From a candidate division FCPU426 bacterium (GTDB lineage: Bacteria > Oederibacteriota > PGYV01 > Palsa-1178), in assembly GCA_963840035.1 (NCBI GenBank), contig CAWIXE010000002.1:1312001-1376000 (forward strand): a stretch of DNA of 64,000 nt. The letters run 5' to 3'. This document shows, piece by piece, positions 1 to 64,000 of this stretch. Made by a program: the position numbers and the translations under genes. Position 1 is the first letter of the stretch. Each line of letters starts with the position of its first letter. The notes beneath the pieces are model-generated. The model was not told the DNA's origin and did not search any database. It saw only the letters and a list, made by a program, of their open reading frames with translations.

Positions 1-2747
1 GGATAAACAAGCACTTCATTATCATTTTGCGGCATGGTTACGGAGTGCGTTGGTGTTATTGTGGGGGTTATGGTTACTGTCGGGACAATATTTGGCGTTT
101 TGGTTTTTGTAAAGGTATATGCCGGCGTGGGGGTTTTTGTAAAAGTGCGCGTCCAGGTACGCGTCGCAGTAACAGTCGCGGTAGGGCTAAAAGACGGCGT
201 TTCAGTGGCTGACGCCGTAAATGTTTCTGTTATAGTCATTGTCCCTGTTGCCGTCATAGTGTATGTAAATGTCGGCGTATCTGTTTCCGTCGGCGGCGTG
301 CCCGTTATGGTCTGTGTCGGGCTGTAATCCGGAGTTTCTGTTTTGGTACTGGTAAAAGTCGTGCTTTGTGTTTTTGTGGATGTCATGGTAGCGGTTGATG
401 TCGCGGTTTTTGTGTTGCTTGGGGATGGTGTAAATGTGACAGTCCTTGAATAAGTCGGGGTCGCCGTAGCCGCCTTTGAATGCAGCACGAGGTTGTCCAT
501 GTAAAACACGCCGGTTTTGATTGCCGCAGGGTCGCTGTTTAGCGCAAAAAAGTAATTCACTATGGGGTCCGCCGCCGAAAGTGGCGCGGGATTTGGCTGT
601 GTCGCATGGCTGTCCGTGTCCAGCGCCGGGTCCAGGATAAATGTCAGGTGGTTCATCCCTGACTGTATGGTCACCGGGCCTGTCAGTTTTCTGTAGTCCT
701 TTCCATTTGATGTATCGACAAAAAGCTGAAGTTCATGCCAGCCCGAACCCGCGAGCCACGGCAGGTTTGCCGGGTCCACGTAAACATCCATGGTAAGCGT
801 CTCATACCCGCTCCAGTCCGTGGTTGTTATGCCGTTGCAGAAAATAATCTGATCATTCCATCCTGCCGCGGCTGTGATATCAACTTTTACAGAACCGGTA
901 CCTTCAAAAATAGCGGCCGGAACCGTTGTATTTATGGTTACCGTGGAATTTGTGCCTCCGGCAAGGGTCCCGTTGTATGTCAGCGAATCGCATGTATTAA
1001 GTATGGTAACAGGCGTCGTGGCTGTCGCGGTTAAGGTCGGAGTGGCTGACCAGTTTGGCGTACTTGTCCTTGATGCCGTCCTTGTGGAAGTTGGCGTAGA
1101 GGTCCAATTTGGCGTGTTGGTCGGTGTCGCGCCTGACTTTATAATAAAATGGAAGGCCGAATGCGCCGGGACCGAATACGAGAAAACGTTTCCGGAAATC
1201 GACGGCGCTGTCCTTAAGGTAATCGCGGAACTCGCGCCTCCAAAAGCCCAGGCCTCGCCCGATGTATACGTCTGCGCGCTTGCGATTGACACATTGGCAG
1301 TCTGCGCGGTGGCAGCCTTATTTAACACAATTACATGCACCGTCGAATCATCGCTTCCTGTTATAGACGCGTAGCATGTTATGTTCGGTATGTCATTTGA
1401 ATCGCACTGGACATTGGTATCTCCGTAGGTCCCGTTGGAACCGTTGTAATTGCGGTACAATTTGTACGCTGCAGAGTGGAATAGCCCGTAGCCGGATTTC
1501 CACATGGTGGCAAAGTATACGCCGTACTTCCCGAATATTCCAAGCACGTCAGCCAGGCATATTCCCCCGGAATAATCATTGCCGCCTCCAAATCCGTGCT
1601 CTGTAATGGCGATTTTTGTGCCGGGGTAATATGTATTTATCGAAGCCTGCACCTTCGGAAGCAGGGGCAACCCGTAGGTCCAGCTGTTTAACACATTTTC
1701 CCCTAGCGAGCTGTTCTCAACATATGTTGCGTCCCATAGCGACCTGGGCGATTGGAGGCGCGCCAGTGCCGCCGCCGTTGACGTACAGCCATCCGCTGTT
1801 ATCCTGCACTGGCCGCCCGAGAAATTAAACGGCGGGTACAGCCCTTCCCTTGCCTCGGAATAATAATGAATGTCTATGGCGTCGAGCAGCCTGCGTCCGT
1901 CCGCATCAGAAGCGGATTTCATCTGCTTTAAATAATAATCAACATACCACGAATAAGTGCCTTTCAGGGAAGCCCAATCAGCCCCTACGCTGGCCATGGT
2001 CCATACGCCGTAAAACGCCGGGCCGAAAACCTGCGCGTACTGGTCCACATCCTTGATGGCCTTGGAAAGGCTTATGCCCTTGTTCACCCACTCTGCCGCG
2101 CCGACAGGGGCCGGGTGGATGAGCGGGTGCGTCCCGTCCCACGCGTCCCCCTCGTTATCAAGCTGGTATATTTTAACCCCGGTCTGGGTCGAGGCATTGC
2201 CGTATTTTTGAACCAGGTGCCATACTTCCTCATCATCATATACATAACCGTCGCCGGTATCCGGCGGGAAAGCAAAAGCGCTCCCTTTTTTGAATACCAC
2301 CTGTTTCCATCTTGCTGACGGCGCAATTTCCGCCGCAGATACGGTCCCGTTCTTGTCAGCCGCGACGTACCCGGCCATGGGAAGCGTGAGTATGGACACG
2401 TAGTTGCGGCTGTTGCAGTATTCCACGAAATGATCTATGACTGAGGCAGGTGACGCGCATTCCGCGGCCGAGACGGGATACTCAGTGGCTCCGCACATGT
2501 AGTCGTCGCTTGACTGGAACCAGTCCGCACCGGCATTGGACGCGTTATTTTCCCAATTGTAACCGGTCATCCTGTTGCCGCCCAAACGCATGCAGGTTAA
2601 GTTTTCATCGCCTTCCATCTGCTGGTTGGTGCCGTAGATATAGGGGCTTATGGCAGAGCGGTTGTTATTTGTGTTTATTGTTATGGTGGCGGCATATGAC
2701 AGCTGTGCAAATATTAACGTGAAAACAAACGCAAGTTTTAGCCTCAT
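1..2747 (-). CDS. Secreted GH44 endoglucanase/xyloglucanase with Thr/Pro linkers, a CBM-like domain and the start of a C-terminal sorting domain (3' end runs off the window)
   Basis: Not in the ORF track (no stop in window). Manual translation from ATG 2747 (alternative 2753): signal peptide, ISPYIYGTN, RLGGNRMTGYNWENNASNAG, YYPGTKIAITEHG. The same frame at the window edge reads TPTHSVT...EVLVYP; frame spot-checked at three places. Confidence 0.85.
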   Translation of the reverse strand, partial: MRLKLAFVFTLIFAQLSYAATITINTNNNRSAISPYIYGTNQQMEGDENLTCMRLGGNRMTGYNWENNASNAGADWFQSSDDYMCGATEYPVSAAECASPASVIDHFVEYCNSRNYVSILTLPMAGYVAADKNGTVSAAEIAPSARWKQVVFKKGSAFAFPPDTGDGYVYDDEEVWHLVQKYGNASTQTGVKIYQLDNEGDAWDGTHPLIHPAPVGAAEWVNKGISLSKAIKDVDQYAQVFGPAFYGVWTMASVGADWASLKGTYSWYVDYYLKQMKSASDADGRRLLDAIDIHYYSEAREGLYPPFNFSGGQCRITADGCTSTAAALARLQSPRSLWDATYVENSSLGENVLNSWTYGLPLLPKVQASINTYYPGTKIAITEHGFGGGNDYSGGICLADVLGIFGKYGVYFATMWKSGYGLFHSAAYKLYRNYNGSNGTYGDTNVQCDSNDIPNITCYASITGSDDSTVHVIVLNKAATAQTANVSIASAQTYTSGEAWAFGGASSAITLRTAPSISGNVFSYSVPAHSAFHFIIKSGATPTNTPNWTSTPTSTRTASRTSTPNWSATPTLTATATTPVTILNTCDSLTYNGTLAGGTNSTVTINTTVPAAIFEGTGSVKVDITAAAGWNDQIIFCNGITTTDWSGYETLTMDVYVDPANLPWLAGSGWHELQLFVDTSNGKDYRKLTGPVTIQSGMNHLTFILDPALDTDSHATQPNPAPLSAADPIVNYFFALNSDPAAIKTGVFYMDNLVLHSKAATATPTYSRTVTFTPSPSNTKTATSTATMTSTKTQSTTFTSTKTETPDYSPTQTITGTPPTETDTPTFTYTMTATGTMTITETFTASATETPSFSPTATVTATRTWTRTFTKTPTPAYTFTKTKTPNIVPTVTITPTITPTHSVTMPQNDNEVLVY

Positions 2748-2758
2748 AGTCATCCTTT

Positions 2759-5700
2759 TTATTTTATTATCAACAAAAGTTTTATCGTTGATTTTTCTTC
2801 CCTGCTGCCGTAATTATATTCAACCTGCATAAAATAGGTGCCATTCGACATTGATTTAAAGCCGCTTTTGCTTAAATATACCACCTGTTTTCCGGGGCTT
2901 AAAGTGTTAAACTTTTCCGATAAAACACACCTGAACGAATTGGTATACACCTTTACTATAACGTCCGAAACCTTCGCCGGTTGCAGTACAATTCCGAGAT
3001 CCTGCGCCCCATCCGGGTCAAACGGGTTCGGAAAAACAGTTAAAACATCAGGAACGAGCGGCGCGGCGAATATGGTCGGGGTCATGGTGCCGGTTGGCGG
3101 TATGGTAATGGATGTTGTCGGCGTCATGGTTTTAGTCGCTGTAGCAGATGGCTGCGGCGTACGCGTAAAAGTCCATGTAAATATTGCTGATGTCCACGTT
3201 AAAGTTGGCGTGGCTGTCACTGTATTTGTTGAAGTATTCTCCGTAGTCTGCGTCAGAGTAGCCGTACGCGTCGCGGTATATGACGGCGTATTTGTGGCCG
3301 TATGCGTCAGGTAAGGAGGCACAAATGCCGGGCATAATTCATTTGACGCGTCAGCCTGCACAAGCACATTGCCCGCCCCCGAAGCGTCCATTAGATACAG
3401 ATTATAATTTCCCGGGCTGTTATTTACATAAACAATCTTAGAGCCGTCAGCGTTGTAATAGGGGTCGTCATTATCACCCGTTAATGACGAGACAACGGAT
3501 TTACCGCTTCCGGAGTAATCCATGGTAAAGATATTATCCGGCTGGCCCGCCGATGTTTTTGATACAAATAAAATCTCATCCGACAACGGGTTGCATGACG
3601 GGTACCAGTCCGGCATTGTATTATTTGTCAGCCTCACCGGCCCCGTCCCATTTGCATTCATCAGATAAATCTCATCTGTCAGGGAGTCGCCGGGCGTCAA
3701 ACGCGACACAAATACTATCTGCGAACCGTCCCGGGTGAAATCAGGGTCCCATTCTTCCGACGAAGCCATTCCCGCGGTCAAATTTACCTGGCCCGTCCCG
3801 TCCGAATTCATGATAAATATATCGCCGTAACCGTCATCCCTGTTTGACTTGAAAACAATCCTTGCGCCATCCGGTGAAAATGACGGGTCCCATTCAGTCG
3901 CGCCATTGCTTGTAAGCCTTGTAATTGAAAAATCATCCATATCCATTTTGTATATCTGGTAATTACCGCTCCTGTCGCTGGTAAACACCATCCAGTTTCC
4001 GTCTCTGGACATCATCGGGTTAAAGTCATTATACGCGTTGCTTGAGATGTTCGTTTCCACTCCGTTTGAAAGGTCGCGCGAGTAAATCTGCTCCTTGCCT
4101 CCCCTGTCAGAACAAAAAACAATTAAACCCGTAAGGCCGGTTACAGATGTGCCTGTAGCGGTGGGAGTATTCACAGCAGTACTGGTATTAGTAGCGGTAT
4201 TAGTCCGGGTGTCGGTATTAACCGGAGTATTTGTCCCGGTGCGTGTTGCCGTCTGTGTCGCCGTAGATGTATCCTCTGCCTGAGTATTTGTTGACGTGGG
4301 TGTGGCAGAGCGCGTATATGTGGCCGTGGGGCTGTGAGTGCGCGTATCAGTATCAGTTATAACAGGTGTGCCGCTGCCGGTGCCTGTCGGCGTGGATGAC
4401 GCGGTCTGTGTGCGCGTGGGCGTGGGTGTTGCTGTCTGAGTATGCGTCTTTGTGGCTGTCCGGGTTGCGGTTTTAGTCTGCGTCACAGTGGGTGTCATGG
4501 TGGCTGACATGCAGCTTATAAACGCGGATACTTCGGGCCTGTTGATTACATACGGGCTGCCATATACCGATTGTACATGCGCGAGCGAATTTTGAGCAGT
4601 ATCATTTTCAAAACCGTTCCATGTCATGAAGTACAACCAGCGCGCGCCTTCTGACTGCGCCTGCGCCATGTCCGGAATTGTTCCGGTTTCTGTCAGAGCC
4701 ACCATTTTATTCCCGTTTACCATGCTGAGTATATTGTAATATACAGAAGTGGACGGGCTATAATCAAGCCCGTTTAAATATATGTCCGCGCCGACTATGT
4801 CCACATACGCGTCTCCCGGATACCAGTTTATGGACTGCGCATTGTCCTGGCTGGTCCACACCCAAATGAGGTTGTTCAACCCGTGGTAATTTGTAAGCCT
4901 GTCATATACAAGCCTGTAAAGGCGCACGCACGCGTCATACCCCTGAGAACCCCACCAGAACCAGCCTCCCTGAGCCTCATGTAAAGGCCTCCACAAAACA
5001 GGAACCCCGGCGTCGCGCAGTTTTTTAAGCTGAACCGCAATCGCGTCAATGTCCCGCAGTATGTCAAGATAGTCCTGGGATGCCGGGTTATCCATTGCAT
5101 ATTTTACGTCAAAAGTTGAACAGGTATTATAGAAACCCCTCCACCATTCGCAGCCCGCCGTATTGCTGAGCTTGTTTGGCGCGTTCCAGTGCCACTGAAA
5201 CTGCACTATGCCGCCCGCCTGGTGCCATGCTATGGCTTTCTCAGCTTCAGTGGAAGTCGCGCCGAACGCCACGCGCGACGGCGAATAATCCATCATATCA
5301 AAACCTTTTATGGCGGGATATTGACCTGTGGCGGTATTAATCCATGTAACATCAGCGTCGCCGCACTGGCCCGATACTATGTTGCTTCCATAAATATCCG
5401 CAAAATAGTTCAGCAGGCAGTTTACTGCGGCGGTAGAATTAGGGTTAACCGGTATCCTGTTGCCCATAATCGGAGGAACTACGGCGGCCTCAACCCCGAA
5501 CCAGTCAATGTCCACCCAACCCCATGTGGCCACGATCTTAATCTCATTATTGCCCGCCATAAGCGGGACCATTCCCGCGGTAATAGTTGTAAATCCGGCG
5601 TTAACCGGAAAAACAACCCCAGCCTGGCGCGTGCCGTTTGCGTACAGGTCATTTTCCTTATAATCGGGCGCGTAGTAACGGATAGTTATGGTATACATGC

Positions 5701-5893
5701 CGCCTGTCGGCACGTTAACAGTTACAGCGCATGACGCCGGAGTACCGTCTATGCCGACACACGCCACACCCAGTGTTGTTGTGTCCGTGGCGTTGCCCGT
5801 ATTAACCCCATTTTCCGCCTGGTAAATGACAGGGGCGGAAAAAAGCAAAACTGTCAGTGTGATAAATGCCGCTGTGAATACTGCTCGTTTCAT
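2759..5893 (-). CDS. GH26 beta-mannanase: CBM35-like, GH26, Thr/Pro linker, TolB/PD40 propeller, linker, sorting-type CTD
   Basis: YQAENG; WRPLHEAQGGWFWWG; ALTETG; PSFSPDG repeats; C-terminal VFPNPF...NGTYF...KLLLIIK. Confidence 0.88.
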   Translation of the reverse strand: MKRAVFTAAFITLTVLLFSAPVIYQAENGVNTGNATDTTTLGVACVGIDGTPASCAVTVNVPTGGMYTITIRYYAPDYKENDLYANGTRQAGVVFPVNAGFTTITAGMVPLMAGNNEIKIVATWGWVDIDWFGVEAAVVPPIMGNRIPVNPNSTAAVNCLLNYFADIYGSNIVSGQCGDADVTWINTATGQYPAIKGFDMMDYSPSRVAFGATSTEAEKAIAWHQAGGIVQFQWHWNAPNKLSNTAGCEWWRGFYNTCSTFDVKYAMDNPASQDYLDILRDIDAIAVQLKKLRDAGVPVLWRPLHEAQGGWFWWGSQGYDACVRLYRLVYDRLTNYHGLNNLIWVWTSQDNAQSINWYPGDAYVDIVGADIYLNGLDYSPSTSVYYNILSMVNGNKMVALTETGTIPDMAQAQSEGARWLYFMTWNGFENDTAQNSLAHVQSVYGSPYVINRPEVSAFISCMSATMTPTVTQTKTATRTATKTHTQTATPTPTRTQTASSTPTGTGSGTPVITDTDTRTHSPTATYTRSATPTSTNTQAEDTSTATQTATRTGTNTPVNTDTRTNTATNTSTAVNTPTATGTSVTGLTGLIVFCSDRGGKEQIYSRDLSNGVETNISSNAYNDFNPMMSRDGNWMVFTSDRSGNYQIYKMDMDDFSITRLTSNGATEWDPSFSPDGARIVFKSNRDDGYGDIFIMNSDGTGQVNLTAGMASSEEWDPDFTRDGSQIVFVSRLTPGDSLTDEIYLMNANGTGPVRLTNNTMPDWYPSCNPLSDEILFVSKTSAGQPDNIFTMDYSGSGKSVVSSLTGDNDDPYYNADGSKIVYVNNSPGNYNLYLMDASGAGNVLVQADASNELCPAFVPPYLTHTATNTPSYTATRTATLTQTTENTSTNTVTATPTLTWTSAIFTWTFTRTPQPSATATKTMTPTTSITIPPTGTMTPTIFAAPLVPDVLTVFPNPFDPDGAQDLGIVLQPAKVSDVIVKVYTNSFRCVLSEKFNTLSPGKQVVYLSKSGFKSMSNGTYFMQVEYNYGSREEKSTIKLLLIIK

Positions 5894-6062
5894 AATGCCC
5901 TCATTTATTGACTATTGTCGATTGTCCATTGTCTATTCCTGGTATTTAGACAATGCCGGCTTTAATATGTTCTTATTATAACGTATTTATTGCGGGGTTT
6001 CAAACTATGATTAAGCGGTAAATCAAAATGTTTTAGTTTTATCTGTTTGGTTTTATATGGTT

Positions 6063-6192
6063 TGTTTTCGTAGGGGCGAGCCGGTGGCTCGCCCGGATTT
6101 AGACTTAGATCTAGAACTGGAACTGGATCTATTTCTATATCTGGATCCAGACCTAAAGCCGGGCGAGCCACCGGCTCGCCCCTACGAAAACA
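6063..6192. repeat. Inverted doublet of GTAG-type REP-like palindromes (REPIN-like)
   Basis: Perfect 34-bp inverted repeat (6063-6096 / 6159-6192). Each arm is GTAG plus hairpin GGGCGAGCC-ggt-GGCTCGCCC; the spacer is degenerate hexamers. Confidence 0.8.
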
Positions 6193-6219
6193 CAACGAAT
6201 CCAACACTTCAAAATATAG

Positions 6220-6245
6220 AAAAGCCCCCGTTTAAGGGGGCTTTT
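6220..6245. terminator. Intrinsic terminator-like hairpin (bidirectional)
   Basis: AAAAGCCCCC-gtttaa-GGGGGCTTTT. Confidence 0.7.
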
Positions 6246-6372
6246 CCGGGAAATAGCACAAAGAGCGTTCGCCCGCTCGTGTTGGCCGGGTTATCATATA
6301 TATCATAATTATCTGACAATCCTTTACCAATGGTTATGACAAGACATATTCTATTTAGTTGCTTTTAATAAG

Positions 6373-6388
6373 TGTGACGGAGGTCACA
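6373..6388. promoter_or_regulatory. CRP-family binding site
   Basis: TGTGA-cggagg-TCACA, a perfect TGTGA-N6-TCACA in AT-rich flanks. Confidence 0.6.
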
Positions 6389-6513
6389 ATTGCGGGAACT
6401 AAACTAAAAGTTAGAAGTTAAAAGCCAGAAGTAAATCGATAAACCAATAACTTCAAAACATTCGATTTTTTCTTTGAATTAGTATTCCTTCCGGATTATA
6501 ACTTCTTACTTGC

Positions 6514-7314
6514 TTATATACTTTTTATCTTATCAATCGGGGGTATTTTAGCTATACCCGCCTTAAACTCATAGGCTTTCAGGTACCTGACAAGGTTGTG
6601 TATGGCCAGGAAATAGCACAGCACAAATCCGGCTTTTCCGTCCAGAAACCCTTTACGGCCGATATAAAATTTAAAAAAAGTCATTACCGCGCGCGTATAT
6701 GCGGAGGCCACACCCACCCCCTTCATCTTCTTTGGATTTTCTGTTAAATCAACAGCGTCCGAAGTGGTGTAAGGGTTCATCTTCCTTAAAAATTGAAATA
6801 AATCAGGGTCAGTAAGGTGGTCAAAAGCGTTCTTTGATTTAATTGTTTTCCCCTGAAGGCTGACGGTGCAGTGTATATTCGCCGCGTTCCATTTGCCCTT
6901 TGACTTGCGGTAAAAACGCAGCTGGTAATCCGGGTGCCAGCAATGCATGGGTTTTCCCCAGAAATAATTCCAGCGCAGGACCCACATGCCCTCATATGAG
7001 GCGGTCATGGAGTCGTCTTCGAGGAAGTTAATAATCTCCTTTTTCAGCGGTTCTGTTACCCGCTCGTCAGCGTCAAAGGAAAAAACCCATTCATTTTTTG
7101 TCTTTTTAGAGAGCATTTCTTTTGACCTTGCGTGGCCCAAAAATGGTATTTTATATATTTTATTTGTGTATTTGCGGGCTATCTTTACCGTATTATCCGT
7201 GCTTCCCGTGTCGCCTATAACGATTTCATCCGCCCACGAAATGGATTTTAAGCATGCCTCTATGTTCTTTTCTTCATTAAGGGTGAGTATGAAAAAGGAT
7301 ACTTTTTTGCGCAC
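6514..7314 (-). CDS. GT2 glycosyltransferase (WaaE/KdtX-like)
   Basis: LTLNEEKNI, DTGSTDNT, WVFSFDADE, GFLDGKAG. Confidence 0.85.
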   Translation of the reverse strand: MRKKVSFFILTLNEEKNIEACLKSISWADEIVIGDTGSTDNTVKIARKYTNKIYKIPFLGHARSKEMLSKKTKNEWVFSFDADERVTEPLKKEIINFLEDDSMTASYEGMWVLRWNYFWGKPMHCWHPDYQLRFYRKSKGKWNAANIHCTVSLQGKTIKSKNAFDHLTDPDLFQFLRKMNPYTTSDAVDLTENPKKMKGVGVASAYTRAVMTFFKFYIGRKGFLDGKAGFVLCYFLAIHNLVRYLKAYEFKAGIAKIPPIDKIKSI

Positions 7315-7551
7315 AGGTCATCGCCTTTATCTTATTTTATGCCATTTCTTGAAGTTATTCAATATTAAACAAATCACCCATAAAAGTCAAGGGAATTCCC
7401 TTTTATGCCCAAATTTGGCACTGTAGCGGGCGCATTATATGCACCCGACAGCGGCCTGTAATGCTACAGCGGTAAAATACTGATGAATTTTCCCCTTGTC
7501 CTTATTGGCCATATGTTTTATGATATTTTCATGCTAAAAACTAACGGTTTC

Positions 7552-7600
7552 GGGACGCGCGGCTATGTCCCCGGCAAGTCGGGGAGAGCGCGTCCCCTAC
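7552..7600. repeat. REP-like GTAG palindrome
   Basis: GGGACGCGC...GCGCGTCCC followed by CTAC, with inner hairpin TCCCCG/CGGGGA. Confidence 0.45.
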
Positions 7601-7623
7601 AACGCATATTATAATGAGGTTGC

Positions 7624-9063
7624 ATGAAGACAAAACAATGGATTATTACGCTTATAGGGGGCTTGACGCTTTTCCGTCTCTTCTTTATTAACACATTCCC
7701 CCTTTTAGGGGACGAGGCCTATTACTGGCAGTGGGCGCGGCATCTGGATTTCGGTTATTACGAGCAGGGTCCCATGGTGGCCCTCGTAATTTTTATATGC
7801 ACCCTGTTTACCAAAATAAGCACTGTTTTTACTATACGCCTTGGGGCGGTCCTGCTTTCACTTGGCACGATGATCGTAATGTACTTTACTTACAAAAAAC
7901 TTAAGCCCGAAGATGAAAAATCCAACCTGCTCCACCTGGCCTTAATCAGCAGTTCCCTCCTATACGCTGTCGGCGCGGTGCTCATGATGCATGATACTGT
8001 AATGGTATTTTTCTACGCGCTTTTTCTTTATAATTTTACCAATATTTTAAAAGAACCTGAAAACAACATGCACTGGGGCCACGCCGGCATATTGCTCGGT
8101 CTTGCTATCATGAGCAAGTATACAGCCGGCGTCATATACTTCGGGATGGCCGCGTTCCTGATATTTACAGGTACCTTCCGCAAATATCTTAAGGGTTTTA
8201 TCTTCTTCACGCTTTTCACCCTGCTGTTTACAACCCCTGTCATATACTGGAATTTCACCCATGATTTTACCACTGTTAAGTATCTTATGATAAGAAGCGG
8301 CGTTAAAAGCGGATTTACCATTAAATATTTGCTTGAACTATTGGGGTCGCAGGCAGCCCTGTTATCCCCCATGCTTTTCATTGTATTCATATTTGCGTGT
8401 GTTTCAGCCTTAAAAAAACCGGCATTTGACGCCCGCTATGGTTTCACAACCCTGGCCTGGGTATCTCTGGCGCCTTTTGTCCTGCTCAGCCTTAAAGGCC
8501 GTGTAGAGGCCAACTGGCCGGCCTTCGCGTTCCTGCCCTTGTTTTACATTACCGCCGATTACATCTCATCGCTTAATCCGCCCCTCAAAAAGCGGGTAGT
8601 CTCATCCGTATTAATTACCGGTTTTGCCCTTGTAATCATTGCATTCGCGGCAGCGGCAAATTCATACAGCCTGCCTGAAAAAATCAACCCCTTAAGAAAA
8701 GCATACGGCTATAAAGAACTTGCCGAAAAAACTTATAAAATATATAATGAATACCGAGATAACGACAGGGTATTCCTCGCGGCAAGGCATTATCAGGCGG
8801 CCAGCCTGCTTAGTTTTTATACCCCGGGTCAGCCTGATTATTTTGTCTTAATACCCCATGAATCATCAAAAAATTACAGGTTCTGGAAGGGCTATGAAAA
8901 GTATAAAAACGGGAGCTGTATATTCGTATACAGCGATCCGTGGGAATCATCCGAGAACACGAAGTTCTTTAATAAGGCCTTAAAAACCGAGGAAGTAAAG
9001 ATTAAATTCGGCAATTACGGGATTAATACTTATAAGGTGGATGTTTTGGAAGGTTTGAAGTAG
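7624..9063 (+). CDS. ArnT/PMT-like (GT39/GT83) polytopic glycosyltransferase
   Basis: DEAYYWQW, SKYT, many TM segments. Confidence 0.82.
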   Translation: MKTKQWIITLIGGLTLFRLFFINTFPLLGDEAYYWQWARHLDFGYYEQGPMVALVIFICTLFTKISTVFTIRLGAVLLSLGTMIVMYFTYKKLKPEDEKSNLLHLALISSSLLYAVGAVLMMHDTVMVFFYALFLYNFTNILKEPENNMHWGHAGILLGLAIMSKYTAGVIYFGMAAFLIFTGTFRKYLKGFIFFTLFTLLFTTPVIYWNFTHDFTTVKYLMIRSGVKSGFTIKYLLELLGSQAALLSPMLFIVFIFACVSALKKPAFDARYGFTTLAWVSLAPFVLLSLKGRVEANWPAFAFLPLFYITADYISSLNPPLKKRVVSSVLITGFALVIIAFAAAANSYSLPEKINPLRKAYGYKELAEKTYKIYNEYRDNDRVFLAARHYQAASLLSFYTPGQPDYFVLIPHESSKNYRFWKGYEKYKNGSCIFVYSDPWESSENTKFFNKALKTEEVKIKFGNYGINTYKVDVLEGLK

Positions 9064-9177
9064 CTAGAAACGTGGTGCGTGATACGTTTTATGTGCTAAG
9101 TGACGGAACTGTTGTTTTCCACATGTCACATATCACGTAACACTTAGCACCAAAGAAAACATTAAAAGGAAAAACCA

Positions 9178-10326
9178 ATGAAGATCTTAGACCGATACAT
9201 AATCAAAGAGGTGGCTTTCATTTCCCTGATAGGGTTCTTCATATTCACGTTTTTCCTTGTGATGAACTCCCTCTTTGTCATGAGCGACCTGGTTATAAAA
9301 TACGGCATAAACATCTTCAAGGTCTTAAAGCTGCTCCTACTCCTGCTTCCTTCCACTGTCGCGGTCACAGTCCCCATGGCTTTCCTGGTGGGTATCCTGC
9401 TTACCTATTCGCGCCTGGTCCAGGATAACGAGTATCACGGCATGCAGGCCTCGGGAATAAGCATAACCGCTATAACGCTTCCGTCTGTCTGGCTTGCAAT
9501 AATTGTAACAATTGGCATGATATTCTTTAATAATTACGTCCTCCCTTTTTCCAACCTCGAATACAAGAAACTCTATTATGATATAGTAAAAAAACGCTCG
9601 AGCATCATGCTGCAGGAGCATACTTTCATAAATGACTTTGACAACTATGTGTTTTACATAGGCGACAAGGACAACAAGAACGATACGTTAAAGAACGTCA
9701 TTGTCTTCGTCAAAAATGAAAATGACCCGAACCAGCCTGCCAAAGTGATACTTTCCCGCACCGGCGAATTTATTTCAGACGAGGCCAGCTACAGGCTGGC
9801 TTTAAAGCTTCAGGACGGCCTCATACAGCTGGGTTCCTATGCCGACCCGGGTAAGCTTGACCAGATTGACTTTAGGACCAATTATGTCGACCTGGATATC
9901 CGCGGCGTGCTCCGCGCCAGGGCAAATCCTGATGACATAAAAGGCACCCGCGAAATGACCGGCGAAGAACTGATAAAAGAGATAAAAAAGGGGGCCGAGA
10001 GCAGGCACGATAAGAACTGGGTTTTTATAGAACTCTATAAAAAGGTTTCTATCCCATTTGCCGTCATTGCCTTTGCCATAGCCGGGATCCCGCTGGGACT
10101 GATGACTAAAAGGGGCGGCAGGGTTACGGGAATCAGTTTCTCTCTGGTACTTATATTCATTTATTACATACTCCTTTCCACCGGCCAGAACTACGGCTAT
10201 AACGGCCAGATGAATTATTTCTGGTCAGTGTGGATGCCCAATGCCTTCTTAACCGGCATCGGGCTGGCGCTTTTCCTGTACATGATGATAAAGCCCCATT
10301 TAAAGAAAAAGGTGAAACTCAAATGA
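9178..10326 (+). CDS. lptF: LPS export permease LptF
   Basis: ILDRYIIKE; RLVQDNEYHGMQASGIS; 6 TM pattern. Confidence 0.85.
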   Translation: MKILDRYIIKEVAFISLIGFFIFTFFLVMNSLFVMSDLVIKYGINIFKVLKLLLLLLPSTVAVTVPMAFLVGILLTYSRLVQDNEYHGMQASGISITAITLPSVWLAIIVTIGMIFFNNYVLPFSNLEYKKLYYDIVKKRSSIMLQEHTFINDFDNYVFYIGDKDNKNDTLKNVIVFVKNENDPNQPAKVILSRTGEFISDEASYRLALKLQDGLIQLGSYADPGKLDQIDFRTNYVDLDIRGVLRARANPDDIKGTREMTGEELIKEIKKGAESRHDKNWVFIELYKKVSIPFAVIAFAIAGIPLGLMTKRGGRVTGISFSLVLIFIYYILLSTGQNYGYNGQMNYFWSVWMPNAFLTGIGLALFLYMMIKPHLKKKVKLK

Positions 10327-11432
10327 AGCTAAAAATTATATACCGCTACATAGTGGCTGAGATACTTAAGATATTTTTCGTTATAATGTGCGGCATTATG
10401 CTTTTTATCATGATATCAAACCTTATTGACGAAATACCGTCCATGCTGCGCTTCAAACCGTCCTTTATCCACCTCTTTAATTATTTTCTTTACAAGATGC
10501 CGTTTTTAGCGGCGGAATCGGCACCTTTTGCCATTCTGTTATCCATCCTGTATGTGTTTTCGCAGTTCAACAGGTATGGCGAATTAAACGCAATGAAATC
10601 CGCGGGAATTGATTTTTATTCGATTGTAAAACCCGTACTTGCCCTTTCTCTGGTAATCAGCGTTTCCGCCATGGCCTTAAACGAGACTGTCGTATCGCGG
10701 GCATCCGAAAAAGCCACTTATATTAAGGAAGTGCTTATAGAAAAAAGAAGCGGAGTGCCCACAGGCGAAGTCAGGATGGACCTTGCCAAACTCGCCTCAG
10801 GAGGCAGGGTGTTTTACATAAGGGTTTTTGACGGCCTTCTTGGCACCATGAAAGGCGTTTGTGTGCTCACCCTTGATAAAAACTTCAACCTTCTTGAACG
10901 GCTTGACGCCAAAGAAGGCAACTGGAAGGATAATAAATGGGTTTTAAAAGACATAACAGTCCGCACCTTCGCTGCGGGAATGGCAAAAGAGCAGAAACAG
11001 CTCAAGGAATTCATCCTCGACACCAAGGACACTCCGGCTGATTTTACGGTAAGAAAAAAATCCGCCGACGATATTTTGACCGTAAACATTGTCCGCCTGA
11101 ACAAGCTGATACGGCTTTTAAAAGACAGCGGTTTTGATTATAAGGAAGAGGAAACAAATCTGCATTTAAAGATAGCCTTCCCCTTTGCCAGCTTCATACT
11201 TGCGCTTTTAGGCGTGTCTTTGCCATTTCTTTTCACAACCACCAGGTCGCTTGTAAACGCGGCGCTTGGCTTCCTCTCAACCGTAGTCGTTTCTTTCTTC
11301 TATATGGGGTTCGTCACCATAGGCCTCTCCCTGGGAAAAGTTGGAGTTATGCCGCCAATGCTTGCCGCATGGGCCGCAAACATCATATTCGCGGCTGTCG
11401 GCTTTGCGATATTGTGGAAGATACGGAGATAA
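10323..11432 (+). CDS. lptG: LPS export permease LptG
   Basis: Start moved to ATG 10323 (ATGA overlap with lptF); GELNAMKSAGI, KIAFPF, AAWAAN. Confidence 0.85.
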   Translation: MKLKIIYRYIVAEILKIFFVIMCGIMLFIMISNLIDEIPSMLRFKPSFIHLFNYFLYKMPFLAAESAPFAILLSILYVFSQFNRYGELNAMKSAGIDFYSIVKPVLALSLVISVSAMALNETVVSRASEKATYIKEVLIEKRSGVPTGEVRMDLAKLASGGRVFYIRVFDGLLGTMKGVCVLTLDKNFNLLERLDAKEGNWKDNKWVLKDITVRTFAAGMAKEQKQLKEFILDTKDTPADFTVRKKSADDILTVNIVRLNKLIRLLKDSGFDYKEEETNLHLKIAFPFASFILALLGVSLPFLFTTTRSLVNAALGFLSTVVVSFFYMGFVTIGLSLGKVGVMPPMLAAWAANIIFAAVGFAILWKIRR

Positions 11433-11525
11433 GACCAATTTTCTATTTTCAATTTTGAATTTTCAATTAAAACCAGCAGGACACACTATTTGCACAATTA
11501 AAAATTGAAAATCTAAAATTGAAAA

Positions 11526-12743
11526 TCATCTTTTCTTAAGGTAACTCATCGGGTTTACAGGCGTGCCTTTCTTTCTTAATTCAAAATACAGTTCATCCCC
11601 GTAGAACGACTCGGTATCGCCAACTTTTCCTATCTGCTGCCTTATGGCCACTTTCTGGCCCTTGTTAACATCAATGTCGGATAAGTGGCCGTAAATTGAA
11701 AAATAGCCGCCGCCATGATAAACGATAACCATTTTTCCGTAACCCTCGAACCAATCGGCGTATTTTATTATTCCGCCGAATATCGAATATACCGGAGCCG
11801 CGTATTTTTCCTTTATATGTATGCCCCGGTTCTCCACAATCGTTTTAAACTGGGGGTGCTTGTATTTTCCGAAACCCGCCAGGATATATCCGGCGTCTAC
11901 AGGCCACGGGAACCTGCCCCTGCTGGATTCAAACGCCCTGGCCGCGTCCTTGTCGGAGAGCTCCGCGGTGGCCTCCATGCCGTCGATGAACTTTGTCAGC
12001 TTCCTGGCGTTGGTTTCAAGTTCCGAGAGCATGCGGCTTCTTTGCTTTATATTTGATTTTATGGATTTTAAAAGGGTGTTCTTCTCGCGTTTCTCGTTAT
12101 TGTACCTTTTCCACTCGCTTTCCTTCTCCTGCTTTACGCTTACCAGCTCGCCTTTATAGTCATCAAGGGCCTGCCTGTCCTCGGATAATTTTTCAATCAG
12201 GCGCCTGTATTGTTCTATCTGCTCCGCGTTCTTGCCGCTTAATATCTTGACAAACTTATACCTTCTGACAAAATCGGAAATATTGCCGGAATTCAGGAGA
12301 AATTTCAGGTACATAGTATCCTTGCGCTCGTACTGCTTGCGCAGGATATTCATGACAGCCTGCCTTTTCTCCTCCTTGAGTTTTTCCGCTTCGGCAATCC
12401 TGGAGTTTAAATCCTTCATGCCGGACTCAAGCACGCTGATATTATTGTTGAAAACATTGAGTTCCTTGCGGGTTATATCTATGGCCCTGTCAAGTTTTTG
12501 GATGTTTTTAGAAGTGACTTTTTCCTTATATTTTTCTTTGACCAGCGTTTCCCTCTGCTTTTTAATCTGATCCCTTATTGAACTCAGCTCTTTTTTTGTC
12601 TTGTCCAGATGTTCCCTGTAATCCCGTATTTCCTCTTTTATCACAGGATCCGCGGCTAATAATAATGACGGTACAACGATCAGGGTGAGGATGAGGAAAA
12701 TGAAATACCTGCGGTAATCATGCCTGCTGGCGTGATCGCCCAT
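11526..12743 (-). CDS. envC: Murein hydrolase activator EnvC (coiled coil + M23)
   Basis: Follows ftsX with TGATG overlap; long coiled coil; WPV...GYG...YGHLS...LYFELR. Confidence 0.85.
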   Translation of the reverse strand: MGDHASRHDYRRYFIFLILTLIVVPSLLLAADPVIKEEIRDYREHLDKTKKELSSIRDQIKKQRETLVKEKYKEKVTSKNIQKLDRAIDITRKELNVFNNNISVLESGMKDLNSRIAEAEKLKEEKRQAVMNILRKQYERKDTMYLKFLLNSGNISDFVRRYKFVKILSGKNAEQIEQYRRLIEKLSEDRQALDDYKGELVSVKQEKESEWKRYNNEKREKNTLLKSIKSNIKQRSRMLSELETNARKLTKFIDGMEATAELSDKDAARAFESSRGRFPWPVDAGYILAGFGKYKHPQFKTIVENRGIHIKEKYAAPVYSIFGGIIKYADWFEGYGKMVIVYHGGGYFSIYGHLSDIDVNKGQKVAIRQQIGKVGDTESFYGDELYFELRKKGTPVNPMSYLKKR

Positions 12744-13621
12744 CAGCGGAACAGCCTGCCCTGCGAGAGTATGGCTCCTGTGAACCCGAGGCCGGTGCCG
12801 GCAAGTACCAGGTACGACATGAACCTTATATTGAAATATTCGGGTGAAAACAGGTAAAATGACGCGAGGTCTATTCCTGTCTGTTTCCTTATCTCGGTGA
12901 TTAGTATCGTAATGACCGCGTACATAAGCCCCCATCCTATCAATCCGCCCACAAGGCCGTGCACGATGCCTTCCACAATAAACGGCATCCTGATGAATGA
13001 CTGCGAGGCCCCGACCATTTTAAAAACGTATATATCCTGCCTGCGCGCGTATATGGTAAGCTTTATTATATTTGATACCACAAGAAGCGCGGATATAAGA
13101 AACACTATGCCCGCGACGCCCATGATAATCTTAACCACATTCATGATATTTATCAGGTTCTCAATCTCCCCGCCGCCGTATTGTATCTCTTCAACGCCTT
13201 CCTTCGCGTCAAAGAATCTGACTATCCTGTTTATGTTGTCCTTGGTAAATTCCTTAAGTTTCACAACTACAGAATCAGGCAGGGGATTTCCTTCAAAACC
13301 TTTCATTATCTGCTGCATGTCGGCGTCCTGCATGAATTCCTGATATGCCTGGTCCTTGGAGACAAAAGCGGCAGTCTCTACGCCCTGCATTGCCTTCGCG
13401 TCATTGATGATCGTATCCACCGTAGCCGCGTCGAGGTTTTCCTTAAGGAATACAACTATCTCAACTTTCTGCTGTATTTTTGCAATCGTATAATTAAGCC
13501 CTTCGTTGACAATAAAATACCCGCCCAGGGTCACAACGGCCAGGATTATAGTGCCTATGGATATAAGGCTCATAAAGCCGCTTCTTTTGAAGTTAAGGAA
13601 GACTTCTTTAAACAACCGCAT
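12743..13621 (-). CDS. ftsX: Cell division permease FtsX
   Basis: NPLPDS, IIKLTIYARRQDI, VGASQSFIRMPFIVEG. Confidence 0.9.
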   Translation of the reverse strand: MRLFKEVFLNFKRSGFMSLISIGTIILAVVTLGGYFIVNEGLNYTIAKIQQKVEIVVFLKENLDAATVDTIINDAKAMQGVETAAFVSKDQAYQEFMQDADMQQIMKGFEGNPLPDSVVVKLKEFTKDNINRIVRFFDAKEGVEEIQYGGGEIENLINIMNVVKIIMGVAGIVFLISALLVVSNIIKLTIYARRQDIYVFKMVGASQSFIRMPFIVEGIVHGLVGGLIGWGLMYAVITILITEIRKQTGIDLASFYLFSPEYFNIRFMSYLVLAGTGLGFTGAILSQGRLFR

Positions 13622-14273
13622 CAGAAGCCACCCTTCCCTTCTCAAGCCTGATCACGCGCTTTGCCATCTTTGCCACAATTTCCTTGTTATGTGAAGCCAT
13701 GATAACAGTGGTGCCTCTCTTATTGAGGTCCTCAAATGTATTCATTATCTGCCAGGAGCTTTCATCATCAAGGTTGCCGGTGGGTTCATCAGCCAGTATG
13801 ACCGGAGGGTTTAATATCATTGCGCGGGCTATTGCAACCTTTTGTTTTTCACCGCCGGATAAATGCCAAGGGTTCAATTTTGCCCTGTCTTCAAGGCCGA
13901 TCTTTTTGAGGCTTTCGGCAACGGCACGTTTTACGTATTCGTCGGAGGCCCCGCTTATGACAAGCGGCAGCCCGACATTCTCGGCTATGGTCCTGTCAAA
14001 AAGGAGCTTAAAATCCTGGAACACGAACCCGATCCTGCGGCGGTAATATGGTATTTTCCCCGATGACAGATGGGCCACATCGGTATTGTCAACGAGTATG
14101 GACCCCATGTCGCAGGTGTCTTCGCGGTATAAAAGGTTAAATAAAGTGGTTTTGCCCGCGCCCGAAGGGCCGGTTATGAATACGAACTCGCCTTTTTCCA
14201 CGGTAAAGGATACGTCTTCCAGCGCCTTAATATCCCTCTCGTAGACTTTGTAAACGTGGTTGAATTTTATCAT
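13608..14273 (-). CDS. ftsE: Cell division ATPase FtsE
   Basis: GPSGAGKTT, VFQDFKLL, LSGGE, ADEPTGNLD. Confidence 0.92.
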   Translation of the reverse strand: MIKFNHVYKVYERDIKALEDVSFTVEKGEFVFITGPSGAGKTTLFNLLYREDTCDMGSILVDNTDVAHLSSGKIPYYRRRIGFVFQDFKLLFDRTIAENVGLPLVISGASDEYVKRAVAESLKKIGLEDRAKLNPWHLSGGEKQKVAIARAMILNPPVILADEPTGNLDDESSWQIMNTFEDLNKRGTTVIMASHNKEIVAKMAKRVIRLEKGRVASDAVV

Positions 14274-14358
14274 AAATTCGGATTTTCAATTTTAAATTTT
14301 CCATTTTCAATTTAAAGCGACTGTTGTTAATTGAAAATTCATAATCGAAAATTTAAAA

Positions 14359-15765
14359 TTAAAGCTCAACCTCCTCACCCGGTGCAGGGTTTGATACGTT
14401 CTTTAAGCCTATATGCGCTAAGGCGGCCATCAATTCCTCCTGCTGTCCTTCTTCGCCGTGGACCAGGAATACCTTTTTAAGCCTGCCTTCGCTCATGACA
14501 TCGGTGGCTTTTATGAATTTCATGAGTTCCTTCTGGCCTGCATGGCCGGAGAACTCATTTATGATCTTTACCTGGGCGTTAACAGCGTATGAATCGCCGA
14601 ATATCTTTATCTGCTTGTCGCCTTCCATTATCCTTCTTCCAAGGGTATTTACAGTCTGATAACCTACAATCAGCACCGTACAGCGCGGGTCGCCTATGTG
14701 GTTTTTCAGGTGGTGAAGGATCCTGCCCGCTTCGCACATTCCCTGTGCTGAGAGTATAATGCATGGTTTTTCATAATTATTTATAGCCTTGGATTCGTCG
14801 ACCGATTCCGTAAACCTCACAAGTTCAAGGTGAAACGGGTCATTGTTGTCTGCGATAAATTCAAGCATGGCGCTGTCAAAACATTCGGAATGGTTCTTAA
14901 AAACCTCGGTAACGTTGGTTGTCAGCGGCGAATCGACGAATACGGGCATGGGAGGTATTTTTTTATCGACGAAAAGCTTGTTCAGGACATAAAGGACTTC
15001 CTGCGCGCGCTCAACCGCGAATACCGGGATAATTATCTTACCACCCCTGTTATATGTCTCATTTACGACATTCGCCAGTTTTTGGTATGCCGCGCCCACC
15101 GGCTTATGGTCCCTGCCTCCGTATGTTGACTCCACTACCAGGTAATCGACATCCTTTATCTGGTCCGGATCGGTCAGTATCGGCAAACTCTTCCTGCCAA
15201 GGTCCCCGGTAAAACCTATCTTTATTTCACGGTCTTTATCCATCACCTTAACTATAACCATTGTCGAACCGAGTATGTGCCCGGCATTGATAAACCACAT
15301 ATCCATATCTTCCCTAAGCTGTATGTTCTCACCGAGATTTTTGGGGACAAACTGTTTTAAGGAGTCTTCAGCCTGCTCCACAGTATACAGAGGCTCAAAA
15401 AGTTTTTTGCCCTGCTTGAGCCTTTTTTTATTTACGTACTCAAGGTCCTTTAACTGGACAAAAGCCGAATCCGGGAGCATGAGCTTGCACAAATCCCTCG
15501 TGGCGTATGATGAGTATATAGAGCCTTTATAACCCTGTGCCGTGAGCGTGGGTATATTTCCGCTGTGGTCAATGTGCGCGTGCGTTAAGGCCACAGCGTT
15601 AATCTCAAGAGGATTGAGCGGAAAATGGCGGTTTCTCTCGTATGACTCTTTCCTTTTTCCCTGTATCATGCCGCAGTCAACAAGCAGCCTGAAACCGTCC
15701 TTTTCCAGGACATGCATTGATCCGGTGACTTCCCTTGCCGCGCCTAAAAACCTCAGTTTAACCAA
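14359..15765 (-). CDS. MBL-fold beta-CASP ribonuclease
   Basis: GAAREVTGS, THAHIDHSG, AGHILGS, ESTYG, FSGHA, VHGE. Confidence 0.9.
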   Translation of the reverse strand: MVKLRFLGAAREVTGSMHVLEKDGFRLLVDCGMIQGKRKESYERNRHFPLNPLEINAVALTHAHIDHSGNIPTLTAQGYKGSIYSSYATRDLCKLMLPDSAFVQLKDLEYVNKKRLKQGKKLFEPLYTVEQAEDSLKQFVPKNLGENIQLREDMDMWFINAGHILGSTMVIVKVMDKDREIKIGFTGDLGRKSLPILTDPDQIKDVDYLVVESTYGGRDHKPVGAAYQKLANVVNETYNRGGKIIIPVFAVERAQEVLYVLNKLFVDKKIPPMPVFVDSPLTTNVTEVFKNHSECFDSAMLEFIADNNDPFHLELVRFTESVDESKAINNYEKPCIILSAQGMCEAGRILHHLKNHIGDPRCTVLIVGYQTVNTLGRRIMEGDKQIKIFGDSYAVNAQVKIINEFSGHAGQKELMKFIKATDVMSEGRLKKVFLVHGEEGQQEELMAALAHIGLKNVSNPAPGEEVEL

Positions 15766-15775
15766 GAAATCACCC

Positions 15776-16750
15776 CTATAGTGAGAATATTTTATTCATA
15801 TTGTAGGCGTATGCGTCTATCTTTCTTTCCTTGCCGATGACGTCCTTCATGTCATGGCAGACCAAACCGCCGTATTGCATGCCAACCATCCGGCTCTGCC
15901 CTTTTTTAAGTTTTATAAGTTCCTTTACAGCAGAATAACCGAAGGTAAGCCCCAGTTTTCTGGATACCGCAGTCGGCGTCCCGCCCCTCTGTATATAGCC
16001 AAGAACGGTATACCTTGTTTCCATGCCCGTGGCCTTTTCAATTTTTTTGGCGAACTCGGATGAAAGCCCCACGCCTTCAGCCATAACTATTATGCAGCTG
16101 TTTTTGCCCCTTGCGATGCCATGATTGAGCGTTTTCGTGATACTCTTCATCGTAATGTCTTTTTTAAATTCAGGTATAAGAATCAGCTCCGCGCCGCCGG
16201 TCAAACCCACTTCAAGAGCCAGAAAGCCATGCTCCCTGCCCATGACTTCAACTATAAAAATACGCTCATGCGAAGCTGCCGTATCCCTGATCTTGTCTAT
16301 GGCATCAAGGCCGACATTTATCGCCGTGTCAAAACCTATTGTGTAATCAGTCCCATAAACATCATTGTCAATAGACGCCGGTATGAATGCCGAAGGTATC
16401 CCTGTTTCTTTTGTAATTGTATATAACCCAACCCGGGACCCGTCCCCGCCTATCGAGATAAGGCCGTCTATACCCCTGTCTTTCAGGTAGTCATACGCGA
16501 TCATCCTGACCTGTTTTTTATGGAAATCCTTTGACCTTACTGTCTGGAGTATTGTTCCTCCCCTGTTTATGATTCCTCCGACGCTCTTTAAATCCATGGG
16601 TATAAACTGGTTATGCAGCAGCCCGTGAAGGCCCTCTTCTATTCCGAATACTTCCAGGCCGTTTCCAATGGCAGTTCTGACGACCGCCCTGATGGCCGCG
16701 TTCATGCCGCAGGCATCGCCTCCGGTAGTCATTACAGCTATGCGTTTCAT
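15776..16750 (-). CDS. pfkA: ATP-dependent 6-phosphofructokinase
   Basis: TGGDACGMNA, GGDGS, SIDND, VEVMGR, LGYIQRGG. Confidence 0.92.
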   Translation of the reverse strand: MKRIAVMTTGGDACGMNAAIRAVVRTAIGNGLEVFGIEEGLHGLLHNQFIPMDLKSVGGIINRGGTILQTVRSKDFHKKQVRMIAYDYLKDRGIDGLISIGGDGSRVGLYTITKETGIPSAFIPASIDNDVYGTDYTIGFDTAINVGLDAIDKIRDTAASHERIFIVEVMGREHGFLALEVGLTGGAELILIPEFKKDITMKSITKTLNHGIARGKNSCIIVMAEGVGLSSEFAKKIEKATGMETRYTVLGYIQRGGTPTAVSRKLGLTFGYSAVKELIKLKKGQSRMVGMQYGGLVCHDMKDVIGKERKIDAYAYNMNKIFSL

Positions 16751-16920
16751 AAAATCTCCTTTCATATTTAAACAAAATTACCCCGTAAGGACGGGGTTAA
16801 CCCCGTCTCCACGCAGGCATTAAATTAATTTACAGGCAGAAATATTGCGTCATCTTATTGGACTTGCAAAAGGGGTTATTCAATTACAAATTAATATCGA
16901 CAATTGTCAATTGACAATTC

Positions 16921-17505
16921 CTAAATAGTCAAATGCTTGTTCTTTATCCACTTCCATATTTTTACCCGGAGCTGCTCGTCGTCCCTGGTCTCCCAGTACG
17001 ACGACGTATCCATGACTTCCAGGTCCTTGACATACCTTTTCTTGACATAATCAAGGAGTTTAACCACCTGGACGTGGTGCTCAAAATCCGCCGTTATGGT
17101 CTTAACAAAGGGGAAATACATGAATTCGTATTTTTTAACGCTGATTTTTTTAGTAAGGCCGGGCGCGTTGCTTGAGGTAAATATTATTGTGGAAAGCCTG
17201 CCGTTCCTGTCAAAAGTAAGTTTTACCGGTTCTTTATCCGGGGAAGGCTTGATTATGACTCCTTCAAGGTATACTTCGGAGCTGGAAAGCGCGAGGATTC
17301 CTTCTTCATCAGCCGACCCTTCGGTTCCATCGCCCGCAGCCGCTGTATCCGCCGTGATGTGCGTCCTTGCTGTCATTGACTGGAAATTTTCCTTTACAAT
17401 CTCATAACCCCAGCCGTTTATCCTGCAGATGTCGACAAACTCCTCAACAAGCTGGCTGATGGATTCTTTTCCCGCTATGGTCCCGTTATATTTTATATAT
17501 ATCAT
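16921..17505 (-). CDS. Hypothetical protein
   Basis: 194 aa ORF, co-oriented at the end of the TonB operon. Confidence 0.6.
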   Translation of the reverse strand: MIYIKYNGTIAGKESISQLVEEFVDICRINGWGYEIVKENFQSMTARTHITADTAAAGDGTEGSADEEGILALSSSEVYLEGVIIKPSPDKEPVKLTFDRNGRLSTIIFTSSNAPGLTKKISVKKYEFMYFPFVKTITADFEHHVQVVKLLDYVKKRYVKDLEVMDTSSYWETRDDEQLRVKIWKWIKNKHLTI

Positions 17506-17527
17506 TTTTCGCCTTTTTTTAGCTGAA

Positions 17528-18442
17528 TCAGCCGTTTATAATAAATACTATCCTGTAATTTTTCGGAAGGCTGTTGTCTATAAGCGCGTCCATCTTAAAA
17601 AATTCCTTCGGCACCTTAAGGTCGGCTTCAAAATACTTCTGGAACGTCCTTATCTGGTCCGCGGATATGCCCGCGTCCTCCGAGAATACCTGAATATTGA
17701 CCGGGAACCTGTTGTTCATTTTCATGAAGTCCTCTATCTCCTGCAGTATGGCCTTACCCGCGTCGGTAAGCCTTTCCTTTCTCTTCTCTTCAAACATGGA
17801 CTTGGATGAAACCTCTATTACCAGTTTACCGTCCCTGCGGTACTTTATGCCGTTTACTTCCTTGGGGGTTTCCCTGCGGACATTGCCGATATTTCCGGCT
17901 TTATCCTGATATGAAAGCAGGTACCAGTACGGCGACCCCATCTTAAGCATGCGGCCTTCCTTATCAAGCCCGTCCCACTTTATCTCCTGCGGCAGGTTCC
18001 CGTCGCCTTTCTGAAAATATACGGTTCCTCCCGTGGAATCTGTCACTTTAAAGGTCCATTTGTCCAGGTTAAAACCCGCCGGCATCTTGGGTGATATCTT
18101 AAACACAGGCGGTGATTCAAGAAAGCTCAAAGCAGGGTGATAATCAACCCTTTTTTCCGACATTGTATCCGGAAGGCTGGCCTTAACATCCTTTACATCT
18201 TCCGGTGAAATATTAAGAAAGGTTTCTTCTGTTGAAATTATACTCTGCGCTACTTCGTTCGCGTCTGTCTGTATTTCAATCTCGGGTTTTTCAGTCTCAA
18301 TTTTAATCTTAAGCTGGCCTTTTACCACGACTTCCTGTGAGGAGTCGCCCTGTCCCGCGGCAGGCTTATCCTCGCAAAATACCGCAGTTGTAAAAACAAA
18401 TAGAGATGCCGCTACCGCAGCCGAAATCAAATACTTTTTCAT
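17528..18442 (-). CDS. Exported protein with FlgD-Ig-like domain, possibly a degenerate OmpA-like C-terminus
   Basis: Signal peptide; WTFKVTD...IKWDGLDKEG...YQDKAGN. Confidence 0.65.
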   Translation of the reverse strand: MKKYLISAAVAASLFVFTTAVFCEDKPAAGQGDSSQEVVVKGQLKIKIETEKPEIEIQTDANEVAQSIISTEETFLNISPEDVKDVKASLPDTMSEKRVDYHPALSFLESPPVFKISPKMPAGFNLDKWTFKVTDSTGGTVYFQKGDGNLPQEIKWDGLDKEGRMLKMGSPYWYLLSYQDKAGNIGNVRRETPKEVNGIKYRRDGKLVIEVSSKSMFEEKRKERLTDAGKAILQEIEDFMKMNNRFPVNIQVFSEDAGISADQIRTFQKYFEADLKVPKEFFKMDALIDNSLPKNYRIVFIING

Positions 18443-18448
18443 ATTACA

Positions 18449-19399
18449 TCACCTCGAAAGTTTATAAACAAATATAGCCGTTCCGGACTGGTCCTCTGAA
18501 CTCGATAATGGCGCGAACATGAACTGTACCAGCGCCTCTTTTGCCAGGTCATCAAGTTCCGGATACCCGGATGTTTTTTCTATATAAAGATTATCCTTAA
18601 CCGAACCGTCGGACCTTACGGTAAATGCCACGGCAACCTGGGCTTCTATGCCCTGTTCCTCGGCCCAGCGCGGATATATGGGCGAGGTCTTTCGCAGGAT
18701 CTGCCTGCCTGAAAGCTGGCCTGTAATAAGCAGGGCTGTGCCTTTTTCCTTTTTAATAACTATGTTTTCCTCAGCCTGCCTTTTAGGTTCCGGCGTCGGT
18801 TTTTCCAGCTTTGGGGCCATGGTCTTTAATCCGCTTCCGCCTTTTGCCATGGCGTCAGCGGATATGGCCGGCCTGTTTACAGGAAGGAAGCTGTTTGTCT
18901 TCGGCGCGTTAGCTGAAAGGTTTAACTTTGAAGGCCCCGCCGCCAGTTTCTTTTCATTATCAAGGGCCAGTTTCTGCTGTTCTATCATAGCCGGCGATAT
19001 CTTTTTCTTGCCTATTTCATTGTCAAGGTCCAGCGTTTTCATGTTTGGCTTTAAGGCGTCAAGCTTTGTCTTGTCAAGCGACAGGGCCTGGGGTTTTTTC
19101 AGGTCCATCTCCGGCTTTTTAAGGTCAAGCGCTTTGGGCTTGGCAAGTTCCAGCTGCTGGTTCTGCTTGATGGGTATAAGCTGCTTGAACATATCAAACA
19201 TTTTTTTCGGTTTTTCAAGTTCCATCGGCTTTTGCTCGTCCGGGATCTCCTCAAGCATGGTTATCTCGGTTAACTTGTAATCCTCCATCTTCTGCTTGTG
19301 CTGATAGCTTAAGAAAAGGAGGAATATGGCAACTTCGATGGTTATTGCGAAAAGGAACGAACCTGTTAACCCTTTTCTGTCAAAATCGCTTGCGAACAT
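18449..19399 (-). CDS. TonB-family energy transducer
   Basis: N-terminal TM, Lys/Pro-rich spacer, PIYPRWAEEQGIEA...SGYPELD C-terminal domain. Confidence 0.85.
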   Translation of the reverse strand: MFASDFDRKGLTGSFLFAITIEVAIFLLFLSYQHKQKMEDYKLTEITMLEEIPDEQKPMELEKPKKMFDMFKQLIPIKQNQQLELAKPKALDLKKPEMDLKKPQALSLDKTKLDALKPNMKTLDLDNEIGKKKISPAMIEQQKLALDNEKKLAAGPSKLNLSANAPKTNSFLPVNRPAISADAMAKGGSGLKTMAPKLEKPTPEPKRQAEENIVIKKEKGTALLITGQLSGRQILRKTSPIYPRWAEEQGIEAQVAVAFTVRSDGSVKDNLYIEKTSGYPELDDLAKEALVQFMFAPLSSSEDQSGTAIFVYKLSR

Positions 19400-19418
19400 A
19401 TTTTAGTCTCCTTTTTAT

Positions 19419-19844
19419 TTATTTCATATTCTTTTTTGTCATAGTGGCAAAATATATCTTTTTGGGTTTTGCCTTCTTAATAACGTCCATAGCGTCGAGG
19501 ACCACGCCTTCCTGCACTCCCTCGTCCGCCTTTATGATGACCACGTGTTCCTCGGTCTTGACCAATTTCGTGGCCACCCACTGCTGAAGTTCCTTGTCGT
19601 TGCTAACTTCCTTTTCATTAACGGACATCTTTCCGTCCTTATCTATGGTTACCGTAACATGCTCTTCGTTTTTCGTCTCGTCCGTCATAGCCTTGGGCAG
19701 CGTCACCTCAAGCTTTGACTGTGTCATAAACGGGGTTGTTACCATGAATATGATAACAAGCACCAGCGAAACGTCCACAAGCGGTGTTACATTAATGTCT
19801 GTTATCGGCTCGTCTTCCCCGCCGCCTCCGGCTTTCATTGACAT
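19419..19844 (-). CDS. ExbD/TolR family protein
   Basis: INVTPLVDVSLVLVIIFMVT, IKAD. Confidence 0.9.
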   Translation of the reverse strand: MSMKAGGGGEDEPITDINVTPLVDVSLVLVIIFMVTTPFMTQSKLEVTLPKAMTDETKNEEHVTVTIDKDGKMSVNEKEVSNDKELQQWVATKLVKTEEHVVIIKADEGVQEGVVLDAMDVIKKAKPKKIYFATMTKKNMK

Positions 19845-19862
19845 ATGGCCTTCCTCCTGATG

Positions 19863-20285
19863 TTATTCTTCAGCTTTTTGTACTTTATCCTGCCTCATGA
19901 TAGAAAGTGTCTTTGCTCCCGCCATTTTCGCGGTATCAAGGACCCAGACAAGCCTGCCGTGCGTGGCATCCCTGTCGGATGTTACCATGCAAAGCTTCTT
20001 TTTATTGGCGGCCATGGCCGACTTTAAAGCCTCAATCTCTGTCCCGGCCTGGACCTTTTTATTGTTTATAAAAAGGGCGTTCGCCGTTATCCTCACCTGT
20101 ACGGCTTCGTCTTTTGTCGACTTTCCGACAGACTCGGTTACCTTGGATGAGTTTACTATAATACCCGACTGCACGACCATCGGCGCCGTTACCATGAATA
20201 TGATAACCAGCACGAGCGATATGTCGACGAGCGGGGTGACGTTAATGTCTGTTATTGCTGATTCTTCATCCGCGCTTCCTGCCAC
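19863..20285 (-). CDS. ExbD/TolR family protein (second copy)
   Basis: Likely GTG start at 20285 after GGAGG; INVTPLVDISLVLVIIFMVT. Confidence 0.88.
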   Translation of the reverse strand: MAGSADEESAITDINVTPLVDISLVLVIIFMVTAPMVVQSGIIVNSSKVTESVGKSTKDEAVQVRITANALFINNKKVQAGTEIEALKSAMAANKKKLCMVTSDRDATHGRLVWVLDTAKMAGAKTLSIMRQDKVQKAEE

Positions 20286-20919
20286 TTGCGCCCTCCCCGT
20301 AATTTGCCAGAAGAACCAGCAGTTTTTTTGAAACCGCGTCCATCTCAACCGATATGGTCTTTACTTTTTTCATATATATATTAAAAATAATAACCGCCGG
20401 AATGGCGACCGCAAGGCCCGCAGCCGTGGCAATCAGGGCTTCCGCGATGCCGACCATGACAACTTCAGGGCCGCCGCCTGCTGACGACGCGAGGTCCTTA
20501 AACGCCTTGATGATACCCAGAACGGTTCCGAGCAGCCCGATGAACGGCGATGTGTTTCCGAGCGTTCCCAGGATGTCTAAGTACCTGTCCAGGTTAAGCC
20601 TTTCTTCCATCCTTTTGGCTTCCATTAACTTGTCATTTTCTTCCCTGGGGAACTGCCTGTTTTCCAGGCCGAAGCGCACCACTGCGGCCACGTTTCCCTT
20701 AAACGTCTTGCAGTATTCGACAGCCTCTTTGTAAGCTCCGTCAACTATGAAACCCTTTATTTTCTCCATGAAAGAATCAGAGTCGAGTTTTGTCTTCTGG
20801 AAATAGATCCACCTTTCGACCGATATTGCGACAACCACGACCGAGAGCAACAACATGAGAACTATAACCCAGCTGGACCTTAGGACTTGTAATACGTCAA
20901 TTGAATAAGCATTTTCCAT
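20266..20919 (-). CDS. ExbB/TolQ/MotA proton channel
   Basis: SPFIGLLGTVLG, GIAEALIATAAGLAVAIP. Confidence 0.92.
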   Translation of the reverse strand: MENAYSIDVLQVLRSSWVIVLMLLLSVVVVAISVERWIYFQKTKLDSDSFMEKIKGFIVDGAYKEAVEYCKTFKGNVAAVVRFGLENRQFPREENDKLMEAKRMEERLNLDRYLDILGTLGNTSPFIGLLGTVLGIIKAFKDLASSAGGGPEVVMVGIAEALIATAAGLAVAIPAVIIFNIYMKKVKTISVEMDAVSKKLLVLLANYGEGASGRKRG

Positions 20920-20954
20920 TCTGTAAGTTCCTCCTTCAAGTTTAGTATATTTTT

Positions 20955-23900
20955 TTACTTGCTTTTTTCTTCCTTTTTATCGTCTGTATTCTTCGCCGGC
21001 GCCTTAAATAGGTCCGGATACGCGCTCTTTATCTCCTCTTTCCTTGCCGCGGCCGCTGTCACATACTCTTTCTGGCCACCACTTACAGCCACTTCTTCAT
21101 ATGCCGCGACAGCGCCCTTCCAGTCAGACTTTCCCTCACAAATGGTCGCGAGGTTAATCAGCCCGGATACCCTGAATATGGAATCCTTGGGCTGGGCTTT
21201 GAACAGCTGTGTTAATGTCTGTATTGCCATTTCAGGATTTTCCAGGGTGGTGTATATGTCGCCTGCCCTGTACATGGCCTCGGTTTTAATCGCGTCATTG
21301 GCCCCATTTACCGCCAGCGCCGCGTATTCAGCGAGGGCGTCCTTATATCTTTTGGCCTCCAGGTACATACCCGCTATCTGGAGCGCTATGTCATTTGACT
21401 TTGGGTCCTTGGGAAATGTCTTTGCAAAAAGTTTATATACCCGGATGGCTTCATCCTGCTTGCCTGATTCCCCGTATGCCAGGGCCAGGTTATACATGGC
21501 GTTTGTTTCGTATTCCGTTCCCGGATACTGCTGGATAATCCTCTCATAATAGAATATCGCGTCAGGATAACTCTTGGACATGTAGGCCGCCGTCGCCAGC
21601 CTGAAAGTCACGTCTGAAGCAAGTTCGTGTTTGGGGTAATTTTTAATAAAAGCCTTGTACGCGGCAACCGCTTCCGCCATCTGCTGAAGGCCTTCGTAAC
21701 AGGCGCCCACATAGTAATGCGCGTTTACTGCCATGGTGTCGTTCGGGAACTGCTCTATGAGCTTATTGAACGCGTCGATTGATTCCTTATACTTATTTTC
21801 GGTGTAATAGGTCTCGGCGGCCTTATACAGCGCGTTAACCGCGAGGTTGCTGTCCGGATATTTGTTATAGTACTCCAAAAGTGCTTTGGGGTCGTTGGTC
21901 TTTTCCGCCTTTTTATAAGTAGCCCTCTGCATTCCCTCTTCCACGCTTGTAACCTTATTGGAATCCGGATATTTCGTCATGAACCTTTTATAAGCGTCCA
22001 CTGCTTTTGCTTCCTGGTCCGAGTTGTAATAAACCTCGGCTATAGATAGCATGGCGTCTTCTGCCGTGTCTGTCTTCGGGTACTTGTCCAGTATTTCCTG
22101 GAATCCCGCGAGTGATTTTTCAAACTGCTGGGCTTTAAAATAAATATCAGACATCTTATAAAGCGCCTCAGCCGCCCTCTTGGACTTCGGGTACCTGCTG
22201 GCCAGGATCTGCCATGACTTTATGGCGTCATTATAAAATTCCTGCGTTTCAAAGACCCTTCCCTGCTGAAATAACGCCTCTGCCGTAGGTTCGAAATCCT
22301 TGTCCTTTTCATGGGCATACGCGAACTCGCCGTACTTGGCCGATGCCTTGTCATATTCCTTTTCACTGAAATATGAGTGGGCTATTAAAATGTCGCAGGC
22401 TTTCTTTACCTGGTCATTTGCCAGCGCGCTTGATACGACATCCTTTGCCATGGTCCTGGCACCGCGGTAGTTCTCAAGCTCATAATAGCACCATGCCAGG
22501 TTAGCCCTGGACTCAGTGACTATATCGCTGTCATAATAAACATCCACTATCTGCTGAAATGACTTTGCGGCAAGGCCGTACATGCCTGACTTAATGTAGG
22601 ATTTTCCGAGGTAATAATAAGCCCTTGCCCTGACCTTCGGGTTTGGCGCCTGGTATTTATCCGAAAGCGTGCCGAGCGTCATGGCCGCCTCATTAATAAG
22701 GAGGCTGTACTGCTGCTGGTCATAATAGCACAGCTCAATCATGAGCATGGCAGCGTCTGTCAGCCCTGAAAAGCCCACCTTATCTATTATATACTTGTAC
22801 GCCTCCACAGCCGGGCCGTATTGCTTAAGTTTGTAATCAGCCGTTCCCAGCAGGTAATATCCCAGCGGCAGGTTCTCATGTGTCACAAATTTTTCAACAA
22901 AAGACCTTAATACTCCCTGTGCCTTTTCGTACTTGCCCTGGGTCACATAGCACCAGCCGGCTTTAACCAGCCCTGAAGCATATACGTCATATATGTCCGG
23001 ATACGCAGCCATGAGTTTCTCATAAGCCGCGAGCGCCTGGTCATATTTCTTCAGCTGAAGGAAACACTCCGCGATCAGGTACTGGGCAAAAGCCTTAACC
23101 TTTTTATCCCCGGTCCCGTCCATGACCTGCTTGTATACCGCGGCTGCCGCCTCATATTTTTTGTCTTTAAATAATGCCGCGCCGCGTTTGTATATGGCGT
23201 AAGGAGCGAGGCTGCTTGTCGGGAATGTATTAATGAAGTTCAGATAATCAGCGGCAGCTACAGGATAGTTAAACGACTTGTAAAAAGCCTCTGCTTTGTT
23301 ATACATGGCGCTTTCATAATATTTTGATTTTTTCGCGTCAGCGCCCTCGCCCACATTTTTAAAGGCCTCCGCAGCCTCAGGATATTTATTCTGCTTTAAA
23401 AGGCTGTGCGCCAAATAATAATATGAGGCGTCTGATTTTAATGTTTTCAGCTTTGCCGCCGCGTCCTCGTACCTTTTCAGGTAAAAATCAATAAGGCCGC
23501 CGATGAACCTGACATTATCATCTTTGGTATAGTACGGATATTTTGCCAGAAAGTCGGAAAGCTCCCTGTCCGCCTTCTTGTAATCGGTAAGGTTCAGGTA
23601 TGAAAGCGATATGCCGTAGACTGCCTCCATTATAAAAAGGCTGTTTGTGTATTTGAAGCGGAACCTGGTCCAGTCATCAATGGCCTCGGAGTACTTGCCC
23701 ATGTTGTAATCCGCTTCGCCGAGCTTATACATGGCGCTGTCGGCAAAGGCGGTGGATGAAAAATCATCGGATAATTTCTTAAAAGTATCATAGGCCGGCG
23801 CGTATTTCTTCCCTTCATAGAGCGCCTCGCCTTTTAAGTACATAATCCTCGCCGACTCAAGCTTGCTTGTATCCTTCCACCTGGCTGTGAAGCCGTCCAT

Positions 23901-24068
23901 CTTGGCGATGGTATCATCGGCAAGCGGGGCCGCCTTATACGCGTCCAGCACAAGGTTCAGGTTCTTCTGCAGTTCCTTGTCGTCATCAGCCCTGGAATTC
24001 ACAGGCATGGTTGCGCATCCCACAAGAAAAGCCAAAAATGTCACTACCGCGAGTATTCTTTTCATCAT
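20955..24068 (-). CDS. Large TPR-repeat lipoprotein
   Basis: Lipobox FLVGC; many CpoB/BamD-like TPRs ending YP.S. Confidence 0.88.
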   Translation of the reverse strand: MMKRILAVVTFLAFLVGCATMPVNSRADDDKELQKNLNLVLDAYKAAPLADDTIAKMDGFTARWKDTSKLESARIMYLKGEALYEGKKYAPAYDTFKKLSDDFSSTAFADSAMYKLGEADYNMGKYSEAIDDWTRFRFKYTNSLFIMEAVYGISLSYLNLTDYKKADRELSDFLAKYPYYTKDDNVRFIGGLIDFYLKRYEDAAAKLKTLKSDASYYYLAHSLLKQNKYPEAAEAFKNVGEGADAKKSKYYESAMYNKAEAFYKSFNYPVAAADYLNFINTFPTSSLAPYAIYKRGAALFKDKKYEAAAAVYKQVMDGTGDKKVKAFAQYLIAECFLQLKKYDQALAAYEKLMAAYPDIYDVYASGLVKAGWCYVTQGKYEKAQGVLRSFVEKFVTHENLPLGYYLLGTADYKLKQYGPAVEAYKYIIDKVGFSGLTDAAMLMIELCYYDQQQYSLLINEAAMTLGTLSDKYQAPNPKVRARAYYYLGKSYIKSGMYGLAAKSFQQIVDVYYDSDIVTESRANLAWCYYELENYRGARTMAKDVVSSALANDQVKKACDILIAHSYFSEKEYDKASAKYGEFAYAHEKDKDFEPTAEALFQQGRVFETQEFYNDAIKSWQILASRYPKSKRAAEALYKMSDIYFKAQQFEKSLAGFQEILDKYPKTDTAEDAMLSIAEVYYNSDQEAKAVDAYKRFMTKYPDSNKVTSVEEGMQRATYKKAEKTNDPKALLEYYNKYPDSNLAVNALYKAAETYYTENKYKESIDAFNKLIEQFPNDTMAVNAHYYVGACYEGLQQMAEAVAAYKAFIKNYPKHELASDVTFRLATAAYMSKSYPDAIFYYERIIQQYPGTEYETNAMYNLALAYGESGKQDEAIRVYKLFAKTFPKDPKSNDIALQIAGMYLEAKRYKDALAEYAALAVNGANDAIKTEAMYRAGDIYTTLENPEMAIQTLTQLFKAQPKDSIFRVSGLINLATICEGKSDWKGAVAAYEEVAVSGGQKEYVTAAAARKEEIKSAYPDLFKAPAKNTDDKKEEKSK

Positions 24069-24211
24069 TTATTGTCCTCACCTTTGAATGAATTTTCAAT
24101 TTTACATTTTCAATTTTCAATTAAAAAAAAGCGCCAACCGGCACTTTAATAAAGTCCCTGTTTTTCAGCCTTCAATTTAAAATTGAAAATTCAAAATTTA
24201 AAATCGTTTTA

Positions 24212-25450
24212 TTATTCTTCCAGCTTTATGGATCCCGGCGACATCGGTATGGAGCTTGATATCTTTACCGTTTCCTTGCCGGATTCAATGACCTTTTTAT
24301 TTTTATCGATTACCTTCATGACGAGCTTGTATTCCCCGTCGCCTGACGGCAGTCCCCTGTCGTCTTTTCCGTCCCAAATAATCGATGCCGGCGGATTATC
24401 ATCGCCGCTGTATGTCCTTACGACGTCGCCGTCCTCATTGAATATATTCAGTTCCCATTCATTAATAGTGTATTTTGTAACCGCGTATATTGATATGGTG
24501 GTGTTTTTCTTCATGCCAACCGGCGAGAACATGGAAGGTTCAGCCTTTAAATTAATGTCAAAACCGCCGTAGAGCAGCGTTACCGATACCCTGTGCGCTA
24601 ACCCAAGTTCCTGCATGGCAATAGAATAGTCAACCTTAACCGGCTTTAAAAAATAGCCTATACCGAAGGTGTATTCAGACTCATCAATCCCCGCCCTTAA
24701 AGCAAGGTCCTGTATGGGGAAAGCCTCAAGACCCATCCTGAACTTAAGCTCTTTTTTAGACAATTCCTGCTCAAAATCAATTACTGGTATGATCCTGTCC
24801 CCCAGGAATTTAAAAGCAATACCGCCCCTTATAATAATGGGAAAAGACTCCGATGTCTGGTTGAGTTTAACAGACGCCGGTACTGCGTTTATAACTGAAA
24901 GCCCGAAGCTGAAAAAATCCGAAGGCACAAAAAGAAATCCCACGTCAAGCCCGTATCCCATGGCATTCTTGTCATATACCGATTCGCTGATGAGTTTTAA
25001 GTTCGCTCCGGCGCTGAGCCATGACGTGATATCCCTGGCATATGAGATTATATATGCCTGGTTTGTAACCGCAAAATTGCCTGTCCCCGGAGATTCCCAT
25101 AATCCGTTACGGGGATCAAAACCCGTGGTGCGAAGGCTCACAAACGAACCCGCAAAAGTGCCTATGCCCGAGACCGGATATGTAACAGCCGCAAAATCAT
25201 ACATCGTGTCATAAAATAATACAACGTGCTGCAGTGTTACCTGCAGTGGGTTTTGCAGGGCAAGCCCGGCCGGGTTGTAATAAACAGCCGAAGGATCGTC
25301 CGCCAGTCCCGTAAATGCCCTTCCCATCCCAAGCGACCTGGCGCCGGCGCCCCAGTTTAAAAACTCTCCGGGCGTCCCGTAATCGCCTTTTGCAAAGGCA
25401 AAAGACACGGCCGTCAGCAGGGCCAGCAGTATTAAAGACACTCTTTTCAT
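24212..25450 (-). CDS. PorV/PorQ-like (UPF0164) outer-membrane beta-barrel with C-terminal FlgD-Ig domain
   Basis: Start 25450 after GGAGG; FLNWGAGARSLGMGRAFTGLADDPSAVYYNPAGL; HRVSVT; MFSP...IIWDGKDDRG...DGEY. Confidence 0.82.
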   Translation of the reverse strand: MKRVSLILLALLTAVSFAFAKGDYGTPGEFLNWGAGARSLGMGRAFTGLADDPSAVYYNPAGLALQNPLQVTLQHVVLFYDTMYDFAAVTYPVSGIGTFAGSFVSLRTTGFDPRNGLWESPGTGNFAVTNQAYIISYARDITSWLSAGANLKLISESVYDKNAMGYGLDVGFLFVPSDFFSFGLSVINAVPASVKLNQTSESFPIIIRGGIAFKFLGDRIIPVIDFEQELSKKELKFRMGLEAFPIQDLALRAGIDESEYTFGIGYFLKPVKVDYSIAMQELGLAHRVSVTLLYGGFDINLKAEPSMFSPVGMKKNTTISIYAVTKYTINEWELNIFNEDGDVVRTYSGDDNPPASIIWDGKDDRGLPSGDGEYKLVMKVIDKNKKVIESGKETVKISSSIPMSPGSIKLEE

Positions 25451-25570
25451 AAATACCTCCGAATTAATTTTATATTTTACATTTTCAATTTTCAATTAAA
25501 AACACAAGCAAGCATGTTACATCCACGCCTGTCGCAATGAATCGAAAATTTAAAATTAAAAATTCAAAAT

Positions 25571-28500
25571 TTACTTCTGTACAGCGATCTTCCTAGCCAG
25601 TTTCTTCTTTGACCCGCCAAAAACAGCCTCAACCACGCAGATGTAGCCGCCGTTTCCGACAACTTCGCCTTTAGTGTTTTTGCCGTCCCAGTCAAATATG
25701 TTGACCTGGCCGCCAATAGCCCCGGCAGAGCCTGACATGATATCCTTGCTGTAAACCGCATCACCAAACAGCGAATAAATCCTGACCTTAACATCGCTGG
25801 AAGAATCAAGCAAATATGTTATGTGCGTAACCTCAGCCCCGGCCCTGAACGGGTTCGGGTAATTTGAAACCTGGTTTTCAGCCGGTTCCGCAAGTGAAAC
25901 ATTTACCGTCACATACCTGTATGTGCCGTTATACGCGGCCCTTATCAGGCATGATTCATTTGTAAGCCCGCCGTAAAATATTACCGAAGAGTCGCCGCCG
26001 GCGTTTGTCGACGCGCTGGCATTTTTCGTAAGGCCGCTGAATGTGCCGCTTCCTTTTATAACCGAGAAGCTGACATTAACGCCGCTTACAAAATTACCGT
26101 TTCCATCCACAACATTTCCGATGATATCATCGGCGGCATTTGCCCTTATATTCGGCCTGGACGCCCTTGCCGTAAATGTCACGGCATTCGGGTTTGCGCC
26201 GACTATAATGACCGGACACGGCGCTATATTATAAGATGGTAAAAGCGGTACCGAGCCCGTAACTTTAAGCCTCATGCTTCCGGAGGAGGTATACTGCATA
26301 TCGGCAATTTCCAGTTCCCCATTTACGACATTACCGCCCGGGAACGCTATCCCGGTCGAGTATAATAATGAGCCTGGCGCGTTCACGCTGGAATCAACTG
26401 GCACGGTCAGCGCCGGCGTCAGGTTAAAACTGTCATTTGAAGAGTATACCGGGTTATTTGAAACAGTGTCATTGACCTGCACTCGCACCCTAAATGTGGC
26501 GGGCGCCGCAAGGACATTGACAGTTTCAAGGCCGGTGAGCCTTCCGACCCATTCATTTTTGGATGTATCCCATACCTGAATGGCATAATATTTCTGATCT
26601 CCTACTATGGTCTTGATTGTGGCCGCCGTTGACTTAAGCGGATTGGAAGACGCGGTATCCGCAACATTCAATCCGACAGCCGTATAATATGTCACCAGGA
26701 AATTAGCCTGGAAATAGGCCGTACCTGTCGCCGGATTTATGGATACCAATTTCGGGTATGTAGGGCCGGTATTGTCCTCAGGTATTGATCCGTCATTTAC
26801 CCCTCCCGCGTAAAAACTTAATATCGCGCTTGAGCCCAAAGTAAAATTACCGAATTTATCGCAAGCCTGCGCTGATACCGGGAATGGCGCTCCATTGGTC
26901 TGGGTCCTTGCCACTCCGGAAATTCCGTTATACCATGTTGACGGGCCCCTCATGCCGCCTGAACCGCCTATTGGATAAAGCCCGGGCACCAGAACCTGAA
27001 GCCCGTATGAATCTCCAGGTATGGTCGTAAAAGTCATGCCGTTTGCCTGTAAACTAAAGGGTTCAATCGCGGGGCTTGATACATCCGCTTTTACCCACAT
27101 GCCAGGCGCGGCAGTATGGAATATGACATTAGTATGTACCTCACCGTCGGAAGCCGGAATTGTCGTCCTGGTTACAGGCACGCCGTAAATATCATTTGTG
27201 GTCACTGTCAGTGTATATCCGCTTAAGTCAGGGTAAGGCGTCTGAACTTTGTTTCCGTAAAGGTCGCAGGCCATAACCAGGAAGTCAGTCCCTGCGGGGT
27301 TATGGCTAACGTTATCATCGTTCACAGATACCTCAAAAGTCGGGTTAAACGGGCTTAAGTCCGGATTATACATGAGGAATGTGTTGTTATTCGGACCGCT
27401 GTATACGCCGGGGTCCGCATCCATTCCGGAAGCGATTATGAGCAGCCTTTTAAACACATTCGCAACCGTGGCTATGTCCGCGCTCCTGCCGTTTGGCGTT
27501 CCGAAGTTTGCGGTTATATACGCTTCAAACTCACCGCCCTTAAATATCTTTGTGCTGATTGTCGCTTCACCGTTGACAAGCGCGTACGCTGTCGGCGACA
27601 TGGTATTAGCGCCTGTCTGGCATTGAAGCGTTATAGGTTTGCTGAAAGGCTTTCCCACGTTCCAGCCATTATCGTGCACATTATCCCACTCGTCCATGGC
27701 CTTAACCACTATGTTAAACGGCTCGCCCGCGGTTACAGGCGTAACCGGCGCGTCGACGGTAAAATGGTGAAGTGTGTCATTATGATAAACGTGTATAGGG
27801 TCTGTCGTAAAATTATTTGCATAACCGCCGTCAGCCGTAACAGTCCTTAAGCCCGTAGTTCCGACCGTCTTTAAAACCATGTCCGAGAAAATAGCCCCTC
27901 CCGCAGTAAGAGACACGGTCCGGCTCAAGTCTATGCCGCCCAGCGACGCCCTGGGGTCAGATGAAGAAATGGTAACCGAATTTGACCCGAGATTGAAACA
28001 TCTGTTAAAAAACTCGTCAACAATCATTACATTCATGGTTGAGTTTGTGCCGGCCATTACATACTTGGGGTTTTTATTTATGTCATATCCCTTTATGTCG
28101 CTGGCCTGTATTCCGTCAGCGAAAGGCGATATGCCCGGCATGTGCTCCATCCCCTCAAAAATAATAAGGGTGCCTTTGGGCGCCGCCGGCACCAGGTTAA
28201 ATGAATTGCTCGGAATCGGCGTCATGTTGCCAAATGCCACGCTGAAGGTAATCTGCCCGCCCATCCATATCGGGGTGCTCTGGGACGCCCTGTACATGGT
28301 AACTTCAAAAACCGCCAGGCCTTTGGTAAACAACGGCGACTTAACCGGGTAAATACAAGGAAGGTCCGGGTAATTATTTGAAGCCGCAAGATTGACGTCG
28401 AAATTATTAAAACCCATCAGTATCTGGCCGTTTGAATCAACCGCCGTGATGGAAACCATGAACGGCACTCCCGCTGTCTGCGCGCCTATCGGCCCTCCTG

Positions 28501-31156
28501 ACGTGGTTGTTATCATAAAACCATACACGTCAAAGATGGATACCGGCTGGCTTGTGTCAGACGCAATTCCGCTGGCGTTTGTGGAAGCCGTTATGATATA
28601 TGAATTTGACGGCGAACCGCATTTTATCGTAAACGTCCTTGTCCCTGACGAGAGGTTTCTCGTCGTTGGAAGTGACCCTGTGCCGTCGATATTGGAATTT
28701 CCGTTATTTGAAGTGGTTACCGTGAACTGCTGTGTCGCTGTAGTCACGACGTTATAATAATCATCGCACATATTTACCCTGACAGTAAAATTCTGGCTTA
28801 TGCCCTGCCCTGTCGGGGTGCCGGTCTCGCCCAGCGTGGTTCCCGGCCTTGCTGTAACTCCCGGTACTATGACCTGGAACTTTTTAGGGGTGGAGCCGGC
28901 CGTAACCGTGACAAAACTGCTGAAACCCACATGGCCCGTAAACGAGACCATGTTCGGCGTATCGTTAAAGCTATCGCTTACAAAAAGCTGCGCTGTCTGC
29001 GTGCCCGCCCTGTAAAAACGGGCTATCAAATCCGCCCTTTCACCCTGCGCCGTGAATGTGACAGCCCATTTGTATGAATACTGCCCGGTGGTGTCCTGAA
29101 CGCTCGCGGTGGATGTAACGTCAATGGTCGACGCGTTAGGCAGCGTGTAATCAAGGTTGCTTGAAACATACACCACACCCGTATAATCGGTCTTCACATT
29201 GCCAAACTGGTCCCTGGCCCTGATTACGGGATTAAATGAAGCGCCCGCGGCCCTGGAAGACGGCATGCCGCCTATCTCAAAATACGCGACATTTCCCGCG
29301 CTTACAGATATGGTGTCAGTATAATCATTTGAATTGCCTGAAACTATGCCGGGATTAGTGGAATCAGCGGCTGAAATAGTCCGCGTGCCCACGCCGACCG
29401 AAAAAGTCCTGAAAATAAAGTGACACTGGGATTTACCTTCGGCAAGCGCGATGGTAAACGGGACCGGCGATGAATTGACCGTTGCGCTTAAATCGCTGGA
29501 ATCTATGACCACGTTATCCGTAACCGTATCTATAATATTCCCGAAGTAATCCGTGGCGTATACATCAAACGTAAAATCCTGCCCGACCGTCTGCGCGTCA
29601 GCCCCGGGCACCTTCCCAAAGGTTGTTTTGCTTCCGGCATCGTGGGCATCTCCGGGGGCCAGCAGCAAGATTTTGCTTAATGTACCGGCCAATACGTCAA
29701 AACTGTTTGTCGCGCCTTTTTTATTTGAATCAGAATCATCGGCCACGAGTATGGCCGCGGAAAATACTTTTTTGAAGATATAAAGCCTTATGCTGGCTAT
29801 GCCGCTTATACCGTTAAACGTACCGCCTGAGAAATCCCACTTATCCGTACTAAGCAAAGTTCCTCCGGGATAACCGCCCGTATACACGGAAACATCCACG
29901 GGCCCCGCATACGACGTAACCGTATTTTCATATAAATCCCTCGCGGATACTAAGGCTGTTATTTCCTGCTCTGTATTCACGGTTGAAATGGTATTTACGA
30001 CCTTGAAGTGGTCAATGGTGCTAAATGTCATCGGCGCGGTATCAATGTCATCTGCGGCAATGGCGGGTACATGGGAAACAGTAATATTTTGAGCGCCTGC
30101 GCCCACGGTCTTTAAAGTTATTGTAGTGGTCGCAACGCCTGATGACAGGGCCACCACAACCGGGGTAAACTGAGGATCTGCCGACGTTATGGAAACATTG
30201 CCTGTTATGGCGGTGTTAGTGTTCCAGTATGCGTCGCAGGCTATGATATTAACGCTAAACGGCGTTCCCGCTGTCCTCTGAGTCATGGCCTCGCTAACTG
30301 ACACCCTTCCGTTGCCGGTGGCTGTGCCGGGCAAATATGTCTGTCCGGGCCCTATAATCAGGAGCCTCGGCGAACTTGCATTAGCGTCAACTGAAAATCC
30401 TCCGGCGGTACTGGGCGATGTTAACGAAAGCGCCGGATACGAACAGTAAAAAGTCACCTTCTGCCCCGCTGCTGTCGCATCATAAAGGACTACGGGCACA
30501 TTAACCGCCACTCCCGCCGTAAATGTCACATTGCCGAGGTTCACGGTTATGTTCTGGCCGCCATACACGGCTGTAAGCGACGCTATACCGTAAAAACTCG
30601 TAACCGCCGCCGCGCCTGAATCCTGCGCGGTAACGCTTATGTTAAAAGATGTCCCCGCTGTTTTATTTGTGGTAAGCGCGCAAAAAGTAAACTGGTTTAT
30701 TTTTTGGGTTGTTATCGTAACAGAACCCGGCTGTATGCCCACTGATGTGGGCAGGTTATTCGCGTATAATCCCACCGCCCCGTTTACTACCGCCGAACTT
30801 ATGGTCGCCTGAATAATTTTCTTTGAGTTTAACACAGGTGTCGCCGATGAATTCGGGCTTGATAAATTAACCGTGGTCGGATCGGGTGAATACGCCACAG
30901 TCTGGCTGGCTGACAAATCAAGATCTGAAGCGCTTGTATTCACAGGTTCATTTGTTAAATCATTAATGGCATAAACAGTCACATTAAATGGCACTCCCGA
31001 GGTCTGCGGATTTGGAGCCCCGCCTTTTACCCCCGCCGGATTCCATGTCTCACCCGGCGCCACAAGCAAGTACCTGGTCGCCCCAAAAGCCGGTATCGCC
31101 AGAATAATAATAAGGAAAATAGAAAAAATGACTTTTTTGGTTATTTTTAAACCCAT
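25571..31156 (-). CDS. Giant (1861 aa) secreted Ig-like repeat protein with T9SS/FlgD-type CTD
   Basis: Signal peptide; repeated AG..F.V...A.D..GN motifs; C-terminal NYPNPF...WDGKN..GE.VGNGGY...RKIAVQK. Confidence 0.85.
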   Translation of the reverse strand: MGLKITKKVIFSIFLIIILAIPAFGATRYLLVAPGETWNPAGVKGGAPNPQTSGVPFNVTVYAINDLTNEPVNTSASDLDLSASQTVAYSPDPTTVNLSSPNSSATPVLNSKKIIQATISSAVVNGAVGLYANNLPTSVGIQPGSVTITTQKINQFTFCALTTNKTAGTSFNISVTAQDSGAAAVTSFYGIASLTAVYGGQNITVNLGNVTFTAGVAVNVPVVLYDATAAGQKVTFYCSYPALSLTSPSTAGGFSVDANASSPRLLIIGPGQTYLPGTATGNGRVSVSEAMTQRTAGTPFSVNIIACDAYWNTNTAITGNVSITSADPQFTPVVVALSSGVATTTITLKTVGAGAQNITVSHVPAIAADDIDTAPMTFSTIDHFKVVNTISTVNTEQEITALVSARDLYENTVTSYAGPVDVSVYTGGYPGGTLLSTDKWDFSGGTFNGISGIASIRLYIFKKVFSAAILVADDSDSNKKGATNSFDVLAGTLSKILLLAPGDAHDAGSKTTFGKVPGADAQTVGQDFTFDVYATDYFGNIIDTVTDNVVIDSSDLSATVNSSPVPFTIALAEGKSQCHFIFRTFSVGVGTRTISAADSTNPGIVSGNSNDYTDTISVSAGNVAYFEIGGMPSSRAAGASFNPVIRARDQFGNVKTDYTGVVYVSSNLDYTLPNASTIDVTSTASVQDTTGQYSYKWAVTFTAQGERADLIARFYRAGTQTAQLFVSDSFNDTPNMVSFTGHVGFSSFVTVTAGSTPKKFQVIVPGVTARPGTTLGETGTPTGQGISQNFTVRVNMCDDYYNVVTTATQQFTVTTSNNGNSNIDGTGSLPTTRNLSSGTRTFTIKCGSPSNSYIITASTNASGIASDTSQPVSIFDVYGFMITTTSGGPIGAQTAGVPFMVSITAVDSNGQILMGFNNFDVNLAASNNYPDLPCIYPVKSPLFTKGLAVFEVTMYRASQSTPIWMGGQITFSVAFGNMTPIPSNSFNLVPAAPKGTLIIFEGMEHMPGISPFADGIQASDIKGYDINKNPKYVMAGTNSTMNVMIVDEFFNRCFNLGSNSVTISSSDPRASLGGIDLSRTVSLTAGGAIFSDMVLKTVGTTGLRTVTADGGYANNFTTDPIHVYHNDTLHHFTVDAPVTPVTAGEPFNIVVKAMDEWDNVHDNGWNVGKPFSKPITLQCQTGANTMSPTAYALVNGEATISTKIFKGGEFEAYITANFGTPNGRSADIATVANVFKRLLIIASGMDADPGVYSGPNNNTFLMYNPDLSPFNPTFEVSVNDDNVSHNPAGTDFLVMACDLYGNKVQTPYPDLSGYTLTVTTNDIYGVPVTRTTIPASDGEVHTNVIFHTAAPGMWVKADVSSPAIEPFSLQANGMTFTTIPGDSYGLQVLVPGLYPIGGSGGMRGPSTWYNGISGVARTQTNGAPFPVSAQACDKFGNFTLGSSAILSFYAGGVNDGSIPEDNTGPTYPKLVSINPATGTAYFQANFLVTYYTAVGLNVADTASSNPLKSTAATIKTIVGDQKYYAIQVWDTSKNEWVGRLTGLETVNVLAAPATFRVRVQVNDTVSNNPVYSSNDSFNLTPALTVPVDSSVNAPGSLLYSTGIAFPGGNVVNGELEIADMQYTSSGSMRLKVTGSVPLLPSYNIAPCPVIIVGANPNAVTFTARASRPNIRANAADDIIGNVVDGNGNFVSGVNVSFSVIKGSGTFSGLTKNASASTNAGGDSSVIFYGGLTNESCLIRAAYNGTYRYVTVNVSLAEPAENQVSNYPNPFRAGAEVTHITYLLDSSSDVKVRIYSLFGDAVYSKDIMSGSAGAIGGQVNIFDWDGKNTKGEVVGNGGYICVVEAVFGGSKKKLARKIAVQK

Positions 31157-31300
31157 AATGAAAACCTCCCGCCATTATTTGAAGTTATTACAATACCCTA
31201 TATATAATAATAGAATTATGCCATTAAATCAAGTGATTTTTTAGAGCAATTTTGCAGGTTATGGAAAACCGTTTGAAAAAAGCCTTTAATATATGGGTGT

Positions 31301-32440
31301 TTATTCAGCCGGTAAAATAAAGCTGAATATATTGCCATTATCGTCTGTTTTTGACTGTTCTATCCACACCATGCCATGGTGCGCTTCCACAATTGCCTTT
31401 GTCAGGGTTAACCCCATACCCAGACCCTTTGCGGACTTGCTTGTTTCAAAATCATCGCCATATTTGGCCACGTTATGGAATTGCCTGAAAATCTCGCGCC
31501 TGTCCATACCGGCAATCGGATTTCCGGTATCATATACGGATACCTTTATGAATTCATTTTCATTATATATGAATTTTCTGATGGAAATCTCTATGGCTGC
31601 TTTTACCGGCCCGAATTTGGATGCATTGTCCACAAGGTGAAATATCACCCTAATTATTTTTTTTATATCGCAGCTTATCTCGCCGATATCATCAAATATC
31701 TTGATGCTTAATTCCTGCCTTTTTTGCTTTAACTGTTCCTGAAGGCTGTCTACGGACTTTTCTATGATTTCCATTACCCGGTGTTTTCTGACACACAACG
31801 GTTCCCCCGCTTCCTCAAGGGAATAGAGCATTATGAGGTCATCTGTAAGGTCTTTGAGCCTTTTGCTGTTTTTTGCTATGTTCCTGATAACATCAAGCTG
31901 CCTCGGCGGGATTTCGCCAAACTCTTTTTTCATCAGAAGGGTTATATAACCGGCCACCGGTGTTAAAGGCGTGCGTAATTCATGGGAAAGCAGGTTTAAA
32001 AAATTCCTCTTTTGTTCCTTATACATTTTATTATAATGCTCATCCGTGGATTCGCGTTTTGTTTTAATGGCGCTGTCCACCTTTTCAGCCACATCTTTCA
32101 TGTCAAAAGGCTTGATGATGTATTCGACAACACCGTTCCTTATGGCGTCAATGGCGTTTTGCAGTTCCGGGTAGGCTGTCATGAAAATAACAGGCACTTT
32201 TTTATTATTTAATTTCAGGAGTTTAACAAGGGCTACGCCGTCCATTTTATCCATGCGTATGTCGGAAATAATCACATCAAAATCCTCTTTTTCAGCCAAA
32301 AAAGCCGCGTCTGCGCCGTTTGACGCCTGCTTTACGAAGAAACCTTTTTTCTCAAAAAACATAATAAGCGCTTCCCTTATGGAATACTCGTCATCAACAA
32401 CAAGTATCTTCTTTTGCGTGTCGGCGGCTGCTTCTTTCAT
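31301..32440 (-). CDS. Hybrid REC-HisKA-HATPase signalling protein
   Basis: ILVVDDE, SDIRMD, SHELRTPLT, DNASKF, GLGMGL; start could be 32488. Confidence 0.88.
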   Translation of the reverse strand: MKEAAADTQKKILVVDDEYSIREALIMFFEKKGFFVKQASNGADAAFLAEKEDFDVIISDIRMDKMDGVALVKLLKLNNKKVPVIFMTAYPELQNAIDAIRNGVVEYIIKPFDMKDVAEKVDSAIKTKRESTDEHYNKMYKEQKRNFLNLLSHELRTPLTPVAGYITLLMKKEFGEIPPRQLDVIRNIAKNSKRLKDLTDDLIMLYSLEEAGEPLCVRKHRVMEIIEKSVDSLQEQLKQKRQELSIKIFDDIGEISCDIKKIIRVIFHLVDNASKFGPVKAAIEISIRKFIYNENEFIKVSVYDTGNPIAGMDRREIFRQFHNVAKYGDDFETSKSAKGLGMGLTLTKAIVEAHHGMVWIEQSKTDDNGNIFSFILPAE

Positions 32441-32509
32441 CAAAACCTCATCATGTGAGCCAGAAATAAGCCCGGATTTGCGGTGCACACTTTTATGCGG
32501 CGCGCCTTA

Positions 32510-32761
32510 TTAGTTTTCCGTATTTTTGTTGTACTTTTTTAGCAATTCAGAGTATTTCCCGAGCATTTCCTCGTACCTGTTAACTATGCTTAAATGAACG
32601 TCCAGGAGTTTTCTGTCGCTGTGGTCCTGCAGCATGCTGCGGAAAAATTCCGATGTATTCTTACCTTCTTTGCGCGCCAGAAGTTCAGCCTGTTTTTTTT
32701 CATCCCTGTTAACCCTGATCAGTATCTTTTTTTCCTTTTTCATTTTGCCTTTTTCTCTCAT
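32510..32761 (-). CDS. Small ribbon-helix-helix (CopG/MobC-like) DNA-binding protein
   Basis: ILIRVNRDEKKQAELLARKEGKNTSEFFRSML; AGGGGAG RBS. Confidence 0.6.
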   Translation of the reverse strand: MREKGKMKKEKKILIRVNRDEKKQAELLARKEGKNTSEFFRSMLQDHSDRKLLDVHLSIVNRYEEMLGKYSELLKKYNKNTEN

Positions 32762-32825
32762 GTTTACACTCCCCTGTTTGTCATTGTAGGTCTTACTGTT
32801 TTTATACACCCTTTATTTACAAAAG

Positions 32826-34214
32826 TCAATTTTTATTTGTTTTCTTTCTGGCGTTTATGCCGTTGACATACGCTTTCCTCACTCCCAGGTTCCACATAAG
32901 CGCGATCACGGCCGTTGAAAAGGAGCGCGTCGACAAAAGCGTCCTGAAAAACCTCCCCCATACCGCCATAAGCGGCAGCGTCAGGACATTCTTAACCCCG
33001 TACACGATGTTGACAAGCTCTTCCTCTGAAAGGCTGTCATGGCTGTAGACAACATTCGAAAAATTATATTTCGACCAGTCTCCCGGATACGAGGCTTTTG
33101 TTATCCTCCCTTCAGATATAAGCCTGTCATACAGTTTTGTCCCGGGAAACGGCGTTAAGTGCGTCAGCTGAAATGCGTCCACTCCCATTTTATTTATGAA
33201 CTCCGGAAGTGTTTTTATTGTTTTCCGGCTGTCAAATGGGTATCCCACCATAAACGAACCCAGCACAGCGATACCGTGGCTGTGTATCCTGTTAATAAGC
33301 TCCTCATATCTTTTGAGAAGGTTAAGGTTGGTGCCCTTATTCATGGCCTTAAGGTTGTCCGGATCCACGCTTTCAAAACCCACAAGCATCATCCTGCATC
33401 CGCTTTTGTACATAGCTTTGAGTACTCTGTCATCCTCGCCTACATTTATGGAACACTGGCAGAACCAGTCTTTTTTTATGCCCTCTTTCACTATCCTCTC
33501 AAAAAGGTCCACTGCGCGCGCCTTTTGTTCCGCCGTGCGCCCCACAATGTTATCGTCATAGAAAAAAACATGTTTCTGTTTTACCTCTTTGAGCTCGCTG
33601 ATTATCTCATCTATCGGCCTGAGCCGGTATTTAAACCCGTTAAAAATGGTAACAGTACAGAAGTCACAATTCATGGGGCATCCTCTCGATGTTTGTACCG
33701 CGCCCCAAAAATATTTATCGCTGAAAATGCCGTTCGGGAAGGATCCTATTTTCACATCCTCGGCTTTTTTTTCCTGCCTGTATACCCTGCCCAGCGCGCC
33801 TGCCCTGGCATCTTCCAGCAGTTTTTCCCAGACTCCTTCCGCTTCGCCGACAACCACGCTGTCACAGTAACCCAGCGCCTCGTCCGGAAAAAAAGAAACA
33901 TGGATGCCGCCCATGACAACAGGAATCCCATCATCTTTAAGTTTTTCCGCTATCTCATAAGCGCGGGTTACTGTCGATGTAAAAGCAGTGATGCCGGCAA
34001 GGTCAATCTTTCCCGCGGACAAAATTTTTTCCTCGAAATTTTCAAAATTCTCGTCTATTACGACCACCTCAATGTCCGGCGGCGTAAGCTTTGCCAGGAC
34101 TCCCAGCGACATTGGCTTGCATTTCGTAAACGAAGTGGTAGCCAGCCCGCGCTGCGCGTTTACCGGGTTTACAAGCAGAATCCTTTTTAATTTATCCATT
34201 GGCCGCGCCGTCAT
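32826..34214 (-). CDS. Cobalamin-binding radical SAM protein
   Basis: VVMGGIH, VGEAE, TSRGCPMNCDFC, LTPFPGT. Confidence 0.92.
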   Translation of the reverse strand: MTARPMDKLKRILLVNPVNAQRGLATTSFTKCKPMSLGVLAKLTPPDIEVVVIDENFENFEEKILSAGKIDLAGITAFTSTVTRAYEIAEKLKDDGIPVVMGGIHVSFFPDEALGYCDSVVVGEAEGVWEKLLEDARAGALGRVYRQEKKAEDVKIGSFPNGIFSDKYFWGAVQTSRGCPMNCDFCTVTIFNGFKYRLRPIDEIISELKEVKQKHVFFYDDNIVGRTAEQKARAVDLFERIVKEGIKKDWFCQCSINVGEDDRVLKAMYKSGCRMMLVGFESVDPDNLKAMNKGTNLNLLKRYEELINRIHSHGIAVLGSFMVGYPFDSRKTIKTLPEFINKMGVDAFQLTHLTPFPGTKLYDRLISEGRITKASYPGDWSKYNFSNVVYSHDSLSEEELVNIVYGVKNVLTLPLMAVWGRFFRTLLSTRSFSTAVIALMWNLGVRKAYVNGINARKKTNKN

Positions 34215-36310
34215 TCATTCTGCGCCGGAAATAAAACCGTAAAAACACATCCTCCGGCCGGCAAATTTTCCGCTCTGATAAACCCATTATGCGCCTCCAG
34301 TATGTTTTTTGATATCGCCAGTCCCAGCCCCGTGCCGTCAGCTTTTGTGGAAAAGAACGGTTCGTATATTTTTTCAAGCACAACAGGATCTATCCCCTGC
34401 CCGTGGTCTCGCACCCCGACAAAAACGTATTTTTTTCCGAACAACACCTCCGTGCCGGATGAGAATTCGATGTCGCCTCCGTCCGGCATTGCCTGTACCG
34501 CATTCATAATTATATTCAGCAGCACCTGTTTTACCTGCTCTTCGTCTATTTTTACGCGCGGTATTGTTTCCATTTTATTTGTAACGCGTATTTTCCTGTC
34601 CCTGAAAGTGAGTTTCATAAACTCCGCCACATTATCCATGGTTTTAATCAGGTCCGCATCCTTAAGTTTTATCGCCGCCGAATGGCTGAGCGCAAGCAGG
34701 TTATTGGTGAGTTTTTCAAGCCTTTTAAATTCGTCCGGAGCAATCTCCAGGAATTTATCTATGGCAGCCGTATTGCTTCTGTCATCCTTTGCCATCTGCA
34801 GGAAACCGCTCAAACCGGTTATGGGGTTCCTTATTTCATGCGCCACGGTGGCCGACATTTGCCCAAGCATGGCAAGCCTTTCGGAGTGCATCAGCTGTTC
34901 ATAAAGAAGTATGTTCTCAATCACAACTGTCGCCTGGGACGCTATATTTTCTATCCAGTGTATCTCCTCCCTGCGGAAGGTGGATTTGTTAAGTTTCTCG
35001 CCTATTATCCAGACCCCTTTTAACTCGCCGTTTAAATGCAGCGGAACGCACAGCTCCGCGTCATATTTTTTCAGCGTGAAGAGGACCTCATTTACATCGA
35101 TGTCCATATACTCGTTTTTCGGGGCGAAATAATATGCAACATCGTCCTCGATTTTTTTATAATAAACGGTTTCTTTTCTGTCCTTAAAATACCTGATTAA
35201 CGGATGCTTTTCCGGCAGGCAGGACCCGTCGCGCGTCCAGTCAGGATAAGGAAGGAAACACGTTTTTTCCGCGTTCCAGAAAAATATGACCGAATTTTTC
35301 AGTTTGAGGACCCTCACTATATATTCGGTTATCTTTTCAAAAAGCGGGGCATAATTCTTTACAAACCTGATCTTAAGCAGTATCTGCTGGAGCAGCACCT
35401 GATAGTCATAGTGCGATATAAAAAAGGCCTTCCTTGTCACCCTGTCGAGCATTTTCAGCGTCGGGTCCATGCCGAGCGTGACAAAAAGCGTTATTATGAA
35501 AAAGGCGAAGACCTTATACGGCATGCCTTCCAGCTTCGTAAAAATCAGCTCATTTGCCATGACATATATTATAACGACCAGCCACGCGTTAAACGCGTAC
35601 ATTAGTGTCTTCTGGAGCAGCTCCCTGATATTAAGGAGGTTATATGTAAGTATCGAATAAGTAATGAGGGTAAAAAATACAAGGACGCCGATTCCGGCCA
35701 TCGGAAAGATATTAAAACCGAAGATGTTTAGGATGTTCGTGATCCCGCCCAGAAAACCCATGGCAGTTCCCAGGGCCAGGTACTGTATCTGTTTTTTCTC
35801 CTGCGCAAGGATGCCCCTGGAAAGATATTTCCTGATCAGCATATAATTGCCCAACACGACGCAGGAAATCAGTATGAATACAAATATCATGTATATTATA
35901 TCCGGCTGTGCGACAAAGCCAAGCCTGCCTTTCTGAATCATGCCCTTAAAGCCTATGCCCGACACGTTCATAACGCCCGCGAAAAGAGCCAGCCCGAGAA
36001 GCGCCTTTTCAGCCAGTATTAATCTCCCCGAATACTTTGTAAGCAGCCTCACAAAAAGCAGCATCGCCACAGGCAGGAGCAGTATGGCCGGCCTGATAAT
36101 CCTTGAGACCATGTTTGCCTCTTCCATGCTGTGCGCGATGCGCAGCAGGTAAAGGTCAAGCTGCCAGAGGGCCACAAGCAGGTAAAAAAATGCGGCCGCG
36201 AGGTTCAGCTTGCTCCCTCTCTCTTTAAGCGCCGTTACAACCGCCAGTACAAATACTCCCACGCACGAAATTATTACCTGTGCCTGATACGCGTCAAAAC
36301 CCTGGTTCAT
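34211..36310 (-). CDS. Membrane sensor histidine kinase (7TM-type N-terminus, GAF-like, HisKA, HATPase)
   Basis: Multiple TM helices; AHEIRNP; NAVQA; DHGQG; GTGLGL. Confidence 0.9.
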   Translation of the reverse strand: MNQGFDAYQAQVIISCVGVFVLAVVTALKERGSKLNLAAAFFYLLVALWQLDLYLLRIAHSMEEANMVSRIIRPAILLLPVAMLLFVRLLTKYSGRLILAEKALLGLALFAGVMNVSGIGFKGMIQKGRLGFVAQPDIIYMIFVFILISCVVLGNYMLIRKYLSRGILAQEKKQIQYLALGTAMGFLGGITNILNIFGFNIFPMAGIGVLVFFTLITYSILTYNLLNIRELLQKTLMYAFNAWLVVIIYVMANELIFTKLEGMPYKVFAFFIITLFVTLGMDPTLKMLDRVTRKAFFISHYDYQVLLQQILLKIRFVKNYAPLFEKITEYIVRVLKLKNSVIFFWNAEKTCFLPYPDWTRDGSCLPEKHPLIRYFKDRKETVYYKKIEDDVAYYFAPKNEYMDIDVNEVLFTLKKYDAELCVPLHLNGELKGVWIIGEKLNKSTFRREEIHWIENIASQATVVIENILLYEQLMHSERLAMLGQMSATVAHEIRNPITGLSGFLQMAKDDRSNTAAIDKFLEIAPDEFKRLEKLTNNLLALSHSAAIKLKDADLIKTMDNVAEFMKLTFRDRKIRVTNKMETIPRVKIDEEQVKQVLLNIIMNAVQAMPDGGDIEFSSGTEVLFGKKYVFVGVRDHGQGIDPVVLEKIYEPFFSTKADGTGLGLAISKNILEAHNGFIRAENLPAGGCVFTVLFPAQNE

Positions 36311-36311
36311 T

Positions 36312-37049
36312 TCAGCCCTTTCCTTTTTTTAGCGCGATGAAGTCGTCAAAACCCCTGTACATTGTCTTATGAGCCAGGAGCCTGTAGCCGTTTTTTTTCA
36401 GCAACTGAATTATATCAGAAACCGGCGTAACCCCGTACATTTTTCTGTGGACCCTCGATATCAGCAGGTTAATGATACCCACCCTGAAGAGCCTCATAAA
36501 ATTTAAAGCAAGCCCGAGGACGCCATTTTCTTTTATTTCCATTGCGAACAGGCTCCCCACAAGCACAGGCCTGTTATGCGATATTACAAGCATCCCGCCG
36601 GGCTTTAACACCCGGTCAAACTCCATGACAGTCCGTTTTTTATCATCCAGCATAAAAAGCGCGTGAATGCTCGCAACCGAGTCAAATGAGCAGCTTTGAT
36701 AAGGAAGCCTGCGGTTTAGATCCCCCTCCATTATATCAGCCAGCCTTTTCAAGTCAGGTTTCTTAGATAATTTTTTGCGGAAACGGCCGAGCATGGCGCG
36801 GGAAATATCAAGGCAATTTAAGGTATGCCCTTTTTCAAGAAGCCTCATCGAAAGCTCTCCTGTCCCGCATCCGGCGTCAAATATCCGTTTTATTCCCCTG
36901 CCCGGAGCGGTCCATCGCACAGCTTCATCGATTACTTCCCTGTATGGCTTATAATAACGCGCGAGGTCGTCATAAGCTCCCGCATAAAGCCGCCACATCG
37001 CGTCTTCAAATTTACCGGTTAATTCCCCGCCAGCCATCAGTGCCTCCAT
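36312..37049 (-). CDS. Class I SAM-dependent methyltransferase
   Basis: IFDAGCGTG, LDIS, RVLKPGG. Confidence 0.88.
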   Translation of the reverse strand: MEALMAGGELTGKFEDAMWRLYAGAYDDLARYYKPYREVIDEAVRWTAPGRGIKRIFDAGCGTGELSMRLLEKGHTLNCLDISRAMLGRFRKKLSKKPDLKRLADIMEGDLNRRLPYQSCSFDSVASIHALFMLDDKKRTVMEFDRVLKPGGMLVISHNRPVLVGSLFAMEIKENGVLGLALNFMRLFRVGIINLLISRVHRKMYGVTPVSDIIQLLKKNGYRLLAHKTMYRGFDDFIALKKGKG

Positions 37050-37065
37050 ATCAAAAACCGTTTTT

Positions 37066-38310
37066 TTAGAATACTCTCAGAATAAGGCTGGCGTTGTTTC
37101 CGCCAAAACCAAAGGAATTTATCAGGGCTACGGATATTTTTTTCCTTATTGACTCATTTGGCACGTAGTCCAGGTCGCAATCCGGGTCTTCCACTTCATA
37201 ATTAATGGTCGGCGGTATGTATCCGTTAAATCCGGCGAGGAGCGTGGCCGCTGTCTGGAACCCTCCCGAAACCCCCAGTGGATGTCCAACCATGGATTTT
37301 ATCGAAGAAATTTTTATTTTCTCCGAATGCCCGTTAAAGACCTTCTTTATGGCCCTGGTCTCCCTGATGTCGGATACAAGCGACGAACTTCCGTGCGCGC
37401 TTATATAATCGACTTCGTCATAGGCAATCCCCGCGTCCCTTACAGCTTCCGCTATGGTCCTGGCCGCTTCCCCGCCTGTATCGTCCATCTTATACATCGA
37501 CAACGCTTCCGAAGTATTACCGTAACCGATTACTTCGGCATAAATCTTCGCGTTCCTTTTTTTTGCCGAATCAAGGTTTTCCATCATGAACATGGCCGCG
37601 CCTTCGCTTAATATATAGCCATCCCTGTTTTTATCAAAAGGCCTGCTTGCCTTGCCGGGATCCTCATTTCTTTTAGATAGTGACCTTGAAGCGCAAAATG
37701 CGCCTATGATCGAAGGAGTAATAGGAGCCTCCGCGCCGCCGCATAATACCATATCCCTTTTCCCATATTTAATAAGTTCGTAAGTGTGGCCCAGTGCGTT
37801 AAGCGTCGATGAACACCCTGTGGAAATTGTAGTAGCCCGTCCTTTTATTCCCATTTCCACTGACAATAACGCTGCTGCCGCATTTGGCAAAGCGCCTAAA
37901 ACTGTAAAAGGGCTCATCCTTCCTGGCCCTTTTTCATGGAGAATCCTTATCTGCTCCTCAATTATCTCAAGGGCGTTTATACTTACACCTACGACAATAT
38001 CAGCAGAAGAAAGACAATCGCTTTTTACAGCAAGTCCGGAGTCTTTTACCGCTTCCTTCGCGGCGCAAACAGCCAGCTGCGAAAATCTCGGCAGCCTTTT
38101 GACTTCGCCTTTCGCGAAGTGGTCTTCGGGGTTAAAATTTTTAACCTCGCCCGCTATGGTGGATGAAAATCCGGCGGTATCAAATGCGGTTATCTGGCCG
38201 ACCCCGCTTTTCCCGTTTACAAGGGAACGCCAAAATTCCTCCTTGCAATTGCCGTTAGGAGCAATAATCCCGAAGCCTGTAATGACTGCCCGATTATTAG
38301 TATAGCTTAT
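37066..38310 (-). CDS. Beta-ketoacyl-ACP synthase (FabF/KS family) with apparent ATA start
   Basis: Frame stays open 131 codons upstream of track start 37917 and encodes RAVITGFGIIAPNG; catalytic TGCSS, AHGSS, GHPLG; NSFGFGG. Confidence 0.85.
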   Translation of the reverse strand: MSYTNNRAVITGFGIIAPNGNCKEEFWRSLVNGKSGVGQITAFDTAGFSSTIAGEVKNFNPEDHFAKGEVKRLPRFSQLAVCAAKEAVKDSGLAVKSDCLSSADIVVGVSINALEIIEEQIRILHEKGPGRMSPFTVLGALPNAAAALLSVEMGIKGRATTISTGCSSTLNALGHTYELIKYGKRDMVLCGGAEAPITPSIIGAFCASRSLSKRNEDPGKASRPFDKNRDGYILSEGAAMFMMENLDSAKKRNAKIYAEVIGYGNTSEALSMYKMDDTGGEAARTIAEAVRDAGIAYDEVDYISAHGSSSLVSDIRETRAIKKVFNGHSEKIKISSIKSMVGHPLGVSGGFQTAATLLAGFNGYIPPTINYEVEDPDCDLDYVPNESIRKKISVALINSFGFGGNNASLILRVF

Positions 38311-38333
38311 GAGACATCCCTCCTTTCTCTTTC

Positions 38334-38361
38334 ATTATATCTTTTCGCATTTCCGTGTCAA
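38334..38361 (-). promoter_or_regulatory. Sigma70-type promoter for the KS cluster
   Basis: TTGACA-16 nt-TATAAT on the minus strand. Confidence 0.75.
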
Positions 38362-38444
38362 GAATAAATACCACATTGTCTATACAACAGCACATACAAT
38401 ATTTTTACAGAAAAATGAAAAGTATTTTCTTCTTCGCGGTTTTT

Positions 38445-39842
38445 TTAGTTAATCGAGACTTTCAGTATCTTTTTAGTTCCGGCGCCGACTAACACACGAT
38501 CATCAACCCTGCCGGATACCCATATAATATTATTTTTGTCGGCGATAATTGTCAGCGGTTTTTTCATCCCTTTTCCCGACGCGAATTTCTTCAATTTAAC
38601 TTCATGCTTCATGCCGAACGGAATGAACCTGTCGCCGTTTTTCTTATCCCTGAAAATAACCGGAAATAAAATCTTTTCAGCGTCAAAATAGGCGCAGGAC
38701 TGGTCTTTCAGGTCAATATCCGCGGAATTATCAATCACTTCGAGGCAATAACGCGCCCCGTTAAATTCAACCGCAACACCCGGCTTATACACCCTTACCG
38801 GAGCGTTTTTCTTCTGCCTAATTGGTTTTTTTACCACGACAAAAGCGCCGTCCTGTTCACACACAAATCCCTCGGGCAGCGACGCCTTCCCTCCATTCAA
38901 AAGACAATTCTCCACATCCGTTACAGCTCGTGAAGCCGCCATCCTTACATGGATAAAAATCATTTCAAGCGCGGATTTTATCACCCGCAGACGAAGCGCG
39001 CGGTGCATGGACTTAAGTTTTTTTACGTTAAACTTTACCGTATTGCCCGCCACGTCAGTTACCCGCGGAAAAACCGACTGCGCGGCAGAACCCATGAATT
39101 CATTTTCCTCGGCGAGAATACCGGCCGTAGATGATAGCGCGTCCTTAAACGAATTGTTATATTCCTTCTCTATCTGGGGTATAAGCCGGTTCCGGAGCCT
39201 GTTTCTCATATATATATCCCTGCTGTTTGTTTTATCGATAACAAACGGCACCTCTTCCGCCTTAAGATATTCCAAAATATCTTTTTTCAAAACATCGATA
39301 AGCGGCCTTACAATCATAATCTTATTGTGGAACCGCTCCTTTATCCCGAACTCGCCGCTGTTGACAATCCTGGAAGAAGGAATCCCGGAGAGCCCCGCCC
39401 CGCCCGACCCGGATATCATACGGAACAGCACCGTTTCCGCGTTGTCATCCTTATTATGTGCAAGCGCTATCTTTCCCGCTTTTAAACGCAGCGCGTTCTC
39501 AATAAAAAATTTATACCGCTCATCCCTCGCCACTTTTTCAATCCCGCCTTTTCTTTCGGCCGCGAGTTTTTTTATGTCCTTCTCGCCGTAAATAAAAGGC
39601 ACCCCGTAAAGCGCGGCCATTTTTCTTACGAATTCCGCGTCAATCGAAGAGTCTTTGCCGCGGAGCATATGGTTAAAATGCGCGGCATAAATGGTGAGTT
39701 TGTACTGGTATTTTATAAGGTTTAAAAGATGGAATAAAGCCGTGGAATCAGGCCCGCCTGAAACGCCCACTAAAACAGCGTCGCCTTTGGAAATATATTT
39801 ATGGAATGTTTTGGTGAAAGAAGAAACGAGGTTGTTTTTCAT
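38445..39842 (-). CDS. tilS: tRNA(Ile)-lysidine synthetase
   Basis: VSGGPDS, HFNHMLRG, AHNKDDNAET, RNRLR. Confidence 0.93.
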   Translation of the reverse strand: MKNNLVSSFTKTFHKYISKGDAVLVGVSGGPDSTALFHLLNLIKYQYKLTIYAAHFNHMLRGKDSSIDAEFVRKMAALYGVPFIYGEKDIKKLAAERKGGIEKVARDERYKFFIENALRLKAGKIALAHNKDDNAETVLFRMISGSGGAGLSGIPSSRIVNSGEFGIKERFHNKIMIVRPLIDVLKKDILEYLKAEEVPFVIDKTNSRDIYMRNRLRNRLIPQIEKEYNNSFKDALSSTAGILAEENEFMGSAAQSVFPRVTDVAGNTVKFNVKKLKSMHRALRLRVIKSALEMIFIHVRMAASRAVTDVENCLLNGGKASLPEGFVCEQDGAFVVVKKPIRQKKNAPVRVYKPGVAVEFNGARYCLEVIDNSADIDLKDQSCAYFDAEKILFPVIFRDKKNGDRFIPFGMKHEVKLKKFASGKGMKKPLTIIADKNNIIWVSGRVDDRVLVGAGTKKILKVSIN

Positions 39843-39897
39843 TAAGTTCCCATCTTCTGAATATGCGTCTTTACTGGATATCGCTACCAAATTTTTT

Positions 39898-39975
39898 TGG
39901 TAGCGGCGGAGGGAGTCGAACCCCCGACACTACGGGTATGAACCGTATGCTCTAAACCAACTGAGCTACGCCGCC
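39898..39975 (-). tRNA. tRNA-Met (CAT), elongator type
   Basis: GGCGGCG acceptor stem, TACGG-TTCATAC-CCGTA anticodon arm, TTCGA, encoded CCA. Confidence 0.9.
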
Positions 39976-40446
39976 ACTAAAAATTTTTATAATGCCAAAT
40001 TTACTCAGGCTCAGTTCGTCGCCTTAAGGCGACGGTAACTGAGCTCAAATGTTGCGCGAGCCTTCAGGCGAGCGCTCGAAAATCAAAGGTTTACCTTCAT
40101 CTCATTTTGCCGGTTACTACCGGCACGCCGCCACTAAAAATTTTTATAATGCCAAATTTACTCAGGCTCAGTTCGTCGCCTTAAGGCGACGGTAACTGAG
40201 CTCAAATGTTGCGCGAGCCTTCAGGCGAGCGCTCGAAAATCAAAGGTTTACCTTCATCTCATTTTGCCGGTTACTACCGGCACGCCGCCACTAAAAATTT
40301 TTATAATGCCAAATTTACTCAGGCTCAGTTCGTCGCCTTAAGGCGACGGTAACTGAGCTAAAATGTTGTGTTCGCCTCAAGGCGAACACTCGAAGATCAA
40401 AGGTCCACCTTCATCTCATTTTGCCGGCTACTGCCGGCACGACGCC
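39968..40446. repeat. Tandem array, 3 x 157 bp, in the tRNA-Met leader
   Basis: Units begin at 39968, 40125 and 40282 (partial at 40439); first two look identical, third has substitutions. Confidence 0.92.
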
Positions 40447-40465
40447 ACAACGTTGGCCCCGTTTT

Positions 40466-40560
40466 ACCGTGGCCAGTAGTCGGCCACAACCGACACTGCC
40501 ACAGCGCTGGCTCCACCGTGGCCAGTAGTCGGCTACTGCCGACACTGCCACTGCGCTGGC
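40466..40560. repeat. Imperfect 49-bp direct duplication
   Basis: ACCGTGGCCAGTAGTCGGC...CCGACACTGCCAC.GCGCTGGC at 40466 and 40515. Confidence 0.8.
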
Positions 40561-40594
40561 CTCGTTCCATACGCTGCTCCATTAAGACCATAAC

Positions 40595-40623
40595 TTTATA
40601 ACAAAAACCCAGTTTTTATGCAA
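40595..40623 (-). promoter_or_regulatory. Candidate promoter for the tRNA-Met/tilS transcript
   Basis: TTGCAT-17-TATAAA with TG extension. Confidence 0.5.
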
Positions 40624-40718
40624 GGTATTTTTATCCGGCGCCGTACTTTTCCCCCTTTACACGCGTCTAATATATGTGTTAAAGTTTACTCAAATCCGCT
40701 TTATATACGAGGTGAAAA

Positions 40719-42305
40719 ATGAAAAAAGCCGCATTGTTATCAATCATTCTAATACTTTTAAGTTTTAAAGCATTTGCCGCCCCCGGCGTTTACTGGGGTG
40801 CCTTTATCGGAGACAACACATCAGCTACCGCGGCGCAGAAATTCGAAGAACTCACCGGCAAAAAACTAGCCTCTGTCATGTGGTTTATTGACTGGAACAC
40901 AGATTTCCCTCTGCCGCTTTGCACCGTCCTATATAAAAACGGCTACATACCTAACATTACCTGGGAACCATGGATTTTTACGGATAAAACCGCCATCAAC
41001 CTGGATAAAATAATATCCGGCCAGTTTGATGAATATATTTCCAATTTTGCACGTTCGGTAAAGGCCTACGGCAGCCCTCTTTTGCTCAGGGTTGGCCACG
41101 AATTCAACGGCGACTGGTATCCCTGGTGCGTTGCCAATAACGGCAAGGACCCTGAAAAGTTTAAAAAAGCGTGGATTCACATACATGATATTTTCACAAA
41201 AGAAAACGCCTTAAACGCGCAGTGGGTCTGGTGCCCGAACGCCGGGAGCGCCATAAACGCGCAGTGGAACGACCCCCTGCTTGCTTATCCCGGAGACTCA
41301 TACGTCGACTGGGTCGGCATTGACGGGTATAATTTCGGCACTTATCAGAGCTGGAGCTCATGGCAGGGTTTTGATGAAATCTTTTCGCCCATGTACGGAA
41401 AACTTTCAAAAAAGATAAAGAACAAGCCTTTTATAATCGGCGAGTTTGCGTGCGCGGATAAAGGCGGCGACAAGGCAGCCTGGATTTCCGGGCTTGAAAA
41501 TTCCCTTAAAAAATTCCCCATGGTCAGGGCTGTAACATGGTTTAACACAAACAAAGAAATGGACTGGCGCGTTGACTCCTCGCCCGAAACGCTCGCGGCT
41601 TTTAAAAAAACAATTAAATCCGGATATTTCCTCTCCTCGCCTGAAGGGCTTGCCTCGCTTGCGGAGAAAACCGCTCCTGCCTCAGGCGCAGCACCGCAGG
41701 TAAAAAACACGGCAGCGGTTTCCGACCCATACATTGCCGGGCAGGTCAAGGATATCATCATTGACGGCGAGTATAAGGAAAACATCCCCTATCCCGCGGC
41801 TCAGATTAACTCCGGTGACGCCGATTTCTCCGGAAAAATCAATGTCGGTTTCGACGCTCAGAGCGTATATATTTACGCGGACATTAACGACAAAACACCC
41901 GGGGTAAACAGCGGAAAAGGCGAGAATATAAATACCGGCGACTGCATTATATTGTGCTTAAATTCAAACCCTGCGGACAAATCAGGGCGCGCGGCATTTG
42001 GCGCCGATGACTATGTGATAGGTATCAAGGCCGGCGACACCATCGAAACCTGGAACTGGACCTCAAAAGGCCCTCTGCAAAATCCCGTCGCTTTTTTCAG
42101 AAAAAAAACAGGCGGGTATGTGATCGAGGCTATTATTCCCTGGTATAATTTTAATATCGGGTGCAGCTGCCAGCTGAAGAACAAACCGGTTTGTTTCGAT
42201 CTGGCAATCAATGACGACAGCGGGAAACAGATACGGTTTAGCGGCGGGGACGATATTACAAAGAACCCATCAGGCTGGGGCACGGCTGTTTTTTCAACAA
42301 AATAA
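40719..42305 (+). CDS. GH26 glycoside hydrolase with C-terminal CBM9/DOMON-like domain
   Basis: ITWEPW, RVGHEFNGDWY, WVWCPN, IIGEFA; IIIDG...GYVIEAIIPW...FDLAINDDS. Confidence 0.85.
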   Translation: MKKAALLSIILILLSFKAFAAPGVYWGAFIGDNTSATAAQKFEELTGKKLASVMWFIDWNTDFPLPLCTVLYKNGYIPNITWEPWIFTDKTAINLDKIISGQFDEYISNFARSVKAYGSPLLLRVGHEFNGDWYPWCVANNGKDPEKFKKAWIHIHDIFTKENALNAQWVWCPNAGSAINAQWNDPLLAYPGDSYVDWVGIDGYNFGTYQSWSSWQGFDEIFSPMYGKLSKKIKNKPFIIGEFACADKGGDKAAWISGLENSLKKFPMVRAVTWFNTNKEMDWRVDSSPETLAAFKKTIKSGYFLSSPEGLASLAEKTAPASGAAPQVKNTAAVSDPYIAGQVKDIIIDGEYKENIPYPAAQINSGDADFSGKINVGFDAQSVYIYADINDKTPGVNSGKGENINTGDCIILCLNSNPADKSGRAAFGADDYVIGIKAGDTIETWNWTSKGPLQNPVAFFRKKTGGYVIEAIIPWYNFNIGCSCQLKNKPVCFDLAINDDSGKQIRFSGGDDITKNPSGWGTAVFSTK

Positions 42306-42403
42306 GCGCATTAAAAAATAAAAACGGCATTTATAGAATTAAAAACAGAAGGTATAGCTAAAATTGATTATTTCGCTTTACTTGCGGTTTAATAGTCACA
42401 CCT

Positions 42404-44122
42404 TTAAACAAATCGTGAAATCTTTGTCAATACGTCTCCCGGTTTAATTATTTTCAGACAATTATAATGGCCATACCTGCATTCTTTTTTGAAACACGGC
42501 TGGCAATCCAGGTCCGCGTAAAATATCTCAGCCCTGGAATTAACCGGCCCGCCCCACCCGGGCGCAGTGGAACCGAATATTACAACCATGGGTATGCCAA
42601 ACGCGTCCGCGATATGCATGACTCCCGAATCATTTCCGATAAACAACCTTGCTTTTTTTGCCGCCGCGACGACCTCCTTTAAACCGGTTCCGCGCATGTC
42701 AACAAAGTTCCTGTGCCCTGTCACATCAGCCCCGAGGTCAAAACTTTTATCCTCTTCCAAACCCGTTACGCACACTTTTACATTTTTATGCTTCTTAAAT
42801 ATCCCTTTCATAAGCTCCGCGTAATTACTTATAGGCCACATTTTGGACGGCCCGAATTTGGCGAAAGGGGCTATTAAGACAAATTTGGAATTTTCAATTT
42901 TCAATTTACAATTTGGATCGGGGACAAGTTCCTGTTTTGCGTCGGAAAAATCAAGACTGTTATCCGCAAGGTACAGGAGTTTGCGGTATTCATCCGTGAC
43001 GTGTTCCCTTTTATGGGTTTTATCCGGGCTGTAAACCCTGTTTAAAAACAGGCGCCCCATATCAGAGGCGTAACCGCAGCGCGATTTTAACCCCGCGAGC
43101 CACAGGAAAGCGGACGATGAAAATGATGGCGAAAATGTGACTCCGGTGTCTATTTTCATTTCATATACTTTATGCGCCGCTTCCAGCGTTGAAATCAGCG
43201 ATTTTCTGTCATACTGGATGATCCTGTCAATATCAGGGTTGCCTTCAAGGACGGATTTGACCCCTCCGCCGGTAACCGCCACAACAACCTTTGGATAGTG
43301 CTTTTTTAATTCCTTCAGGAAGGATGTCATCATGACAGCGTCCCCTATCCAGTTCGGGGCGCGCAGGACGATCCCCGATGATTTCTTCGCCGCCTTTTTA
43401 TCAAGCCGCATCTTGGAAAATTTGACAAACTCCGAAAACCCGCTGTAAACACAGAGCACAAAACCCTGTTTCCCGTCCAAAAAACCGGCTTTTAAAAAAT
43501 ACATGCGGAAGAACTTCAAAAACGGCGCTGTCAGCATCCTCAAAAGAAGGAACGGCTTTTTCTTTTCCGCGGCCTGCATGGTGGTATACCTGTTTAATTT
43601 GTGGAAATACGAAACAGAGTCCTGGTAGGAATAGTGGTTCATTTTGCACTTAAGCCCGGCGGTTGAGCCTTTTATTTCCACGGATTCGTGGACCGGTTTT
43701 CCATTGAAACGGCCCTTCGCCCTTTTAAAAAGCCTTAGCTGAAAATCCTTATCCCAGCCGCAGTGTTTTATTTCCCTGCCCAGGAAATAATTGCCCCTTT
43801 TAATATAATACCCGTCGGCGGCGTCAGCCCGCTTTGCCGCGTTTAATATCTCTTCCTTTAACTCAGGCGTTATCTCCTCGTCAGCGTCAACGCTTAGGAC
43901 CCAGTCGTATTTTGAACGGTCAATGGCGTAATTTTTTACCTGGGAAAAACCTTCAAATTTAATTATATGGATTTTAGCCCCGAATTTTCGGGCTATTTTG
44001 AGGGTTGAATCATCCGATCCGGAATCCACGAGGACTATCTCATCGCAGAACGAAAGGCTTTTTAAGCACCTTTCAATGTTTTTTTCCTCATTGAAGGTTA
44101 CTACGTTTGCCGATATTTTCAT
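42404..44122 (-). CDS. GT2 (WaaE-like) fused to GT9 heptosyltransferase (WaaF-like)
   Basis: N: DSGSDD, SVDADE; C: RAPNWIGDAVM, GNDSGVMH. Confidence 0.85.
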   Translation of the reverse strand: MKISANVVTFNEEKNIERCLKSLSFCDEIVLVDSGSDDSTLKIARKFGAKIHIIKFEGFSQVKNYAIDRSKYDWVLSVDADEEITPELKEEILNAAKRADAADGYYIKRGNYFLGREIKHCGWDKDFQLRLFKRAKGRFNGKPVHESVEIKGSTAGLKCKMNHYSYQDSVSYFHKLNRYTTMQAAEKKKPFLLLRMLTAPFLKFFRMYFLKAGFLDGKQGFVLCVYSGFSEFVKFSKMRLDKKAAKKSSGIVLRAPNWIGDAVMMTSFLKELKKHYPKVVVAVTGGGVKSVLEGNPDIDRIIQYDRKSLISTLEAAHKVYEMKIDTGVTFSPSFSSSAFLWLAGLKSRCGYASDMGRLFLNRVYSPDKTHKREHVTDEYRKLLYLADNSLDFSDAKQELVPDPNCKLKIENSKFVLIAPFAKFGPSKMWPISNYAELMKGIFKKHKNVKVCVTGLEEDKSFDLGADVTGHRNFVDMRGTGLKEVVAAAKKARLFIGNDSGVMHIADAFGIPMVVIFGSTAPGWGGPVNSRAEIFYADLDCQPCFKKECRYGHYNCLKIIKPGDVLTKISRFV

Positions 44123-45177
44123 GCGCGCGTTTCTTGCGGTAGGTGCTGCTTTATTATTTCGGTAACTTTTGAGACCGGCACCGAATCGGCGTTTCCGTCC
44201 GTAGGGACTATGACTTCATTGCCCGGCCCGCTGGGTTTATTTACTTCAGGGTCCGTATCCCCCCAGATTGCCACAGTATTTGTAAAAGGTGCGAAAACGT
44301 GCATTAAATCATCCTCATTGCACACATAGCAGCAAAGGAACCTGGATATGGCGGCCATCTTCATGTACTCGTGCGTATCAACCATTATGGTCTTTTTCTT
44401 TGTGACCACGTCAAATTCATGGAGCCTGTCTTTTTCTTCCCTGTTCGAAAACGCCAGCACCTTGACGCCGTATTTATCCATGAGATTATTCGCAAGCTGG
44501 GCAAATTTGCTTATCGACCACCTTTTACCCTTATGCGCGACTGACGGATGGATGCCCACCAGGATATCATGGCTGCCAATCCCCTTGCGGGCAAGAAACT
44601 CTTTCGCGTTGGCTATGTCTTTTTCAGAGACAGAAAACTTGGGGGTAAAATCATATGAGTTCGCGCCGATAAACCTCACAAGGTTCAGGTATTTTATTAT
44701 CTTGTGCTGCGGCTGGTCAATGGTCCGCAGGGTAAGGTTATGGATGGCATTGTATAATACCTTTTCATTTTTATCCGCGTATGCCACCCTGGCCTTTGCC
44801 TTTGTAATAAGGGAAAGCACGACAGCCGTATACAGGTCGGAATTAAGGTTTATGATTATTTCAAACTTTGTGGAAAATACGGACATCATGGACTTGAAGG
44901 CTTCCACCGGATTGAGCGTTTTCATGACAAGCGCCCTGTCTATAAAGGAACATCCGGCAGCTATTTCCCTTAAATCGCCGGTTATTAAAGCAGTCAGTTT
45001 TCCTTCCGGGGGCAGGGCTTCTTTGAGCGCCGCGATGGCAGGCGTGGAAAGTATGAAGTCCTCCAGATTATAAGGCGCTACAACGAGTATGTTGGAAAAC
45101 TCGCGCAAATTGACCTGCTTCGCGTTCATTATTCTCTGGCGTTCTTTTGCCTTTACCGGATCAAATGGGACCGTCAT
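44119..45177 (-). CDS. GT9-family protein (degenerate motifs)
   Basis: LEDFILSTPAI, GIHPS...KRW, NEDDLMH. Confidence 0.72.
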   Translation of the reverse strand: MTVPFDPVKAKERQRIMNAKQVNLREFSNILVVAPYNLEDFILSTPAIAALKEALPPEGKLTALITGDLREIAAGCSFIDRALVMKTLNPVEAFKSMMSVFSTKFEIIINLNSDLYTAVVLSLITKAKARVAYADKNEKVLYNAIHNLTLRTIDQPQHKIIKYLNLVRFIGANSYDFTPKFSVSEKDIANAKEFLARKGIGSHDILVGIHPSVAHKGKRWSISKFAQLANNLMDKYGVKVLAFSNREEKDRLHEFDVVTKKKTIMVDTHEYMKMAAISRFLCCYVCNEDDLMHVFAPFTNTVAIWGDTDPEVNKPSGPGNEVIVPTDGNADSVPVSKVTEIIKQHLPQETRA

Positions 45178-46133
45178 TTACACCCCGCCAAGACTTTTTT
45201 TACACGCGCGTAAGCTTCCTGCGCGCTTATTGACTTTAAACACTCAAAGGTGCCTATGGGGCACTTCTTCCCGCCGTGCACGTGGCACGGCCTGCACAGA
45301 AGGCCCTTTTTTTCCAGTATATGAAAATCACTGCAGGTAATGAATCCGAAAGACCCCGATGTCGGACCTAAAAACACAACAGCCGGCACCCCTAAAAGCA
45401 CTGCCGCGTGCGCTGCCGCAGTATCATTGCCTATGAAAAGGCCGCTTTTTCCTATGGTTTTCACCATGCCTTTAAAATCGGTCTTCCCCACAAGGTCCTT
45501 AACATTATGTAATTTATGATAACCCATTTTTTCATAATTTTCAACTTCATCTTTTACGCCGGTTACGGATATACTTAAACGCTTATCCGAGGCAAGCATG
45601 GTAATAAGAGCGTCATAATGGGGCCATATCTTCATGGGCCATTTCGCGCCGAGATGGACCGCGATTGACCTTACTTTTCCGGACGGCGTTAACGGATTTC
45701 TGGCCTGCGCCTTAAGGCCGGGTATGACTTTCGCCGCCGCGAGTATATACCTGTCCGCCACGGGAATAAAACTCCCTCCGAGGAACCACTTGAACAGCAC
45801 TGACAAACGCCTTTTGACCGGGGATTTCGCGTATGAAATTTTCGCCGGCGATTTGATGAAAAGAGCCAGCAGTTTTGACCTTAAGACCGAGTGCAGATCT
45901 ATGACAGCGCCGTATCCTCCCGATGAAAGTTCCTTTGCCGCGGAAAAAAATTCCGCGGGAGTATTGAGTTTATATGACAGTACCTTTGAAGCGCCGGTCA
46001 TTTCAGCCTGCTCCCTGAACTTCTCCTTGGTAAGGAAGTGGACCGTATGCTTTAGTTTTTTTAACGCGTCAACCAGCCTGTGCGCGAGGAGTATATCACC
46101 GGCTGAAGAAAAACGTATCAATAGCACCTTCAT
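45174..46133 (-). CDS. GT9 heptosyltransferase
   Basis: IRFSSAGD, GNDTAAAH, CRPC. Confidence 0.85.
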   Translation of the reverse strand: MKVLLIRFSSAGDILLAHRLVDALKKLKHTVHFLTKEKFREQAEMTGASKVLSYKLNTPAEFFSAAKELSSGGYGAVIDLHSVLRSKLLALFIKSPAKISYAKSPVKRRLSVLFKWFLGGSFIPVADRYILAAAKVIPGLKAQARNPLTPSGKVRSIAVHLGAKWPMKIWPHYDALITMLASDKRLSISVTGVKDEVENYEKMGYHKLHNVKDLVGKTDFKGMVKTIGKSGLFIGNDTAAAHAAVLLGVPAVVFLGPTSGSFGFITCSDFHILEKKGLLCRPCHVHGGKKCPIGTFECLKSISAQEAYARVKKVLAGCK

Positions 46134-46135
46134 GG

Positions 46136-47230
46136 TCAGGTTATCCTCAGCTTTTTCTCAAGTTCCTTGACATTCTTAATTAGCATGCCGATTTTCAGCA
46201 CATAAATCCTGTTATCTATTATATGCTTCCTGCTTATTTTGACCTCGTCTTTTTCCGTGGTCACTATAAGGGCCGCCTTTGTGGAGTCATAAAGCCTCAT
46301 TATGGCGTCAATTTCCTTTTTAAAGAGCCTGTGATGGTCCTTAAACCTTAAGCCTACCAGGATGTGCGCCCCCAGGTTTTTCAGCGTGCGCTCAAACCCA
46401 AGGGGGTTTCCTATGCTCGAAAAAGAAATTATCCTTTTATCAAGCAGGTACGCCGGGTCGAGTTTTTCGCCGGTAGTCGCGTTATAAAGCATCTTTGGCT
46501 GATGTTCCGACTCAAACACTTTTACATTTTTATTGAATCCCGAGACCATTTCCTTTATCTTATCCAGTTTGTCCGCTTCCACCAGGTTGGTATTTGTCAC
46601 AAGCACGGCATCGGCATCTTTGAGCCCTGATAATGGTTCCCTTAGCATTCCCGCCGGGAACAGCCTGTTAAAGCCAAGCGGGTTGATGGCGTCTATTAAA
46701 ACTACATGCAGCCCGTTTTCTATGTCATATCTTTTCTGGAAACCGTCGTCTAAAAGGACAAAATCCGGCTTAAACGCGGATATCCCGAACTCTATGCCTT
46801 TGAGCTTGTTATCAGCCACTATTACTTTCGCCTTCGGCACGCTCCTGGCCAGCATATAAGCTTCATCGCCGGCGTTACGCTGTTTTAAAAGAAGCTGAAT
46901 ACCGTCGGAGACCACATCCACCGGATGCAGTTTTGACCTGCGGTAACCCTTGCAAACTATAAGTACATTTTTTTCCTCGCGGATAAGGCGCTTTGCCATT
47001 TCCTCTATGAAAGGGGTCTTACCGGTTCCACCGGTGGTAAGATTTCCCGCGCAGATTATTTTTGCCGCGAACTGTTTTGGTTTAATTATCTTAAGCTTAT
47101 ATACAGCCTTCCTGACGCCCAGGCCGATGTAATAAAATACCGAAATAATACATAGAAGCCAAAAAAACAAAAGTTCCGCAAGGCTTCTTTTCTTCTTTGA
47201 TATTGCCTGCCACCATAGTTTCTCGAACAT
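46136..47230 (-). CDS. lpxK: Tetraacyldisaccharide 4'-kinase
   Basis: GNLTTGGTGKTP, GDE, LDDGFQ, PAGMLRE, TTEKD. Confidence 0.93.
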   Translation of the reverse strand: MFEKLWWQAISKKKRSLAELLFFWLLCIISVFYYIGLGVRKAVYKLKIIKPKQFAAKIICAGNLTTGGTGKTPFIEEMAKRLIREEKNVLIVCKGYRRSKLHPVDVVSDGIQLLLKQRNAGDEAYMLARSVPKAKVIVADNKLKGIEFGISAFKPDFVLLDDGFQKRYDIENGLHVVLIDAINPLGFNRLFPAGMLREPLSGLKDADAVLVTNTNLVEADKLDKIKEMVSGFNKNVKVFESEHQPKMLYNATTGEKLDPAYLLDKRIISFSSIGNPLGFERTLKNLGAHILVGLRFKDHHRLFKKEIDAIMRLYDSTKAALIVTTEKDEVKISRKHIIDNRIYVLKIGMLIKNVKELEKKLRIT

Positions 47231-47275
47231 GATTGCTCCTTAAAGTATTTAAAGTTTAGTGTTTAAGGTTCAACA

Positions 47276-47348
<73 letters not shown>

Positions 47349-47350
47349 TT

Positions 47351-48637
47351 TCACTCTTTCGTTTTATCTATGAGTATTTCCTTTATAAGCATAGCTGTTG
47401 TCGATGCGGAACCCCTGTAGTTCTCTATGACATGCTTATTTTTCTCCCCGTCGTAGCTCCTCTGGCCGTCGTTTGCCAGCAATGATTTCAGCTTTTCAGA
47501 GAGTTCCCCGGGCGTTTCCACCCTGTAGGCTCCGCCGTCTTTTAAAAACTTTTCCGCCGTATCCTCAAAATTAAACATATTCCTGCCCATTATTATGGGC
47601 AGCCCCGCCACGGCCGCCTCCATGGGATTATGTCCGCCGAATTCCTTAAACCCTCCGCCTATTATGGCTATATCCCCTGTCAGGTATATGTAAGACAGAT
47701 CCCCTATGGTGTTGACTATGACGCAGTCATAATCCGGCAGCGTGGAGTAATCCTTCACGGCGTTCCACAGGCAGTATTTCATCGCTTTTTTCTTAAGTAT
47801 TGATTCTATGACCGGCACCCTGTTTAAATGCCTCGGGGCTATTATAAGGAGCGCATCCTTCCTGCCGGACATTTCAAATCCGTCGAGCACAAATTCCTCT
47901 TCGCCCTCCCTGATACTGCCCGCCACTATTATCTTTTTCCCTTTTTTGTCCTTAACCGCGAATTTCGCAGCGGCTTTACCGTTTGCCTCAAATGAATATT
48001 TCGTGTTATTTAATATGATCATCCTTGATTTTTCCACGCCGAGGCGCGAAAGCCTCTTGACCATTTTCTCGCTCTGCACTATGAGAGTGTGGAAATGGAC
48101 AAGCACCTTTTTAAAAAAGAACCTGAAACTGTAATAGAACCGGAAGCTTTTTACCGAAATCCTGCCGTTTATCATTATTACCGGCGCTCCGGTCTTCGCG
48201 GTATAGTGAAGAAAGTTCGGCCACAGTTCGGTTTCAACTATTACAAGGGCCGCTGGCTTAACCCTGTTTATCAGCGGCCTTATGAATATGCTTAAATCCA
48301 GCGGAAGCAGGAACGCGCAGGCTATGGTGTCGGCGAGCTCTTTCTGTATCTTCTTTTTCCCGTTCACGCTGGTGGTTGTAACAAGAAGTTCCGAACCCGG
48401 ATTCATGGCCTTAAACTCCATGATAACAGGGGCAAGCGCCTGAACTTCGCCGGCTGATGCCGCGTGGAACCACACCACGTTCTTTCCCTTTAGTTTTTCA
48501 GCGCATTTCCCGTCAAATATCCCGAATCTTTCAGGGAGGCTCTCCCGCCATTTTTTATTAAATATCAGAATTAACCCGATTACAGGCGAAAACATTATGA
48601 ATAATAAAGTTAATATGACATCATAAATGTATATCAA
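47351..48637 (-). CDS. waaA: Kdo transferase
   Basis: WFHAASAGE, ETELWPN, APRH, GGHNPMEA. Confidence 0.93.
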   Translation of the reverse strand: MIYIYDVILTLLFIMFSPVIGLILIFNKKWRESLPERFGIFDGKCAEKLKGKNVVWFHAASAGEVQALAPVIMEFKAMNPGSELLVTTTSVNGKKKIQKELADTIACAFLLPLDLSIFIRPLINRVKPAALVIVETELWPNFLHYTAKTGAPVIMINGRISVKSFRFYYSFRFFFKKVLVHFHTLIVQSEKMVKRLSRLGVEKSRMIILNNTKYSFEANGKAAAKFAVKDKKGKKIIVAGSIREGEEEFVLDGFEMSGRKDALLIIAPRHLNRVPVIESILKKKAMKYCLWNAVKDYSTLPDYDCVIVNTIGDLSYIYLTGDIAIIGGGFKEFGGHNPMEAAVAGLPIIMGRNMFNFEDTAEKFLKDGGAYRVETPGELSEKLKSLLANDGQRSYDGEKNKHVIENYRGSASTTAMLIKEILIDKTKE

Positions 48638-49749
48638 AGCCCCGCCTCCGACGCTACTGCTCGGGCTATCAATTTAACAACATTCTTAGACTCTCCGTGC
48701 TTTTCCCTGAGCATAGAAAAATCTTTTTTAATAGAATCCGAATACGCTTTATTATTTATTATCTTTAATATTTCAGCACTTACATTTTCCGGTTTAAGCT
48801 CATGTTGTATGAATTCTTTCACAACTTCTTTATTGAGGTAAATATTTGGCAATCCCACAAACCGCCCTTTTGCCCTCGGTCTGATAAGAATATATGATAT
48901 TGCTGCTATCCGGTATACGATTGCCATAGGAACACCCATCAGCGCCAGTTCAAGGGTTGTTGTTCCCGATTTTGCTATAGCCGCATGCAATGACGACTTC
49001 AAACCCATATTACTGCCTTCTGCAACCTCAATTTTTAACCCGCTGTATTTGTTCAGAAGCGGCTGTAAAAGTTCGCTGTCTATAGTTTCAGCTTTAAAAA
49101 GCACGAACTTTGCTTTCTTATAATTCATTCGGACAAGGGCACAAGCTTTTAAAATATCCTCAAAAAAACCGGTTATTTCATTTTTTCTGCTGCCTGGAAA
49201 TATTCCGATTAGTTTTTCAGACGAAGAAGGTTTTGCCGGCTTCATAAATGGAGCCATCGGATGTCCAAAATACTTTGCCCTCACACCTGCCTCGTTAAGT
49301 ATTTTTTCTTCAAACGGAAGAATGACTATGCATAAATCAGTATATTTCTTTAACCCCTTAATCCTGCCCTTTTTCCAGACCCATACCTGCGGTGTTGAAT
49401 AATAAACAACTTTCTTTATACCTGCTTTTTTTGCGTCTTTTATGAGCGGCATATGGAATGACGGACTATCAATCACCACAAGACAATCCGGCCGCTCATT
49501 TTTTACTGTTTCAAGAGCCATTTTATATAACTTCAGGTGCGTTACAATATTTACAAGGACTTCCCATATGCCCATTGCCGCATGACTGACAAGATCAAGC
49601 CTGACATCAATTCCCGCAGCACGCATTCTTGGTCCGCCAAAGCCCAATATTTCTACCTTCCGCCCATGTTTTTTTCGCAGCTCTTTTGCCAGTTCGGCTC
49701 CGTAAAAATCACCGCTGGCTTCTCCCGCTGATATCAGGATCTTTTTCAA
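48634..49749 (-). CDS. lpxB: Lipid-A-disaccharide synthase
   Basis: AGEASGD, PQVWVW, ILPFE, GHP, FPGSR, SGTTTLE. Confidence 0.93.
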   Translation of the reverse strand: MKKILISAGEASGDFYGAELAKELRKKHGRKVEILGFGGPRMRAAGIDVRLDLVSHAAMGIWEVLVNIVTHLKLYKMALETVKNERPDCLVVIDSPSFHMPLIKDAKKAGIKKVVYYSTPQVWVWKKGRIKGLKKYTDLCIVILPFEEKILNEAGVRAKYFGHPMAPFMKPAKPSSSEKLIGIFPGSRKNEITGFFEDILKACALVRMNYKKAKFVLFKAETIDSELLQPLLNKYSGLKIEVAEGSNMGLKSSLHAAIAKSGTTTLELALMGVPMAIVYRIAAISYILIRPRAKGRFVGLPNIYLNKEVVKEFIQHELKPENVSAEILKIINNKAYSDSIKKDFSMLREKHGESKNVVKLIARAVASEAGL

Positions 49750-50732
49750 GCTATTTTGCCTTTGATTTTATTAAATTTTTTCTGAACCTGTTTTTCTATG
49801 GCAATAACTATCTTCAAAGCCTCAAACGCCTGGTAAACCGTGACTTCCGTCTTCTTTTTTCCGTTTATGGAATCCACGAACGACCGCAGCTCGCTTCCGA
49901 GCGGCTCTTTTTTCTCCATGGGAAATGAATCCATCTCCATCATGTCGCTCCATGCCACTTTCCTGTCAGTGGCAAGCCCGTCTTTTACCTTGTACATCTT
50001 TATGGACTGCCTCATGTAGTCAATGGACATATACAGGTTGTTCTCAAAGACCCTGATTTTACGCAGACGTTTCGGTGATACCCTGCTGGCCGTAACGTTC
50101 GCGATCGCGCCATTCTCAAACTCAAGCCTTACATTGGCCATGTCTATGGATTTGGTGAGCACGGGCACGCCTATGGCGTCTATCTTTTTTACCTTCGAGT
50201 TCACTATCTGAAGGATGATGTCAATATCATGTATCATAAGGTCAAGTATCACAGAGGTATCCAAACTGCGCGAAGTAAACGGGCCGAGCCTGCTGGCTTC
50301 GATAAGTATGGGGACCTTTTTCATCTCCTGCAGTTTCTTAACGGCCATGTTAAAACGTTCTATATGTCCCACCTGAAATATCAGGTTTTTATTCTTCTTT
50401 TTCTTATAAATCTTTATAAGGTCCTCCGCTTCCTTTACCGTGGCGGTCATGGGCTTTTCAAGGAGTATGTGTTTGTCATTATCCAGGAAGAACTTCGCCA
50501 CCTTGTGGTGAAGCGTTGTCGGCACGACTATGGAGACCGCGTCAACCTTATCGAGCATCTTTTTATAATCGGTAAAGAATTCCGCGCCGTACCTGTCGGC
50601 TATTTCTTTGCCTTTTTCAGATACGTCGGATACGGCAGTAAGCTTTACGCCGTCTATGCTTGTATAATTCCTGGCATGGTGCTGCCCCAAGCTTCCCACC
50701 CCGACAACGCCAACCCTGATTATCTTATCCAT
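49746..50732 (-). CDS. Gfo/Idh/MocA oxidoreductase (GnnA-like)
   Basis: GVGSLG, LEKP, VGHIERFN, DLMIHDID; coupled to lpxB. Confidence 0.85.
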   Translation of the reverse strand: MDKIIRVGVVGVGSLGQHHARNYTSIDGVKLTAVSDVSEKGKEIADRYGAEFFTDYKKMLDKVDAVSIVVPTTLHHKVAKFFLDNDKHILLEKPMTATVKEAEDLIKIYKKKKNKNLIFQVGHIERFNMAVKKLQEMKKVPILIEASRLGPFTSRSLDTSVILDLMIHDIDIILQIVNSKVKKIDAIGVPVLTKSIDMANVRLEFENGAIANVTASRVSPKRLRKIRVFENNLYMSIDYMRQSIKMYKVKDGLATDRKVAWSDMMEMDSFPMEKKEPLGSELRSFVDSINGKKKTEVTVYQAFEALKIVIAIEKQVQKKFNKIKGKIA

Positions 50733-51963
50733 TTTTGCTCTCCTTGACCAATTTTTTATATTTATCGTAAGTCCTTTTCATGCAGCTCACCGAGAGGTAA
50801 ATACCGTCCGCTTTATCCTCCCTTTTTGTCACCACTCCCTCTTCATAGAACATGGACACAAGCTTCTGCGCGTCATATGGTATGACCACTTTTTTCTGTG
50901 TAAAATCCGCTTCTATAAATCCCGTTATTTCCTGCAACAATCTGCCAAACCCTTCGCCTGTTTTTGCGGATATGGTTATCTTCCCGGCAAAGGCTTCCCT
51001 TTTATACTTAGTCAGCAAATCGACCTTATTATAAACTTCTATTATGTTCTTTCCTTCGTAAGCGTCTATATCTTTTAATATTGAATAAACCGAATTGACC
51101 CTCGACTCAATCCCCGGGCTTACCGCGTCTATCAGGTGCAGGATGATATCCGCCTGGTTTACTTCTTCAAGAGTTGCCCTGAAAGCCGCCACCAGATTTG
51201 TCGGCAGGTTCTTTATGAATCCCACCGTGTCTGAAAATAGCACCTTATACCTGTTAGGCAGGGTAAACTGCCTTATGGTCGGGTCAAGTGTGGCAAAGAG
51301 CTTGTCCTCGGAAAGCATCCCCGCGCCTGTCAATGAATTCAAAAGCATGGTCTTGCCAGCGTTGGTATAACCCACTATGGCTATCTGCGGCACGGGTATT
51401 GATTTCCTGCGGCCTCGCTGCAGTTCCCGCTTTACCTTAACTTCCTCAAGTTCCTTTTTTATCTTCTGTATGCGCTTATTTATCTTCCTTTTGTCAGCTT
51501 CAAGCTTAGTTTCGCCCGGCCCCCTGGCTCCGATGCCGCCTGTCTGCTGCATCATGTCCTCGCCATGCCCCGAGAGCCTCGGAAGCATGTAGTTAAGCTG
51601 GGCGAACTCCACCTGAAGCTTTCCTTCACCGGTGCGCGCCCTGGAAGCGAATATGTCCAGTATAAGCTGCGTCCTGTCAACGATGCGCTTGCCCGTTATA
51701 TCCTCAAGGTTACGCACCTGAACAGGCTTTAATTCCGCGTCAAAGATTATCACATCTATCTTATCAGCGTAATCCTTGGCTATTTCCTCTGCTTTACCCA
51801 TGCCAATATAGTAAGCCGGCGATATCTCACGCTTTTTACGCGATATCACATCCACAATCTCGCCGCCCGCAGTGCTTATTAACCCAGCCATCTCTTCTAT
51901 ATCAGACTCCACTTCCTTTGAGTCCTGGTTGCTATAGACCTTTACCAGCAATACTTTTTCCAT
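50725..51963 (-). CDS. hflX: GTPase HflX
   Basis: EGKLQVE, GPGETKLE, GYTNAGK, LFATLDPT, DTVGF. Confidence 0.95.
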   Translation of the reverse strand: MEKVLLVKVYSNQDSKEVESDIEEMAGLISTAGGEIVDVISRKKREISPAYYIGMGKAEEIAKDYADKIDVIIFDAELKPVQVRNLEDITGKRIVDRTQLILDIFASRARTGEGKLQVEFAQLNYMLPRLSGHGEDMMQQTGGIGARGPGETKLEADKRKINKRIQKIKKELEEVKVKRELQRGRRKSIPVPQIAIVGYTNAGKTMLLNSLTGAGMLSEDKLFATLDPTIRQFTLPNRYKVLFSDTVGFIKNLPTNLVAAFRATLEEVNQADIILHLIDAVSPGIESRVNSVYSILKDIDAYEGKNIIEVYNKVDLLTKYKREAFAGKITISAKTGEGFGRLLQEITGFIEADFTQKKVVIPYDAQKLVSMFYEEGVVTKREDKADGIYLSVSCMKRTYDKYKKLVKESKNG

Positions 51964-52182
51964 AATATGGAATATTATACTATTTTAAAGGGGTTTTATC
52001 AATTGGGATTAATAGGTTAAAATATCAGCCTTTTTAAGCGAGTTGTATATTACGATAATAAACAGCTTGAATTTAAATGTATTTTTCAATTATTAATGAC
52101 TTTCTTAGGTTTTATTGGTGTTTTTGAAGAAATACCTAATATCGAAGCACAACATTGTTATATTACTATTATATTTGCCCCG

Positions 52183-53414
52183 CTACGGCCCCGAACCCGC
52201 CAGCCTTTCATACAAGCTGCTTTCGTAATAATATTTTGATTTTTCCTTTTCTTTATAATCTTTATTATTCTCCATCCTTCTTATCATTTCTTTCATATCG
52301 CTCTTATATCCCGACTTAAAAAACCAATCCTCAATAAGTTTTTTTCTAAGAGCCCAAAGTCCCGATTTGTCGTTAAGCCGCCATAAAGCATCAGTAGCTC
52401 CCAGAACTACTAGTGGTTCTTTCGCATTTAGCAGTTTTTTAATCTCAGGTATTGCCTTCGCATCCCCAATCATGGCAAGTGCATGCGCTGCAGATGTCCG
52501 GATATTTGGCTCGTCATCGCATAAAGCCTTTATAAATAACGGATATAAATTTTTGTCTTTCATTTCTGAAAGATAACTAACCGCATCCAGCCTGACCCCG
52601 AAATACGGATCCCCCATTGCCTTTATTAAAGCGTCTTTAGCTGCTGCCCCCCTATCATGCCTAGCGAACTAGCTGCCCGCATCCGAAGTAGCATGTCATT
52701 ATCCTGCAAGGCCATTACTAAAGCCGGCACTGCAGACTTTTCTTTGAGTTCACCTAGTATATCTGCCGCAGACAGACGAGCGTCGCCTTTATTGTTTTTC
52801 AGGTAATTCAAGAGCGCCGGCACTATTCTTTTATCCTTTATTGTCGCAAGACCATATGCCGAAGTCATGTGTATGTCTTCATCACGGTAATCCAACCCTT
52901 TTATAAGTACTTCTGTGCCTGAATTATTTCCAAGAGATCCCAAAGCTCCAGCAGCAATTACCCTCACCTTAAAATCGCTGTCTTTTAACGCTTCAAGCAG
53001 CGCCGATTCGGCTGTCTTATCACGTCTAAAATTAAGGTAACCAGCCGCGCTGGCTCTTATACTGGCATTTTCATTTTTTAATCCTTTAATCAACAGATTT
53101 GTTGCTTTGGTATCTTTTATCCTTTCCGCAGAGTAAAGTGAGCTTCTCCGTATTTCAATATCCGGATTTAGCAGGGCATTTTCCAGTGCTAAAAAAACTT
53201 TATCATTCAGTTTGCACAGCTGATTTTCGCCAGCAATATTTCCTATCTTCACAATTATATCACCGCGCGCCATCGTATTTGCCGAATCAAGCTGATCAAT
53301 TAATCCATTAATCTCCTGATTAACTACGGCAGTTGTCGTTACACCGCCAGCAAAGATCGAAGTACACGCGGCCAAATATAACAGCATCACAAAACATTGA
53401 ATTAACACTTTCAT
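52183..53414 (-). pseudogene. Exported HEAT-repeat protein split by a frameshift in a G6 tract
   Basis: ORFs 52626-53414 and 52183-52617 join (IGG-AAAKDALIKAMGDP) if the C6 run at 52647-52652 were C7. Confidence 0.7.
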
Positions 53415-53431
53415 AGATATCCTCCCAAACC

Positions 53432-54226
53432 TTATTCCACCGAATTACTTTTCCACACAAATTTAGTTCCATTATTTAAAACCTTTTTAATTAAATATTT
53501 ATCCAACAAGTTTTCATCCTTATTTATAACATCATTCATTATTATATTATTGGCGTGATCTCTTGTTACAACCACAAGGCAAGGAACATCCTGAACAAGT
53601 AATATCAAATTTGGATAGTCATCATAGTAATTTCCTACATAAACCGTTAATTTACTACCATTCTTCAACATTCTCTTAAATTTACGCGGTATTTTTTCAA
53701 AAGTTTTCGCATTTTCAATAAATTCCTGAATTACGGCTTTTGTGAGATTTGTTTTTGTTTCATCAAAAATAAAATCCTTGTCTGTTGCCGCAATGTCGTT
53801 GCACTTGCCATTAAGAGTATAATGTTTTCCGACACTTGAGTTATACCTATCCGTAAAATACTCTTTTGTATTCTTTCCTGTAGGTTTCAAATCCGCATCA
53901 TCTTCCATCCGCTGCAAATAAAGAAAATTATTCTCTTCTGCTATATAAAATATGCAGTTCAAATTAGGGTTGTATACCTCAAGATGAGTTATATTATCAT
54001 TATTCGAATACGTAGTTATTATCATTAACTCTACCTTACTTAGTTTAGAATAGTCGTCAATCATTTTCTTATCCCATTTTTGAAACCAAAACTGATGCCA
54101 TTTTATTGTTTTACATATAAAACCAGCTATTTTGCTTTCATACGGTGAACTTTTCGGCAGTTTTGCTTCTTTTATATTACAACCAATAAAGCACAAGCAA
54201 CAAATTAAAATAAGTACTTTTTTCAT
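53432..54226 (-). CDS. Hypothetical lipoprotein
   Basis: MKKVLILICCLCFIGC lipobox; AT-rich. Confidence 0.65.
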   Translation of the reverse strand: MKKVLILICCLCFIGCNIKEAKLPKSSPYESKIAGFICKTIKWHQFWFQKWDKKMIDDYSKLSKVELMIITTYSNNDNITHLEVYNPNLNCIFYIAEENNFLYLQRMEDDADLKPTGKNTKEYFTDRYNSSVGKHYTLNGKCNDIAATDKDFIFDETKTNLTKAVIQEFIENAKTFEKIPRKFKRMLKNGSKLTVYVGNYYDDYPNLILLVQDVPCLVVVTRDHANNIIMNDVINKDENLLDKYLIKKVLNNGTKFVWKSNSVE

Positions 54227-54310
54227 TTGTATCCCCCATTCACAGATCATTCAAACCGCACGCCAAAAAAAACTGTTTTAATGTAGTGTCAAATATGAAT
54301 TCAACAAACA

Positions 54311-54352
54311 AAAAAGCGGCTCGTATTCTTCAACAGAATACGGCCGCCTTTT
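54311..54352 (-). terminator. Intrinsic terminator after apt
   Basis: GCGGC.CGTATTCT / AGAATACG.GCCGC stem flanked by A/T runs. Confidence 0.65.
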
Positions 54353-54359
54353 ATAAATA

Positions 54360-54878
54360 TCAATAATGAATTAAAGAATATATCTTATTTGGCCTTAATT
54401 TTTCACTTCCCTTAAGGAAGTCCAGTTCCATTACAAAACACATTTCCTTTATATTCCCGCCGCATTTTTCAACAAGCTTGGCCACTGCGCCCGCAGTGCC
54501 ACCTGTGGCCAATACGTCGTCGACTATCAGGACATTGTCCCCTTTTGTTATTCCGTCCCTGTGTATTTCAAGTGAGTCTGTTCCGTACTCAAGGGCATAT
54601 TCCTGTTTGTATGTGGCCCTTGGGAGTTTTCCGGGTTTTCTTACGGGGACAAGCGACGCTTTGAGTTTATAAGCCAGCGGAGCGCCCAGCAGGAATCCGC
54701 GCGCTTCCATGCAGACTACGGCGTCAATTTTTTTATTCTTGTACCTTTTTGCAAGGAAGTCTATAAGTTTTGCGAATAATTTCGCGTCTTTCAATACAGG
54801 CATCATGTCCTTAAAAATTATGCCTTTTTTCGGAAAGTCCGGCACATCTAATATGGCTTTTCTCACTGCTTTTTCCAT
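54360..54878 (-). CDS. apt: Adenine phosphoribosyltransferase
   Basis: PDFPKKGIIF, EARGF, RKPGKLP, LEYG, VDDVLATGGT. Confidence 0.95.
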   Translation of the reverse strand: MEKAVRKAILDVPDFPKKGIIFKDMMPVLKDAKLFAKLIDFLAKRYKNKKIDAVVCMEARGFLLGAPLAYKLKASLVPVRKPGKLPRATYKQEYALEYGTDSLEIHRDGITKGDNVLIVDDVLATGGTAGAVAKLVEKCGGNIKEMCFVMELDFLKGSEKLRPNKIYSLIHY

Positions 54879-54929
54879 GTTGCCCTCCGTATTCAATTTA
54901 AAATTTTAGATTTAAAATTTAAAATTGCC

Positions 54930-56006
54930 TTACTGCGCGTCCTTGCTCTTCATAAAATAGCGCAATTTTTTTATGGCTATCGTCTCTATCTGGCGGATCC
55001 TTTCCCTTGTGAGCTTTAGCTTCGCGCCGATTTCCTCAAGGGTAAGTATGTTCTTATTGTTTATGCCGAACCTGTTCATGATGACTTCCTGTTCTTTCGG
55101 CTTTAACTTCGATATCAATTCCATGAGCTTTTCATTCTTGTCCTTCTCAAAAAAGTCGTCGTCAGGCTTTACTATGCTCATGTCTTCGATGGTGTCTTTT
55201 AGCGTCCTGCCGGAGTCGGAATCCTCGCTCTCGTATTCAAGGTCTATGGATTTCGGCGCTTTTATAATATTGAGTATTTCATTGAGCTTGGTCGGCTCGA
55301 TTTTTAGTTTTGCCGCCACATCATACTTGTCGGGAAAGCGGCCCGTGTCCTTTATTTCCTTTTCAATGGCTTTTAAATACTTATGGTATATGTCAAGAAT
55401 GTGCACCGGAATGCGGATGGTGTTTTTCTGGTTTGCGATGGCCCTGTTAACGGACTGCTTTATCCACCATGTCGCGTAAGTGGAAAACCTGAAGCCGAGC
55501 TCCGGTTTGAATTTCTCGACTGCCTTCATAAGCCCGATATTGCCTTCTTCTATCAGGTCTATTATGGGGACCCCGAAGTACTCATATCTTTTAGCGATCT
55601 TAACGACCAGTTTTAAGTTAGCCTTGATAATTCTTGCCCTTGCTTCGATATTGCCTTTCTGGGCCTTTCTTATTATTTCCTTTTCTTCCTTTTCCGTAAG
55701 TATTTTTTCATTCCTTATTTCATCAAAATAGAGCATCAGCGAGTCTTTTGAAGGTGCGCGTTTATCAAGCTCTGTTTTAACCTCAGCCTCGTCAGCGTCA
55801 GCCCCGGCTATTTCCTCTATGACTGCGGATACATCCTCCGCGTCAGCCCCCGGTTTTACAACATCGTCATCATCAGCCTTTGCGGACGCCTTTTGAGGCA
55901 GCGCTTTAGCCTGAAGATTTTTTTTAGATTTAGGCGCGGATTTTTTAACGGCTTTTTTGACAGCTTTTTTTACCTTGATTTTTTTTATCTTTTTTTTCTT
56001 TTTCAT
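54930..56006 (-). CDS. Sigma-70 family factor (RpoS/RpoD-like) with Lys-rich N-terminus
   Basis: ANLKLVVKIAKRY, DLIEEGNIGLMKAVEKF, RFSTYATWWI, TRERIRQIE. Confidence 0.9.
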   Translation of the reverse strand: MKKKKKIKKIKVKKAVKKAVKKSAPKSKKNLQAKALPQKASAKADDDDVVKPGADAEDVSAVIEEIAGADADEAEVKTELDKRAPSKDSLMLYFDEIRNEKILTEKEEKEIIRKAQKGNIEARARIIKANLKLVVKIAKRYEYFGVPIIDLIEEGNIGLMKAVEKFKPELGFRFSTYATWWIKQSVNRAIANQKNTIRIPVHILDIYHKYLKAIEKEIKDTGRFPDKYDVAAKLKIEPTKLNEILNIIKAPKSIDLEYESEDSDSGRTLKDTIEDMSIVKPDDDFFEKDKNEKLMELISKLKPKEQEVIMNRFGINNKNILTLEEIGAKLKLTRERIRQIETIAIKKLRYFMKSKDAQ

Positions 56007-56015
56007 ATTCCCCCC

Positions 56016-56309
56016 TTAATATCCCGGATACATTTGTATATAAAAATCCTTGTATCTCCCGTCATCCGGAATGTCAACTTTTGTAAAATCCTCTATAATA
56101 AAGCTCCCGTCGCGGCGCGTTATATGATCAACAAAGCCCGTTATCAGCCCCGCATCGCCAAACACTTCCAGTTCAACGCTGCCGTCCGGCAGGTTCCTCA
56201 CAAACCCCTTAAGTCCATACTGTTCCGCGGCTTCCCTGCAATAGTATCTGTAACCCACGCCCTGCACGCTGCCTTTTACATTTATGTGAAGGCCCTTGTT
56301 CTGTCCCAT
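56016..56309 (-). CDS. acyP: Acylphosphatase
   Basis: GSVQGVGYR, GFVRNLPDGSVE. Confidence 0.92.
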   Translation of the reverse strand: MGQNKGLHINVKGSVQGVGYRYYCREAAEQYGLKGFVRNLPDGSVELEVFGDAGLITGFVDHITRRDGSFIIEDFTKVDIPDDGRYKDFYIQMYPGY

Positions 56310-56310
56310 A

Positions 56311-57081
56311 TTACTGCAGGTATGTTATGCCAAAGATGAAATACTGCCTCATAAAATTGCCTATTTCACCCGCCTTTGAAATATTGGCGATATCTTTGAC
56401 ATAGAATTCCACGTTCAGATTATAATTGAGGCTTATTTTTACCCCGGCATTGAACTGTTTCTCGTCGTATTCGGCTATTAAAAGTATAGTGTCGTTTATT
56501 ATTTTTGAGGCATCCGCGATAAATCCGATATACGAATTCGAAAAAGTCTTTTTGAATCCAATTGAAAAACTCATATCATTAATCTTTTTTGAAGTAACCC
56601 CGTAGACGGCAAAAGAATCCCAGAGCCCGCCCTTAAAAAGATTAAGGGGCAGTTTCCTGATTCCCGCGCATACCGATACAAAGTAATCCTCTTCCTTTAG
56701 TATCCTGCCCTTTAAGGCAAATGATGTGCTGTTTGTAAGGCTTTCTATCAGATAACTCGCCTTATCCATTATGGGGGCATTCGCCGCAGGCGCGGACCCT
56801 GAATTAAGGAGATCAGATAGCCCTCCGAAATTAATTGTCCCACCGGCCTCAATTAAATCAAAAAAACCGTAATTAACCTTGAATATATATTTTTCCATGT
56901 GAAGTCCGAGCGAGAATGTCCCTGCCGGGAGCACATAGGCAGACGGGTTGTTTATATAGCCGCTTTCACCGGAAACCGTCGGCATTATAAGAAGGTGGTT
57001 AATATCAAGGACCTCGGCCGCAAAAACCGGGGCGATTAAAAAGGCTGTCATTATTAGGGCTAAAACTGTTTTCTTGGTCAA
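56311..57081 (-). CDS. Exported, probable outer-membrane beta-barrel (YjbH-like)
   Basis: Signal peptide; GESGYINNPSAYVL; AEYD; terminal FGITYLQ. Confidence 0.55.
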   Translation of the reverse strand: MTKKTVLALIMTAFLIAPVFAAEVLDINHLLIMPTVSGESGYINNPSAYVLPAGTFSLGLHMEKYIFKVNYGFFDLIEAGGTINFGGLSDLLNSGSAPAANAPIMDKASYLIESLTNSTSFALKGRILKEEDYFVSVCAGIRKLPLNLFKGGLWDSFAVYGVTSKKINDMSFSIGFKKTFSNSYIGFIADASKIINDTILLIAEYDEKQFNAGVKISLNYNLNVEFYVKDIANISKAGEIGNFMRQYFIFGITYLQ

Positions 57082-57240
57082 GGTTATATTCTCCTCGATT
57101 GGTTTCGGCGTTTTAGCTTAAAATCAAGAACTTTCAGAAAGTAGAAAGGAGAAAGGTGACCGGGTAGGTCTCGAATTCATGTATTGTTCTCCTATCTCCT
57201 ATCTACTCTCTCCTATCTAAAATTTTGCGAAGCAAAATTT

Positions 57241-57317
57241 TGGTCGGGGTGACTGGTCTCGAACCAGCGACCTCTCGCACCCCAAGCGAGTGCGCTAGCC
57301 AACTGCGCTACACCCCG
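57241..57317 (-). tRNA. tRNA-Pro (GGG)
   Basis: CGGGGTG acceptor, CTCGC-TTGGGGT-GCGAG, CCA. Confidence 0.93.
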
Positions 57318-57423
57318 ACTACATCAATGTATGATTCATCTAAATTCATAATCGTGGTGTGTCCGGGAACGACCATTAATAGAAGATTCCTCTATTTAAT
57401 CGTTCCGGGCTACACCCCGACTA
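57307..57423. repeat. ~102 bp tRNA-Pro leader repeat unit
   Basis: GCTACACCCCGACTA at 57307 and 57409; homologous to the units at 57704-57916. Confidence 0.8.
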
Positions 57424-57638
57424 TTTCCAACAAGAATAGCAGACAAGAAAACTATCGGAGGCATCAAGTAAAGCACAACCTCGCCTCCACCGTCTCCTAT
57501 CTACTCTCTCCTATCTCATGTTCCTATTTCTTAAGAACAGGTTCTAAACCTAAAAAACAAGGTCAACTTCTCCAGAGAGTAGAGAGGAGAAAGGTGACCG
57601 AGGCTTACGCCTCTGAAAATTTTCGCAAGCGAAAATTT

Positions 57639-57714
57639 TGGTCGGGGCGACTGGATTTGAACCAGCGGCCTCTTGGTCCCGAACCAAGCGCGCTACCAAC
57701 TGCGCTACGCCCCG
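57639..57714 (-). tRNA. tRNA-Pro (CGG)
   Basis: CGGGGCG acceptor, CTTGG-TTCGGGA-CCAAG, CCA. Confidence 0.93.
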
Positions 57715-57916
57715 ACTACCTTAATGTATGCCTTATCTAAATTCAAAGTCGGGGCGTGTCCGGGAACGACTATTAATAGAAGATTCCTCTATCTCATCGT
57801 TCCGGGCTACGCCTACCGAGCTTAATGTATGCCTTATCTAAATTCAAAGTCGGGGCGTGTCCAGTAAAGGCTATAAATAAATCTTCATTAATCTAACCTT
57901 TACTGGGCTACGCCCC
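57704..57916. repeat. Two ~102 bp tRNA-Pro leader repeat units
   Basis: GCTACGCC at 57704, 57806 and 57907; shared TTAATGTATGCCTTATCTAAATTCAAAGTCGGGGCGTGTCC. Confidence 0.85.
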
Positions 57917-57998
57917 AACGCTGACACTTTAATGTTGCCTATTAACGCTTTTAAGAACGTTGATATCCTGACTTTTGTTCCTGTTTCAAAACTTCAAA

Positions 57999-58027
57999 AT
58001 TTTACCATTTATATATGCCGCTTTCAA
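57999..58027 (-). promoter_or_regulatory. Candidate promoter for the tRNA-Pro pair
   Basis: TTGAAA-17-TAAAAT with TG extension. Confidence 0.55.
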
Positions 58028-58035
58028 CGTTTATT

Positions 58036-58392
58036 TTAGTTTTCCAGCATCCTTAGAGCCTCTATTATTTCCTTCCTTACGTCCTTAAGCTTGTCCATGG
58101 TGAGCTTTTCTTCCACTCCAAAGAGCTCCATCTGCTCGCCGTCCAGGGCCGATATCATTTCCTTGAGCTTTTTCTGCGCGCCGCTTATTTTAAACTCGTC
58201 CTCATAAAGCAGCTTTTTTATCATTAATATCATGTCAATGTCGGTCTTTGTATACTTTCTCTGGCCTACCCTGTTCTTAATCGGCTGGAGCTCCTCAAAA
58301 TTCTGCTCCCAGAACCTTATTACAGACTCCCTGACTCCGGTAATCTGCGCCACTTCCCTTATGGGGTAATACTTTTTTTCTTTAATGTCCAT
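58036..58392 (-). CDS. MerR-family regulator
   Basis: KKYYPIREVAQITGV..SVIRFWEQNF..P.K..GQRKY. Confidence 0.9.
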   Translation of the reverse strand: MDIKEKKYYPIREVAQITGVRESVIRFWEQNFEELQPIKNRVGQRKYTKTDIDMILMIKKLLYEDEFKISGAQKKLKEMISALDGEQMELFGVEEKLTMDKLKDVRKEIIEALRMLEN

Positions 58393-58412
58393 TTTTGCCT
58401 CCCGTAAAAAGC

Positions 58413-59421
58413 TTACGCTTTTTTCAAGAATTCCTTTTCTGATTTTGGCGACCTGCCCATCAAGCCCTTAACAGACTCAGAGGGCGACTTGCCGTTATAT
58501 ATGGCCTCATATACTTCGTTTACTATCGGCATCTCAACCTTATACTTCTTCGCCAATTTATATATGGACAGGGTGGTCTTTACGCCTTCAGCCACCATTT
58601 CCATGGATTTTAATATTTCATCTATTTTTTTGCCTTTTCCAAGCTGCTCGCCGACGGCCCTGTTCCTGGAATGCCTGCTTCTCGCATGTCACAACCAGGT
58701 CCCCTATTCCGGAGAGGCCGAAGAACGTATCTTTATCCGCGCCCATGGCGACACCGAGCCTGCACATCTCCGCAAGCCCCCTTGTTATCAGGGCTGCCTT
58801 TGTATTGTCCCCCAGCTGAAGCCCGTCCAGGGTACCGGCGGCAATGGCAATGACATTTTTTACGCTGCCGCCGAGTTCCACGCCAAGCACATCTTTTGTA
58901 TTATAAGTCCTGAAATGGTTCGTAAAAAACAGGCCCTGAATCATCTCGGCAAGCTTTATATCCTTTGAAGCCACGACTACAGTGGTCGGCATTTTTCTCG
59001 CGACTTCTTCGGCGTGTGAAGGCCCTGAAAGGACGGCAAACCTGACATTCCCGAGGACGTCTTTTACCACCCTGGACATGGTCATAAGCGTCTCCTGCTC
59101 CACGCCTTTTACCACGCTTACGTATGTCTTCTTTTTATAGTCAAGTTCCTTTATGGATTTTAAAAGGCCGCGCATGACATGCGACGGTATGGCCAGCACG
59201 AGAATTTCCGAAGCGTCAACCGCCTGCTTTAAGTCGCTCGTGATGACGATATTTGCCGGGATCTTTACGCCCTTTAAAAATTTTATATTTTCCCTTTTGG
59301 AATCCAGTACTTCGGCATATTCCGCGAAGTATTCCCAGAGCGTTACCTGATGGTTTTCCTCGGCTAATAATATGGCAAGCGCCGTTCCCCAGCCGCCCGC
59401 TCCGATTACCGATACCTTCAT
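58413..59421 (-). pseudogene. gpsA: NAD(P)H glycerol-3-phosphate dehydrogenase with a +1 frameshift near 58680
   Basis: GAGGWG, SGPSHA, KNVIAI, GDLVVTC; SRHSRNRAVG...VAEG continues in another frame. Confidence 0.85.
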
Positions 59422-60068
59422 TTTTTTCCCTCTTTTTCTTTGGGTTTGTCTTCCTTTTTAGCGTCAAATCTGCTTTCAGTCCCGTCTAAAAGCCTTCTGA
59501 TATTGTCCTTATGCTTATAAATGACAAAACTTGCCATGGCCACTGCCAGCACCAGGACCGAATAAAGGAATCCCTGTTCGCCGTAAATGTAAATAAATAC
59601 AGGCAGCAGGAACGCGCACATTATGGAACCGAGTGAAATATACCTGAAGAAATAAAGCAGAATCCCGAAAATTATCATGTCCGTGGCCACAGAAGCCGGC
59701 GCAAGCGCTATGAAAACTCCCAGGCTGGTTGCCACTCCCTTACCGCCCTTAAAATTAAGGAATATGGTAAAGGTATGTCCGACAACCGCGGCAATGGCCG
59801 CAAGTATCGGAATCCATGGATTATTGGCCCCGCCGAATATGGCTGAAAAGACCGTGACAGGCAAATACCCTTTTAGGGCGTCAAGCGCCAGCACGGCAAG
59901 AAAGCCTTTCATGCCGAGCACCCTTTTGACGTTAGTGGCGCCTATGTTGCCGCTGCCCACAGTGCGCACATCTATGCCTTTTATGAGCTTAACTAAAAGG
60001 TAGCCCGACGGGATGGACCCCAGCAGGTAAGATACTACAATAGTAATCAGTATGGCCACAAAAACCAT
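59418..60068 (-). CDS. plsY: Glycerol-3-phosphate acyltransferase
   Basis: YLLGSIP, GSGNIGATN, FKGGKGVATSLG, HKDNIRRL. Confidence 0.95.
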   Translation of the reverse strand: MVFVAILITIVVSYLLGSIPSGYLLVKLIKGIDVRTVGSGNIGATNVKRVLGMKGFLAVLALDALKGYLPVTVFSAIFGGANNPWIPILAAIAAVVGHTFTIFLNFKGGKGVATSLGVFIALAPASVATDMIIFGILLYFFRYISLGSIMCAFLLPVFIYIYGEQGFLYSVLVLAVAMASFVIYKHKDNIRRLLDGTESRFDAKKEDKPKEKEGKK

Positions 60069-60081
60069 TTCAGTCCTCCTA

Positions 60082-61404
60082 TTAGTCGCGTTCTTTTTTC
60101 TTTATTTTAAGCTTAATCGGTACTCCGGTAAATCCGAATGTCTCCCTGATCCTATTTTCTATATACCGCAGATAGGAAAAATGTATTTTTTCCGCCTTGT
60201 TGACAAATACGGCGAACGTAGGCGGCGCTGTCTCCACCTGTGATATGTAATATATCTTAAGTTCGCCCTTTCTGCTGAAAGGCTGCTTTTCAAACATGGC
60301 CTGCTGGAACATTTTATTTAAAAGCGACGTCTTAACCCTGAAATTATACTGGTTTTCGACGGAAAAGACAATATCAATAAGCTGGTCTAAGCCCTTCTTT
60401 TCCTTTGCAGATATGTAAAGTATGGGCGCGAAATCCGCGAAAGAAAGCGACTGCCTTATATACTCGCTGTACTCTATTTTCTTTTTATCGCGCAGTTCGC
60501 GCGGCACAAGGTCCCATTTGTTAATGACGATTATGACGCCCTTGTAATTTTCGCAGGCGTATCCCAGCATCTTCTTATCCATCTCAAGGATGCCTTCGTT
60601 CGCGTCTATGACCAGCAGGGCGAGGTGCGCCCTCCTTACATTCATGAACGCGCGGCCTATGGAGTATTCCTCGGCTTTCAGCTTCATCTTGTTGCGCTTT
60701 TTTACTCCGGCCGTATCGATGAACATCAGCTGTCTGCCGTTGATTTCCACGAGCGAATCGATGGAGTCCCTGGTGGTGCCGGGTATCTCGGTGACTATGG
60801 AACGCTCTTCTTTTATAAGCGCGTTAAAAAGCGACGACTTTCCGGCGTTTTCCCTGCCGACTATGGCAATCTTCGGGACGTTTAATTCCGCGTCAGCGTC
60901 TTTAGGCGCCGGTATATACTCTATGATGCAGTCTAAGACGTCATCCAGACCCATGGAATGCGTGACAGAAACCGGGAATACACGGTCTATTCCGAGGTTA
61001 TGAAAATCATATACCTGATTTTTCCTTTTATCATTGTCAACCTTGTTTACCACGGTTATGAATTCTTTCCCGCTTTTCTTGACAAAATCCAGTATTTCCT
61101 TATCCTCGGGCATCACACCCTCGTCCACGCTGGCCATGAAAAGCACCAGGTCAACTTCGGGGATAAGTTCCTTTACTATCTTAACCACTTCCTTTTTAAT
61201 GCGGTCAGCGTCGTTAAAGAGCAGCCCGCCGGTGTCTATGACCGTAAAACGCCTGCCAAGCCACTCGGCTTCGCCATATATTTTGTCCCTGGTTACGCCG
61301 GGATAGTCGTCTACTATGGATTTTTGCCTGTTAATAAGCCGGTTGAAAAGCGAGGATTTACCCACGTTTTCCCTGCCGACAATAAGTACCGTAAAATTGC
61401 CCAT
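60082..61404 (-). CDS. der: Ribosome biogenesis GTPase Der
   Basis: Two G domains (GRENVGKS, GRENAGKS), PGVTRD, PGTTRD, RYIEN. Confidence 0.95.
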   Translation of the reverse strand: MGNFTVLIVGRENVGKSSLFNRLINRQKSIVDDYPGVTRDKIYGEAEWLGRRFTVIDTGGLLFNDADRIKKEVVKIVKELIPEVDLVLFMASVDEGVMPEDKEILDFVKKSGKEFITVVNKVDNDKRKNQVYDFHNLGIDRVFPVSVTHSMGLDDVLDCIIEYIPAPKDADAELNVPKIAIVGRENAGKSSLFNALIKEERSIVTEIPGTTRDSIDSLVEINGRQLMFIDTAGVKKRNKMKLKAEEYSIGRAFMNVRRAHLALLVIDANEGILEMDKKMLGYACENYKGVIIVINKWDLVPRELRDKKKIEYSEYIRQSLSFADFAPILYISAKEKKGLDQLIDIVFSVENQYNFRVKTSLLNKMFQQAMFEKQPFSRKGELKIYYISQVETAPPTFAVFVNKAEKIHFSYLRYIENRIRETFGFTGVPIKLKIKKKERD

Positions 61405-61553
61405 CGTTTTTGTCCTTTAAAGGATTTTAGTTCAGGTGTTCATTATTATACGTGATATGTGGAATAAAACAACTTAATTCTGAATTTTATATTTTCAATT
61501 TTCAATTAAAAAACCGGCCTCAAATGCGCGCTCCCGGCAGCGGTACAAAAAAC

Positions 61554-61578
61554 AAAAACCGGGCTTTCGCCCGGTTTT
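61554..61578 (-). terminator. Intrinsic terminator after the PilZ gene
   Basis: AAAACCGGGC-tttc-GCCCGGTTTT. Confidence 0.75.
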
Positions 61579-61593
61579 AAGTGGGATTATATA

Positions 61594-61944
61594 TTAGTTA
61601 AGGCCTGTTAAATACTTGGATAATGTCTCTGAGTCGTGCGAGCTTAAAGATATGAAGCTTACGCCCGCTATATACGCGCCGTTATCCATTCTGCACCATT
61701 CAACTTCGCCGAAAGTGTTTATTTTATTCCTGCCGCCTAATGACACGTCAAGCCTCATTACATCGCCTTCTTTTATGATGCCTTCTACCGCAAGACAAAC
61801 GCCTCTTTTTGATATATCAACAGTTGTGGCCTTCCTGTACTGAAAAGAGAGAAGGTCTACTTCTTCCCCAAACAGCTTATATTCAGCAGCTAATTCGCTT
61901 TTTTGCCTTGTGTCGATACGTCTTTCAGAGTATTTATCTTCCAT
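61594..61944 (-). CDS. PilZ-domain protein
   Basis: ERRIDTR (RxxxR), DISKRG (DxSxxG); AGGAGG RBS. Confidence 0.85.
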   Translation of the reverse strand: MEDKYSERRIDTRQKSELAAEYKLFGEEVDLLSFQYRKATTVDISKRGVCLAVEGIIKEGDVMRLDVSLGGRNKINTFGEVEWCRMDNGAYIAGVSFISLSSHDSETLSKYLTGLN

Positions 61945-62118
61945 GTGGCCTCCTAAAAGATGCTTTTTCAATCACAATCGTATATTAAACGATTAAACTG
62001 ATTTTGTCAAGTTTTAATTTAAACCCTTATTTAACCGTTAAACAAATGTATATATGACAATATTTACGAAAATCAACGAAAGCGCAATATCTAAAATACT
62101 TAATTTCACGTTTTTTCA

Positions 62119-64000
62119 TTATTTCAGCCTGTCCACCCTTTCGAGCCTTCCCAATAAAACTTCGTTATCCCCATCTCCGGTTTGAACAAACCTAAAAATA
62201 TCATGCATGAGAATAGTGTCGCCCTCCATGCCGGTTATCTCCGATATGTGCGTTACCTTCCTGCTGCCATCCTTCATCCTTGCCTGTTGTACAATAATAT
62301 TAACGGCGCTTTTTACCTGCTCGCGTATCGCGCGCAGCGGCAGGTCAACCCCGGCCATTAATACCATCACATCAATTCTTGAGAGCGCGTCCTTGGGGGT
62401 ATTGGCGTGAACGGTTGTCATGGACCCTTCATGGCCTGTGTTCATGGCCTGCAGCATGTCCAGCGCCTCAGCCCCGCGGCACTCACCCACCACTATCCTG
62501 TCAGGCCTCATGCGCAGGCAATTTTTTACAAGGTCCCTTATGGTAACCGCGCCCTTGCCTTCTATATTTGCCGGGCGTGATTCAAGCCTTACCACATGCT
62601 CCTGGGTAAGTTTCAGCTCCGCCGAATCCTCCACGGTAATGACGCGCTCATTTTCCGGGATGAAAGATGACAGGACATTCAGCAGGGTGGTCTTGCCGGA
62701 ACCCGTGCCTCCTGAAATAAGTATGTTTTCGGGTTTTAGCACGGCTGCTTTTAAATAATCAACAGCCTCGGCTGAAATGGACCCGAAATTGACAAGGTCC
62801 TGCGCAGTAAGTTTCTTATCCGAAAACTTCCTTATGGTCAGCACCGGCCCGTCAAGCGCCAGGGGCGGTATAATTGCGTTTACCCTTGAACCGTCAGGCA
62901 GGCGGGCGTCGACATAAGGCATGGACTCGTCAATCCTGCGGCCCAGCGGCATGACGATCCTTTCTATGGCGCGCATGACCGAAGCGTCATCCGTGAAACG
63001 TTTGCGGCTTTTTGTGAGCCTGCCTTTCATTTCTATATAAATATCATCGTGGCGGTTTACCATAACCTCGCTTATTTCGGGATTGCTTAGAAGGTCTTCG
63101 ATTGCCCCCAGGCCCGTGACTTCCTGAAAAACACACTTCACCAGCGCTTCCCTTCCGTCCCTGTCTGCGGGCGCTTCCTTTTCCCCGTCAAGGAGCTGCC
63201 TGATTATGCGTTTTATCTCCTCGTGTATCCTTGCTTTTTTCTCCGGATGGGTCAGCGCGTCTTTTTCCAGGTTTTTCATTTCAATCATATCAAAAAGCTT
63301 CCTGTGCACTGATTTAATAATATCATAATTAAATGCGTCACTTTTGTCCGCCCGGACTGCCCCCTCGCAGATTCCTTCAACGGAAACAGCTTTTTTGGTG
63401 TTTGCGTTTCCTTCAAGTATCGACGCCGCAAGCCCGTTTATGCCTTCATTAAACCCGTCATTATGTTTTTTTCCGAAGTATATTCCGCCTGTTTCCTGCA
63501 TGGACTTAATGTATGGTATGACCGCCGCAACTTTGACATTCTTAAATATGGTCCTGACATCCTCGGCGGTTATCAGCGAGTTTTCCGCCTTGTTAACCAC
63601 CACATTTATCATCTGCGCGGGATATCCTTTTTCCAGCAGGCTTGTTATCAGCGTTGAGGCGTTTTTAACATCCGCGGGGTTCAATGTCACGGTTATGATT
63701 ATTTTATGGGCCATTTCCATCAGCGCTTTTGAAGGCATCATGGCGCAGTCAACCACCAGCACGTCAAGCATGCCGTTTAACGCCTTTACTGTCGCGGCAG
63801 CGTCGTCAGACCATATCAGGGAAAATCCGTTATCCTCATGCTTTAATTCTTCGTGCTCAAACCGGCCGCGGAACTCGTGATTCTTACTGGTATTTAACAT
63901 GTACTGCGTATCATACATGAGGCTGTTAAGCTCTAAAAATCCGGCTTTTATTCCCCTCGCCCGCGAAATGGCCTCAGCCGTGTTTAAGGCGATGGTGGTC
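62119..64000 (-). CDS. CpaE/MinD-like domain fused to CpaF/TadA pilus ATPase (5' end off window)
   Basis: Frame open to the window edge (TTIALN); [41 protein letters not shown]. Confidence 0.88.

Follow-up and report, generated by a model that had tools for sequence, protein, structure and literature searches.

Background

Islands that integrate into tRNA genes, together with their cargo-less remnants, leave an intact tRNA and a displaced fragment and can accrete in tandem. PATEs, which are small non-autonomous elements derived from the IS200/IS605 family, have hairpin ends and a parent IS, insert 3' of a fixed tetra- or pentanucleotide and make no target duplication. In Escherichia coli, tRNA-linked repeats (TLRs) carry no gene and stand in tandem next to tRNA genes, with one to five units in a tRNA or rRNA operon, and the last 18-19 bp of a unit repeat exactly the 3' end of the gene immediately before it; their function is stated as unknown (PMC8144298). 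REP-type repeats (GTAG-REPs, REPINs and BIMEs), which go with RAYT or TnpA-REP, are described as short non-coding palindromes with tandem clusters, a mismatched hairpin and no target duplication, and some of them insert into other palindromes (PMC8266576, PMC3733652). The Ssn nucleases of the GIY-YIG family recognise a hairpin (NTS or SRM) strand-specifically and cut one strand of it as single-stranded DNA (ssDNA), according to a paper in which the word 'tRNA' does not occur (PMC11893778).

In this paper, we report the analysis of a tandem array in the genome of a candidate division FCPU426 bacterium (assembly GCA_963840035.1; hereafter, the source genome). The array lies in a 64,000-nucleotide stretch of contig CAWIXE010000002.1, here defined as the window, and positions refer to the window unless another contig is named. 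Each unit of the array contains a 79-nt element, E, which fails a defining feature of each of the TLR, REP/RAYT, Ssn/SRM and PATE systems and works like a miniature palindromic insertion element. E is an undescribed tRNA- and hairpin-loop-targeting mini-element, arranged here in tandem; no description of it was found in the literature searched, which took in few subscription papers.

The repeat array and its neighbourhood

The array is located 5' of a tRNA-Met(CAT) gene, in the interval bounded by a tilS-like PP-loop gene and a GH26/CBM9 gene of divergent orientation (Table 1). A sequence-only reading of the window had proposed a 157-bp repeat array at this place, and the array is real: TRF gave a period of 157 with 3.1 copies over 39968-40448, units 39968-40124 and 40125-40281 are 100% identical, and unit 40282-40438 is 91% identical. 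On the tRNA strand, a unit opens with tRNA-Met nt 1-8 and the 79-nt E; nt 9-17 come next, then an 18-bp palindrome, the antisense of nt 10-17 and finally a spacer rich in AT, and the first 17 nt of tRNA-Met are restored when E is taken out. That reading was also right that the units begin, on the minus strand, with tRNA nt 1-8 (with one mismatch in the outermost), and both hairpins that it had pointed out, GCCGGT/ACCGGC and CGTCGCC-TTAA-GGCGACG, were found in each unit.

Table 1. Features of the tRNA-Met leader and adjoining sequence in the window
Feature	Position	Strand
tilS-like gene (PP-loop family), conserved tRNA neighbour, outside the element	38445-39890	-
Intact tRNA-Met(CAT), target gene, probably elongator	39898-39975	-
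Unit 1 spacer, AT-rich; possible -10 box TATAAA 10 nt upstream of the tRNA	39976-40008	-
Fold-back of unit 1	40009-40045	-
Fold-back of unit 1: antisense of nt 10-17	40009-40016	-
Fold-back of unit 1: 18-bp palindrome	40017-40034	-
Fold-back of unit 1: copy of nt 9-17	40037-40045	-
Element E copy 1, 79 nt: hairpin P1, closing helix P2, AT-rich loop, hairpin P3	40046-40124	-
tRNA nt 1-8 copy directly before E1	40125-40132	-
Fold-back plus spacer, unit 2; same sequence as in unit 1	40133-40202	-
Element E copy 2, identical to copy 1	40203-40281	-
tRNA nt 1-8 copy directly before E2	40282-40289	-
Fold-back plus spacer, unit 3; same sequence as in units 1 and 2	40290-40359	-
Element E copy 3, different variant (14 changes vs copy 2)	40360-40438	-
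Outermost tRNA nt 1-8 copy, one mismatch	40439-40446	-
49-bp doublet, lone P1-type hairpin in each copy	40466-40560	-
Putative promoter-like element resembling the native tRNA-Met promoter of relatives	40595-40623	-

Unit 3 departs from unit 2 at 14 positions, every one of them inside E (79 nt), and the remaining 78 nt are unchanged (P about 7e-5 if the differences were spread uniformly), hence E turns over separately from its flanks. By inspection, six of these changes make up three compensatory pairs and three more close a pair, in keeping with the earlier suggestion that changes in the third unit preserve pairing.

Upstream of the array, a promoter-like TTGCAT-17-TATAAA was found at 40623-40595 on the minus strand; it was not called by a consensus promoter scan. 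Relatives of the same family that are without the insert have a matching promoter-like element some 10-20 nt before the tRNA, and from this resemblance the leader of ~600 nt is likely to be co-transcribed with tRNA-Met. The source genome has three CAT tRNAs. The one at the array looks like the elongator tRNA-Met, judged by tRNA identity features, and for that reason is probably not the substrate of TilS.

In run X1 (share 0.09), which covered only parts of the stretch and gives no basis for copy number, one contig (depth 4.3) has an E like that of unit 2 immediately next to the native leader, and a single 49-bp copy where the window has two. The lone P1-type hairpin of the 49-bp doublet at 40466-40560 is nested in another inverted repeat, and similar P1-only remnants also lie behind tRNA-Ala(CGC).

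Other repeats were seen near tRNA genes. All three tRNA-Pro genes have upstream a long hairpin made of a copy of the tRNA 5' end and its antisense, enclosing a stretch that resembles the loop of E (window 57318-57420 and 57720-57914; C3 of the source genome near 181200-181300), and tRNA-Pro(CGG) is preceded by two tandem 101-bp units. A 3' trailer hairpin that begins right after CCA and closes on TGG, thus folding back onto the tRNA's own 3' end, follows 17 of the 45 tRNA genes of the source genome, including tRNA-Met, with its hairpin at window 39882-39905 (a count made with no control set). A perfect 7-bp tandem repeat of 10.4 copies occupies window 47276-47348.

Structure of element E

E begins with a 5' hairpin (P1); the remainder, an AT-rich loop and a second hairpin (P3), is closed by a helix (P2). 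The check for covariation in related genomes that had been suggested for this locus came out clearly in favour of the structure: in 88 distinct copies, double-sided changes occur at all 17 pairs and 86.5% of cells pair, 0/500 shuffles reach the score and slid partners pair in 29-43%, although these figures overstate the certainty since the copies are related rather than independent and were aligned to fit the structure. RNAalifold recovered only P2 from the first alignment, in which P1 and P3 were out of register. The folding z-score was -11.3 for the leader with the tRNA; E and the fold-back, folded as DNA, gave values from -2.7 to -8.1.

The strands of E are not equivalent. The TC/TC internal loop of P3, present in 58/88 copies, is a tandem GA/GA on the other strand, and tandem GA pairs are stable. 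As DNA, P3 is more stable on the GA/GA strand in 69/88 copies and the reverse holds in 3; its GNA/GNRA loops likewise number 21 on the GA/GA strand against 4 on the other. For copies at tRNA positions 8/9 and in the D-loop, the GA/GA strand is the one antisense to the tRNA. The whole element, in contrast, folds better on the tRNA-sense strand in most copies, the other strand being the better one in 29/88 (as DNA) or 22/88 (as RNA).

Searches of Rfam 15 over the third copy of E returned only TD-2 (23.3 of 48.7 bits) and STAXI (19.7 of 40.5), both below the gathering score, and nothing was returned for E at 12 other loci. The weak matches (STAXI, TD-2 and miRNA models) were all below threshold and were discarded.

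E as a dispersed family

Profile and covariance-model searches of the whole source genome identified 27 copies of E, which by their right-hand flank comprise 13 of tRNA type, 12 in REP-type hairpins and 2 others. The tRNA-type copies occupy three fixed positions: between nt 8 and 9 (six copies: three at Met, one each at Lys and Phe and a degenerate one at Val), at the end of the D-loop (six: two at Arg, three at Gly and one at Thr) and, antisense, in the T-loop at 57/58 (one, Ala). E is found inside pieces of seven tRNA genes besides Met. A refined covariance model matched 19/24 genomes of the order and 1/75 other genomes of the phylum. The 79 copies in relatives divide into 20 with the 8/9 flank, 30 with that of the D-loop, 9 with that of the T-loop in antisense, 4 inside REPs and 16 of other kinds; the three tRNA flank motifs occur at 1.9% of random positions. 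The flank-based set retained 88/90 matches of one search (two weak ones outside the order were dropped) and 18/27 of a second (six repeats, two partial matches and one weak match were dropped). Counts rest on this set, as tRNA-position assignments with scores of 13 or less are unreliable.

In the relatives, 50/59 tRNA-type copies stand in the transcribed sense. An intact tRNA on the same strand lies within 900 nt of 57/63 tRNA-type copies, a count in which a few copies matched best to a neighbouring tRNA. The split copies often have no nt 1 or an altered nt 1, some of those in the D-loop are full length, and some upstream duplicates take in 19-62 nt of leader. The layout of the Met unit is also found at Phe, Lys, Arg, Ala and Val genes, and the fold-back after E recurs at several tRNAs in a sequence specific to the gene.

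Insertion targets share only a T before the site, and even this base precedes E in only 39/72 resolved copies. The loops of GTAG-type REP hairpins provide empty and filled alleles side by side, with 61 empty hairpins left for the commonest REP family of the source genome, and in the filled alleles E stands in the loop in either orientation. Comparison of empty with filled sites revealed no target-site duplication at E. In REP loops of the source genome such as those at C1:1048238, C1:1155504 and C2:387488, a second hairpin insert of ~32 nt occupies the loop used by E.

Beyond the sequenced relatives, a metagenome scan gave 7 loci, all with E in tRNA D-loops, and on one metagenome contig an intact tRNA-Thr with its trailer is followed by an E-split copy. 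A left-end pattern scan of a genome collection gave 8 loci, of which only one, in a relative already included, has the full E. Searches for E in phages or plasmids gave no match; for viral contigs there was 1 weak partial match, and 0 matches with two patterns.

At the tilS locus itself, the unit is present at 5/20 tilS-linked loci with a CAT tRNA (the source genome and G011, G020, G022 and G023) and missing at 15, including those of all 7 genomes of the same family; the other four carriers represent 3 other families. The Met unit is tandem also in G011 and G020. Within one genus it is present in two of three genomes (G022 and G023) and missing in the congeneric G012. Across families, copies of E are no more alike at the same tRNA (similarity 0.55) than at different tRNAs (0.56), as compared to 0.61-0.65 inside one genome or family. 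Before tRNA-Phe, three genomes from two families have a unit with similar spacers, which suggests long retention; this would be compatible with a function and was counted against a mobile nature of E. At four other loci (L014, L015, L022 and L027), a different, purine-rich structured unit lies downstream of tRNA-Met, and that of L027 ends in a copy of the tRNA 3' end.

E as a probable mobile element

E is likely to be a tiny piece of mobile DNA rather than a regulator of tRNA-Met, as it also occurs inside pieces of seven other tRNA genes and in unrelated hairpin repeats. The entry into non-tRNA hairpin loops in both orientations points to insertion at the level of DNA, guided by structure. Insertion after T in loops or junctions, the lack of target duplication, the use of both orientations and of non-tRNA targets, the patchy distribution and the intact neighbouring tRNAs together suggest a non-autonomous element handled as ssDNA. 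We therefore consider it probable that E is a non-autonomous, loop-targeting mobile mini-element that was likely moved as ssDNA and was afterwards amplified in tandem.

On this view, the unit would be a second copy of the 5' end of tRNA-Met that E interrupts between nt 8 and 9. A hairpin-recognising enzyme may have moved E as a single strand, with insertion after a T in the single-stranded parts of hairpins and no duplication of the target. Since such an insertion would kill the tRNA copy, it could persist only together with a local duplication that left a working gene. Subsequent tandem amplification would account for units 1 and 2, variants of E may be replaced or converted faster than the flanks, and the fold-back after E may serve to mask the duplicated piece of tRNA.

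Could E instead be a functional structured RNA, released from tRNA precursors throughout the lineage, with the array as a multi-copy source? Strong covariation, presence in most genomes of the order, the prevailing transcribed sense in relatives and whole-element folding that favours the tRNA-sense strand all agree with this, and TLRs of E. coli rRNA operons are transcribed, processed and bound by Hfq and CsrA (PMC8144298). However, the covariation would be equally expected of a DNA hairpin read by a protein, the asymmetry of P3 favours the other strand, presence at each locus is patchy, and the antisense T-loop copies and the two orientations in REP loops do not fit an RNA made from tRNA precursors. 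A functional RNA is in our view improbable, and owes what likelihood it has to the covariation and the wide retention. The narrower proposal of a dedicated processed ncRNA array found no support, the core being shared with many other tRNA genes and with REP loops in both orientations.

A cis-acting folding switch for the maturation of tRNA-Met or the expression of tilS had been put forward for this leader. In a two-dimensional model, the proximal copy of nt 1-8 can capture the 3' acceptor strand of the tRNA, and the cloverleaf is predicted to lie above the minimum by 12.3 kcal/mol (unit 1 with the tRNA) or 8.5 kcal/mol (whole leader), compared with only 2.6-6.7 kcal/mol in four insert-free relatives; the Met layout, moreover, recurs at the tilS locus in the four other genomes of three other families. 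Such models nevertheless ignore the tertiary structure of tRNA and co-transcriptional folding. The copy of nt 9-17 and the antisense of nt 10-17 are both present, but the antisense octamer is locked by the copy in its own unit (p=1.0) and its pairing with the tRNA has p=0.0. With the unit absent from 15/20 tilS-linked loci, a core that is dispersed, a layout that is not specific to Met and no sensing element seen, a switch is very unlikely.

It is equally hard to credit a route through RNA, in which a reverse transcriptase acting in trans would copy E along with part of a tRNA precursor and so make the duplication. Under ungapped extension, 16/24 downstream copies start between positions -3 and 5 and 2 more at 5, as a copied precursor would lead one to expect; decay of the flanks would likewise leave only the tRNA part recognisable, though, and the leader taken in by some upstream duplicates, the antisense and REP insertions and the lack of an RVT_1 match in the source genome all count against it.

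That E is a small spliced tRNA intron, with functional split copies, is highly improbable. In its favour, insertion is precise at fixed positions of the tRNA and mostly follows a U, full-length copies occur among those in the D-loop, and the G007 assembly has a split tRNA-Thr(TGT) near a contig start with no intact one found there. On the other side, the array units end at nt 17 of the tRNA; a split copy usually has an intact gene beside it, and its nt 1 is often missing or altered; in a metagenome contig with the G007-type layout, an intact Thr(TGT) is located directly upstream; insertions that are antisense or in REPs cannot be tRNA introns; and no Rfam intron matched.

Search for a mobilising enzyme

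For the mobile mini-element that we favour, no autonomous partner was found in the source genome or in the 24 genomes of the order. Domain searches covered PF01797, PF02371, PF00078 and PF01541 in the source genome, and PF01541, PF01797 and PF02371 in the order. The source genome has 8 Y1 matches and 2 short GIY-YIG genes, and no match to IS110 (PF02371) or to reverse transcriptase (PF00078, RVT_1); IS110 matches were present in 4/24 order genomes. Neither E nor half of E adjoins a gene in 88 GIY-YIG, Y1 or IS110 loci. For short GIY-YIG loci, none had a flanking E among 21 searched with the covariance model (one weak match was not beside the gene) or 48 searched with half-element HMMs. The Y1 genes of the source genome are flanked by repeats other than E, no copy of E flanks any of 30 Y1 loci, and Y1 matches do not track E: in G003, with 14 copies of E, Y1 genes were not found.

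Our best guess, a tentative one, is a small Ssn-like GIY-YIG single-strand nuclease acting in trans, together with host recombination. That Ssn enzymes cut a hairpin strand in ssDNA, and that short GIY-YIG genes lie behind tRNA ends, favours this candidate, though weakly, as the P3 core motif is not enriched (3/30 GIY-YIG loci vs 4/25 tilS loci). A Y1 HUH transposase ranks behind it and is rather unlikely, and the balance of probability goes to some other enzyme, or to one of no known kind.

Several relatives have short GIY-YIG genes directly behind tRNA or tmRNA 3' ends, some with a hairpin that carries the P3 core motif. In L116, L127, L128, L132 and L140, such genes follow shortly behind the 3' ends of tRNA-Gln, tRNA-Glu or tmRNA, with a hairpin that starts at CCA; the tRNA-like 3' end before the gene in L127 was not called by ARAGORN. 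The idea that E is a deleted GIY-YIG cassette was rejected, no long form having been found. At four loci of G010 (L193, L197, L201 and L202), identical IS110-family copies follow the same GGGAGAGG word of a palindromic repeat.

Comparison with described elements

The array resembles the TLRs (PMC8144298) in that it consists of tandem gene-less units beside a tRNA gene that carry an end of that gene, and its three units between the promoter-like element and the tRNA are within the range known for an operon. Downstream of E in the T-loop class come the final ~19 nt of the tRNA, which is the TLR length. A comparison with E. coli tyrT-type repeats had stressed that the array here lies upstream and carries the 5' end; this contrast holds, as the array bears nt 1-17 and only the T-loop class elsewhere has the 3' end expected of a TLR. 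By the description of TLRs, E further differs in being a separable module that occurs at three tRNA positions and in REP loops.

E shares with the REP-type repeats the four features listed above for them (PMC8266576, PMC3733652). However, the GTAG or CGTC foot tag is missing, E starting with the P1 stem or, on the other strand, with a strand of P2; it has three helices, uses REPs as targets and flanks none of the 30 Y1 loci searched. Strand-specific recognition of a hairpin on ssDNA is what E would have in common with the Ssn system (PMC11893778), and the minus strand of P3 resembles, by eye, hairpins beside short GIY-YIG genes of the order; no end of E was seen beside any GIY-YIG gene examined.

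Small size, lack of autonomy, hairpin ends and insertion without target duplication are common to E and the PATEs, from which E departs in having no fixed 4-5-nt target word, in a left hairpin that starts at the junction rather than subterminally, and in that no parent IS was found. The intact tRNA with a displaced fragment and the tandem accretion recall tRNA-integrating islands, but E uses three tRNA positions, both strands and non-tRNA hairpins, and neither an integrase nor cargo adjoins the locus. E is also unlike a classical MITE, as there is no target duplication and its 5-6-bp inverted repeat (P2) starts after P1 rather than at the left end. A derivative of IS110/IS1111 is not indicated, the ends of IS110 elements in the order being unlike E and like variants of E occurring at different targets.

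Conclusions

With this analysis, an odd tRNA leader becomes a defined and alignable element with fixed sites, empty and filled alleles and a covarying structure, the mobility of which is directly testable. The source genome adds what cases confined to tRNA cannot, namely E in non-tRNA hairpin loops and in both orientations. Loci split by E yield false tRNA calls. An example of a split locus in the source genome is C2:1422126-1422204, where ARAGORN calls a second tRNA-Thr(CGT) that consists of the tail of E joined to the 3' portion of a split gene copy.

A bolder proposal, about which we are doubtful, is that E represents an undescribed class of mobile DNA of ~80 nt that reads tRNA-shaped loops in ssDNA, inserts without target duplication and duplicates the struck tRNA segment in the same reaction, leaving the host a working gene to keep; the TLRs of E. 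coli would then be its T-loop branch and the enzyme a new structure-targeted DNA inserter. If found, the enzyme that moves E would explain tRNA-fragment repeats in many lineages, possibly including the TLRs of E. coli.

What the first reader, a model, noticed from the sequence alone, without database searches (positions are those of the whole stretch)
57307..57916. tRNA-Pro leaders carry acceptor-stem mimics with covarying hairpins
Three ~102 bp units precede the two tRNA-Pro genes. The clearest one (57845-57916) reads GGGGCGTAGC-[stem]-ACACGCCCCGAC on the transcript, i.e. both tRNA acceptor strands closing a hairpin; the other two are degenerate in one strand. The stem differs between copies yet stays paired (CCGGAACGA/TCGTTCCCGG versus CCAGTAAAGG/CCTTTACTGG). 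ACGCCCCGAC can also pair with the 5' end of the downstream tRNA. The same logic as the tRNA-Met locus with unrelated sequence points to a general tRNA-leader mimic/anti-tRNA system, or to a tRNA-5'-targeted duplication process.
Basis: partly seen in the sequence, partly recalled or inferred. Interest (0 to 1): 0.72.

Follow-up and report, generated by a model that had tools for sequence, protein, structure and literature searches.

The report
Hairpin repeats built on tRNA-Pro starts
In one order of uncultured bacteria, proline tRNA genes are often preceded by one to three ~95-base units made of a copy of the tRNA's first ten bases fused to a long, structurally conserved hairpin; they are likely the scar of an old palindromic DNA insertion that has since been copied between tRNA-Pro genes, and an RNA role is possible but untested.

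Summary
The three units are real (fold z -5.7 to -9.6). A fourth precedes this genome's third tRNA-Pro gene. The family occurs in 11 of 24 genomes of the order and 0 of 75 other genomes of the phylum, always at tRNA-Pro, with a covarying 10-bp stem and no Rfam match.

The acceptor-mimic reading does not hold: no unit has CCA (0 of 30), only 8 of 30 keep a full 3' acceptor-like strand, and that strand follows the reverse complement of the 5' end, not the tRNA's 3' end. The tRNA-Met locus holds a different, dispersed repeat family (25 copies, 13 away from tRNAs).

Units are direct repeats of leader plus tRNA nt 1-10, interrupted at nt 10/11. A Desantisbacteria genome shows the same layout with a palindrome that has 36 dispersed copies. 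Units decay, vary in number and are homogenised within lineages. No cognate enzyme was found. Conserved bulge, ACAC and purine apex, and a sense-strand folding bias, leave RNA-level selection open (about 30%). The scan noted this family and look-alikes before on other DNA.

The parts
57999..58027 (-). Predicted sigma-70 promoter (TTGAAA-17-TAAAAT, TG-extended) about 75 nt upstream of unit 1; would co-transcribe units and tRNA-Pro(CGG)
   Evidence: consensus match only
57849..57919 (-). Unit 1 hairpin: copy of leader and tRNA nt -2..11 (57919-57907), 10-bp stem (57906-57897 / 57870-57861), A/T-rich inner hairpin, ACAC (57860-57857), anti-5' strand
57821..57848 (-). A/T-rich spacer of unit 1, identical to the first 28 nt of unit 2's spacer
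   Evidence: family D2
57748..57820 (-). Unit 2 hairpin: degenerate 5' arm, stem with one bulge, ACAC (57759-57756), intact anti-5' strand complementary to tRNA nt -2..8
57715..57747 (-). Spacer/leader of tRNA-Pro(CGG)
57639..57714 (-). tRNA-Pro(CGG), intact
57351..57421 (-). Unit 3 hairpin: 15-nt exact copy of leader and nt 1-11 of tRNA-Pro(GGG), same stem as unit 2, ACAC (57362-57359), degenerate anti strand
57318..57350 (-). Spacer/leader of tRNA-Pro(GGG), homologous to the spacers of units 1 and 2
   Evidence: families D1, D2
57241..57317 (-). tRNA-Pro(GGG), intact
58036..58392 (-). MerR-type helix-turn-helix gene, used as synteny anchor; no evidence that it acts on the units

Best explanation
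Each unit is a direct-repeat copy of the tRNA-Pro leader and first ten bases joined to a long imperfect palindrome, and is likely the scar of an old insertion of a small palindromic DNA element at tRNA nt 10/11, now immobile and bound to tRNA-Pro genes. Shown: the repeat, the junction, the hairpin, the restriction to tRNA-Pro, copy numbers of 0 to 3, decayed copies, and similarity by lineage rather than by isoacceptor. Inferred step 1: a single-strand nicking and joining enzyme (REP/RAYT- or Ssn-like; none identified) inserted the palindrome while duplicating leader plus nt 1-10, so an intact tRNA was left downstream. Inferred step 2: recombination or conversion through the 8-33 nt direct repeats expands, deletes and moves units between the three tRNA-Pro genes. 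Inferred step 3: arm-to-arm copying keeps the stem almost fully Watson-Crick and extends the palindrome into neighbouring tRNA-derived bases, which produces the apparent second acceptor strand. The units would be transcribed in the pre-tRNA leader and removed in processing; a selected RNA role is not required by this model.
For: Direct repeats of 8-23 nt between a unit's arm and the downstream tRNA end at nt 10 or 11 in most units and carry each gene's own variant bases; one unit has a 33-nt exact repeat (L121). The same layout and junction occur in a Ca. Desantisbacteria record (L083), where the hairpin is a dispersed repeat with 36 matches at up to 2 mismatches, 0 in the reversed control, mostly inserted in other simple repeats (20 places read). 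Four genomes of other orders have unrelated hairpins after tRNA-Pro nt 11-18. This genome has a second family with 25 hits, 12 in dead tRNA copies and 13 elsewhere, 10 of those inside REP-like arms. Patchy and unstable: 11 of 24 genomes on four separate branches, with truncated or decayed copies in G002, G003, G004, G011, G012, G022, G023. TGG-locus units score closest to CGG/GGG-locus units of their own lineage (f6: 41-46 versus at most 11 to this genome's TGG unit). Stems are 133 of 140 Watson-Crick, with 3 G-U, 1 A-C, 3 other. In L121 the two arm ends are swapped, as DNA arm conversion would give. 10 of 45 tRNA trailers form perfect hairpins that run 4-9 nt into the tRNA's own 3' end, the same extension at the other end. 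The anti strand matches leader bases -1/-2 rather than tRNA A73/C74 in the TGG unit here, G006 and L138.
Against: No dispersed copy of the unit core in this genome and none seen in relatives, so mobility is not shown for this family. No cognate enzyme: the 8 Y1 genes here are flanked by other repeats or none like it; Y1 genes are found in 7 of 11 unit-bearing genomes and 4 of 6 unit-free genomes with a visible tRNA-Pro; no reverse transcriptase. Pure arm-perfecting should erase the bulged A9 and the C11-A mismatch (18 of 25), yet these, ACAC, the 20-26 nt inner length and a GGA/AGG apex (23 of 25) persist across four families; part of this invariance is built into my search pattern and model. 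The inner hairpin gains 2.0 kcal/mol over shuffles on the sense strand but 0.5 on the antisense. A shared T-T mismatch persists beside a compensatory change in f6. In f1 the anti strand stays matched to the downstream 5' end while the unit's own arm decays (8 of 10 cases where they differ).
Confidence: 0.55

Rival explanations
1. The units, whatever their origin, are a selected RNA element of the tRNA-Pro precursor: a long irregular hairpin recognised by a nuclease (RNase III would be the first candidate) or an RNA-binding protein through the bulged GUAG/ACAC foot and purine apex, tuning precursor processing or stability.
For: Covariation in 11 of 18 pairs, score 0.519 versus 0.185, 0 of 500 shuffles, and far above slid controls (the alignment is fitted to the model and sequences are related). 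Conserved irregularities and apex, more inner pairs than shuffles (367 versus 334, sd 8) and a sense-strand folding bias. Always the same orientation, behind a predicted promoter. RNase P RNA and RNase III are encoded.
Against: Absent at visible tRNA-Pro genes in 6 genomes of the order and at single isoacceptors within unit-bearing genomes; frequent decay; G-U to A-C ratio 25:4 equals the compositional expectation (p 0.41); in secondary-structure models the copy arm lowers the tRNA's own acceptor pairing below 0.4 in 11 of 21 unit-plus-tRNA folds (two of these tRNAs fold weakly even alone, and tertiary contacts are not modelled).
Confidence: 0.28
2. One reading: an acceptor-stem mimic or anti-tRNA switch, in which the ACGCCCCGAC strand toggles between the unit's own arm and the nascent tRNA 5' strand and gates tRNA-Pro folding and RNase P cleavage.
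For: In f1 the anti strand pairs better with the downstream 5' end than with its own arm in 8 of 10 informative cases; predicted capture of the nascent tRNA 5' strand is 1.00 for window unit 2 and 0.99 for the TGG unit at a transcript cut at tRNA nt 45; it tracks leader bases -1/-2 in three loci.
Against: 0 of 30 units with CCA, 1 of 30 with a T-loop motif, 8 of 30 with a full 3' strand; weak in f6 and f10 and in window unit 3; capture is below 0.3 in 10 of 21 folds; no ligand or trigger is apparent; palindrome extension explains the strand without selection.
Confidence: 0.08
3. Each unit is a spare promoter module for tRNA-Pro, with the -35 at the stem foot and an extended -10 in the spacer.
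For: ATGAT/TGATA occurs in 13 of 24 spacers from four families; best promoter scores exceed shuffles on average (3.0 versus -0.6).
Against: Scores are far below native tRNA promoters (median 12.7); the window's own units score 1.1, -2.7 and -3.0; strong native promoters lie upstream; kin inflate the average.
Confidence: 0.05
4. The units are tandem tRNA-Pro gene duplicates whose middle decayed into a hairpin.
For: Length is close to a tRNA's; in G011 the anti strand plus spacer resembles the tRNA 3' end plus trailer; unit 1 matches tRNA nt 2-16 at all but one base.
Against: No D, anticodon or T arm remains; the 3' strand follows the complement of the 5' end, not the tRNA 3' end; one fixed architecture across four families.
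Confidence: 0.04

Closest known systems
GTAG-family REP/BIME repeats and RAYT (TnpA-REP) (PMC3733652 abstract and two tRNA passages; PMC8266576 and PMC3333891 passages)
   Same: GTAG at the foot of a palindrome; tandem arrays with variable copy number and linkers; local amplification as modelled for BIMEs; RAYT-like genes with their own REPs are in the genome.
   Different: The GTAG is the tRNA's own nt 7-10; 4 copies, all at tRNA-Pro; longer, with a variable stem; flanks no Y1 gene; no co-occurrence with Y1 genes. The two 'tRNA' passages of PMC3733652 concern REPs in tRNA-enzyme genes, not in tRNA genes.
tRNA gene fragments left by integrative elements (att repeats; PMC9897764 passages)
   Same: One partial and one complete tRNA copy in direct repeat flank the insert.
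   Different: The insert is about 80 nt with no integrase or cargo; the duplicated part is the leader plus 5' end; arrays are tandem.
Ssn nucleases and SRM/NTS hairpin repeats (PMC11893778 passages)
   Same: Hairpin repeats acted on as single-stranded DNA; a short GIY-YIG gene with flanking repeats is in the genome (L204).
   Different: Those flanking repeats are unlike the unit; the unit is not dispersed and not near a GIY-YIG gene.
tRNA-like processing signals (Haloferax t-element) and E. coli tyrT-type tRNA-linked repeats (recalled, named in earlier scan notes; no paper read)
   Same: tRNA-derived sequence repeated beside a tRNA gene on the same transcript.
   Different: No cloverleaf, T-loop or CCA; tyrT repeats carry the tRNA 3' end downstream; the unit ends about 25-40 nt before the tRNA and cannot itself define its 5' end.

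Membership tests
GTAG REP/BIME | GTAG tetranucleotide at the 5' foot of a palindrome | tested here: met
   GTAG in 24 of 25 aligned units, GCAG in one; partly imposed by the search, and it is tRNA nt 7-10
GTAG REP/BIME | Many dispersed extragenic copies | tested here: not met
   4 units in G000, all at tRNA-Pro; arm-independent core scan gave 17 hits, 3 window units and 14 unrelated
GTAG REP/BIME | 20-40 bp, family-constant sequence | tested here: not met
   Core 40-46 nt, hairpin 71-73 nt, 14 different stems
GTAG REP/BIME | Flanks a cognate RAYT gene | tested here: not met
   260 nt each side of 8 of 8 Y1 genes in G000 hold other repeats or none; Y1 found in 7 of 11 unit-bearing genomes
GTAG REP/BIME | Single-strand cleavage by TnpA-REP at CT/CA | not testable with these tools
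   Needs in vitro assay; a CA lies at the 3' foot in all ACAC-bearing units
Integrase att scar | Partial and complete tRNA copies in direct repeat | tested here: met
   8-33 nt repeats
Integrase att scar | Integrase or island between the copies | tested here: not met
   Only about 80 nt between copies, no gene
Ssn/SRM | Repeat flanks a short GIY-YIG gene and is dispersed | tested here: not met
   Flanks of the two short GIY-YIG genes read; different repeat at L204, none at L205
tRNA-like structure / acceptor mimic | T-loop and 3' CCA on a 7-bp acceptor helix (features recalled) | tested here: not met
   CCA 0 of 30, TTCRA 1 of 30, full 3' strand 8 of 30; not scored as tRNA
tRNA-like structure / acceptor mimic | Cleaved by RNase P or RNase Z | not testable with these tools
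   RNase P RNA is present; no assay possible
Any Rfam 15 family (T-box, ribozymes, riboswitches) | Match at gathering score | tested here: not met
   Only tRNA reaches threshold in the window region and 8 related loci; weak microRNA hits reflect the long hairpin

The most novel reading that the evidence does not exclude
A palindromic element that targets tRNA-Pro 5' ends was domesticated in this order into a new pre-tRNA leader RNA: a protein- or nuclease-recognised hairpin that, in one family, also carries an antisense strand able to capture the nascent tRNA's 5' end and so set the rate of tRNA-Pro maturation. With look-alikes in other phyla, this would be a recurrent, undescribed route by which selfish hairpins insert into essential tRNA genes and become tRNA regulators.
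Probability: 0.15. Interest if true: 0.75.

Novelty: new variant of a known kind. Interest (0 to 1): 0.4.

Why it matters
If the scar model holds, small palindromic repeats have a repeatable way to insert into the 5' end of an essential tRNA gene without killing it, and tRNA-Pro is a favoured site in several lineages; the enzyme is unknown and could be a new single-strand DNA tool. It is also a caution for RNA-motif discovery: strong covariation can come from DNA arm copying. If RNA selection is shown, it is a new tRNA leader element with no Rfam entry.

Tried and rejected
RAYT link: flanks and co-occurrence negative. Reverse transcriptase: none found in G000. CsrA sponge idea from the GGA apex: no csrA found in G000. 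Ssn link: different repeats. Promoter module: scores well below native. G-U excess as proof of RNA selection: 25:4 looked significant but equals the shuffle expectation. Leader peptide: by eye short frames in some f6 units, none with Pro codons in those read, none shared with f1; not pursued. Known ribozymes, T-box: no Rfam match. Phage carriage: 0 of 17 viral pattern hits were real units. Expression: no RNA holder listed; the one run laid covered only tRNA pieces of other organisms, which says nothing on expression. Lineage name: searches gave no usable name, so the order is cited by handles. Isoacceptor labels printed were faulty (GGG read as TGG); I used only the loci shown to be TGG. Literature: searches listed no paper describing such units; subscription journals and bioRxiv supplements were not searchable. 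The survey of Desantisbacteria relatives was not run.

Full report
Observation. The window lies in genome G000 (3.46 Mb, 3 contigs, 45 tRNA genes). Downstream of der, plsY, gpsA and a MerR-type gene are tRNA-Pro(CGG) at 57714-57639 and tRNA-Pro(GGG) at 57317-57241. Three units precede them at spacings of 101, 102 and 102 nt. Each folds as one long hairpin, z -9.6, -5.9 and -5.7. Units 2 and 3 share a stem; unit 1 has another. An upstream copy of a tRNA's own 5' end of 8 nt or more is seen at 7 of 45 tRNAs, including 3 of 3 tRNA-Pro, against 33 of 1856 control pairs. The third tRNA-Pro (TGG), on another contig, has a fourth unit. Rfam gives only the tRNAs.

Distribution. A covariance model from 15 units matched 11 of 24 genomes of the order at E 0.01 or better and 0 of 75 other genomes of the phylum (only the best 150 or 50 candidates per genome were scored). 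All 30 sense-strand hits that I read lie directly before or beside tRNA-Pro genes of all three anticodons. Six genomes show tRNA-Pro genes without units, one has a truncated unit, and in five the fetched locus held no tRNA, so absence there is not shown. Unit-bearing genomes fall on four separate branches of a two-protein tree with weak deep support. A pattern scan of GTDB gave 34 hits: 4 records with this family, 1 look-alike, 29 without the stem (judged from predicted folds). Metagenomes gave 11 real loci of 57 and viral contigs 0 of 17. An arm-independent scan of G000 found no core copy away from tRNA-Pro.

Anatomy. Consensus: leader plus tRNA nt 1-10, a pyrimidine, a 10-bp stem, 20-26 A/T-rich bases with a purine apex, the stem's other arm, ACAC, a variable strand, and an A/T-rich spacer. 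The stem covaries: 11 of 18 pairs change on both sides, 0 of 500 shuffles reach the score, with the caveats that the alignment is fitted and kin are not independent. Over 14 distinct stems 133 of 140 pairs are Watson-Crick (5 of 30 rows were dropped, 4 for lacking an anchor and 1 as a duplicate). A9 is bulged and nt 11 faces A as a mismatch in 18 of 25. The inner region pairs more than shuffles (367 versus 334) and gains 2.0 kcal/mol on the sense strand against 0.5 on the antisense; the G-U to A-C ratio is no higher than composition predicts.

The mimic reading. No unit has CCA (0 of 30), one has a T-loop motif, 8 have a full 3' acceptor-like strand. That strand pairs U8 and, in three loci, follows leader bases -1/-2 rather than A73/C74, so it is a reverse complement of the 5' end. 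It is strong in family f1, where it matches the downstream 5' end better than the unit's own arm in 8 of 10 informative cases, and weak in f6 and f10. Predicted capture of the nascent tRNA 5' strand is 1.00 for window unit 2, 0.26 for unit 3, and ranges from 0 to 1 over 21 folds. The genome shows the same extension at the other end: 24 of 45 tRNAs have a perfect trailer hairpin and 10 of these run 4-9 nt into the tRNA's 3' end. Homogenisation of inverted-repeat arms by template switching is an established mechanism (PMC8604942, start of abstract only).

The tRNA-Met locus. Its three 157-nt repeats hold tRNA nt 1-8, a double-hairpin insert of about 80 nt, tRNA nt 9-17 and a further hairpin. The insert is a separate family with 25 hits in G000: 12 in dead copies of tRNA-Met(CAT), Lys, Phe, Thr, Arg, Gly and Ala, and 13 elsewhere, 10 of them inside arms of a GTAG-footed repeat of the type that flanks one Y1 gene. 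So the logic shared with the Pro units is insertion into tRNA copies, not acceptor mimicry.

Origin. Direct repeats between a unit's arm and the tRNA are 8-23 nt, mostly end at nt 10 or 11, and carry each gene's own variants; one is 33 nt and its hairpin ends are swapped between arms (L121). A Ca. Desantisbacteria record has two tandem units of leader, tRNA-Pro nt 1-10 and a hairpin; that hairpin has 36 matches across its genome and mostly sits in other simple repeats. Four genomes of other orders have unrelated hairpins after tRNA-Pro nt 11-18. Units at the unlinked TGG gene resemble same-lineage CGG/GGG units more than other lineages' TGG units, and decayed copies are common. Together this supports insertion with duplication, then birth, death and conversion through the direct repeats. 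Against it: no dispersed copy or enzyme was found for this family, and the conserved bulge, ACAC, apex and sense-strand bias are not explained by arm copying.

Comparison. It works like a BIME array in amplification and variability (PMC3333891, passages) and has a REP-like GTAG foot (PMC8266576, passages; PMC3733652, abstract and two passages), but fails REP membership on dispersal, size and cognate gene. It shares the partial-plus-complete tRNA repeat of att scars (PMC9897764, passages) but has no integrase or cargo. It is not an Ssn repeat (PMC11893778, passages). Searches listed no description of it; closed journals and preprint supplements could hold one. Earlier notes of this scan report this family in another genome and look-alikes in other phyla; I tested only the parts stated.

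Verdict. Real, order-wide and apparently undescribed, but most likely an insertion scar maintained by DNA-level processes (0.55), with a selected leader RNA second (0.28) and the anti-tRNA switch a minor possibility limited to one family (0.08). Interest 0.4.

Noticed in passing
window 39976-40560 (minus strand), upstream of tRNA-Met(CAT) 39898-39975 and tilS: Three 157-nt repeats with a double-hairpin insert (40438-40362, 40281-40216, 40124-40059) after tRNA nt 8, plus further palindromes upstream. The tRNA lies next to tilS and is likely tRNA-Ile2.
   Followed up: yes
L039, L040, L041, L043, L044 (G000 tRNA-Arg TCT, Thr CGT, Phe, Lys TTT, Gly TCC, Ala CGC): Whole or partial dead tRNA copies carry the same ~80-nt insert at unpaired positions (nt 8/9, D loop, T loop in reverse); 13 more copies lie away from tRNAs, mostly in REP loops. 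No Rfam match; the enzyme is unknown. This family looks more mobile than the Pro units.
   Followed up: partly
G000 tRNA trailers, e.g. window 57610-57638 and 57212-57240: 24 of 45 tRNAs are followed by a perfect hairpin; 10 extend 4-9 nt into the tRNA's own 3' end.
   Followed up: partly
L061-L068: Eight Y1/HUH transposase-like genes; five short ones are flanked by their own GTAG-footed repeats, some in long tandem arrays.
   Followed up: partly
window 57135-57218, 57493-57516, 57573-57600: Purine/pyrimidine-skewed simple repeats (AGAGAGTAGATAGGAGA type) forming long hairpins after both tRNA-Pro genes and after several other tRNAs of the genome.
   Followed up: no
L083 / G099: A 22-nt palindrome with 36 genome-wide matches, inserted after nt 10 of tRNA-Pro 5' copies and in other simple repeats; one more insertion follows a tRNA-like GGGGAATAG start (L272).
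   Followed up: partly
window 58489-58968 region and 58618-59421: The gpsA frame called here is 267 aa and covers only about 250 of 334 profile positions; the 3' part may be frameshifted near 58640-58700.
   Followed up: no
L204: Short GIY-YIG gene flanked on both sides by tandem hairpin repeats, a candidate Ssn-type locus.
   Followed up: no
L130, L131, L150, L152, L153, L164, L167-L169, L172, L173: Chance hits of the pattern share a conserved GAACAC(A/G)TGT palindromic box between tRNA-Gly(TCC) and tRNA-Pro(GGG); it resembles a LexA-type operator (recalled).
   Followed up: no
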